Below are positions 1 through 47,298 of a DNA stretch of 47,298 bases, in pieces. A model generated the notes under the pieces. That model worked only from the letters and a program-made list of their open reading frames with translations, had not been told where the DNA came from and searched no databases. How positions within the stretch are numbered: the stretch's first letter is position 1; the number at the start of each line of letters is the position of its first letter. The position numbers were made by a program, and so were the translations under genes. Origin of the DNA: Legionellales bacterium (GTDB taxonomy: Bacteria > Pseudomonadota > Gammaproteobacteria > Eutrophobiales > Eutrophobiaceae); assembly GCA_002692205.1 (NCBI GenBank), contig NZJM01000061.1, forward strand, positions 1-47,298, read 5' to 3'.

Positions 1-136
1 TTTTTTTGAAGGTTTATTTTTCTTAATTTTTGTTATTTTTAAAAGCTTTTAGGATGTATTGAGGTTGTTTTTTAAATAAATAAAAAATATTAAGTTAGCT
101 ACTACGTTATTTTTTACATGTTAATATTTATTCATC

Positions 137-925
137 ATGATTCCATACCCCAGCATTGATCCTGTTGCATTTGATTTAGGATTTATATCAGTTTACTGGT
201 ATGGCATCAGCTATTTTATCGGCATATCAATTGCTTGGATTTTATTACGATATCGTTCTTCTAATTCACCGCTGGCATTAAATAATGAGAAAATAGCAGA
301 CTTAGTTTTTTTTGGAATGGTCGGAATTATACTTGGCGGCCGTCTTGGCTCAATAATTTTTTACAACCTAGGCTATTATCTAGAGAATCCGATTGAAATT
401 TTTTATATTCATCAAGGTGGGATGTCATTTCATGGAGGCTTAATCGGGGTTATTGTTGCTATGTATTTATTTAGCATCAAAACAAAGACATCTTTTTTCA
501 AGCTCACTGATTTTATTGCACCAGTTATCCCAATTGGACTTGGTTGCGGAAGAATTGGCAATTTCATTAATGGCGAGCTTTGGGGCTCGCCCAGTAATTT
601 ACCTTGGGCTATGATTTTTCCGGATCCAGCCGCTGGTAATATTCCAAGACATCCTACACAAATTTACGAGGCGTTCTTTGAGGGTATCATTCTTTTTCTA
701 ATACTCTGGTGGTTTACGAGAATTTCAAGGCCAGTGATGGCTGCATCTGGTTTGTTTTTACTTTGTTATGGCACAATGAGATTCTTAATTGAATTTGTTC
801 GAGTACCAGATCAACACATTGGCTACGTAGCATTTGATTGGTTAACAATGGGACAACTTCTTTCGATGCCTATGGTAATCTTTGGCACCTTATTTTTTAT
901 AATTGCTTATCGAAAAGAAAATTAA
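137..925 (+). CDS. lgt: Prolipoprotein diacylglyceryl transferase
   Basis: Motifs GGMSFHGG, GRIGNFINGELWG, RHPTQIYE; typical lgt-thyA linkage. Confidence 0.97.
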   Translation: MIPYPSIDPVAFDLGFISVYWYGISYFIGISIAWILLRYRSSNSPLALNNEKIADLVFFGMVGIILGGRLGSIIFYNLGYYLENPIEIFYIHQGGMSFHGGLIGVIVAMYLFSIKTKTSFFKLTDFIAPVIPIGLGCGRIGNFINGELWGSPSNLPWAMIFPDPAAGNIPRHPTQIYEAFFEGIILFLILWWFTRISRPVMAASGLFLLCYGTMRFLIEFVRVPDQHIGYVAFDWLTMGQLLSMPMVIFGTLFFIIAYRKEN

Positions 926-959
926 TTAAAAATATTAATATAAGTTAAAGAGAGATGCA

Positions 960-1751
960 GTGGAACAATACTTAAACTTACTTCGTCATGTAAAATCGGA
1001 AGGTATAAAGAAAAAAGACCGAACCGGTGTTGGCACACTGAGTGTATTTGGCTATCAAATGCGGTTTGATCTGAGTGACGGGTTTCCTTTGGTTACAACG
1101 AAAGAAGTGCATTTGAAATCGATCATTTATGAATTACTTTGGTTTTTACAGGGCGACACAAATGTAAAATATCTAAATGATAATGGTATTACAATCTGGG
1201 ATGAGTGGGCAAACGAGGCCGGAGAGCTAGGTCCTGTTTATGGGGCACAATGGCGTTCATGGCAGACTAAAGATGGGGTAGTGGACCAAATTACAAATGT
1301 GATTAATCAAATTAAAGATAGTCCTGAATCTCGTCGCTTAATTGTCAGTGCATGGAATGTTGGCGAGATAAATAATATGGCTTTGGCGCCTTGTCATGCA
1401 TTTTTTCAATTTTATGTTGTTGATGGAAAATTATCATGTCAGCTTTATCAACGAAGTGCCGATATTTTTCTTGGTGTTCCTTTTAATATTGCTTCTTATG
1501 CGCTGTTATTAATGATGATTGCTAAAGTAACTAAATTAAGTCCTGGAGAGTTTGTTCATACTTTTGGCGATGCACACCTATACTTGAATCATTTAGAACA
1601 AGTGGATGAGCAATTAAAACGTAAGCCTTTCCCATTACCTAAGATGCAATTAAATACAAAAATCGACGATATATTTAAATTCAAATACGAACATTTTGAA
1701 CTTATTAACTATCACTCGCACCCAAAAATTTCAGCTCCGATTGCTGTCTAA
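960..1751 (+). CDS. thyA: Thymidylate synthase
   Basis: [39 protein letters not shown]; GTG start. Confidence 0.98.
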
Positions 1752-1787
1752 ATATATATATATTATGAATTGGTTATCTTAATAATT

Positions 1788-2273
1788 ATGCAGTTATCGA
1801 TAATAGTTGCTATGGATAAAAATCGATTGATTGGCGCGAATGACGCTTTACCATGGCGTATTCCATCTGATTTAAAAAACTTTAGAAGAATAACAATGGG
1901 TAAACCAATCTTAATGGGAAGAAGGACTCATGAATCTATAGGTAGAGTGCTTCCTGGACGTGAAAATATAGTGCTCACAAAAAATAAAAACTACGTCGCG
2001 GAAGGATGCACGGTAAAAAATACCTTAGATGAGGTTTATTCATATTGCGACAACGAGGATGAATTATTTGTTATGGGTGGAGCCATTTTATATTCACAAA
2101 CTTTAATTGTAGCGAGAAGACTTTATATTACAGAGATTGATGCGAGCGTAAGTGGAGATACGTTTTTTCCTGAGTATAGTCGTGCGGAGTGGGAAGAAAT
2201 TGCAAGGGAAAATTATAAAGCAGATGAAGAAAACGAATTTGACTATAGTTTTACAATATTAAAAAGGAAATGA
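1788..2273 (+). CDS. folA: Dihydrofolate reductase
   Basis: IG..DALPW.IPSDL, MGRRTHESIG.LPGR.N, GDTFFP; ATG at 1788 preferred over the ORF-track start at 1770. Confidence 0.95.
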   Translation: MQLSIIVAMDKNRLIGANDALPWRIPSDLKNFRRITMGKPILMGRRTHESIGRVLPGRENIVLTKNKNYVAEGCTVKNTLDEVYSYCDNEDELFVMGGAILYSQTLIVARRLYITEIDASVSGDTFFPEYSRAEWEEIARENYKADEENEFDYSFTILKRK

Positions 2274-2282
2274 TGTGATGTT

Positions 2283-3116
2283 TTAAATTTTTTTTTGTTC
2301 AGAAGGAACGCTAAATATTTCCTCATTTTCCAATCTCATGGCTGTTAATTTCCCTCCCCATAAGCAGCCAGTATCTAATGGGTATACATTATGATCCTTG
2401 AAATTTTTTTCATTACCAAGGTGTACTGTTGACCAGTGCCCAAAAATTATTTTGTCATTTTTGGTTTCTCGATTTGGTAATGAATACCATGGAACTAAAC
2501 CTATATTTTGTTTTCCAGGCTCTACCTTAGTATTTAATTCAATCTCACCATTATTTTTACAAAAACGAATACGAGTAAAACAATTAATAATAAATCGTTG
2601 TCTTGCATAATTATCTAGTGAATCTGTCCAGATATTTGGTGTATCACCATACATGTTAGTTAGTAACCCATTCTTTTTTTTACTTTGCAAAATTACTTCA
2701 CATTCTTTAGCAAGCATACGCGCAGTTTCTAGTGACCATTGTGGCGGAAGCCCAGCATGGATCATTGTGAAATTTAGATCGGAGTCAGTTATTAGAAAAG
2801 GAAGAGCTTTTAACCAGGTGATTAATTCATCTAAATCATCAGCAATTAAAATCTGATCGATCGTATCGTTTTTTGATAATGCTCTAACATTACTCGCTAC
2901 TGCAAGTAGATGTAAGTCATGATTACCTAGAACGACTTTAGCATTATCTCCAAGTTTTTTAATAAATCGAAGTGTCTCTAAAGACTGTGGCCCTCTGTTG
3001 ACCAAGTCGCCAGAAAACCAAAGAATATCTTCTCGCTCATTAAAGTTTATTTCGTTGAGCAAATTTTGGAGTTCTAAATAGCAACCTTGGATGTCCCCTA
3101 TAGCATAGGTGGCCAT
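2283..3116 (-). CDS. apaH: Symmetrical bis(5'-nucleosyl)-tetraphosphatase
   Basis: MATYAIGDIQGC, GDLVNRGP, LGNHDLHL, FGHWS, LDTGC metallophosphoesterase motifs; follows apaG. Confidence 0.96.
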   Translation of the reverse strand: MATYAIGDIQGCYLELQNLLNEINFNEREDILWFSGDLVNRGPQSLETLRFIKKLGDNAKVVLGNHDLHLLAVASNVRALSKNDTIDQILIADDLDELITWLKALPFLITDSDLNFTMIHAGLPPQWSLETARMLAKECEVILQSKKKNGLLTNMYGDTPNIWTDSLDNYARQRFIINCFTRIRFCKNNGEIELNTKVEPGKQNIGLVPWYSLPNRETKNDKIIFGHWSTVHLGNEKNFKDHNVYPLDTGCLWGGKLTAMRLENEEIFSVPSEQKKI

Positions 3117-3118
3117 TA

Positions 3119-3499
3119 TCAATGAAGTGTATTTGGTGCCGCAAGATTGAATACTGGTATTGGAGCATCAAACTCAATCCCATCATCACCAATCATTTCA
3201 TATGAACCTTGCATGCAGCCAACCGGCGTTTCTAAAATTGCTGCACTGGTATATTCATAAGATTCACCTGGCATGATATGTGGCTGAACTCCTACAACAC
3301 CTTCACCTCTAACTTCTTGCACTTTACAATTTGCATCTGTAATTAACCAATGTCGACGCAGTAGTGTTGCAGCAGTTTGACCGGTGTTAGTAACTTTAAT
3401 TGTATAAGCAAAAACATATCGCCCTTCTTCAGGGAGTGATTGCTCAGAGATATAATTAATCTCTGTATCAATACTGATATCATATTGTTTGTTTGTCAT
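3119..3499 (-). CDS. apaG: ApaG protein
   Basis: YVFAYTI, RHWLITDAN, VRGEGVVGVQP, MQGSYEM. Confidence 0.96.
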   Translation of the reverse strand: MTNKQYDISIDTEINYISEQSLPEEGRYVFAYTIKVTNTGQTAATLLRRHWLITDANCKVQEVRGEGVVGVQPHIMPGESYEYTSAAILETPVGCMQGSYEMIGDDGIEFDAPIPVFNLAAPNTLH

Positions 3500-3511
3500 A
3501 GCTATATTTTT

Positions 3512-3772
3512 TTAATTATCAGAGTTATTTTTTTCTAATTGTTTTTCCATGTCAGATAACTTTTCTTGTAATGCTTCAAGCTTTACCCTTGTTCGACTTA
3601 ATAGCGACATTTGTATATCGAATTCTTCACGGGTCACAAGTTCCATTTTTGAAAATGCAGCATTTAAAGTCGCTCGTACATTTTTTTCGACATCTTCTTT
3701 TAGAGCATCCATATCTTCTGGCAGAACCTTTCCGATGTCTGAGACTATGGCTTCAATTTTTTCTTTTAACAT
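3512..3772 (-). CDS. ubiK: Ubiquinone biosynthesis accessory factor UbiK (YqiC/BMFP family)
   Basis: LVTREEFD motif followed by a coiled coil; divergent from glnK-amtB as in many proteobacteria. Confidence 0.9.
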   Translation of the reverse strand: MLKEKIEAIVSDIGKVLPEDMDALKEDVEKNVRATLNAAFSKMELVTREEFDIQMSLLSRTRVKLEALQEKLSDMEKQLEKNNSDN

Positions 3773-3867
3773 GTTTTATTCCTGTTTTTTCTAATCTTAT
3801 GTTTTGACTTGATGGATGTCATTTAATTTTTTGATAGAGAAACAATCAATGCGGCCATCAAATAATT

Positions 3868-3884
3868 TGCACTAATTTAGTGCA
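3868..3884. promoter_or_regulatory. NtrC binding site (enhancer)
   Basis: Perfect inverted repeat TGCACTAA-T-TTAGTGCA resembling the TGCAC-N7-GTGCA NtrC consensus, about 105 bp upstream of a sigma54 -24 element. Confidence 0.85.
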
Positions 3885-3957
3885 TACACGCCTATTTTTG
3901 TACATTCAATCTTATAAAATATGTTTTATTTTTCCTATTCATAGTCAGAAAGTTACT

Positions 3958-3970
3958 TAATTTATTGATT
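3958..3970 (-). promoter_or_regulatory. Putative IHF site
   Basis: Minus strand AATCAA-TAAA-TTA matches WATCAANNNNTTR and lies between enhancer and promoter; AT-rich background lowers specificity. Confidence 0.5.
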
Positions 3971-3989
3971 TTTAATAATAAATGAAAAT

Positions 3990-4005
3990 TGGCACGCAAG
4001 ATGCA
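3990..4005 (+). promoter_or_regulatory. Sigma54 (-24/-12) promoter
   Basis: TGGCAC-GCAAG-ATGCA, with GG-N10-GC spacing, upstream of porin-glnK-amtB. Confidence 0.85.
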
Positions 4006-4077
4006 TTGATTAAAGCTAACTAGAATTAAATTTTTAGTTTTACTAAACATAACACAATTGTATAGAGAGGAAAAAAC

Positions 4078-5198
<1,121 letters not shown>

Positions 5199-5224
5199 AC
5201 CTAATTTCTTAAGGAGATAAAATA

Positions 5225-6562
5225 GTGAAACGTTTAATAAGTTTTTTATTTAACAAAGAAGGCTTAACAAGCACCGCATTTGGTTTGATTACCTTGTTAG
5301 CACCATCGCTTGTTTTAGCCGATGAATTAAATTCTGGTGATACCGCTTGGATGATTACCGCAACTGTATTAGTTCTCATGATGACTATCCCCGGATTGAG
5401 TTTATTTTATGCAGGAATGGTTAGGAGCAAAAACGTATTGTCAGTAATGATGCAGTGTTTTGCGATAACTTGCATGGTTACAGTTATTTGGGTTGTATAT
5501 GGCTATAGCATGGCTTTTGATACAACTGGAATGGAAGCAGGTGTTATTAATTTAAATTCTATTATTGGTGGTTTTGGGAATACATTTTTGCAAGGCATAA
5601 GTGTCGACTCAATATCTGGCACAATACCGGAATCTGTTTTTGCAACTTTCCAATTAACTTTCGCAATTATAACTCCCGCACTTATTGTCGGTGCTTTTGC
5701 TGAAAGAATGAAATTTTCGACCATGATGGTATTTATAGCCGTTTGGGTAACAGTTTGTTACTTCCCAATGGTACACATGGTTTGGGCTGGTGATGGCGGT
5801 TTACTCTGGGACTGGGGTATTATTGATTTTGCTGGCGGTACTGTTGTACATATTAATGCAGGTATTGCGGGACTTGTTGCTGCAATCATGCTCGGTAGAC
5901 GTAAGGGATTTCCTTCTGTTGCCATGCCACCACATAACTTAACTTTATCAGTGATTGGCGCCTCAATGTTATGGGTAGGTTGGTTTGGTTTCAATGCCGG
6001 TTCTGAATTAGCTGCAGATACGACTACAGGAATGGCAATGTTAGTTACGCAAATCGCAACCGCAACTGCTGCTTTGGCTTGGATGATTGTTGAATGGAAT
6101 ACCCATGGAAAACCAAGTGTTTTAGGTATCATAACAGGTGCAGTCGCTGGATTAGTCGCGATTACACCAGCTTCTGGTACAGTTGGCCCTCAAGGTGCGC
6201 TATTAATTGGACTTGCAGCTGGCGCTGGATGTTTCTTTGCTTCAACAACATTAAAACGCACATTGGGATACGATGATTCTCTCGATGTCTTCGGTGTCCA
6301 TGCCGTGGGCGGTATTATCGGTGCAATTCTAACTGGACTTTTTACAGCATCTGAATGGGGCGGTGTAGGTTTAGATGTAAGTACTGCTAGTCAGATGTGG
6401 ATTCAAACCAAGAGTGTTCTATTCACGATAGTTTATACAGGCGTCTTAACTACCATTATTTTAATGGTGCTAGATTCGGTTATGGGTCTGCGTGTGACGG
6501 AAGAAGATGAAGTCGGTGGCCTTGATGTTAACTCTCATAATGAGAGAGGCTATATTTTATAG
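5225..6562 (+). CDS. amtB: Ammonium transporter AmtB, copy 1
   Basis: DFAGGTVVH, WFGFNAGS, DDSLDVFGVH (twin His), C-terminal GLD..SH.E..Y; GTG start with AAGGAG RBS. Confidence 0.97.
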   Translation: MKRLISFLFNKEGLTSTAFGLITLLAPSLVLADELNSGDTAWMITATVLVLMMTIPGLSLFYAGMVRSKNVLSVMMQCFAITCMVTVIWVVYGYSMAFDTTGMEAGVINLNSIIGGFGNTFLQGISVDSISGTIPESVFATFQLTFAIITPALIVGAFAERMKFSTMMVFIAVWVTVCYFPMVHMVWAGDGGLLWDWGIIDFAGGTVVHINAGIAGLVAAIMLGRRKGFPSVAMPPHNLTLSVIGASMLWVGWFGFNAGSELAADTTTGMAMLVTQIATATAALAWMIVEWNTHGKPSVLGIITGAVAGLVAITPASGTVGPQGALLIGLAAGAGCFFASTTLKRTLGYDDSLDVFGVHAVGGIIGAILTGLFTASEWGGVGLDVSTASQMWIQTKSVLFTIVYTGVLTTIILMVLDSVMGLRVTEEDEVGGLDVNSHNERGYIL

Positions 6563-6596
6563 TTTATATGCTCATTATATTTTCCTCCCTAATATT

Positions 6597-6624
6597 AAAC
6601 GGGTCTCACGACCCGTTTTTTTTT
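6597..6624 (+). terminator. Intrinsic terminator after amtB1
   Basis: AAACGGGTC-TCAC-GACCCGTTT followed by a T run. Confidence 0.9.
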
Positions 6625-6717
6625 ACCTTAAATTTATTAGTTTATGTCTTAATGTGGATAAATTGCTTTAAATGTACATAATAAAAAACACTAGTTTGAA
6701 CCCAAAATTAACTATTT

Positions 6718-6744
6718 TTGACGGAAGTACTGCGTTAATATGAT
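6718..6744 (+). promoter_or_regulatory. Possible sigma70 promoter for glnK2-amtB2
   Basis: TTGACG-N15-TATGAT; the spacer is short, so tentative. Confidence 0.35.
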
Positions 6745-6764
6745 ACGGTTTTTTACAATAATAA

Positions 6765-7121
<357 letters not shown>

Positions 7122-7204
7122 TGATAAAAATAATTTTCACTTAAGAGGTTAATTAAGAATCATACTAATCAAGAGGATATTTTAAGGATAACCAGGGGGA
7201 ACTA

Positions 7205-8476
7205 ATGAGTCGAATTTTAATATTATTAATTACAATATTTCCGAGTCTAGTCTTTGCTGATGAGCTAAATTCAGGTGATACCGCATGGATTTTAACTTCG
7301 ACTGCGCTAGTTTTATTTATGACATTACCCGGACTTGCTTTATTTTATTCTGGGTTAGTGCGAGCAAAAAATGTATTGTCAGTACTGATGCAATGTTTTG
7401 CTATTGCATGTCTAGTTTCAGTTTTATGGTTGGTGTTCGTCTATGGTTTAGCTTTTGGTGACGGGGGAACAATAAATAAAATCGTTGGCCTTGGAAACAT
7501 AATGCTTTCCGATGTGAACATAGAAACCGTGAACGGCACAATCCCAGAAATTCTTTTCTTTATGTTCCAGATGACCTTCGCGATTATAACACCCGCATTA
7601 ATTGTTGGTGGCTTTGCAGAGAGAATGAAGTTTTCCTCTGTACTTTTGTTTACCACGTTTTGGTTGGTGCTTGTTTATGCGCCAGTTTGTCATTGGGTTT
7701 GGGGCGGAGGTTGGCTTGGTGATATAGGCTTCATGGATTTTGCTGGTGGGGCAGTTGTGCATATTAATGCAGGTGTTGCCGCGATTGTTGCAGCTATCGT
7801 GCTTGGAAATCGTAGAGGTTTTCCTGGCACACCAATGACTCCGCATAATATGGCAATAACAGTTGCGGGTGCTTCTATGTTATGGGTTGGTTGGTTCGGT
7901 TTTAATGCTGGTAGTGCCCTAACATCAGGTGGTGCTGCTGGAATGGCTATGGCCGTTACACATATTTCAGCTGCTGCTGGTTCTTTGGCTTGGATGGTCT
8001 GCGAGTGGTATAAATCTGGGAAACCAACCGTTCTTGGCATCGTAACAGGCATGGTAGCTGGATTGGGTACAATAACGCCAGCATCAGGTTATGTTGGACC
8101 ATTAGGCGGTTTAATTATAGGTATTTCAGCCGGGGTAGTGTGCTACTTTGCAACGCAGTACATTAAACGTGTATTAAAAATTGATGATTCACTCGATGTG
8201 TTTCCAGTTCATGGTGTTGGCGGTATTTTAGGTTGCTTATTAACCGCTGTCTTTTATTCAAATTCATACGGTGGACTAGGAGAAGATGGTTATTCAATAT
8301 CTTCCCAATTGGGAATACAAGCAACTGGAGTGATAGCGACCGTAGTATGGTGTGCGGTAGTTACTTTCTTTATTTTAAAATTGGTAGATATGATGGTGGG
8401 TCTCAGAGTTGATGAAGATGAGGAAACCGAGGGTTTAGATATCGTTCTACATAATGAAAGAGGCTACAATATCTAA
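7205..8476 (+). CDS. amtB: Ammonium transporter AmtB, copy 2
   Basis: DFAGGAVVH, WFGFNAGS, DDSLDVFPVH, GLDIVLHNERGY. Confidence 0.97.
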   Translation: MSRILILLITIFPSLVFADELNSGDTAWILTSTALVLFMTLPGLALFYSGLVRAKNVLSVLMQCFAIACLVSVLWLVFVYGLAFGDGGTINKIVGLGNIMLSDVNIETVNGTIPEILFFMFQMTFAIITPALIVGGFAERMKFSSVLLFTTFWLVLVYAPVCHWVWGGGWLGDIGFMDFAGGAVVHINAGVAAIVAAIVLGNRRGFPGTPMTPHNMAITVAGASMLWVGWFGFNAGSALTSGGAAGMAMAVTHISAAAGSLAWMVCEWYKSGKPTVLGIVTGMVAGLGTITPASGYVGPLGGLIIGISAGVVCYFATQYIKRVLKIDDSLDVFPVHGVGGILGCLLTAVFYSNSYGGLGEDGYSISSQLGIQATGVIATVVWCAVVTFFILKLVDMMVGLRVDEDEETEGLDIVLHNERGYNI

Positions 8477-8491
8477 AATTTTCCGTAATTT

Positions 8492-8533
8492 AAAAAAAAC
8501 CTGCTACGTTAATAATAGCGTAGCAGGTTTTTT
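8492..8533 (+). terminator. Intrinsic (potentially bidirectional) terminator after amtB2
   Basis: A8-CCTGCTACG...CGTAGCAGG-T6. Confidence 0.9.
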
Positions 8534-8609
8534 ATTAAGGCAAATACATTATTTGGCTTGAATATAATATAATGTAAGCGAATATTTTTATTTTGAAGGA
8601 TAATACCGA

Positions 8610-9704
8610 ATGGCTGAACCGATTGACAAAACGATATTGAAAAATTTTGTTCCAGCAAATGCGCTTAAATCAGAAAACTTTGAGGAATTAGCTAGTAAAA
8701 CTTTTGTTGAGAATGTTGCTGCTGGTGAAATAATCTTTAAAGCAGGTGATAGTGACAAAAAAGCGGTTTATATTGTGGAGGGACAGGTTGAGATATCCGC
8801 TGCTGAAAATATTCCCAATGATAATGAAACAGTGCCCGGCGCTTATTCAGTTGAGGCAGGTACGGAGAAAGCAAAACATGCTATTGCAAATCGACAGCCA
8901 AGAAAGCAAACGGCAAAAGCAGTGGTGGGTTGCAAGATTATTAGGATTGATAGTGACTTGCTTGACATTCTGCTCACCTGGGATCAATTGTCCGGCATCG
9001 AAGTATCAGATATTCATGCTGATGACACATCAAATCAAAATGATAATAATAATGAAGAATCTGATTGGATGACCAGTATTCTCCAGTCTAAAGCTTTTCT
9101 ACAAGTTCCACCTGCAAATATTCAGACAATGTTTATGCGTATGCAAGAGTTACCGGTTAAGGCAGGTACGGAAATAATTAAGCAAGGCGATGACGGGGAT
9201 TACTATTACATTATCAAGCAAGGCAAATGTAAGGTTACTCGTAACTCAAGAACAGGAGCAGCCCTCACATTAGCTACGATAACTGTTGGTGATGCATTTG
9301 GTGAGGAAGCATTATTGTCTGATGCCAAACGAAACGCCAATGTGATTATGGAAACAAGCGGCTCGTTAATGCGACTTTCCAAGGACGATTTCAATGCGCT
9401 ATTAAAAGAACCTATGTTGAGTTGGTTGACAGAAGAAGAGGCTGAGGCAATGGTTAACGACGGAGCGGCAACTTGGATTGATGTTAGGCTTGAATCAGAA
9501 CATAAGGATTCTGGGATAAAGGGGAGTATTAATATCCCGTTAATCACCTTGAGGATAAAAGCTGCTTCGTTAGATCCTAAAAAGAAATACATAGTTTATT
9601 GTGATAGTGGTCGACGTAGTTCTGCAGCTGCTTTTTTATTGAGCGAACGAGGTATAGATGCTTATTGTCTTAAAGGCGGAATAGTCGAACGGACTGGTAA
9701 TTAA
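8610..9704 (+). CDS. Tandem cyclic-nucleotide-binding domain protein with C-terminal rhodanese domain
   Basis: CNB1 IFKAGD..YIVEGQV; CNB2 IIKQGDDGDYYYII..GDAFGEEALL...RNANV; rhodanese WIDVR, SINIPL, VYCDSGRRS, CLKGG. Confidence 0.85.
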   Translation: MAEPIDKTILKNFVPANALKSENFEELASKTFVENVAAGEIIFKAGDSDKKAVYIVEGQVEISAAENIPNDNETVPGAYSVEAGTEKAKHAIANRQPRKQTAKAVVGCKIIRIDSDLLDILLTWDQLSGIEVSDIHADDTSNQNDNNNEESDWMTSILQSKAFLQVPPANIQTMFMRMQELPVKAGTEIIKQGDDGDYYYIIKQGKCKVTRNSRTGAALTLATITVGDAFGEEALLSDAKRNANVIMETSGSLMRLSKDDFNALLKEPMLSWLTEEEAEAMVNDGAATWIDVRLESEHKDSGIKGSINIPLITLRIKAASLDPKKKYIVYCDSGRRSSAAAFLLSERGIDAYCLKGGIVERTGN

Positions 9705-9740
9705 AATTCCTACCTTGAAAATAAAAAATCAATAATCACT

Positions 9741-10586
9741 GTGACCAACGAACTGATTAATAATAGTTCAGTAGCTAATTATGCTGTATTAGGTAACCCT
9801 ATAAGCCATAGCATGTCCCCTAAAATACATAGCTTATTCGCGAAACAAATGGGGATATCACTGGAATATCAAGCTATTGAAGTTCCATTAGATAAACTTG
9901 GACCTTATGTAACTTTATTCTCTTCAGAGGGCGGCAAAGGTTTAAATATTACTATTCCTTTTAAAGAAAATGCTTATCTATTATGTACAGATTTGACTAA
10001 ACGAGCCAAAGAATCTGGATCGGTTAATACAATTAAGTTTGATGAAAAAACAAAAATTATTGGTGATACAACTGATGGGCAAGGGTTACTTAATGACTTA
10101 ATAAAAAATTATAATATCAGTCTAAAAGAAAAAACCATTTTAATATTAGGAGCCGGGGGTACAGTTAGATCAATTATTCAAAGATTGATATCAGAAGAGA
10201 TTAAAGAAATAGTTATTGTGAACCGGACAGTTTCACGCGCGAAAGATTTAGAAAAAAAATTTAATAATAAAATTAATATAAAGGCATATTCATATGAAGC
10301 TCTACCTCGTCATGCGTTCAACCTGATTATAAATGCAACTTCATTAAGTTTGTCATCAAAGATTCCACTAGTTTCAAAAGAAATTATCAATAAGAATACT
10401 TTTTGTTATGACTTAATGTACTCAAATAATGAGACTATATTTACAAAGTGGGCAATTGAAAATGGTGCAATGAGAGCAGTTGATGGATTGGGTATGTTAG
10501 TTGAACAGGCGGCGGAGTCATTTTTTATATGGCATGGGGTGAAGCCAGATACAGCTAAAGTAATCAGCGCTTTAAAGAATTATTAA
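9741..10586 (+). CDS. aroE: Shikimate dehydrogenase
   Basis: GNPISHSMSP, NITIPFK, SVNT, GAGG, NRT, DGLGMLVEQA. Confidence 0.95.
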   Translation: MTNELINNSSVANYAVLGNPISHSMSPKIHSLFAKQMGISLEYQAIEVPLDKLGPYVTLFSSEGGKGLNITIPFKENAYLLCTDLTKRAKESGSVNTIKFDEKTKIIGDTTDGQGLLNDLIKNYNISLKEKTILILGAGGTVRSIIQRLISEEIKEIVIVNRTVSRAKDLEKKFNNKINIKAYSYEALPRHAFNLIINATSLSLSSKIPLVSKEIINKNTFCYDLMYSNNETIFTKWAIENGAMRAVDGLGMLVEQAAESFFIWHGVKPDTAKVISALKNY

Positions 10587-10602
10587 AATTTGGTAATTAT
10601 AT

Positions 10603-11916
10603 CTAAAGACCATTTATTTCATCCATAAGATTAGGTAGCCATATGATCAAATCGGGTATAAGCATTAGTAGCGCAATTGTTATTAATTGCAATAATACAA
10701 AAGGGAGAACTCCAGAATAAATATTTTTAATATCAACACTCGGCGGAGCAACAGCTTTAAGATAAAATAATGAAAACCCAAAAGGAGGTGTTAAAAAAGA
10801 TGTTTGTAGATTAATTGCAATCAATATTGCAAACCATAATAAATCAATTTCAAATTCAACTGCAATCGGAGCGAGAATAGGTATCACAATAAAACAAATT
10901 TGTAAAAAATCCAGAAAAAAGCCAAGAATAAAAATAAGAAGCATACTTATAAATAAAAAGCCCCACGCACCAGCAGGTAAATTAGACATTACATCCATCA
11001 CTAATTTATCTCCACCAATACCTCTAAAAACAAGCCCAAATGCAGTGGCACCAATCAAAATCATAAATACCATGCTCGTTAGTTTAGTTGTATGTTGCAT
11101 CGATTCATTGAGATTTTTTAAATGTAATCTTTTATGACAACTAGCGAGTATTAGAGCGCCAATAGCTCCTATAGCTGCTGATTCTGTTGGTGTTGCAATA
11201 CCAAGAAAAATAGATCCAAGTACGGCAAATATTAGTAGTAATGGAGGAAAAATAATGCCGAGTAACTGAATAGGTTTAAGATTATTGTTTTCTAAATTCA
11301 ATGCCGGTGCCACATTTGGTTTATACTTAGAGTATATAACTATGTAGAGCATAAAAAGAATTACCAAAAGTAGGCCAGGAATAATTGCCCCAACAAACAA
11401 ACGACCGACAGGAACACCCATTACATCTCCAAGAAGTATCAAAATAATACTCGGAGGAATAATCTGCCCTAATGTGCCAGATGCGGCTATTGTTCCGGAT
11501 GCTAGAGATGCCGAATAATTATGCTTAAGCATTGTTGGAAGAGCAATAATACCCATTGTAACAACTGTAGCACCAACAACTCCTGTCGTTGCTGCTAACA
11601 TTGCTCCAACAATTACAACAGAAAGCGCCAAACCTCCATTTAATCTTCCACATAGCTTCCCCATTGTTTCTAATAAGTCTTCCGCTATACCAGAGCGATC
11701 TAGTATGACACCCATAAAAATAAATAACGGAACGGCAAGCAATGTGAAATTTGTCAAGATTCCCCAAATACGAAGAGGTAATAGGGTAAAAAAATCAACA
11801 CCTAGAAATATTATTCCAAAAACAAGGGCAATAAATCCCGATGTAAAAGCAACAGGGTAACCCAGCAATAATAATAGCATCAGAGAAAGGAACATCAGAA
11901 TAACAATGATAGTCAT
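10603..11916 (-). CDS. dctM: TRAP transporter large permease subunit
   Basis: LAVPLFIFMG, SGTLGQIIPPS, ATPTESAAIG, FLTPPFG; highly hydrophobic. Confidence 0.92.
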   Translation of the reverse strand: MTIIVILMFLSLMLLLLLGYPVAFTSGFIALVFGIIFLGVDFFTLLPLRIWGILTNFTLLAVPLFIFMGVILDRSGIAEDLLETMGKLCGRLNGGLALSVVIVGAMLAATTGVVGATVVTMGIIALPTMLKHNYSASLASGTIAASGTLGQIIPPSIILILLGDVMGVPVGRLFVGAIIPGLLLVILFMLYIVIYSKYKPNVAPALNLENNNLKPIQLLGIIFPPLLLIFAVLGSIFLGIATPTESAAIGAIGALILASCHKRLHLKNLNESMQHTTKLTSMVFMILIGATAFGLVFRGIGGDKLVMDVMSNLPAGAWGFLFISMLLIFILGFFLDFLQICFIVIPILAPIAVEFEIDLLWFAILIAINLQTSFLTPPFGFSLFYLKAVAPPSVDIKNIYSGVLPFVLLQLITIALLMLIPDLIIWLPNLMDEINGL

Positions 11917-12434
11917 TAGTTTTTTTCCAATACAAATAGAATTTTTTTCAGTAGCTCAGCAATACCTTGGATTAATAGCATAAAGAAGCCAACAGGAATT
12001 GCAGCTTTAATAAGCCAGCGACCGGGTAACCCTCCTGAATCAGGGGATATTTCACCGTGAGCATACGCTTGCATTACAAAAGGCCAAGCGCTAATAATTA
12101 TTAAAGTACAAAATGGTAAAAGGATTAAAAGTATACCTGCTACGTCAAACCATAGGCGCATTTTTTCACTTATCAGCTTACTGTTATATAATATATCGAG
12201 TCTTACATGTTCATCATGTTTTAAGGTGTATGCTGAGCCTAATAGGAAAATTATCGAGAATATATGCCATTCAAGTTCTTGAATAGCAATTGATCCGCTA
12301 CTAAACAGGTAGCGCATGAATACATCATACCCAACAAGTAATACAAGCATAACTACTAGTACAGAAATACACTTACCAGTATATTCGGTAAATGCATCAA
12401 TTTTTAATATAATTTTTAGTAGTAGTGATTTCAA
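11916..12434 (-). CDS. dctQ: TRAP transporter small permease subunit
   Basis: QELEWH, AYTL..DEHVRLD, 4 TM segments; overlaps dctM start. Confidence 0.9.
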   Translation of the reverse strand: MKSLLLKIILKIDAFTEYTGKCISVLVVMLVLLVGYDVFMRYLFSSGSIAIQELEWHIFSIIFLLGSAYTLKHDEHVRLDILYNSKLISEKMRLWFDVAGILLILLPFCTLIIISAWPFVMQAYAHGEISPDSGGLPGRWLIKAAIPVGFFMLLIQGIAELLKKILFVLEKN

Positions 12435-12443
12435 AATAATATT

Positions 12444-13247
12444 TTACATATTCTCATTTTTTAATAATTTTTTTTGATACTGATTTGATAATGTAACAAA
12501 ATCTTTTATTTGTAAATTTTCAGCACGAAGATTTCCATCTATCCCTAATTCGCTTATATCATTTTTATTTAAAAATATCTTTAATGCATTTCGAATTGTC
12601 TTTCTTCTTTGTGAAAAGGCTTCTCTAACAATTATTTTAAAACTTTCATTACTATATAGATCATATTTAGTATTAGATAATGGAGTTATTTTTATTATTG
12701 CTGAATCAACTTTTGGACTAGGATTAAAAGCATCTGGTTTTATTATTAACATCGATTCTACATCACAATAATATTGTAAAATAACTGATAGACGACCATA
12801 TTTCTTACTGTTAGGCTTTGCACAAATTCTTTCTACAACTTCTTTTTGTAGCATAAAAAACATATTTTTTATTATCTTTTTGTATGATAAAAGATGGAAT
12901 AATAGGGGTGTGCTGATATTATATGGTAAATTACCAATGAGCCTTATATTTTTATTTTTAAATTTTGAGTAATCAAATTTTAATGCATCATTTTCATAAA
13001 CTACAAATTCTTCATTTTTTATTTTTTCTTTTAATAATCTTGCTAGCTCTCTATCAATTTCTATAGCATTTAAATTTTTTACATATTTAAGAATAGGAAT
13101 TGTTAATGCTCCTTTCCCCGGGCCTATTTCAATAATAAAATCATCTTTTTGCGGATTTATTAAATTAATGATTTTATCGATTATAACTTGATCTTTTAGA
13201 AAGTTTTGACTAAACCTTTTTCGTATGTGATGCGAATCAATTTGCAT
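12444..13247 (-). CDS. rsmA: 16S rRNA m6,2A dimethyltransferase KsgA
   Basis: QNFL, EIGPGKGALT, GNLPYNISTP, MLQKEV, QRRKT. Confidence 0.96.
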   Translation of the reverse strand: MQIDSHHIRKRFSQNFLKDQVIIDKIINLINPQKDDFIIEIGPGKGALTIPILKYVKNLNAIEIDRELARLLKEKIKNEEFVVYENDALKFDYSKFKNKNIRLIGNLPYNISTPLLFHLLSYKKIIKNMFFMLQKEVVERICAKPNSKKYGRLSVILQYYCDVESMLIIKPDAFNPSPKVDSAIIKITPLSNTKYDLYSNESFKIIVREAFSQRRKTIRNALKIFLNKNDISELGIDGNLRAENLQIKDFVTLSNQYQKKLLKNENM

Positions 13248-13280
13248 TTATTTCTATCGCTATAAAAAATAATTATGTTT

Positions 13281-14288
13281 TCAATTACTCGATTGATTTT
13301 TTATCATTTTATTAGCCATATTTATAGCAGCCAGTAAACTACTACATTCAGCCTGACCCGTTCCAGCGAGTCTAAGAGCGGTACCATGGTCAACCGAGGT
13401 TCTGATTATTGGTAATCCCAAAGTTGTATTGACCGTATCTCCAAACCCAAATGTTTTCAGCACTGGTAACCCCTGATCATGATACATACATATGTATACA
13501 TCTGTTTCTTTCCTTCTATCCTCTCTAAATGCAGTATCAGCAGGAACAGGCCCAGATACATTAAATCCGTTAGTAATAAAATTATTAATGACTGGTGTAA
13601 TCACTTCTTTTTCTTCACTGCCTAAGTAACCATCTTCTCCTGCATGCGGGTTTAAACCACAAACAGTAATTTTTGGATTATTAATAGCTAGCTTACTTCT
13701 CATTTCTTTAATAATAAGGCTGATCACTTTTTTAACTTTCTCGCTTGTTATAGCTTTAGGTACATTAATGAGAGGCAAGTGAGTAGTAACAAGTGCAACT
13801 CTAAACTCTCCACAGCTAAGCAACATGACAGGAACATCGACATTATATTTTTTTGCTAGGTATTCCGTATGGCCGCTAAATTTTATTCCAGCATCATTAA
13901 TAATTGATTTTTGTATTGGTGTTGTAATTAGGCCATCGAATTTATTTTCAAGGCAATATTCAGAAGAAGTATCCAGCATTTCGATAACATAGTTAACATT
14001 TTTTACATCTAGTAATCCCGGCTCACTATCAACTTTTAATTTTATTGGTAATACTTTTAGAAATTTATTTTCATTATTTTTTTCGGAAAAATTATTTTTT
14101 GAAACAATCTCTATTTCTAAAGGAATTGATAATAAGTTTGCACGTTGTTTTAATAAATCTGGGTCGCCGATGATTGTCAAATCATAGTCATGCTTTATTT
14201 GTTGTAGCTTAACGATAAGATCTGGACCTATACCCGCAGGTTCTCCAGCCGTTATAAGAAGACGAGGATTATTTTCTTTAGATATCAT
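13281..14288 (-). CDS. pdxA: 4-hydroxythreonine-4-phosphate dehydrogenase
   Basis: GEPAGIGPD, GHTEYL, GLNPHAGE, MYHDQG, RTSVDHGTA. Confidence 0.96.
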   Translation of the reverse strand: MISKENNPRLLITAGEPAGIGPDLIVKLQQIKHDYDLTIIGDPDLLKQRANLLSIPLEIEIVSKNNFSEKNNENKFLKVLPIKLKVDSEPGLLDVKNVNYVIEMLDTSSEYCLENKFDGLITTPIQKSIINDAGIKFSGHTEYLAKKYNVDVPVMLLSCGEFRVALVTTHLPLINVPKAITSEKVKKVISLIIKEMRSKLAINNPKITVCGLNPHAGEDGYLGSEEKEVITPVINNFITNGFNVSGPVPADTAFREDRRKETDVYICMYHDQGLPVLKTFGFGDTVNTTLGLPIIRTSVDHGTALRLAGTGQAECSSLLAAINMANKMIKNQSSN

Positions 14289-15588
14289 CTAAGCGATACT
14301 CAACGTATGCTTCATCAAGAAGTTGTGTTTTCCAGTTTTGTAAAGCCTCGTTTAGTTTTCTATCACCAATTATATTTCTTACTTTAGTTCGTTTTAGATT
14401 TTCAGAATTGTCATGATTACGTCTTTCGAGCACTTGAGCAATATGCCATCCGTATTGTGTTTTAAATGGCTTACTAATTTCATTCGATTTTAATTCATCT
14501 AGTACATTTTGAAATTCAACAACAAGTTGTCCTGTTGTTGTCCAACCAAGTTCACCACCTTCTATTGCACTCATTGCGTCATCAGAATTACCTTTTGCTA
14601 ATAAGGCAAAATCATCACCACTCATGATACGCATTCTCAGTTGATTCAATTTTTTCTCAGCATCTTCACTTGTTGTATATTCATTTGTTTTAATGAGAAT
14701 ATGTCTAGCAAGTGTTTGCTTAACCATATTTTTTTTCATGTCTTTAATTTCAGAAATTTTGATTATATGAAATCCACTGGGGCTTCGGATTAATTCGCTA
14801 ATATCATTAAGTTTCATATTTGGAATATATTTAGAAAATATACTCGGTATATCTTTTTCCTTCCTCCAACCCAGATCTCCTCCTAATTTAGCATTACCAC
14901 CATCAGATACAGTTGCAGCGATTTTTTTAAAATCGCCACCCGCTAAAAGCTCATCTCTAACTTTTATTGCCATTTCTTTTGTTTGATTAACTTCCTCATT
15001 TGTTGCTGTATCGGGCAGCGAGAACAGTATATGTGAAAGACGTATTTCTGACTCGAATAAATTCTGTGAGTTTTCATTGGATAAAAAATTATCGATTTCT
15101 TTTTCAGTTATGTTAATTCGATTTTCTATTTGTCTTTTACGTAGTTGTGTAAGAGTAATTTCATTACGAATATTTTCTCGAAATTTTTTATAGTTATAGC
15201 CATCTTTTTTTAATATTTCTTTAAATTCGTCCAAGGTAACACGGCTTTCAGCTGCAATATTACTTATTGTTCTATTGAGATTTGTTTCGCTAACTTTAAT
15301 GCCGACGACAGCTGCAAGCTGCAGTTGAATTCTTGTGAGTATTAGATTATTCAATACCTGGCGTTTTAAAACAGATAAAGGTGGAGGCTCAACCCCCCTT
15401 TGCTTTAATTGACTTGATGAAATTCGTAATTGGTTATCAAGTTCACTTTTCATAATAACATCTTCATTTACGATTGCGACGATACGATCAAGTGGAGTAT
15501 AAGCAAATACAAATGATTGGATTACACATACTGACATTAACCCCAACACTAAATGTTGGAGTTGTTTTTTGAAGAAATTAGAAATCAC
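14278..15588 (-). CDS. surA: Periplasmic chaperone/PPIase SurA
   Basis: LDRIVAIVN; two parvulin domains (HIL, GGDLGW / GGELGW, GFHI / GWHI); lies between lptD and pdxA. Confidence 0.95.
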   Translation of the reverse strand: MISNFFKKQLQHLVLGLMSVCVIQSFVFAYTPLDRIVAIVNEDVIMKSELDNQLRISSSQLKQRGVEPPPLSVLKRQVLNNLILTRIQLQLAAVVGIKVSETNLNRTISNIAAESRVTLDEFKEILKKDGYNYKKFRENIRNEITLTQLRKRQIENRINITEKEIDNFLSNENSQNLFESEIRLSHILFSLPDTATNEEVNQTKEMAIKVRDELLAGGDFKKIAATVSDGGNAKLGGDLGWRKEKDIPSIFSKYIPNMKLNDISELIRSPSGFHIIKISEIKDMKKNMVKQTLARHILIKTNEYTTSEDAEKKLNQLRMRIMSGDDFALLAKGNSDDAMSAIEGGELGWTTTGQLVVEFQNVLDELKSNEISKPFKTQYGWHIAQVLERRNHDNSENLKRTKVRNIIGDRKLNEALQNWKTQLLDEAYVEYRLDDI

Positions 15589-17821
15589 TTCTATAGCCCG
15601 GAATTTGTTCTTTCAAAAAGTTAACCGTCTTTTTCCCTACTCCAGCAAGCCCTTTCAATTCTAGTTGAAAAAATATTCCGGTATCAAATACACCATTAAC
15701 ATCTGTTAGGAATCTTCTCGCGACAGCTCGAAATGCCCAGCAACAGCTTTCGTATTCAAGCCCGCCAAAAAGTTCTAACGAGCGACCTTCTGGCACGGCG
15801 TAGTTCCAACGCCCAACAGCACTCCATTGACGATTAACTGGCATTCTAAATGAAACGTCACTTTGCTCTATATCTGTTGTATCCCTTCTGACTCGATAAG
15901 CTAGATTTAATACTTTTCCAGGTATTGGAGCATAAGTTGCATTCATAGTTATTTTCTCGGTTGAATTTCCTATATTGGGATCCCATTGAATATCACCACC
16001 AATCGTCCAGTTTTTTATGAGTTTCGTATTTATTTCAGCAATTATTGCTGAGCTTGATTCGTCTCTAATTCCATTTCCAGGAAGCGTAACTTCACGATCA
16101 CGTAAATAAAAAATTTGTCCAAAACTTATGTCTCCATAATTCTTACCACTTTTTTGATTAATTAAGTGAGAAGTTACGGTTAATGCTATTTGGTTTGCAT
16201 CACCAAGTCTGTCGTCTCCACTAAAACGATTATCTCTAAATAATGAATCAAAGGTAAGATCAAATGTACCCGTATCAAATACAGGTAGGTCCGATTGATC
16301 ATCTTTAGGAACGAAAAGATAAAATAATCGTGGTTCTAGTGTTTGTAAAAAACTATCACCTGCAAAATTAATATTTCTCTCTAAAAATATTTTACTATCT
16401 AAACTAAATATAGGTAAAAATCGATTAGGACTTTCACTAAAGGTATTAGAATTATCAAGATGATATTGTGTATAGTCCAGACTAAATTTAGGCTCGAGGT
16501 AGGTAGCTATAGTTCGAATTGGATATTTAATATATGGCTTTAAGCTAATTCTTGCACCATTTATATTATTGCTAAAATTTGCATTATCACCACGCTCAAA
16601 GTAAACAGCGTTACTCTTTAGTCCGTAATTTAATCGACTATACTGCCGAGGCGGGGCATAGTTAAATAAAACCTGTGGCAAGCGTTTATAAGGTCTTGAT
16701 GAAACAGCTATACTTCGATCGACAGTTTGATAATCCTGAATACGTGTTGTTACATCCCAATTATTACTTTGATAAGAAACATCAACACGACGCTCTAAAA
16801 AGCGAGTACTCGTTTTACTCAATTGACTACCAAAATCCTCAAAATAAAATTTGTCTGAGACTCTATTATAGGTAAAGAAAAAATTACCAGTCTCAGCAAA
16901 CGATTGCTGGTGAGTTATATGGAATAGATTTCTATGTTTATCTTCGAAGTTGTTGTCACTTGCTAGATATTCTAAATTTATTTCACCTTTGCTGTTTGGA
17001 TATAAGTAGCGGTATTCGCCCATTGCCATAATGCCAGAGTCTGACAAAATTCGAGGAGTGAAGGTAGCATCCATATTGGGGCTTATATTCCAATAGTAGG
17101 GGGTTCTAAATTCAACACCATTTCTATTAGTTGCCCCGTAGCCAGGCGCAAGAAATCCACTTTTACGCTCTTTACTAAGCGGAAAAGACATGTAAGGGCT
17201 GTAGAAGATAGGGATTTTTTTAATCTTAATCATAACATGTTTTGCTTTACCCCAATTATTTTCATGATCAAGACTAATTTTATCTGCTGATAGTTGCCAA
17301 AATTGATTCTCCGGATCGCATGTCGTGTACGTTACTTTTTCTAATTCGGTTAGTTTTCCTAGATCGACAAACAATCTTTCTGCATTTCCAACACCACGAC
17401 TATCAGTCAGAATATATTCTGCATTTTCAAATTCACCATGACCATTGTCGAGTTTTAGGTTAGCTTTTTTACTTTTTAAAAATAATGTTTCATCCCAGTA
17501 TCTTACTTCACCATTAAGAGCTGCATTATCATTAGGTTCATCATAATCTATTGTATTAGCTTCGATCTGCTGCATTTTTCGTCTAATTTCAGCATTACCA
17601 CTTAACGATGAGATGCCTCCTTCAATTAATTCAGCATTATCAGCACTCATATAGATATCTCCATCATCCACATCAGTTTCGCTATAGGGTTTTTCTGGGA
17701 TGCTAAGAGATTGGGGGCAAATCAACGAAGAATACTCCCCACCAAGCTCGGCAGCATTAATACAGTAGGGCAGCGAAAAGATGCTAAATAGCGCTACTAG
17801 CTTGTTTTTAAAGTACTTCAT
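15578..17821 (-). CDS. lptD: LPS assembly outer membrane protein LptD
   Basis: YTTCDP, RKSGFL, PYYWNI.PN.D, FRDNRFSG.DR, YESCCW, FQLELKGL; ATG at 17821 gives a clean signal peptide (ORF track extends to 17860). Confidence 0.95.
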   Translation of the reverse strand: MKYFKNKLVALFSIFSLPYCINAAELGGEYSSLICPQSLSIPEKPYSETDVDDGDIYMSADNAELIEGGISSLSGNAEIRRKMQQIEANTIDYDEPNDNAALNGEVRYWDETLFLKSKKANLKLDNGHGEFENAEYILTDSRGVGNAERLFVDLGKLTELEKVTYTTCDPENQFWQLSADKISLDHENNWGKAKHVMIKIKKIPIFYSPYMSFPLSKERKSGFLAPGYGATNRNGVEFRTPYYWNISPNMDATFTPRILSDSGIMAMGEYRYLYPNSKGEINLEYLASDNNFEDKHRNLFHITHQQSFAETGNFFFTYNRVSDKFYFEDFGSQLSKTSTRFLERRVDVSYQSNNWDVTTRIQDYQTVDRSIAVSSRPYKRLPQVLFNYAPPRQYSRLNYGLKSNAVYFERGDNANFSNNINGARISLKPYIKYPIRTIATYLEPKFSLDYTQYHLDNSNTFSESPNRFLPIFSLDSKIFLERNINFAGDSFLQTLEPRLFYLFVPKDDQSDLPVFDTGTFDLTFDSLFRDNRFSGDDRLGDANQIALTVTSHLINQKSGKNYGDISFGQIFYLRDREVTLPGNGIRDESSSAIIAEINTKLIKNWTIGGDIQWDPNIGNSTEKITMNATYAPIPGKVLNLAYRVRRDTTDIEQSDVSFRMPVNRQWSAVGRWNYAVPEGRSLELFGGLEYESCCWAFRAVARRFLTDVNGVFDTGIFFQLELKGLAGVGKKTVNFLKEQIPGYRSDF

Positions 17822-17970
17822 TATAATTACTGTATAATTCCTATTTGATATCTTTAACATCTAAAATCGCACAGAATGCATTTATGTTCAAATTTTTATG
17901 TGTTTTTCTTGTCATAACTATAATTACAACAATTTATTAAGAAAATTATACAAAAATTCAATAATTTATA

Positions 17971-19107
17971 ATGAAAATACTTATCCTCATATTTATTACT
18001 ACTCTTTTAGTGGTTGGCCTATTTTGGACCAAACCAGAAACTCACGCAGAACTCCAATCATTATCTCCATCGATTGTGGAGGTTGAAATAATTAAGGAAA
18101 TTGAGATTCAACCCATAGTAAAAGTGACTGGAAAATTGGAGCCAGCTCGAAAAGCGAGTCTACATTTTCAGGTTTCTGGTCAAATAAATGAAAGATTTGT
18201 AGAGGCAGGACAGAAGGTCAATAAAAATATAAAAATGCTCTCTATTAATGCGGATGATTTTGTAGATACAGTAGAGGAATCTAAAGCTTTATTAGAAATA
18301 AGACGCAGCACAATAGAACGTGATATACGTTTACTAGAACTAATCAAAAAAGAGCGTGCATTACAAGAAGACGAAGTAAAAAGATTAGAGCAACTCGGTC
18401 AAAATTCTCTTTCATCAAAATCAAATTATGATCAGGCTTTACAGGCCTTATATCGTCAACAAGCTGAAGAGGCTCGGCTAAATCATAGCCTTGGTTTAGC
18501 TCGTTCAGAATTAAAAGTCGAGCAGGCAAAACTTAATATTGCTAAACGTAATTTGGCTCGTACTAAACTTATCTCACCGTTTAGTGGAACAGTTAATGCT
18601 GTTTATGCAGAGGTAGGTGATTATGTTTCCCCAGGACAGGCAGCAGTTGAAATTATCCAGCTTAATGAACTAGATCTAAATCTCGAAATAAATGGAAGAG
18701 CAGCTTCAAAACTAAAATTGGGTCAAGAAATAACAATTACAACGAACAATGGAAATAAATTAGGACGAGTTCTGGCGCTTGCTTTGGACCCTAGTCCCGA
18801 GACGAATACGCATACAATGAGAATAAGACTAGCATCTGACGGATTATTTTCTGGGCAACTAGCTGTCGCAAATATACCAGGGGATTTTTATGAAAAAGCT
18901 AATGTGATACCAATTAGCTCAATATTATATGAGGGTGGCAGCGCGTATATTTTTGAAATTATTGGTAATAATGTTTTTAAGAAAAAAATTAGATTGGTTG
19001 ATAGGTACAATGATCTACAAATCATAGAAGGCATAGCGCCGGGCACCAGCATCGTTGCTAGAGATGTATCCAATTTAATGGATGGGCAGTTAATAATTTC
19101 AAATTGA
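17971..19107 (+). CDS. RND efflux periplasmic adaptor (membrane fusion protein)
   Basis: N-terminal anchor, lipoyl half-motifs (VSGQI..V.AGQ.V; SPFSGTV..V.A.VGDYV), long coiled coil. Confidence 0.88.
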   Translation: MKILILIFITTLLVVGLFWTKPETHAELQSLSPSIVEVEIIKEIEIQPIVKVTGKLEPARKASLHFQVSGQINERFVEAGQKVNKNIKMLSINADDFVDTVEESKALLEIRRSTIERDIRLLELIKKERALQEDEVKRLEQLGQNSLSSKSNYDQALQALYRQQAEEARLNHSLGLARSELKVEQAKLNIAKRNLARTKLISPFSGTVNAVYAEVGDYVSPGQAAVEIIQLNELDLNLEINGRAASKLKLGQEITITTNNGNKLGRVLALALDPSPETNTHTMRIRLASDGLFSGQLAVANIPGDFYEKANVIPISSILYEGGSAYIFEIIGNNVFKKKIRLVDRYNDLQIIEGIAPGTSIVARDVSNLMDGQLIISN

Positions 19108-19149
19108 GATTATTAAATCAATTTCACTTTTTTTATATCTAAATGTTCT

Positions 19150-22100
19150 ATGATCCCCATACATTTTTCACTTAAAAACCCGTTGTTAGTAAATTTAAGT
19201 CTAATTATTATTTTAATAATGGGATTTTTGTCATGGAAGGGCTTACCTCAAGAGGTTTTTCCTGTTGTCGATTTAGATATGGTCAGCATAAAAACTAATT
19301 TTGAAGGAGCTTCTCCTGCTGAAGTTGAGAAGCAAGTTACTTTAGCAATTGAGGAAGAATTTCGAGATAGTCAAGATATTGATTTTATATCCTCCATAAG
19401 TAAGGAGGGAGTATCGAGCATTATTATTAAATTAAAGTCTGGAACTAATGTTAATAATTTTATGCGTGATACTCGAACTTTACTCGATCGCGTAAATGAT
19501 TTACCTGACCTTAGTGAAGAGCCAGAATTGAAAAGAATTAGAACTCGTTTTCCAGTTATAACTTTAACTCTTTTTGGGAATCTATCGAAAGCGGAGCTTT
19601 ATGAGTATTCTGAAAAAGCTCGTAGAAGAATTCAGAAGATTAAAGGTATTGCCAGTATTGGAATAGCGGGCGAACAAGATTGGGAAATTTGGGTTGAGGT
19701 AGATCCGCATCAACTTGCAGCATTTAATATACCATTAGGAGTAATTAATTCAGCATTAAAGAATAATTTAATAGATCAGCCAGGCGGTTCGATTAAATCT
19801 CGTGAAGGAGATATTCGCTTAAGAGGTAAAGGAGTTCAGTCTGACCCAGAGAGCATTAAAGAGATCGTATTAAGAACAAATGATAATGGTGGAGAATTAA
19901 AACTAGGTGACATAGCAAGAGTTGTACGTAGATTTGAAGAACCAAAAACTTATGCAAGATTCAATGGAAAGCCTTCGGTTAATTTAACTGTAACAAAAAC
20001 TGCAGATGCATCAACAATAGATATATCTAGAAAAATTAGATTATTATCAGATAAGTTAAACGATGAATTACCTGGCAACATTAGTGCTGGATATCATACT
20101 GATATGTCCGTTTATGTAAAAACTCGTCTCAATGTTGTTAAGTCATCAGGTTTAATAGGATTGATATTAGTTTTATTTTCACTTTATCTCTTGCTGAATT
20201 TTCGTGTTGCTTTGGTTACTGCTTTTGGGATACCTGTTTCTTTTTTATTTGCAGTTATATTACTTTTTTATCTCAATTTTACAATTAATATGGTTTCATT
20301 ATTTGCTTTTCTGATTGTATTGGGAATGATTGTTGATGATGCGATTATCGTTACCGAGAATATATTTCGACATATTGAAAATGGAATGGCTCCATTGGAT
20401 GCTGCATCTGTTGGTGCAAAAGAGGTTTTTTGGCCGGTTGTTGTTTCAACATTAACAACGATAGCGGCTTTTCTACCTATATTTTCTATAGGCGGCGTAT
20501 TGGGTGAATTCATTAAAGTTATACCTGTTGTTGTTTGTTGTGCCCTTCTGGGTTCATTAATCGAAGCTTTCGTTGTGTTACCAACGCATGCTGCTCAATT
20601 CATAAAACATAAAAAAAATAAAACATTTATAAATTGGGAGGCATTATTAAATAAATATTCAAATTTGTTGAATTGGTCAATCATGAATCGTTATTTTGTT
20701 GCAATACTTAGTATTTGTATTTTATTTTTGAGTATTGCATACGCAAGCACAAGACTTCCATTTCAACTTTTTGGTGAGGTCGAAATCGGCCAATTTTTTG
20801 TAAATGTTGAAACTCCGAATACATATAGCCTAAATGACAGTCTTGTATTGGCAAAAGAACTAGAGAAAAAAATCGATAGCGTTATCCACGAAGAAGAGCT
20901 TCTTTCGTTAATAACAAATGTTGGTATAAGCATGATCGATTTTAATCGAAGCAAGGCCGGAAGTAATGTAATTCAATTTGTTATCGATTTAAAGAAACCT
21001 ATACCAAGTGGTTTTATTGATAAATGGGTTACGCCAATTGTAAGTTTAGAATTTGATCAAGCAGGAACGAGAGCAAGAGGTGCTGATACTATTATCAATG
21101 AAATTAGAAATGAATTCTCAAAAGTCACAGGTGTTAATAAAGTGAGCATTCTAAAACCAAATGCTGGGCCAGCTGGAGATGATATTGAATTGGGAATAGT
21201 CGGTAATGATCTAGTATTTTTGCAAGAAAAAGCGATAGAGATTAGCGACTATATGAAACGCATGTCAGGTGTTAATGATGTAGTACATGATCAGGAGCCT
21301 GGCAAATGGGAGTACAATTACAAATTAAATGATCGAGGTAAACGTTTAGGTCTGACTCAAAACGAACTAGCCGATGTTGTTCGTAGTGGATATCTCGGCA
21401 ATGAAGTTGTTAATGTTACGTGGGGCGAAAAAAGGGTGCCTATTCGTGTTATATATCCCGAATTAATTAGACAACAATCAACAAGTCTAGTCGAGTTACC
21501 GATTGTGCTAGATTCTGGAAAAAAGGTTTTTTTAGGGGATGTTGCTAATATTAATATTGGTCAAGGTTTAAATCAAATACGAAGAAGAGATGCACAGCGG
21601 ATGGCAAAAATAACAGCCGATGTAGACTCATCTATCACAACACCGAGTGAAGTTATTAAGCAAATAAATAATTCTTTTAGTGATGAACAAAAAACAAAAC
21701 CATATTCACTGCTATTCCTTGGAGAAAAGAAAAGGGCGGAAGATTCTTTTAAAGATATTACAAAAGCATTAATTATCGCCTTAGCAATAATATTCTTTAT
21801 GTTAACAGCTTTGTTTAAGTCTCTTATAGAACCTCTGGTGGTGATGTTTGCTATACCATTCGGTTTTATCGGTGTTGTTATCGGGCATGCTATGTTTAGT
21901 TATAATATTCAATTTTTATCCGCGGTAGGAACGCTAGCATTATCAGGTATAATTGTTAATGATTCGTTAATAATGGTTGATTTCATAAAGAAATTACGGA
22001 GCGATGGTGTTGATAAGATTGCAGCTGTTATAGGTGCAGGGAAAGTGAGAGCAAGACCAATACTATTAACAACTATTACAACTTTTCTGGGTGTATCTCC

Positions 22101-22254
22101 ACTTATTTTCTTTGCAACAGGACAAACATCATTTCTTTCACCAATGGCCGTTAGCCTAGGTTTTGGCCTAGTATTTGCAACTATGCTAATACTAATTGTA
22201 TTACCCTGTTTTTATCTTATCGCTGACGATATAAAAAATTCTTTTTCAACATAA
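19150..22254 (+). CDS. RND (AcrB-like) transporter permease
   Basis: 1034 aa; GASPAEVE, GMIVDDAIIVTENI, GIIVNDS, RARPILLTT. Confidence 0.92.
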   Translation: MIPIHFSLKNPLLVNLSLIIILIMGFLSWKGLPQEVFPVVDLDMVSIKTNFEGASPAEVEKQVTLAIEEEFRDSQDIDFISSISKEGVSSIIIKLKSGTNVNNFMRDTRTLLDRVNDLPDLSEEPELKRIRTRFPVITLTLFGNLSKAELYEYSEKARRRIQKIKGIASIGIAGEQDWEIWVEVDPHQLAAFNIPLGVINSALKNNLIDQPGGSIKSREGDIRLRGKGVQSDPESIKEIVLRTNDNGGELKLGDIARVVRRFEEPKTYARFNGKPSVNLTVTKTADASTIDISRKIRLLSDKLNDELPGNISAGYHTDMSVYVKTRLNVVKSSGLIGLILVLFSLYLLLNFRVALVTAFGIPVSFLFAVILLFYLNFTINMVSLFAFLIVLGMIVDDAIIVTENIFRHIENGMAPLDAASVGAKEVFWPVVVSTLTTIAAFLPIFSIGGVLGEFIKVIPVVVCCALLGSLIEAFVVLPTHAAQFIKHKKNKTFINWEALLNKYSNLLNWSIMNRYFVAILSICILFLSIAYASTRLPFQLFGEVEIGQFFVNVETPNTYSLNDSLVLAKELEKKIDSVIHEEELLSLITNVGISMIDFNRSKAGSNVIQFVIDLKKPIPSGFIDKWVTPIVSLEFDQAGTRARGADTIINEIRNEFSKVTGVNKVSILKPNAGPAGDDIELGIVGNDLVFLQEKAIEISDYMKRMSGVNDVVHDQEPGKWEYNYKLNDRGKRLGLTQNELADVVRSGYLGNEVVNVTWGEKRVPIRVIYPELIRQQSTSLVELPIVLDSGKKVFLGDVANINIGQGLNQIRRRDAQRMAKITADVDSSITTPSEVIKQINNSFSDEQKTKPYSLLFLGEKKRAEDSFKDITKALIIALAIIFFMLTALFKSLIEPLVVMFAIPFGFIGVVIGHAMFSYNIQFLSAVGTLALSGIIVNDSLIMVDFIKKLRSDGVDKIAAVIGAGKVRARPILLTTITTFLGVSPLIFFATGQTSFLSPMAVSLGFGLVFATMLILIVLPCFYLIADDIKNSFST

Positions 22255-22283
22255 CAAGATAGTATTTGATTAAGTTATATTTC

Positions 22284-22562
22284 TTATGATTTTTGATTAT
22301 TTTCTTTGTATATTACTAAAATATTACCAACATTATTGATAAGCTGTGAGTCCGTAAATTTACATATTTTTTCTATATCTATTTTTCGTTGTTCTTTTTC
22401 AGTTTGAAGTAGTTTGATTTTTATTAATTCATGATGCTCCAATGCTTGTATTATTTCTTTAATCACATTTTTAGTTATTCCGTTTTTTCCTACCCATATA
22501 ATTGGGTTTAAGTGATGTGCGGCTTCACGTAAAGATTTATTTTTTAATTTATCTATTGACAT
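22284..22562 (-). CDS. yhbY: CRM-domain RNA-binding protein YhbY
   Basis: LR..AHHLNPII.VGKNG, ALEHHELIKIK, VGNILVIY. Confidence 0.9.
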   Translation of the reverse strand: MSIDKLKNKSLREAAHHLNPIIWVGKNGITKNVIKEIIQALEHHELIKIKLLQTEKEQRKIDIEKICKFTDSQLINNVGNILVIYKENNQKS

Positions 22563-22591
22563 TTATTTATATTATTTTTTTAAATTTTTAA

Positions 22592-24256
22592 TCAATTTTT
22601 ACTAATATCATTCTCTTTTGTTTCGACGAGCATATCTTTTATTTTTTCTTTTTCGATTCGGGTCATTAATGGACTATATTTATTTATTTTATGATCTAAT
22701 AATGTTGTTTTTGCATCTTTCCAGTTTAGCGGTTCAATATTTAGAAATTCTTCTGTATTCTTTGCAATTATTGGAAGTACGGGTTTTAAATACAGAGCTA
22801 ATACCCTGTATAAATTAATACCAGTTGTACAAATACTCTGTAGTTCATTATCACTATTTTTTTGCTTAGCAATAATCCATGGCTTGTGATAATCAATATA
22901 TTGATTTGCTTTGTCTGCTAACGTCATTATTTCTCGCATAGCTCTGGCATATTCTCTATTTTCATATGCATTTTCAATTTGCTCACTTTGATTTGCGAAC
23001 TCTGATTGAATATTTGTATCATGATTATTGGGACTTAATTGACCATCGAATCTTTTGTTAATAAATCCAGCACATCTACTTGCAATATTTATTACCTTAC
23101 CAATTAAATCGGAATTAACTCTTTTTAAAAAATCATCTAAGTTTAGATCAATATCATCAATACCAGGCCCAAGTTTTGCTGCAATATAATAACGTAGATA
23201 CTCAGGATTTAGATGATTTAAATAAGATCGAGCCGTTATAAATGTCCCTCGTGACTTCGACATTTTTTGTCCTTCAACTGTTAAAAAACCATGAGCATAA
23301 ACAGCAGACGGTTTTTTAAGATTACTTCCCTCTAGTATTGCTGGCCAAAATAATGCGTGAAAATAAATAATATCTTTTCCTATGAAATGATACATTTCAA
23401 TATCACTATTAGGATCACACCAATGATTAAAATCTAGTTTCTCTTTTTCGCAGAAATTTTTGAAACTTGCTAGATATCCAATAGGGGCATCCAACCAAAC
23501 ATAAAAGAATTTGTTTGTTGTGCCAGGTATTTTAAAACCGAAATAAGGCTCATCGCGTGATATGTCCCACTCTTGTAGCCCAGCTTCGAACCATTCATCA
23601 AGTTTATTGGTTACTTCATTTTGTAAGTGACCTTCATGCGTCCATTTAAGCAAGTTTTCTTCAAAATCATGGAGCTTAAAAAAATAATGTTCAGATTCTT
23701 TTTCAATCGGTTTTTTACCGGTAATAGCGGAGATTGGATTGATTAAATCAGTTGGCGCATACGTTGCGCCACATACCTCACAGTTATCCCCATACTGATT
23801 TACAGCATGACATTTTGGGCATTCTCCACGAATAAAACGATCTGGCAGAAACATATTCTTTTCGGGATCGTACAATTGCTTGATAACTCTTTTAGTAATA
23901 TGCCCACCTTCATTTAATTTTTTAAAGATACTATTTGCAAGCGACTGATTCTCTTTCGAATGTGTACTATGGTAATTATCAAAAGTTATAGCAAAGTCAT
24001 TAAAATCGCGCTCATGTTCATTTTTCATTTGTTCAATTAGAGTTTCAGGCGATGTGCCTTTTTCCTGCGCCTTCAGCATTATAGGCGTACCATGGGAGTC
24101 ATCCGCACAAATATAAACACACTGATGCCCCCTCATTTTTTGGAATCGAACCCAGATGTCAGTTTGGATATACTCGACCATGTGCCCAATATGAATTGGC
24201 CCATTTGCATAAGGCAGGGCACTTGTGACTAAAATTTGACGCTGTTTGTCTCTCAT
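22592..24256 (-). CDS. metG: Methionyl-tRNA synthetase lacking the C-terminal tRNA-binding/dimerisation domain
   Basis: LPYANG.IHIGH, Zn knuckles CPKC/CEVC, WDISR, KMSKS; likely start MRDKQ at 24256 (about 554 aa). Confidence 0.96.
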
Positions 24257-24381
24257 TACGGTTAAGGCTATAGAATTATGGTGCGGTAAACTAGCATTAT
24301 TCAATGATTACGTGAAGTGATTGTAATAAATTTGTAGAATGTATTCCTAAGTAAGTTAGGTATAAATATCGAGATATCAAA

Positions 24382-25461
24382 ATGAATCATGAAAAAATAG
24401 AAGAAATACTATCCAGTATAATGGATCCGTATATAAAAAAAGACTTAACTAGCACACAGAGCATTAAGAACATAAGTATTGTTGATAATAATGTCTATAT
24501 AGATATTGAGTTTGGCTATCCGTTAGATGGTATCAAGCAAGAATTATCTAAAAAAATTAAAGATGAAATCTCTAAAGTAGGGAATATTGACTGTACTGTT
24601 AATATATCGTGTAAGATTGTTTCGCATGTGGCGCAAAAAGGGACGCAGTTATTACCTAATGTTAAAAATACGATTGCTGTTGCATCAGGAAAAGGTGGAG
24701 TGGGTAAATCAACAACCTCTGTTAATCTTGCTCTTGCTTTACAAGCGGAAGGCGCGAGTGTCGGTATTTTAGACGCAGATATTTATGGCCCCAGTCAACC
24801 CAGAATGTTAGGTCTTAAAGGAAAACCCGATTCGCATGATGGAAAGACAGTGGAGCCAAAAGAAAATTATCATATACAGTCAATGTCTATTGGTTATTTG
24901 ATTGATGAAGAAACACCCATGATATGGCGTGGTCCGATGGTCACAGGTGCTCTGGAACAATTATTAAACGATACTAATTGGAGAGATCTAGATTATCTTA
25001 TTATTGATCTTCCTCCAGGCACTGGTGATATCCAATTAACATTGTGCCAAAAAATTCCAGTTAGTGGAGCAGTTATTATTACTACCCCTCAAGATATTGC
25101 ATTATTAGATGCAAAAAAAGCACTAAAGATGTTTGAAAAAGTTCAAGTGCCAGTTCTAGGTATTATTGAAAATATGAGCACCCATATCTGTAGTAAATGC
25201 GGCAATGAAGAACATATTTTTGGTAGTGGCGGCGGAGAAAGCATGTCGAGACAATATGAGGTGGAATTATTAGGCTCATTACCACTAGATATAAAAATTC
25301 GTGAAGGTGTTGATAACGGCAAACCAACTGTTGCACTAGATCCAAATTCTGTTATTTCTAAGAATTATCGTGACATCGCAAGATCTGTTGCTGCAAAAAT
25401 TTCGCTACAAGCAAAGGATTATACGAGTAAATTTCCAAAGATAGTGATTGAGAATAATTGA
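24382..25461 (+). CDS. apbC: Fe-S cluster carrier ATPase ApbC/Mrp
   Basis: SGKGGVGKST, DADIYGPS, WRGPM, DLPPGTGD, ENMS..CSKC; divergent from metG. Confidence 0.95.
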   Translation: MNHEKIEEILSSIMDPYIKKDLTSTQSIKNISIVDNNVYIDIEFGYPLDGIKQELSKKIKDEISKVGNIDCTVNISCKIVSHVAQKGTQLLPNVKNTIAVASGKGGVGKSTTSVNLALALQAEGASVGILDADIYGPSQPRMLGLKGKPDSHDGKTVEPKENYHIQSMSIGYLIDEETPMIWRGPMVTGALEQLLNDTNWRDLDYLIIDLPPGTGDIQLTLCQKIPVSGAVIITTPQDIALLDAKKALKMFEKVQVPVLGIIENMSTHICSKCGNEEHIFGSGGGESMSRQYEVELLGSLPLDIKIREGVDNGKPTVALDPNSVISKNYRDIARSVAAKISLQAKDYTSKFPKIVIENN

Positions 25462-25507
25462 ATGAATGCGTAGTCTCATAATATTTTAGATTAAAGAGAT
25501 AATTTTA

Positions 25508-26074
25508 ATGAGTATAAAAAGCGATCAATGGATTAGAAAAATGGCAAAAGAGAATGGAATGATTGAGCCGTTTGAGCCGTTTCAGGTAAAAAAAAATAAA
25601 GCAGAAAAATTAATATCATATGGAACATCTAGTTATGGTTATGATGTTAGATGTTCAGATGAATTTAAAATTTTTACTAATGTTCACTCAAGTACGGTCG
25701 ACCCAAAAAAATTTGATCCAAACAGTTTCGTTGATATTAAAGCCGACCATTGCATAATACCACCTAATGCTTTTGCATTAGCGCGGACAGTTGAATATTT
25801 TCGTATACCAAGAAATATTCTTACTATATGTTTGGGTAAATCCACCTATGCACGTTGTGGAATTATCGTAAATGTAACGCCCCTAGAGCCTGAATGGGAA
25901 GGGCATGTCACTTTAGAATTTTCAAATACAACTAATTTGCCAGCAAAAATCTATGCAAATGAGGGTATTGCACAAGTTATTTTTCTGGAGTCTGATGAGG
26001 AATGTGAGACGTCATATAAAGATAGATCTGGAAAATACCAGGGACAAAGGGGTGTTACTCTCCCAAAGGCATAA
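25508..26074 (+). CDS. dcd: dCTP deaminase
   Basis: [32 protein letters not shown]. Confidence 0.96.
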
Positions 26075-26104
26075 TTGAAAATTCAGCATTACTAGACTAT
26101 TACA

Positions 26105-27496
26105 ATGATTAACTTTCCAATTTTTATAAAACTTCAAGATCAGGAATGTCTTGTAGTAGGAGGCGGAGCTGTTGCTGCAAGAAAAATCAAGCATCTATTA
26201 AATGCTGGCGCGAAAGTATCTGTTGTCTCGCCTACTATTCAAGCCTCATTAGAAGAAGTTCACAAATTAGGTAAGATTGATTATTTTAAAGAGAAATATT
26301 GCGAAAAGTTTCTTGAAGAAAAAAAAATAGTTGTAGCTGCAACCAATAATGCACAGCTTAACTATCAAATTGCTGAACAAGCAAAATCAAAAAATATATT
26401 TGTAAATGTTGCTGATAATCCCGAAGCTGGAACATTCATAATTCCATCCATTGTAGATAGAAGTCCTATTATAATTGCAATTTCAACTAGCGGCATTGCT
26501 CCCGTTTTAACTAGATTGTTAAGTACAAAATTGGAGACAGTAATTCCATCAAGATATGGTGAATTAGCAAAGCTGATTAGTTCTTTTCGTGGAAAAGTAA
26601 AAGAAAAGTATAAAAATATCAAAGATAGACGTAGATTTTGGGAAAATATTCTGAATAGCTCAATAGCTGAAATGTTTTATGCTGGGCAAGAAGAGAAAAC
26701 ATTAAAGTTAATTGGAAAAATACTTAAGGATGATAAGCCAGTTGTAAAACATACTGGAGAAGTATATCTAGTAGGTGGTGGTCCTGGCGATCCAGAATTA
26801 TTAACATTTCGCGCTTTACGTTTAATGCAACAATCTGATGTTGTTCTATATGATCGATTAATATCACCAAAAATTCTTGATTTTGTTCGTAAAGATGCTG
26901 AAAGAATTTATGTCGGAAAGAAGAGAGATAGGCATACATTACCTCAATCTGAGATTAATCAATTGTTAGTAGATTTAGCCAAACAAGGAAAGCGTGTGTT
27001 GCGACTAAAAGGCGGAGATCCATTTATGTTTGGACGCGGAGGCGAAGAAATCGATTTACTTAATGAGAATGAGGTTTCATTTCAAATTGTTCCTGGAATT
27101 ACAGCTGCAAGTGGTTGCGCATCTTATGCAGGTATTCCACTGACTCACCGTGATTATGCACAATCTTGTTTATTTGTAACTGGGCATCTAAAAGATGGCA
27201 GTATGAATTTAAATTGGCAAACTTTAGTGCAGCCTCAGCAAACTATAGCTGTTTACATGGGCACTCATAGTTTGAGTATATTGAGTCATCAATTAATGAA
27301 ACACGGAATGAAAAAGTCTATGCCGGCTGCGATTATTCAGCAAGGAACAACAGGAGAGCAAAGTGTTTTTCTCTCAACTATTGAACTACTACCTGAACTG
27401 CAAAGAGAAAATAATATTAAACCACCTAGCATGATTATTATCGGAGAAGTAGTCTCACTTCATGAAAAACTCGCTTGGTATAAGTCTGATACCTAA
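26105..27496 (+). CDS. cysG: Siroheme synthase CysG (dehydrogenase/ferrochelatase plus SUMT)
   Basis: VGGGAVA.RK N-domain; GGGPGDPELLT, RLKGGDP, GRGGEE, PGITAA. Confidence 0.95.
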   Translation: MINFPIFIKLQDQECLVVGGGAVAARKIKHLLNAGAKVSVVSPTIQASLEEVHKLGKIDYFKEKYCEKFLEEKKIVVAATNNAQLNYQIAEQAKSKNIFVNVADNPEAGTFIIPSIVDRSPIIIAISTSGIAPVLTRLLSTKLETVIPSRYGELAKLISSFRGKVKEKYKNIKDRRRFWENILNSSIAEMFYAGQEEKTLKLIGKILKDDKPVVKHTGEVYLVGGGPGDPELLTFRALRLMQQSDVVLYDRLISPKILDFVRKDAERIYVGKKRDRHTLPQSEINQLLVDLAKQGKRVLRLKGGDPFMFGRGGEEIDLLNENEVSFQIVPGITAASGCASYAGIPLTHRDYAQSCLFVTGHLKDGSMNLNWQTLVQPQQTIAVYMGTHSLSILSHQLMKHGMKKSMPAAIIQQGTTGEQSVFLSTIELLPELQRENNIKPPSMIIIGEVVSLHEKLAWYKSDT

Positions 27497-27554
27497 TTAC
27501 TAGCATATCTTCTCAAAGTTCTAATCGTTATTGCTATTAAATAGAAGAAAATAA

Positions 27555-27583
27555 TTGAAAGTTCTCGCTAAGTACTCTATTCT
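27555..27583 (+). promoter_or_regulatory. Sigma70 promoter of lexA
   Basis: TTGAAA-N17-TATTCT. Confidence 0.65.
27561..27575 (+). promoter_or_regulatory. Putative LexA operator 1 (GTTC-N7-GTAC)
   Basis: GTTC-tcgctaa-GTAC fills the promoter spacer; one mismatch from GTTC-N7-GTTC. Confidence 0.5.
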
Positions 27584-27589
27584 AACAAA

Positions 27590-27608
27590 GAGAACTTATG
27601 GAGAACTT
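27590..27608 (+). promoter_or_regulatory. Putative LexA operator 2 (GAAC-N7-GAAC, alphaproteobacterial-type SOS box)
   Basis: Direct repeat GAGAACTT-atg-GAGAACTT with 11-bp period, overlapping the predicted +1 and the RBS. Confidence 0.7.
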
Positions 27609-27611
27609 TAA

Positions 27612-28205
27612 ATGCTAACGGGTTTAGAAGAGAAAATTTTACAGTGTATTACAATTTATATAACTCAGAATGGTCGAAGCCCAACACTAGATGAGATTGG
27701 TCAATTACTTTCAATTAAATCCAAAGGGACTATTCATCGTTATATTAAATCATTAATTAAAAAAGGCCATCTTCACCGAAGCGGGAGGAATTGGCGAGGC
27801 ATCCGTCTTACTGGGGAGCAAAATCGAAAGTTAACTATTTTACCTCTAGCGGGCAGAATTGCTGCTGGAAAACCAATAGAGGCAATTTCTGAACAATATG
27901 AAATAAACTTTTCTGAAATGCTATTGGGACCAGGTCGATATGTTCTTGAGGTGCAGGGAGATTCTATGATTGATGCAGGTATATTGGATGGTGATCTGGT
28001 TATTATCAGAGAGACGCAATCCGCTGATAATGGGGATATAGTTGTTGCATTAATTGATAATAGTGAAGCAACTCTGAAGCGGCTTAAAAAAAATGGAAAT
28101 CAAATTGAATTAATTCCCGATAATAAATCAATGAGTCCAATGAAATATTCGGCAGATCGAATAAATGTTCAAGGTGTCGTGGTGGGGCAGGTAAGAATGT
28201 ATTAA
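27612..28205 (+). CDS. lexA: SOS repressor LexA
   Basis: N-terminal wHTH (SPTLDEIG..L.IKSKGTIHR), cleavage site IAAG.P, catalytic GDSM Ser and TLKR Lys. Confidence 0.93.
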   Translation: MLTGLEEKILQCITIYITQNGRSPTLDEIGQLLSIKSKGTIHRYIKSLIKKGHLHRSGRNWRGIRLTGEQNRKLTILPLAGRIAAGKPIEAISEQYEINFSEMLLGPGRYVLEVQGDSMIDAGILDGDLVIIRETQSADNGDIVVALIDNSEATLKRLKKNGNQIELIPDNKSMSPMKYSADRINVQGVVVGQVRMY

Positions 28206-28238
28206 CTATTTTTTATTTTATAAATTCGACATTAGGAT

Positions 28239-28841
28239 CTATACATCTTTTCTATAGCGATGTTGAGCACTCATCACTACTTTGATTAGTGCTTCCTGTA
28301 ATATTGAATCGCTATCGTTACTAAATAAGGAAAATATTAGTATTAGTTTTCCTACTCCTAATGCTCCTTGAGTTAGGTATTGGTATTCTCCGGATGAAGC
28401 ACTACTATCTGATAGATTGAAAAAGTATCCAATTCCATATTTTCCTGAAATTTTTTCTAATTCCAGCTCAGTCTGATCCGAGTGAAGCAGAGCTTGTTTT
28501 CCAGTTTTTTCTACTAAAGAACGAATATATTCGGGAGATGAGATATTTCTCTGAAAACCATCTTCCCAGAGTACCGACAAGTTTAGTTGGTAAATTTCCT
28601 CTTTGTCTTTATTAAGATTATAGAATGTAATTATTGGTGGTTTATCTTCATTTGTTGTTGTGAAATTATAATTCCAGATTTTTGGAACATCGATTACGAG
28701 CTTACCATGACCCGGTATTGCAAATGATTCAGAGTCAGTCCTATACTCAGTGGTATTTTCTGTTGTAGCGGAGGTATTAATTACATACAAAGAAATAAAT
28801 AATAGAAAAATATTTTTATAATTATTATCCAATTTAAGCAT
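28239..28841 (-). CDS. Hypothetical exported protein
   Basis: 200-aa ORF filling the gap; signal-peptide-like N-terminus; no family recognised with certainty. Confidence 0.7.
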   Translation of the reverse strand: MLKLDNNYKNIFLLFISLYVINTSATTENTTEYRTDSESFAIPGHGKLVIDVPKIWNYNFTTTNEDKPPIITFYNLNKDKEEIYQLNLSVLWEDGFQRNISSPEYIRSLVEKTGKQALLHSDQTELELEKISGKYGIGYFFNLSDSSASSGEYQYLTQGALGVGKLILIFSLFSNDSDSILQEALIKVVMSAQHRYRKDV

Positions 28842-28891
28842 AGTGTATTTAGGTATTTACAAAAATTAATTTTATGTTTTTACTTTACTGG

Positions 28892-30100
28892 CTATTTTTG
28901 GAATACAATACAAGCATTTGTTCCACCAAAACCAAAGCTATTAGACATTATAGTTTTTAATCCCGCACCATCAATTCTATTTAGAGCGATTGGTATATCT
29001 TTTGCTTTTGAATCAATCTCTTCGATATTCATTGATTTCGCTATAAAATTATTTTCTAGCATAAGTAAGCTGTATATTGATTCATTTGAACCAGCAGCAC
29101 CCAAGCCATGCCCTGTTTGTGATTTTGTTGCACTGATTAAAGGGATTTTACTTTTGAAAACTCTTTTAATTGCATCTAGCTCTGTTACATCTCCAGCAGG
29201 GGTACTAGTAGCATGAGCATTAATATAATCAATTGGCACCTCTACAGATGCTAGCGCTTGTTGCATACATCTTACCGCACCTTCCCCAGATGGTTTTACC
29301 ATATCGAAGCCATCCGAGGTCGCCCCATAACCAATAATTTCAGCATAAATATTTGCATTACGAGCTAACGCATGCTCCATCTCTTCTACAACGAGAATAC
29401 TTCCTCCACCTGATATGACAAAACCATCACGTTTTGCATCGTAAGGTCGAGAGGCTTTTTCGGGACTACTATTATATTTAGATGATAAGGCGCCCATGCT
29501 GTCGAAGAGTAATGTTGATGTCCAGTGAATTTCTTCACCACCTCCTGCAAAAATTATATCTTGTTTCCCAGATTGTATAATTTCGTACGCATTACCAATA
29601 CAATGCGCGCTTGTTGCGCAAGCTGAACTAATTGAATAGTTAACACCTTTGATTTTATATGCAACAGATAGACATGCACTATTTGAGCTAGTCATTATTC
29701 TCGGCACCATCGTAGGCCCTACTTTACGAGCGCCACGTGCACGAAGAGTATCTATGACATCAAGCATATTTTTATTTGAGCTACCTCCCTGACCTACAAT
29801 TAATCCAGTTCTTTCATTTGAAATATTCGCTTCATTGAGATTTGCGTCTTCGATTGCCTCTTGCATTGCGATATAACAATAAGCGGCACTGTCGCCCATG
29901 AATCTTTTTTGTTTGCGATCTATAAATGCATCTAAGTCAATATCTATTGCACCATAAACATGTGAACGAAATTCTAGTTCTGCATACTCAGGTGAATATT
30001 GGATACCAGACTTACTATTTTTTAAGGAATCTAATACATCACTTTTATTATTTCCTATGCTGGAAACGATCCCCATACCTGTAATAACTACTCTTTTCAA
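28892..30100 (-). CDS. fabB: Beta-ketoacyl-ACP synthase I
   Basis: Likely TTG start [10 protein letters not shown]; [31 protein letters not shown]; directly after fabA. Confidence 0.93.
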
Positions 30101-30113
30101 TTTTAATAAATTC

Positions 30114-30629
30114 CTAAAAATTATCGGTTGATTTAAATAGGCCAACACGCAAGTCTTCAGCAACATAGATTTCTTTGCCGTCAACAGACATACTTGCATC
30201 TGCTACTCCCATTACCAATTTTCTTAATACAACTCTTCTTACATCAACGCGGTATGTAACTAGCTTATTTTTTGGTGTTACCTGACCAGAAAATTTCACA
30301 TTTCCAGCACCAAGCGCTCGACCCCTTCCTTCAGCTCCGGACCAACCAAGGAAGAATCCAACTAATTGCCACATCGCATCTAAACCAAGACAACCTGGCA
30401 TAACAGGATCACCATCAAAATGGCAACCGAAGAACCAGAGGTCAGAATTTATATCAAGTTCAGCAATAATTTCTCCTTTACCAGCTTTTCCTCCATCTTT
30501 AGAAATATTAACGATTCGATCGAACATCAGCATCGGTTTTAGAGGTAGCTGTGCATTGTTTATGCCAAACATTTTCCCGAGTCCGCAAAGATTTAACTCT
30601 TCTTGCGTATAGCTATTTTTTATATTCAT
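30114..30629 (-). CDS. fabA: 3-hydroxydecanoyl-ACP dehydratase/isomerase
   Basis: [29 protein letters not shown]. Confidence 0.97.
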
Positions 30630-30698
30630 TGCTCAATATTATCTCACGTCAGTAGTTTTTTTTCTAAAAAAACCGGCTTATATATATTACAACTATTC

Positions 30699-30726
30699 TT
30701 GACAGTGTCTATTTGCCCATTAGACT
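30699..30726 (+). promoter_or_regulatory. Sigma70 promoter of ispG
   Basis: TTGACA-N16-TAGACT, 31 bp before the ATG. Confidence 0.55.
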
Positions 30727-30757
30727 TTAGGTATATGTTAAATAGCAAGATTATCTC

Positions 30758-31975
30758 ATGACTCAAGAAAGACGACACAGTATTGCCGTAAAGATTGGAT
30801 CGGTAATGATCGGAGGTGATAATCCGATTGTTGTTCAGTCGATGACCAATACTGATACTGCAGATATTGATGCAACAGTTAAACAAGTACAACAATTAGC
30901 TGCTGCTGGATCAGAATTGGTTAGAATTACGGTTAATACTAACGAAGCCGCGTCGGCGGTTGCGATTATACGTGAAAGACTCGATAAACTGGGTTGTAAT
31001 GTACCGCTAGTTGGAGATTTTCATTACAACGGTCATAAATTATTAATTAATTATCCTGATTGCGCTCAAGCTTTGGGTAAGTATCGAATCAACCCAGGTA
31101 ATGTTGGTTTTGGGAAAAAAAAGGATAATCAGTATGAGATAATGATTGAGCAGGCTATAGAGAATGATAAACCCGTTAGAATTGGCGTTAATTGGGGTAG
31201 CCTGGATCAAGCATTACTAACGGAAATGATGGATACCAATGCTAAAAAATCAGTTCCCTCAGACGCAAATGATGTTATGCAGGAAGCACTGATTGTTTCA
31301 GCATTAAATAGTGCTAAACAAGCTGAAGAAATAGGCTTAGCTAGAGATCATATAATTTTGTCTTGCAAAGTAAGCGGCGTTCAAAAATTAATTTCAGTAT
31401 ATAGAGACATTGCTAAAAGATGTGATTATGCATTACATTTGGGTTTAACTGAGGCAGGTATGGGCTCAAAAGGAATAGTTGCTTCCACCGCATCAATTGG
31501 GGTATTACTTCAAGAAGGTATTGGCGACACAATTCGAATCTCACTCACACCTGAACCCGGGGGCGATAGATGTAATGAAGTTATTGTTGCTCAGGAAATA
31601 TTACAAACAATGGGTTTACGATCATTCACTCCTCTTGTAACGGCTTGTCCAGGATGCGGCAGAACAACAAGCACAGTATTTCAAGAGTTAGCAGATAGCA
31701 TTCAAGCATATGTTCGTAGTCAAATGCCCATTTGGAGAGAAAAATATATTGGCGTGGAAGATATGAACCTTGCTGTTATGGGTTGTATTGTAAATGGGCC
31801 AGGGGAGAGTAAGCATGCCGATATCGGGATCAGTCTACCTGGGACAGGTGAAAATCCCTCAGCTCCCGTATTTGTCGATGGAAGGAAAACAGTAACATTG
31901 AAGGGTGACACAATCGCTGAAGACTTTAGAAAGATCGTAGACGATTATGTAAAAAATAGATATTCATTAAAATAA
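30758..31975 (+). CDS. ispG: HMBPP synthase (GcpE)
   Basis: [55 protein letters not shown]. Confidence 0.96.
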
Positions 31976-32071
31976 AAAATGAGATTTTTTTTGGTTAAGC
32001 AAGCGTATAGCTCAAGTGCAACAAACTAATTATAAATTTCCTTCATAATTAAGTAGAAGATTGAGGCAATA

Positions 32072-34012
32072 GTGGCAAAAGAAAAAGTTTATAAAGTAAC
32101 GAATGAGATTTCTAAAAATACTCATATTGATGCCAAAAAATATCAAGAAATGTATGATCGTTCGATTAATGAATCTGATACTTTTTGGGGTGAGCAAGCA
32201 GAGAAATTTTTAACTTGGTTTTCAAAGTGGGATAAAATTCAAGAATGGAATTATGATAAGAATGTAAATATCAGTTGGTTTACAAATGCTAAATTAAATG
32301 TCAGCTACAACTGCATTGACCGTCACCTTGATGAAAAAGGAGATCAGGTCGCTATTATTTGGGAGGGAGATGAACCCGATCATCAAAAGTATATTACTTA
32401 TCGAGAACTACACGAAGAAGTATGTAAGTTTGCCAATGTTCTAAAGTCACGTGGCATTAAGAAAGGTGATTGTATTTCTATTTACATGCCTATGGTTGCT
32501 GAAGCAGCTATCGCAATGCTTGCCTGTACTCGCATTGGCGCAATACATTCAGTCGTGTTTGGCGGATTTTCACCCGAAGCACTCAAAGATCGTATTTTGG
32601 ATTCTGATTGTAAACTTATTGTCACCGCAGATGAGGGTATTCGAGGTGGACGTGCTGTACCATTAAAAGATAATGTTGATAAAGCGCTCACAAAGTGCCC
32701 AAATGTACATACTGTTGTAGTTATTGAACGAACAAATAAAGAAATTTTCTGGAGTAAAGGCCGAGATATTTTTTATAAAGAAGCGATGAGCACCGTATCA
32801 TCTGATTGCCCCGCAGTTAAAATGGATGCAGAGGATCCTTTATTTATTTTATACACATCTGGGTCTACCGGTAAACCTAAAGGTGTCTTACATACCACAG
32901 CCGGCTATCTTTTATTCACAGCAATGACGCACAAGTACGTATTTGATTATCATGATAAAGATATTTATTGGTGCACAGCCGATGTAGGTTGGATCACAGG
33001 TCATTCTTATATAGTTTACGGTCCACTTTGTAATGGGGCAACTACCCTAATGTTTGAAGGAGTCCCTACGTATCCAGATGCAAGTCGTTTTTGGCAAGTT
33101 GTCGATAAACACAAAGTGAACATTTTTTATACCGCACCAACTGCTATTCGTGCATTAATGAGTAAGGGAGAAGATTTTGTAAAAAAAACAACCAGAGCGA
33201 GTCTTCGAATTTTAGGCACAGTTGGTGAGCCAATAAATCCAGAAGCATGGGAGTGGTATTATAATATTGTTGGTGATAGCCGTTGCCCCATTATTGATAC
33301 TTGGTGGCAAACTGAAACCGGTGGTCATTTGATTACTCCACTACCAGGCGCAACTAATTTGAAACCGGGTTCTGCAACATTACCATTTTTTGGTATAGAA
33401 CCCTGCCTAATTGATGATAAAGGAAACCAAATTAAACACGCCGGAGAAGGAGCTCTGTGTTTTAAACGTTCATGGCCAGGCCAAATGCGAACAATTTTTG
33501 GTGATCATGATCGTTTTATGAGTACTTATTTCAAAACATACCCCGGTTTCTATTTCAGTGGAGATGGCGCGCGTAGAGATAGTGATAATTATTATTGGAT
33601 TACTGGTAGAGTAGATGATGTTATCAATGTATCTGGCCATCGTATGGGAACTGCTGAGGTTGAGAGTGCATTGGTGCTGCATCGTGATGTTGCAGAATCA
33701 GCAGTGGTCGGTTATCCACATAAAATCAAAGGCCAAGGCATTTATGTTTATGTAACCCTAAATGATGGTATTGAGCCTACTGATACATTGAAACAAGAAC
33801 TTCTTCAACATGTTAGAAAAGAGATCGGGTCAATCGCATGCCCAGATATTATTCAATGGGCTCCAGGGTTACCAAAAACTCGATCTGGTAAAATTATGCG
33901 ACGAATTTTAAGAAAAATTGCTTTAAATGAAGTGGATGATCTCGGGGATACTAGCACTCTTGCCGAACCCGAAGTGGTCACCAATCTTATTGATAATAGA
34001 GAAAATAAATAG
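32072..34012 (+). CDS. acs: Acetyl-CoA synthetase
   Basis: [43 protein letters not shown]. Confidence 0.97.
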
Positions 34013-34107
34013 ATTCGTTACTATATTGGCAGTTATATAATTTCGATATGAAGTTTTCATATATAAAATATTTTTTGAATGTTGAGGTTAAAAACAGCGT
34101 CAACGAA

Positions 34108-34137
34108 TAGACACTTAATGTCATCATAGACTATAAT
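34108..34137 (+). promoter_or_regulatory. Sigma70 promoter of carAB
   Basis: TAGACA-N18-TATAAT. Confidence 0.6.
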
Positions 34138-34151
34138 GAATTAACAACATC

Positions 34152-34182
34152 GGGAGTTGCCACCAGAGCTACTCCCTTTTTT
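34152..34182 (+). terminator. Terminator hairpin in the carA leader (putative attenuator)
   Basis: GGGAGTTGC-CACCAGA-GCTACTCCC-TTTTTT, between the predicted promoter and the carA RBS. Confidence 0.7.
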
Positions 34183-34205
34183 ATGCCCATGAGAGGTTAT
34201 ATTTT

Positions 34206-35336
34206 TTGATAGATAAAGCCCTATTGGCTCTTGAGGACGGCTCTTTATTTTATGGTGTTTCTTTTGGTGTTGAGGGAGAAACAACAGGTGAAGTTGTTTT
34301 CAATACAGCGATGACAGGCTATCAAGAAATATTTACCGATCCATCATATTGCAGACAAATAGTTACACTAACTCATCCACATATTGGAAATGTCGGTACA
34401 AATAAAGAAGATGAAGAGTCACGCAATGTGCATATCAGCGGTTTAGTCATTAGAGACCTATCTGCTGTTGTAAGCAGTTGGCGATCTGAAAATAGTCTAG
34501 CTGGTTATTTGAAAAAACATAATATTATTGCTATAGCAGGTATTGATACTCGACAATTGACAAGACACATACGTAAACATGGCGCAATGAGAGGATGTAT
34601 TGTTAGTAGTTCAAGAATAAATGCCGAAGATGCAATAAGCAAAGCAAAATCTTTTGCCGGATTAATAGGAATGGATTTAGCAAAAGAAGTAACAACTCAA
34701 ACTTCATTCAAGTGGTCTGATGGTATTTGGCAATTACAAAAAAAACCCAAAAAGAGCGACCAGAGCAAATGGAAAATAATTGCATATGATTTTGGTATTA
34801 AGCGAAATATACTAAGAATACTTGTTGATTTAGGCTGCGATGTTACTGTTGTTCCGGCAACTTTACCTGCAGAAGAAGTACTAAATCAAAAACCAGACGG
34901 TATTTTTTTATCAAACGGTCCCGGAGATCCCGATGCATGTGATTATGCTATCTCCGCAATCAAAAAAATTATAGAAACAGGAATACCTGTATTTGGTATC
35001 TGTTTAGGTCACCAGCTCTTATCATTGGCACTTGGTGCCAAAACGGTGAAAATGAAATTTGGACATCACGGCGCAAATCATCCAGTGTTATCTCTTGATG
35101 ATAAAAAAGTATTAATAACTAGTCAAAATCATGGTTTTGCAGTTGATGAGGAATCTTTACCAAAAGATTTATCTGTGACGCATCGTTCTTTGTTCGATGG
35201 AACGTTGCAAGGAGTACACCATAAAAAACATCCTGTGTTTGGATTTCAGGGGCACCCAGAAGCAAGCCCCGGACCCCATGACTTACTCTCGCTTTTTAAT
35301 CACTTTATTGAGTTAATAAAAAAAACTAAAAATTAA
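34206..35336 (+). CDS. carA: Carbamoyl-phosphate synthase small subunit
   Basis: [33 protein letters not shown]; TTG start. Confidence 0.97.
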
Positions 35337-35345
35337 TCATAATCT

Positions 35346-38300
35346 ATGCCAAAAAGAACAGATATAAACAGCGTACTTATTATTGGAGCAGGTCCAATTG
35401 TTATAGGACAAGCATGCGAATTTGATTACTCTGGGGCCCAGGCATGCAAGGCTCTTCGTGAAGAAGGTTATAAAGTAATACTTGTTAATTCTAACCCAGC
35501 AACAATTATGACAGATCCTGAAATGGCTGATGCCACATACATAGAGCCGGTAGATTGGCAAACTGTTAGGAAAATTATTGAACAAGAAAGACCCGATGCA
35601 CTATTGCCAACAATGGGTGGACAAACCGCCTTGAATTGTGCTCTTGATCTCGATAAGCAAGGCGTGTTGAAAGAGTATGGTGTAGAAATGATTGGCGCAT
35701 CAAAAGACGCGATTGATAAAGCTGAAGATCGTGAATTATTTAGAAAAGCAATGTTAAAGATTGGCTTATCTATGCCAAGATCAGAGATGGCAAGTGATAT
35801 AGAGCAGGCTAAAAAAGCGTTAGATGTAATAGGGTTTCCAGCAATAATACGCCCATCATTCACTTTAGGCGGAACAGGTGGAGGCATCGCGTATGATGAA
35901 AAAGGATATTTTGATATTTGTGAAAAAGGATTAGATGCATCTCCAGTATCAGAAATTTTAATCGAAGAGTCTGCTCTTGGTTGGAAAGAGTATGAGATGG
36001 AAGTCGTCAGGGATAGCAATGACAATTGTATTATTGTTTGTTCTATTGAAAATTTAGATCCAATGGGCGTGCATACAGGTGATTCAATTACTCTCGCTCC
36101 AGCGCAAACTTTAACGGATAAGGAGTATCAGATAATGCGTGATGCCTCGATAAAGGTATTACGCGAGATTGGTGTCGATACGGGCGGTTCAAATGTTCAG
36201 TTTGCTATCAATCCAGATAATGGAGAATTAATAATTATTGAGATGAATCCGAGGGTCTCTCGTTCTTCAGCGTTAGCATCAAAAGCAACCGGATTTCCAA
36301 TTGCAAAAGTAGCCGCCAAACTTGCGGTAGGTTTCACTTTAGATGAATTAAAAAATGAAATTACGGGTGGCGCTACACCCGCATCATTCGAACCAACGAT
36401 TGATTATATAGTTACCAAGATACCCAGATTTACTTTTGAGAAATTTCCTCAAGCGGATGATCGGTTAACAACACAAATGAAATCTGTTGGAGAGGTAATG
36501 GCTATTGGGCTTACATTTCAAGAGTCTTTACAAAAAGCTATTTGCGGTTTAGAAACCAATGTTAACGGATTAAATCAGATTCTTTCTAAATCAGAATACT
36601 CCTATGAGAAACTTGAAAAAGAATTATCTGCTCCGGGAGCTAATAGACTTTGGTATGTTGCCGATGCATTTAGATATGGGCTAAGTGTAGAGGATGTTTT
36701 TAATATCACTAAGATTGACCCATGGTTTTTAAGACAGATTAACGATTTGATTAATACAGAAAGTCAAATAGAAGCTGAAGGTTTAAAATTATTTACTCAC
36801 GAACGTTTAGTACAATTTAAAAAAATGGGTTTTTCCGACTCAAGATTAGCCGAGCTTACTTGTAAAACTGAATCAAAAATACGTTCTTTAAGAGCAGAGA
36901 AAAATATCAGACCTGTTTTTAAGCGAGTCGATTCTTGTGCTGCTGAATTTGAATCAACTACTGCCTACATGTATTCATGCTATAGCACTGAATGTGAAGC
37001 TGTACCCAGTAAAAGAAAAAAAATAATGGTTCTAGGTGGTGGGCCAAATAGAATTGGCCAAGGAATTGAATTTGATTATTGTTGTGTGCAAGCAGCATTT
37101 GCAATGCGTGATGCTGGGTATGAAACAATTATGGTGAATTGCAATCCCGAAACTGTATCAACTGACTATGACACGTCCGATCGACTTTATTTTGAGCCGC
37201 TAACATTAGAAAATGTTTTGGAAATTATTAATATTGAAAATCCTTTTGGCGTTATTGTGCAATATGGTGGACAAACCCCATTGAAACTTGCACGTGAACT
37301 TGAAAATGAAGGCGTGCCAATTATTGGAACTAGCCCAGATTCAATCGATCTCGCTGAAGATAGAGAAAGATTTCAAAAGCTACTAAATGAAATAGGATTA
37401 ACACAACCTCCAAATGAAATAGCTAGAAATACTGAGCAAGCGGTCAAATCTGCAAACAAAATTGGATTTCCATTGGTAGTGAGACCCTCTTATGTGCTAG
37501 GTGGTCGCGCAATGGAAATTGTTTACAACAATGATGATCTAAAAGATTATATGGAAAAAGCAGTCCAAGTTTCGCATTCATCACCAGTCCTTCTTGATAG
37601 ATTTTTAAATGATGCAATTGAGGTTGATGTTGATGCCGTATCTGATGGAGATGATGTTTTTGTAGCCGGCATTATGGAGCATATCGAACAGGCTGGCGTT
37701 CATTCGGGAGATTCAGCGTGCTCACTTCCACCCTTCAGTTTGAGTAAGTCGATACAAAAAAGATTATCATCACAAGTGGGTTTATTAGCGAAAGGATTGA
37801 ATGTAATTGGTTTAATGAATACTCAATTTGCTATTCAAGGAGATGATATTTTCGTGCTAGAGGTAAACCCAAGGGCATCTAGAACGGTGCCTTTTGTGTC
37901 AAAAGCAACAGGGTTACCGATAGCAAAGATCGCGGTAAATTGTATGGTTGGAAATAGCTTAAAATCTCAAGGAATAACTCAGATACCAAAAATGAATTAT
38001 TATTATGTAAAGGAATCAGTTTTCCCATTTATAAAATTTCCTGGAGTCGATCCCTTGTTAGGACCAGAAATGAAATCCACTGGTGAGGTTATGGGTATTG
38101 GTAAAACTTTTGGAGAGGCATTTGCAAAAGCGCAGTTAGCAGCTGGAGAGATATTATCGACATCAGGACAAGCGTTTATTAGCGTAAAAGATATTGATAA
38201 AGAATTAGCAGTAATTGTAGCGAAAGAATTAGTAAGTCTAGGGTTTAAGATATTCGCTACATCAGGAACCAATGACATTTTAAATCGAGCAGGTATAGAA

Positions 38301-38564
38301 TGTAATAAAGTGAATAAAGTAAGGGAAGGAAAACCACATATTGTTAACATGTTGGAAGATAAGAAAATTAATCTAATTGTAAATACAACAGAAGATAAGG
38401 ATGCAATAGCAGACTCTTTCTCTATAAGAAGAACAGCTCTACAGCAAAAAGTATTCTATACAACAACTATGGCGGCTGCCCAAGCAACTGTAGAAGCTTT
38501 AAAGCAAAGAGAGAAGAGTAATGTTGTTAGTTTACAAACATTGCATAAGGGATATTTTTCGTGA
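35346..38564 (+). CDS. carB: Carbamoyl-phosphate synthase large subunit
   Basis: [17 protein letters not shown], two ATP-grasp halves, C-terminal MGS-like domain. Confidence 0.98.
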
Positions 38565-39037
38565 CTAAATTACCGATGACAAAAGCTGGAGCTGAAAAAC
38601 TTCGCGAACAATTACACGAATTAAAATCGGTTGAGCGCCCTCGTATCACTGCTGCAATTGCTGAAGCGAGGGCACATGGCGATTTAAGTGAAAATGCCGA
38701 ATATCATGCAGCACGTGAACAACAAAGTTTTATGGAAGGTCGAATTAATAAGATTGAATCAACACTTGCTGATGCTCAAATTATTGATGTAGAAAAAATT
38801 AATGAAAAGGATAAGGTCGTTTTTGGCGCAACTGTCACTATTTTAAATCTGGAAACTGATAAAAAAGTCACTTATCAGATAGTAGGCGAATTAGAGGCCG
38901 ATATAAAAATAGGCTTAATATCCATTGCTTCACCAATTGCGCGCTCACTCATAGGAAAGCAGATAGAAGATATTGTTGATGTTAATGCACCAAGTGGTGT
39001 TGTTGAGTATGAAATTGTTGATGTCTCTTATGTATAA
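38561..39037 (+). CDS. greA: Transcription elongation factor GreA
   Basis: [20 protein letters not shown]; GTGA overlap with carB. Confidence 0.97.
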
Positions 39038-39049
39038 TTTGTTTCTCGG

Positions 39050-39670
39050 ATGACGAAAAGTAAATCTAATAAACAATGGCTGCAATCGCAAAATCAAGAT
39101 TTTTATGTAAAGAAAGCAAGAGAACTCAATTTCCGTTCAAGAGCTGTCTATAAACTGATGGAAATTAACCAGAAGGATAGATTGATAAAACCTAATCATT
39201 GTATTGTTGATCTAGGGGCATCCCCAGGAAGTTGGTCGCAATATTTGAGCAGTATCGTGAACTCTCATGGACAAATTATAGCGATTGATATACTACCTAT
39301 TGAGCCAATAAAGCATGTTAAGTTTATATCTGGTGATTTTGCAGATGAGAATGTGCAAAAAAAATGTCTTAGACAGGTAGGAAATAATGGCGTGGACCTT
39401 GTAATTTCAGATATGGCCCCCAATTTAAGTGGTATCAAGGAGGTTGATCAGTGTCGAAATATAGCTCTAGCTGAACTTGTTTATGACTTTTGCACTCAAA
39501 TTCTTAAACCAGGCGGTGATTTATTAATAAAGCTTTTTGAGGGGGAAGGGACTCAAGGATATAGGGAACTATTAAAACAAAAGTTTGATAAAGTGTTAAT
39601 GAGGAAGCCAAAGGCATCACGCGATAAATCAAGGGAATTTTATATTTTAGCGCGTTCATTTAGATTGTAG
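39050..39670 (+). CDS. rlmE: 23S rRNA Um2552 methyltransferase
   Basis: RSRAVYKL, DLGASPGSWSQ, SDMAPN, KPKASR..SRE. Confidence 0.96.
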   Translation: MTKSKSNKQWLQSQNQDFYVKKARELNFRSRAVYKLMEINQKDRLIKPNHCIVDLGASPGSWSQYLSSIVNSHGQIIAIDILPIEPIKHVKFISGDFADENVQKKCLRQVGNNGVDLVISDMAPNLSGIKEVDQCRNIALAELVYDFCTQILKPGGDLLIKLFEGEGTQGYRELLKQKFDKVLMRKPKASRDKSREFYILARSFRL

Positions 39671-39717
39671 TAATATTTGAATATAAATTTTCTGTTTAAC
39701 GAAAGAGGGTTAGTAAA

Positions 39718-41652
39718 TTGAACGATATGTTAAAAAATCTAATATTATGGGTCGTGATAGCACTTGTTATGATGACAGTATTTAGAAATTTTAGTAATCC
39801 AGGAATGTCCGGAGATATAACTTATTCTCAATTTATCTCCGATGTTAAAACTGGCCGCATTGGTTCAGTTAGCATCGAAGGCAATTCAATATCTGGTAAT
39901 CTTACCGATGGAAATCGATTTACTACATACAGTCCCGAAACTAATAATGATGCATTAATTGGGACGCTGCTTGAAAACAATGTAGAAATTAAAGCAACGG
40001 AACCAAATAAAAATTCGTTCTGGGCTCATGCTTTAATCTCATGGTTTCCAATTATATTATTATTAGCTATCTGGATTTATTTCATGCGACAAATGCAAGG
40101 TGGAGGCGGCGGCCGTGGTGCATTGTCTTTTGGAAAAAGTCGTGCGCGTTTATTAAGCGAAGACCAAATAAAAATAACCTTCAATGACGTTGCCGGTGTT
40201 GAGGAAGCTAAACAAGAGGTTTCTGAGTTAGTTGAATTTTTACGTGATCCTGGAAAGTTTCAAAAGCTCGGGGGCAAAATACCGTCGGGTGTTTTAATGG
40301 TCGGTGCTCCGGGGACTGGTAAAACTTTATTAGCAAAAGCAATCGCTGGTGAAGCAAGAGTACCTTTTTTTACAATCTCTGGTTCGGATTTCGTTGAAAT
40401 GTTTGTCGGCGTGGGAGCGTCTCGTGTTCGTGATATGTTTGAACAGGCAAAAAAGCATTCACCATGTATTATTTTTATTGATGAAATTGACGCTGTAGGA
40501 CGTCATCGCGGAGCCGGCTTAGGAGGAGGGCATGATGAGCGAGAACAAACTTTGAATCAATTGCTCGTCGAAATGGATGGATTTGAAGGCAACGAAGGAG
40601 TTATTGTAATTGCTGCTACAAATAGGCCTGATGTATTAGACCCCGCATTATTAAGACCCGGACGTTTTGACCGACAAGTAGTTGTTCCTCTTCCAGATAT
40701 TCGCGGGCGCGAACAAATCTTAAAAGTGCACATGCGTAAGGTTGCTCTAGGTAATAACGTTAAAGCAAATATAATAGCTCGAGGTACTCCCGGTTTTTCT
40801 GGCGCTGATTTATCGAATCTTGTTAATGAAGCAGCATTATTTGCTGCGCGTGCTAATAAGAAATTAGTTGATATGGAGGAGTTTGAACGGGCTAAAGATA
40901 AAATTATGATGGGTGCAGAACGACGCTCTCTTGTAATGAGCGAAGAAGAAAAAAAATTAACTGCATACCATGAAGCTGGTCATGCTATTGTTGGTCGATT
41001 AGTCCCGTCTCATGATCCTGTATACAAAGTTACGATAATCCCTCGGGGTCGAGCCTTAGGGGTCACTATGTTTCTGCCGGAAGAAGATCGTTTAAGTTAC
41101 AGCAAGGAATTACTTAACAGTCAGATTTCAAGTTTATTTGGTGGCCGTATAGCCGAAGAACTTATTTTTGATTCAAGTAAAGTAACGACAGGAGCTAGTA
41201 ATGATATCGAACGTGCAACACAACTTGCTCGCAGTATGGTAACAAAATGGGGTTTGTCTGAAAAACTTGGACCATTAACATATAGCGAAGAAGATGGAGA
41301 AGTTTTTTTAGGTCGCTCTGTCACACAGCATAAAGCGATATCTGATGAAACAGCGCATCGTATTGACGAAGAAATTCGTAATATCATCGACAAGAACTAC
41401 AAACGTTCTGAACAAATTCTAAAAAAGAATAAAGATAAGCTACATTTAATGGCGGATGCTCTAATTAAATATGAGACTATTGATTCAAATCAAATTGACG
41501 ATATTATGAATGGTAAGGTACCAAGGCCACCATCAGATTGGGATGATACTGATGGTCAAAGTGCTCCACCAAAAAAGAAGACAAAAAGAAAAACAAGAGC
41601 ATCAAAAAAGAGACCCGCTCCCTCTAGTTCATCACCAGCAAAGCCTGCTTAG
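39718..41652 (+). CDS. ftsH: ATP-dependent zinc metalloprotease FtsH
   Basis: Two TM segments, [24 protein letters not shown]. Confidence 0.98.
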
Positions 41653-43008
41653 GTGAACAAAATTTCAAATACAAGAAAATACTTTGGAACTGACGGAATA
41701 AGAGGAAGTGTTGATAATGGCGAAATAAGCGCTGAGTTTGTATTGAAACTTGGTTGGGCCGCGGGGCAAGTATTAGCAAAACAAGGAAACGGGCCTGTTT
41801 TAGTAGGCAAAGATACTCGAATATCTGGTTATATGTTTGAATCTGCGCTGGAGGCTGGCTTATCTGCTGCTGGGGTTGATGTAAGACTTCTAGGGCCAAT
41901 GCCAACCCCCGGCATCGCTTTCTTAACAAAAAGCACACGCGCACAAGCTGGTATTGTTATAAGCGCATCTCATAATTTATTTCATGATAATGGCATCAAA
42001 TTCTTTTCAAGTGACGGAACAAAACTACCCGATAATGTCGAGTTGGAAATTGAATATTATATAAATCAATCAATGCAGCCCGTAGCATCGCAACATCTTG
42101 GTAAAGCAAGGCGTATTACAGATGCACCAAGAAGATACATTGAGTTTTGTAAGTCGAAAATACAATCTGATTTAAATTTTCACAAATTAAGAATTATTGT
42201 CGATTGTGCAAATGGCGCGACATATCACATAGCTCCGAAAATTTTTGAAGAATTAGGCGCAGAAGTTATATTACATGGTACATCACCAAACGGTTTGAAT
42301 ATAAACAATGAATGCGGAGCTACATCCCCAAATGTTTTACGAAAATTGGTCAAAGAGTCACGAGCTGATATGGGAATAGCTTTTGATGGTGATGGCGATA
42401 GATTAATTATAGCAGATCATCAAGGAGAAATATTAGATGGCGATGATATACTTTATATAATTGCGCGCTCTCAAATTAAAAAATTGAACGGTGGTGTTGT
42501 TGGTACTGTCATGAGTAATCTAGGCTTAGAGAATGCAATAAATGATCTGGAGTTAGACTTTTTTAGGGCAGCTGTTGGGGATCGTTATGTGATGGAGCTC
42601 TTACTTAAGAAAAATCTAATATTAGGCGGGGAAACATCTGGACATATAATCAATCTTGATTTAACTACAACCGGCGACGGAATTATAACTGCATTACAAG
42701 TGTTAGAAACAATGTTGATCACAGGAAAGAATCTTTCCGAGCTAACAAAGAGTATAAAAAAATTTCCTCAATTAATAAGAAATATCAAATTTGATACAAA
42801 TATTGACATAACACAGAATAAGGAGATTGTTAATGCTGTTGACGAAGCTCAGCTTATATTAGGAAATACAGGCCGTATTGTTCTGAGGCCCTCAGGTACA
42901 GAATCTTTAATAAGAGTTATGGTTGAGGGAGAAAGTCAAGGTCAAATAGAAAACATTGCGGATGAATTAGTAAATAAAGTTAATCATGTTGCGATGAAAT
43001 TACACTAA
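41653..43008 (+). CDS. glmM: Phosphoglucosamine mutase
   Basis: YFGTDGIRG, ISASHN, DGDGDR, GGETSGH, RPSGTE. Confidence 0.96.
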   Translation: MNKISNTRKYFGTDGIRGSVDNGEISAEFVLKLGWAAGQVLAKQGNGPVLVGKDTRISGYMFESALEAGLSAAGVDVRLLGPMPTPGIAFLTKSTRAQAGIVISASHNLFHDNGIKFFSSDGTKLPDNVELEIEYYINQSMQPVASQHLGKARRITDAPRRYIEFCKSKIQSDLNFHKLRIIVDCANGATYHIAPKIFEELGAEVILHGTSPNGLNINNECGATSPNVLRKLVKESRADMGIAFDGDGDRLIIADHQGEILDGDDILYIIARSQIKKLNGGVVGTVMSNLGLENAINDLELDFFRAAVGDRYVMELLLKKNLILGGETSGHIINLDLTTTGDGIITALQVLETMLITGKNLSELTKSIKKFPQLIRNIKFDTNIDITQNKEIVNAVDEAQLILGNTGRIVLRPSGTESLIRVMVEGESQGQIENIADELVNKVNHVAMKLH

Positions 43009-43022
43009 AGTTATAACCTATG

Positions 43023-43370
43023 TTACTTGAGTGCATTAAATTCTTTTTGATCAAACCCAACTATATATCCACTTTTAGTTTTGACAATTGGACGTTTAAT
43101 TAGCGTTGGGTTTTTCAATAATAATTCGACTATTTTTGGTCTAGACGAAATTATTTTTTGTTCTTCCGATAATTTTCTCCAGCTTGTACTTCGTCTATTT
43201 ATAAGTAGCGATACCTCAATATTATCTAGAAACTCAATAATAATAGGTTTATTTATTCCATTAATATAAAAATCATGGAAAGAATATTCTACAGAGTTCT
43301 TATCTAGCCATTTACGCGATTTTTTAATATTATCACAGTTTTTTATTCCGTATAAAATTATACATGCCAT
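43023..43370 (-). CDS. ArsC/Spx family protein (YffB-like)
   Basis: YGIKNCD..KK..KWL, NRRSTSWR, PTLIKRP, VGF; follows dapD. Confidence 0.85.
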   Translation of the reverse strand: MACIILYGIKNCDNIKKSRKWLDKNSVEYSFHDFYINGINKPIIIEFLDNIEVSLLINRRSTSWRKLSEEQKIISSRPKIVELLLKNPTLIKRPIVKTKSGYIVGFDQKEFNALK

Positions 43371-43381
43371 AAAAAATAAAA

Positions 43382-44203
43382 TTACAGTTCGCGTAAGATC
43401 TCGTTTATAGCAACTTTTCCAAGTGTTTTTTCATCTACAGTCTTTACAATAACCGCACAGTAAAGACTATATTTCCCATCCTTTGATGGAAGGTTTCCTG
43501 ACACTACAACAGAACCAGGCGGAATATATCCGTATGTAATTTTTTCTGTTTCACGATTATAAATACGAGTACTTTGACCGATGTAGACCCCCATCGAAAT
43601 TACAGATCCTTTACCAACTATTACTCCCTCGACGACTTCAGAACGGGCACCAATAAAGCAATTGTCTTCTATGATTGTCGGGTTTGCTTGCAAGGGTTCA
43701 AGGACGCCACCAATTCCTACACCACCTGATAAATGAACGTTTTTACCTATCTGGGCACATGAACCAACTGTAGCCCAAGTGTCTACCATCGTGCCACTAT
43801 CAACATAAGCTCCAATATTAACAAAGCTTGGCATCAAGACAACATTCTGTCCGATAAAGCTACCTCGCCTTACAGTAGCATTTGGAACGACACGGGCACC
43901 CGTTTTAGCAAATTCAGCTTCGCTATATTTGAAAAATTTATTTGGAACCTTATCAAAATAATTTGCATGATTACTCTCAACAACAAAATTTTTATCTATA
44001 ATAAAAGAGAGCAACACAGCCTTTTTTAACCATTGATTTACTATCCATTTATCATTAACTTTTTCAGCTATTCTTAGTTCGCCACTATCTAACTTCGCAA
44101 TAATATCCTCAATCGCATCCTTTAATTCTTTATTTTTATCTGTTGATTTAATTTCCGATCGTTTGTCAAATTGATTATTAATAAAACTTTCTATATCTTT
44201 CAT
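43382..44203 (-). CDS. dapD: Tetrahydrodipicolinate N-succinyltransferase
   Basis: [42 protein letters not shown]. Confidence 0.97.
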
Positions 44204-44219
44204 TATTCTCTTCCCGTAA

Positions 44220-45422
44220 TTAGTATGCGTCTTTTATAAATCTTTTGATTCGTATAGTAGCCTCAATACATTCAGTAATATCTGAAACAAGAGCTATACG
44301 AATTCTCCCATAACCTGGGTTAATGCCATGAAAATCTCGAGAAAGATATGATCCTGGCAGGACTTTTACATTCTCTCTTGTATATAGCTCTCTTGCAAAG
44401 TCTATATCAGAATGCGGTATTCTTGGCCATAAGTAGAACCCTCCCAGCGGTATAGATACTTTCAAAATAGTGGTTAATTCATCACAGACTTTTGTGAATT
44501 TTTCTCTATATAGATTGCGATTCTCCTTAACATGTTTTTCATCATTCCATGCCGCAATACTTGTTTTTTGAACATGTAATGGCATCGCGCAACCATGGTA
44601 AGTTCGATAATGGTAAAATTTTTTTATCAAGTTTTTATCTCCAGCGACAAAACCCGATCTAAGTCCTGGTAGATTAGATCGTTTTGAAAGACTATGGAAT
44701 ACCAAACAACCTTTATATTCACTATTACCTAATTTATTCGCGTATTCAAGTAATCCTATAGGAGGCTTTGCTTCGTCTCGATATATTTCTGAATAACATT
44801 CATCAGAAGCAACAACAAAACCATGTTCATCTGAGAGCTCCAAAAGTTTTTTTACAAAATCAAAATTGATTATTGCTCCACTTGGGTTGCCTGGAGAACA
44901 TAAATAAAATAATTGGCATCGTTGCCATACCTCTTTTTTGATTAATGATAAATCAGGTATAAAACCATTTTCTTCAGTACAATTTAAATAATATGGTTTA
45001 GCTCCAGCCAGTAAGACGGCGCCCTCGTAGATTTGATAAAATGGATTTGGTAAAATCGCTATTGGATTGTCGTAATTTTTATCTATTACCGTTTGTGCAA
45101 TTGAAAAAAGTGCCTCTCTAGTTCCGTTTACAGGTAATATATTTTTATCTTCATCTATAGTTATTTTAGGAAGATTGAAACGGTTGCATAACCAGTTTGC
45201 AATAGCAACTCTTAATTCATTTGTACCAAGCGTAGTTGGATATACTGAAACTCCATCGAGATTTGATTTGAAAATATCTAATATAAATTCTGGAGTTGAA
45301 TGTTTAGGCTCCCCAATTGCCAGTGATATTATTTTTTTTTCTGTATCGGTTTCAATTTTACCTAGTAATTTTTCTAGTTTTTGAAATGGGTAAGTATGTA
45401 GTTTTTCTAGTTCAGGATTCAT
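44220..45422 (-). CDS. dapC: N-succinyldiaminopimelate aminotransferase
   Basis: YPFQKL, IGEPKH, GTREALF, DECYSE, SLSKRS..PGLRSG, YRTYHGC. Confidence 0.93.
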
Positions 45423-45450
45423 AACAATAAGTTTTTACAGTTATATTTTT

Positions 45451-45735
45451 TTATGTATTGATTAGTATTCGAATTAAACCCGCTGTCAATATTACCAATG
45501 TTGTGAAAAATATAGATAAATAAATTGTGTCTTTTTCAAAATACGATACAACCATTAAACATGTCATACCTATTATGGTTGATGCAAAATCATACACCTC
45601 AGAAATTTCTCCAGAACGAATAATAACTCCAAGAATAATACATAAGCCACCTAACCATCTTAGTCTGTTTAAATCTGTCTCTCTGTATAGTGGAATTTTA
45701 TAAACTTGATGCATTTTTTGTTCAATAAGCCCCAT
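45451..45735 (-). CDS. Small 3-TM membrane protein (possibly DUF6552-like)
   Basis: 94 aa, three hydrophobic segments, strong RBS AGGAGA 7 nt before the ATG; family resemblance is from memory only. Confidence 0.65.
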   Translation of the reverse strand: MGLIEQKMHQVYKIPLYRETDLNRLRWLGGLCIILGVIIRSGEISEVYDFASTIIGMTCLMVVSYFEKDTIYLSIFFTTLVILTAGLIRILINT

Positions 45736-45766
45736 ACGTGTATCTCCTAAAAGTTTTGATATTGGG

Positions 45767-45850
45767 TGTCATCACTAATTAATCTTATCATTAATTATAC
45801 GACATGGTTCTTAGCATCCTCAATCTGAGTCGCTCTATTTTATTAAGGAT
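45767..45850 (-). promoter_or_regulatory. Candidate structured 5' leader (two stem-loops)
   Basis: Stems AUCCUUAAU/AUUGAGGAU and UGUCGU/AUGACA plus UAAUUAAU/AUUAAUUA; the G-U pairs form only on the minus strand. Confidence 0.35.
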
Positions 45851-46017
45851 TTCTTGTATATTATTGTATGTATAGCAACATTATGCTTATTTTCGCAAAA
45901 TAGATTACTGCTGGAGCATTAAAATATCATCTATTTCGTGACATTTTATTACATAGATGTATGCTTTCGTACTTTTTAAAATATTGTTATTTTTTTACAA
46001 ACATTAAAAATTAGAAT

Positions 46018-47106
46018 ATGGCTAAGAAAATTCTACTACTACCTGGTGATGGTATCGGTCCAGAAATCGTTGCCCAAGCCGAGAAAGTGTTATTATTCCT
46101 TATTAGGAAAGGAAAGTTACATGTTGAGCTTGAACATGGATTAATTGGTGGGAGTGCTGTCGACGAAACTGGTTTTCCCTTACCCAGTGAGACAGTAAAA
46201 AAAGCAAAACAATCAACGGCTATATTAATGGGGTCTGTTGGTGGCCCCAAATGGGATTCTATTGATCGCCCATTACGTCCAGAAAGAGGGCTTTTGGCAA
46301 TTAGGGCAGAGCTCGGCCTATTCGCTAATTTACGTCCCGCTTTTTTGTTTTCTGAGTTAGCAAAAGCCTCTACTTTAAATAGGGAAGTAGTTGCTGGTCT
46401 TGATCTTATGATTGTTCGAGAACTTACCGGAGGTATTTATTTTGGTAATCCTCGCGGTATAAGAGAACTTGATGATGGCCAAAGGGAAGGATTTAATACA
46501 CTCGTTTATAATGAGAAAGAAATTAAACGCATTGCCAAAGTTGCATTTGAAACTGCAAGTAAGCGAAATGGTCGACTATGCTCGGTTGATAAAGCAAATG
46601 TTCTCGAGGCCACCGAATTATGGCGAGAAGTTATTGAGAAAATGAAAAAAGATTATCCAGCAGTCGAGTTACAGCATATGTATGTTGATAATGCAGCTAT
46701 GCAATTAGTTAGAAAACCTAAACAATTTGACGTAATTGTAACAACAAATATGTTTGGCGATATTTTATCAGATCTGGCATCAATGTTAACTGGTTCGATT
46801 GGGATGCTTCCCTCCGCATCTTTAGCTCATGATGGAAAGGGAATGTATGAGCCAGCGCACGGGTCAGCACCGGATATTGCCGGTAAAGATATTGCGAATC
46901 CTTTAGCCACTATTTTGTCATTATCGATGCTTTTGAGATATTCTTTATTTGAAGAAGAGCTGGCAGATAAATTGGAGAAATCAGTTGCTAACGTACTAGA
47001 AAGTGGTCTTAGAACACAAGATATTAATTCCGATGGAATGAAATGTATCGGAACGAACGAGATGGGTGATGCAGTTGTAAATAATTATTCAACATTGGTC
47101 AGTTAG
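46018..47106 (+). CDS. leuB: 3-isopropylmalate dehydrogenase
   Basis: [45 protein letters not shown]. Confidence 0.97.
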
Positions 47107-47122
47107 GCTATTTGTAAAGCAT

Positions 47123-47298
47123 ATGAAAGAAAAGAAATATAATGTTGCGATTGTAGGTGCTACAGGTTTAGTAGGACAAACTATGCTCTCAATAATAGAG
47201 CAATGCGATTTTCCTGTAGATAAAGTTTTTGCTTTGGCAAGCAGTCGCTCAGCTGGAGAAAAAATACTATTTAAGGGAAATGATTTAGTTGTTGAAGA
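47123..47298 (+). CDS. asd: Aspartate-semialdehyde dehydrogenase (5' part, runs off window)
   Basis: Manual translation MKEKKYNVAIVGATGLVGQTML...FP....ALASSRSAG; leuB-asd linkage. Confidence 0.9.
   Translation, partial: MKEKKYNVAIVGATGLVGQTMLSIIEQCDFPVDKVFALASSRSAGEKILFKGNDLVVE

Follow-up and report, generated by a model that had tools for sequence, protein, structure and literature searches.

Which DNA sites does the LexA repressor encoded at this locus of an uncultured marine gammaproteobacterium recognize, and which genes would it control through them? In gammaproteobacterial regulon predictions, the palindrome CTGT-N8-ACAG is routinely assumed to be the site. The original prediction followed up here claimed instead that this lexA gene is autoregulated through direct repeats of the alphaproteobacterial type, and that a gammaproteobacterial SOS regulon may be wired to the same motif. 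In the following, the window denotes the whole stretch of DNA that was analysed (47,298 nt), and the two predicted 17-bp sites in front of lexA are referred to as operator A and operator B.

The lexA locus and its promoter

The lexA gene (27612..28205, plus strand) encodes a protein of 197 aa, with a winged-helix DNA-binding domain and an S24 self-cleaving domain. It is a stand-alone gene, flanked on one side by cysG, which ends at 27496 and leaves an intergenic spacer of 115 bp before the lexA ATG at 27612, and on the other by a 200-aa gene without an assigned function; the cysG-lexA arrangement is retained in genus relatives. The 200-aa reading frame (28239-28841, minus strand) is oriented convergently to lexA; its product is hydrophobic over a stretch at the N-terminal end and matched no Pfam family.

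A promoter scan of the plus strand of the cysG-lexA intergenic region returned a single sigma-70-like match, namely a -35 hexamer TTGAAA (27555..27560) and a -10 hexamer TATTCT (27578..27583), with a spacing of 17 nt. Operator A, the 17-mer GTTCTCGCTAAGTACTC (27561..27577), occupies the spacer between these hexamers exactly. It has the form GTTCTC-N5-GTACTC, and on the minus strand, to which it is assigned, it reads GAGTAC-N5-GAGAAC; GTTCTCGCTAAGTAC begins at 27561. Operator B, GAGAACTTATGGAGAAC (27590..27606, plus strand), has the form GAGAAC-N5-GAGAAC and is the mirror image of operator A. It contains GAACTTATGGAGAAC (27592-27606) as well as an 8-nt direct repeat, GAGAACTT, which the repeat finder places at 27590 and 27601 with a period of 11, and it overlaps both the predicted +1 and the Shine-Dalgarno sequence GGAG (27600-27603). 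Together with their flanks, the two elements make up an imperfect inverted repeat (27554..27613, repeat finder), whose arms (27554-27578 and 27589-27613) are 25 nt each, 84% complementary and separated by 10 nt. The promoter hexamers, both repeats and a further half-site, AAAGTTCT at 27515, were all recovered at the positions originally given for them. What is more, the absence of CTGT-N8-ACAG, which had been claimed for the intergenic region, extends to the entire window. No known RNA family was found in 27000-28400, where the best E-value was 0.12, far under the gathering threshold.

How unusual are such repeats in a genome of this size? The bare 4+4 motif is not rare: pairs of GAAC or GTTC with an N7 spacer occur 17 times in the 1.32-Mb genome versus approximately 28 expected, and in the 115-bp lexA spacer such a pair is expected 0.0024 times. 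The exact sequence GAGAAC-N5-GAGAAC, expected 0.09 times per genome, has a single occurrence, at lexA. As for CTGT-N8-ACAG, there are 5 copies in the genome, below the approximately 14 expected from composition; two of the five look like E. coli boxes, and we rejected them as canonical sites given that the total lies below chance and that a canonical LexA was not found. The half-site at 27515, which we considered as a third operator element, is present, as the original prediction had it, and even across the genus it shows no conservation. For this reason, and since AAGTTCT/AGAACTT has 246 copies in the genome, we take it to be a chance occurrence.

Conservation of the two predicted operators

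Related sequences were collected by protein search in a set of 41 genomes, which gave orthologues in 18 of the 24 genomes of the same family, and public species genomes added more. For the footprint we used 41 loci in which LexA is at least 45% identical to that of the window and the promoter contains no N, and these reduce to 35 distinct promoters. Importantly for what follows, no criterion other than protein similarity went into the retrieval of this set (LexA 47-93% identical). Upstream of the lexA orthologues, where the original prediction had placed one of its checks, operator A matches at 10 or more of 12 core positions in all 35 promoters and operator B does so in 34, with L018 being the exception. 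Core positions in these 35 promoters are 91-98% conserved versus 47-76% for the positions of the N5 spacer, and the DNA upstream of the -35 hexamer cannot be aligned among them. Part of the conservation of operator B can be credited to the ribosome-binding site, with GGAG lying inside it, and part of the conservation in the flanks of operator A is due to the -35 and -10 hexamers.

The half-site that emerges from this comparison is GAGAAC (GTTCTC), with a weak preference for T on its 3' side. In other words, the half-site is indeed extended, as had been suggested, only that the extension lies on the other side from that in the proposed AGAACTT. It is mainly the third base of the half-site that can vary (GTAC, GTCC). 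Throughout the genus of the window, operator A contains GTAC and the final half-site of operator B is GAGAAT, for which the window itself has GAGAAC; GATCTC is used by two more distant members, L019 and L021.

In the wider clade, 90 distinct promoters were available. About two thirds of these were chosen for a perfect operator A, and the presence of operator B is consequently the sole unbiased count in this set: it was found in 65 of the 90 and is missing in the other 25. In the 65 promoters with both operators, a set that is partly pattern-selected, TTGAAA stands directly 5' of operator A in 61. Downstream of operator A, orthologues have TATTCT, TATTAT or TATGCT. As operator A is present in all protein-retrieved promoters, and operator B in 65 of 90 promoters of the wider set, the putative site in the promoter spacer is the universal element and the one over the start a frequent second element.

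Could the functional unit be the large palindrome that the two operators form together, bound by LexA as a dimer of dimers or in some other arrangement? The complementarity of the 25-nt arms speaks for such a unit, as does the centre-to-centre distance between operators A and B, which is 29 bp in 30 of the 65 promoters with both. The distance nevertheless varies from 23 to 35 bp, and operator A stands alone in the 25 lexA promoters without operator B and also at promoters of Y-family polymerase genes and of imuA (see below). With operator A solitary at so many promoters, the large palindrome fails as the unit of recognition, and we regard it as improbable, even if it is the best of the alternatives to two separate LexA operators.

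Several observations on individual promoters should be mentioned. In some lineages (L163, L215, L247 and L251), no more than approximately 6-7 nt separate the -10 hexamer from the lexA ATG, which suggests that these lexA transcripts may be leaderless; the absence of operator B from these four promoters follows from the ATG lying so near the -10 hexamer. In a bin labelled Planctomycetota (L231), LexA is 58% identical to that of the window and its promoter has the same operator; as this LexA falls within the gammaproteobacterial sequences of the tree, mis-binning of the contig is likely. Among distant relatives, lexA promoters of three Terriglobia (L298, L303, L310) have direct repeats of an 11-bp period, TTCGC...TTCGC, in the promoter spacer, and in one member each of Omnitrophica (L299) and Saccharibacteria (L350) the spacer holds the direct repeat TTTCGGT...TTTCGGT with the same period.

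The LexA protein and its relatives

The protein scores 169.4 bits against the TIGR00498 equivalog model, with a cut-off of 110.95, and both PF01726 (LexA_DNA_bind) and PF00717 (Peptidase_S24) of Pfam lie above gathering. The residues for cleavage and catalysis are present, namely Ala85-Gly86, Ser118 and Lys156: the segments IAAGKP (A85-G86), GDSM (S118) and TLKRL (K156) align to VAAGEP, GMSM and TVKRL of the E. coli protein. Among 23 members of the clade, G86 and K156 do not vary, and conservation is at least 90% at A85 and S118. Judged by these features, the repressor is intact, and recA is present in the genome (contig C44).

Two members of the clade depart from this picture. In L016 (from genome G023) and L019 (from G022), the self-cleavage signature is lost (LexA alignment columns approximately 88-125): the cleavage sites read GNFSSGRAIEK and GAIKTGSALIP, respectively, and not GRIAAGxPIEA, and the catalytic motifs read GNAM and DDGM, and not GDSM. 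These two proteins may be non-cleavable LexA-like repressors; G022, the source of L019, also has a canonical lexA.

The recognition-helix region of the LexA in the window, residues 34-48, is SIKSKGTIHRYIKSL, and the clade consensus is SKGtVHRYV. Over these residues, identity is 48% to alphaproteobacterial LexA (KSKSGIHRLITAL), 13% to canonical gammaproteobacterial LexA (SpNAAedHLrAL), and 23% to Gram-positive LexA (SsStVhhhLsrL) and the rest. The C-terminal domain is likewise closest to that of alphaproteobacteria (52% versus 39-43%). In a tree of 79 LexA proteins, the clade of the window forms one group (SH-aLRT 96), as do canonical gammaproteobacterial (99) and alphaproteobacterial (100) sequences. 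The free tree joins the clade to canonical gammaproteobacterial LexA at a support of 35, and constraining it to group with alphaproteobacterial LexA gives an lnL that is 3.16 higher than that of the free tree (p-AU 0.579). In this tree, the clade is distinct and separate from canonical gammaproteobacterial LexA, and at depth it may belong next to alphaproteobacterial, Gram-positive-like or canonical gammaproteobacterial LexA; we claim neither a donor nor a direction of transfer. Its members are 191-211 aa long (197 aa in the window), versus 224-237 aa for the alphaproteobacterial LexAs compared.

Does the type of protein go together with the type of site? For six canonical LexAs belonging to the same class, the promoters hold CTGT-type boxes, with the GTTCTC repeat being absent, and 40 of the 43 alphaproteobacterial lexA promoters compared have GAAC-N7-GAAC by hand count. 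As far as these comparisons of protein and promoter go, the answer is yes. The central claim of the original prediction, that is autoregulation of lexA through alphaproteobacterial-type direct repeats rather than CTGT-N8-ACAG, thereby gains support: the repeats are found in all orthologous promoters and at polymerase genes, and the putative reader has an alpha-like helix. No second lexA was found in this 1.32-Mb genome (G000), which is 87% complete. The genome on which the original prediction could have foundered, one with CTGT-N8-ACAG at recA and other SOS genes and a second, canonical lexA, is not the one we see at this level of completeness, neither feature having been found in it. A canonical lexA does accompany that of the clade in some relatives, G008 and G022, so that the absence of a second gene holds for this genome and not for the group at large.

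Predicted targets and non-targets

A position-specific scoring matrix of 19 columns was built from the lexA sites and scanned over the genome. Operator B ranks best (28.5 bits) and operator A second (20.7 bits), followed by a site on contig C62 (15.7 bits) in front of a Y-family polymerase gene. Nine positions score above 12 bits, and only these three are intergenic; the other six lie inside long reading frames and were rejected as indications of further regulon members. The third site is organized much like operator A. Namely, C62:8211-8240 reads TTGAAT / TTTCTC-N5-GTTCTC / C / TATAAT and ends 23 nt before the polymerase gene, which has a GGAG, an ATG at C62:8263 and the motif DMDAFFASIEQ, and is interrupted by the contig end. 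Two relatives, G021 and G020, have Y-family polymerases of 423-425 aa behind a perfect TTGAAA-GTTCTC-N5-GTTCTC-TTATAAT, and these polymerases score 164-176 bits against DinB models, under the curated cut-offs. In five complete relatives, all one-mismatch matches to the pattern other than those at lexA and two polymerase promoters lie inside reading frames or are without promoter context, and were set aside. The same was done in L122 with a possible further site downstream of the polymerase promoter, the spacing of which is 9 and not 11.

Two side observations concern the polymerase genes themselves. At L122:1547-1576, there is a 9-codon reading frame (MTIKIVAKY) where the polymerase of G000 starts (MTIKNWPRV...), and the long polymerase reading frame of L122 begins only at 1604, which may reflect a frameshift or an assembly error. 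In six other loci (L141, L148, L181, L191, L223 and L255), the LexA-type promoter and the Y-family polymerase gene are separated by a long, conserved leader, covering approximately 150-190 nt after the promoter, which begins ggctcgtccctgaaaa...ttttcaagaca(t/c)gactcccc and could contain a small ORF or an RNA element.

How general is this pairing of site and target? We scanned the 18-base pattern TTGAAAGTTCTC-N5-GTTCTC across one genome per prokaryote species and obtained at least 120 matches, with approximately 17 expected by chance. Among the matches listed, the co-oriented gene within 700 bp downstream is lexA in 72 cases, a Y-family polymerase in 24 and imuA in 4, with Sedimenticola being among the last, and there is no such target in 20. 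Of these 20, again among the matches listed, 8 come from Bacteroidota, Spirochaetota, Acidobacteriota, Bacillota, an archaeon and an alphaproteobacterium and are probably fortuitous; several of the remaining ones are cut by contig ends. Note that the pattern requires TTGAAA beside the repeat, and the search is therefore blind to operators in any other context.

Other classic SOS genes are a different matter. Upstream of recA (C44), recN (C14) and uvrA (C22), no box of either type was found, the matrix giving 3.5, 2.0 and -6.9 bits, respectively, and CTG-N10-CAG was not found upstream of lexA, recA, recN, uvrA or the polymerase gene in G000. In the recA promoters of four complete relatives both box types are absent as well, with best scores of -8.2 to 11.1. 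The recA promoter itself (G000 C44:150-290; L352, L353) contains aaaaatattgacat-N-aaaaaagtat...tata and barely differs between three genera of the family; recA could be expressed constitutively or be controlled in some other way. Since recA, recN and uvrA carry neither type of box, the predicted regulon looks like a small mutagenesis module, consisting of lexA and translesion polymerases. The idea of an SOS regulon on an alpha-type motif thus stands as regards lexA and the Y-family polymerase, and does not as regards recA, recN and uvrA.

Distribution in Gammaproteobacteria

To place these findings in the class as a whole, we surveyed 400 genomes drawn evenly from it. By hand count, 132 of them match the LexA of the window at E<=1e-39, a threshold that was set ahead of the pattern search. 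The exact repeat GTTCTC-N5-GTTCTC is present in 76 of these 132 genomes (and in the remaining 56 it is not) versus 53 of the 268 others, an association that is overstated, with a Fisher p-value not to be taken at face value, since related genomes are not independent. Hand comparison places the repeat beside the lexA match in at least 54 of the 400 genomes. These counts include four genomes flagged as unpublished, G331 in the 132 and G063, G165 and G319 in the 53; excluding them gives 76 of 131 versus 50 of 265 and affects none of the 54. Among the named carriers, be they metagenome-assembled genomes or strains, are Sedimenticola, Granulosicoccus, Thiogranum, Sulfuriflexus, Methylobacter, Methylomarinum and Cocleimonas.

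The 53 genomes that have the exact repeat and no similar LexA raise the question of whether a different transcription factor binds GTTCTC repeats, with lexA being merely one of its targets. Against this, an exact 12-base pattern is expected to arise by chance in a fraction of genomes of 2-5 Mb, and a reversed control pattern also matches many genomes of the survey. What is more, the repeat stands in the lexA promoter of every orthologue examined, its remaining targets, a Y-family polymerase and imuA, are classic LexA targets, and the recognition helix of this LexA resembles that of LexAs which use GTTC-N7-GTTC. It is the set of targets and the recognition helix that make a different factor unlikely, to the point that we give this possibility little credence, somewhat less than the large palindrome.

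Proposed mechanism

The reading that we favour, and that we hold with considerable confidence, is that the LexA whose gene directly follows uses both 17-bp elements as its operators, that the same LexA represses the Y-family polymerase, and that recA, recN and uvrA lie outside its control. As to its parts, the repeats in the lexA promoter almost certainly function as a LexA operator, of the direct-repeat type that is already known, and are most likely the docking sites of this LexA itself. All three of the rival explanations are weaker, the last of them markedly so: that there is no repressor site at all, and that the conserved bases are promoter and ribosome-binding signals kept by shared ancestry, could draw on the GGAG inside operator B and the hexamers flanking operator A, but is hardly credible when spacers of sigma-70 promoters are normally not conserved in sequence and these spacer hexamers stay 91-98% conserved down to 47% LexA identity next to unalignable upstream DNA, and when unlinked promoters, of polymerase genes and of imuA, have the identical spacer sequence, which the recA promoters of the same genomes lack.

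How would two LexA operators work in this promoter? LexA binding at the repeats, its stoichiometry, repression and induction are all inferred from the DNA and protein sequences, and the following scheme should be read in this light. In each operator, the hexamer GTTCTC is repeated directly with a period of 11 bp, i.e. GTTC-N7-GTTC, and one dimer of LexA would occupy each direct repeat, in analogy to the alphaproteobacterial protein. Bound at operator A, in the spacer between the -35 and -10 hexamers, LexA would exclude RNA polymerase, and bound at operator B, which covers +1 to approximately +17, it would block initiation or promoter escape; the two operators jointly would bring about tight autorepression of lexA. 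RecA-stimulated self-cleavage at Ala85-Gly86, with Ser118 and Lys156 as the catalytic dyad, would then remove LexA and relieve both operators. Finally, LexA would repress the Y-family (DinB-like) polymerase through the operator inside the promoter spacer of the polymerase gene. That said, the sites in this genome have their weak points, in that one half of operator A is GTAC, and one half of the polymerase operator is TTTCTC, with 15.7 bits only for the site. What also counts against the operator reading is the short linker of this 197-aa LexA on a site of the direct-repeat type.

One can speculate further. A similar LexA is present in approximately one third of the genomes that were drawn evenly from the class. 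It is possible, though we would call it doubtful, that this LexA shares its ancestry with alphaproteobacterial LexA and that the direct repeat is older than the CTGT palindrome in Proteobacteria. This LexA would then be the main one of many non-enteric Gammaproteobacteria, such as sulfur oxidisers, methanotrophs and marine Legionellales-like bacteria, in which the SOS response would be a self-limited mutagenesis switch made up of lexA and error-prone polymerases, and neither recA nor excision repair would be under the control of LexA.

Significance of the findings

A LexA clade with a direct-repeat site is apparently undescribed, and widespread, in environmental Gammaproteobacteria. The full-text literature gave no gammaproteobacterial direct-repeat LexA box, subscription journals and supplements being outside the scope of this search and a prior description being possible; in particular, the available portions of PMC13148647, PMC8565304, PMC7739468 and PMC9578287 mention no gammaproteobacterial GTTC direct repeat. 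For this lineage, and apparently for many environmental Gammaproteobacteria, the assumption of CTGT-N8-ACAG in regulon prediction would miss the real operator and find nothing. If confirmed, the predicted regulon would be a naturally occurring case of the minimal SOS core, centred on mutagenesis, that has been proposed in the comparative literature (PMC7739468, available part). Moreover, there are cultured carriers, e.g. Sedimenticola selenatireducens DSM 17993 and a Granulosicoccus isolate, in which the prediction can be put to a direct test.

Comparison with known LexA systems

Departures of LexA from the motif of its class have precedents. Direct-repeat LexA motifs occur in Verrucomicrobia, Patescibacteria and Balneolaeota, and a study of Sideroxydans reportedly described a non-canonical palindrome for a betaproteobacterial LexA. 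The present system resembles these in that LexA departs from the class motif across a lineage, with translesion polymerases as conserved targets, and differs from each of them in the motif or in the phylum. According to the available part of PMC7739468, LexA evolved recognition of direct repeats several times, and translesion synthesis is the core of the regulon.

A second group of precedents are the second LexA proteins, which control the lexA2-imuA-imuB-dnaE2 cassette. Here, too, the predicted targets are essentially LexA itself and error-prone polymerases, the protein coexists with a canonical LexA in the relatives G008 and G022, and in Sedimenticola a box stands before imuA. Unlike a cassette lexA2, however, the gene in the window is not beside imuA-imuB-dnaE2, is the sole lexA found, and has a direct repeat for a site. 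Two LexA proteins with different sites are noted for Pseudomonas putida and Xanthomonas in the available part of PMC9578287.

With canonical LexA of gamma- and betaproteobacteria, as in E. coli (PDB 3JSO/7B5G), the protein shares its family, its length class and its self-cleavage residues, and residues 2-195 align with an E-value of 3e-33. The two part ways in DNA recognition: CTGT-N8-ACAG is not found here at lexA, recA, recN or uvrA, residues 34-48 are SPNAAEEHLKAL in E. coli and SKGTIHRYIKSL in the window, with canonical gammaproteobacterial LexA being only 13% identical there, and a branch with a support of 99 divides the clade of the window from canonical gammaproteobacterial LexA.

The closest likeness is to the alphaproteobacterial system. 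The direct-repeat SOS box GTTC-N7-GTTC is attributed to Alphaproteobacteria in the available text of PMC8565304 and is listed for Caulobacter crescentus in that of PMC9578287. The box described here differs in several respects, its half-site being the hexamer GTTCTC, its location being within the -35/-10 spacer, and a mirrored second copy often being present; the host is a gammaproteobacterium, LexA forms a clade of its own (SH-aLRT 96), and the linker insertion of alphaproteobacterial LexA is missing (197 aa versus 224-237 aa). The regulons differ as well: recA and uvrA are LexA targets in Caulobacter, whereas recA, recN and uvrA would not be targets here. What the two systems have in common is the tetranucleotide, its direct orientation, the period of 11 bp, the position in the lexA promoter and a similar recognition helix, KSKGT(I/V)HRY here and KSKSGIHRL in alphaproteobacterial LexAs. 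In this sense, the LexA of the window offers a data point on how LexA motifs change, in which an alpha-like helix and site would be combined with a short linker of E. coli length.
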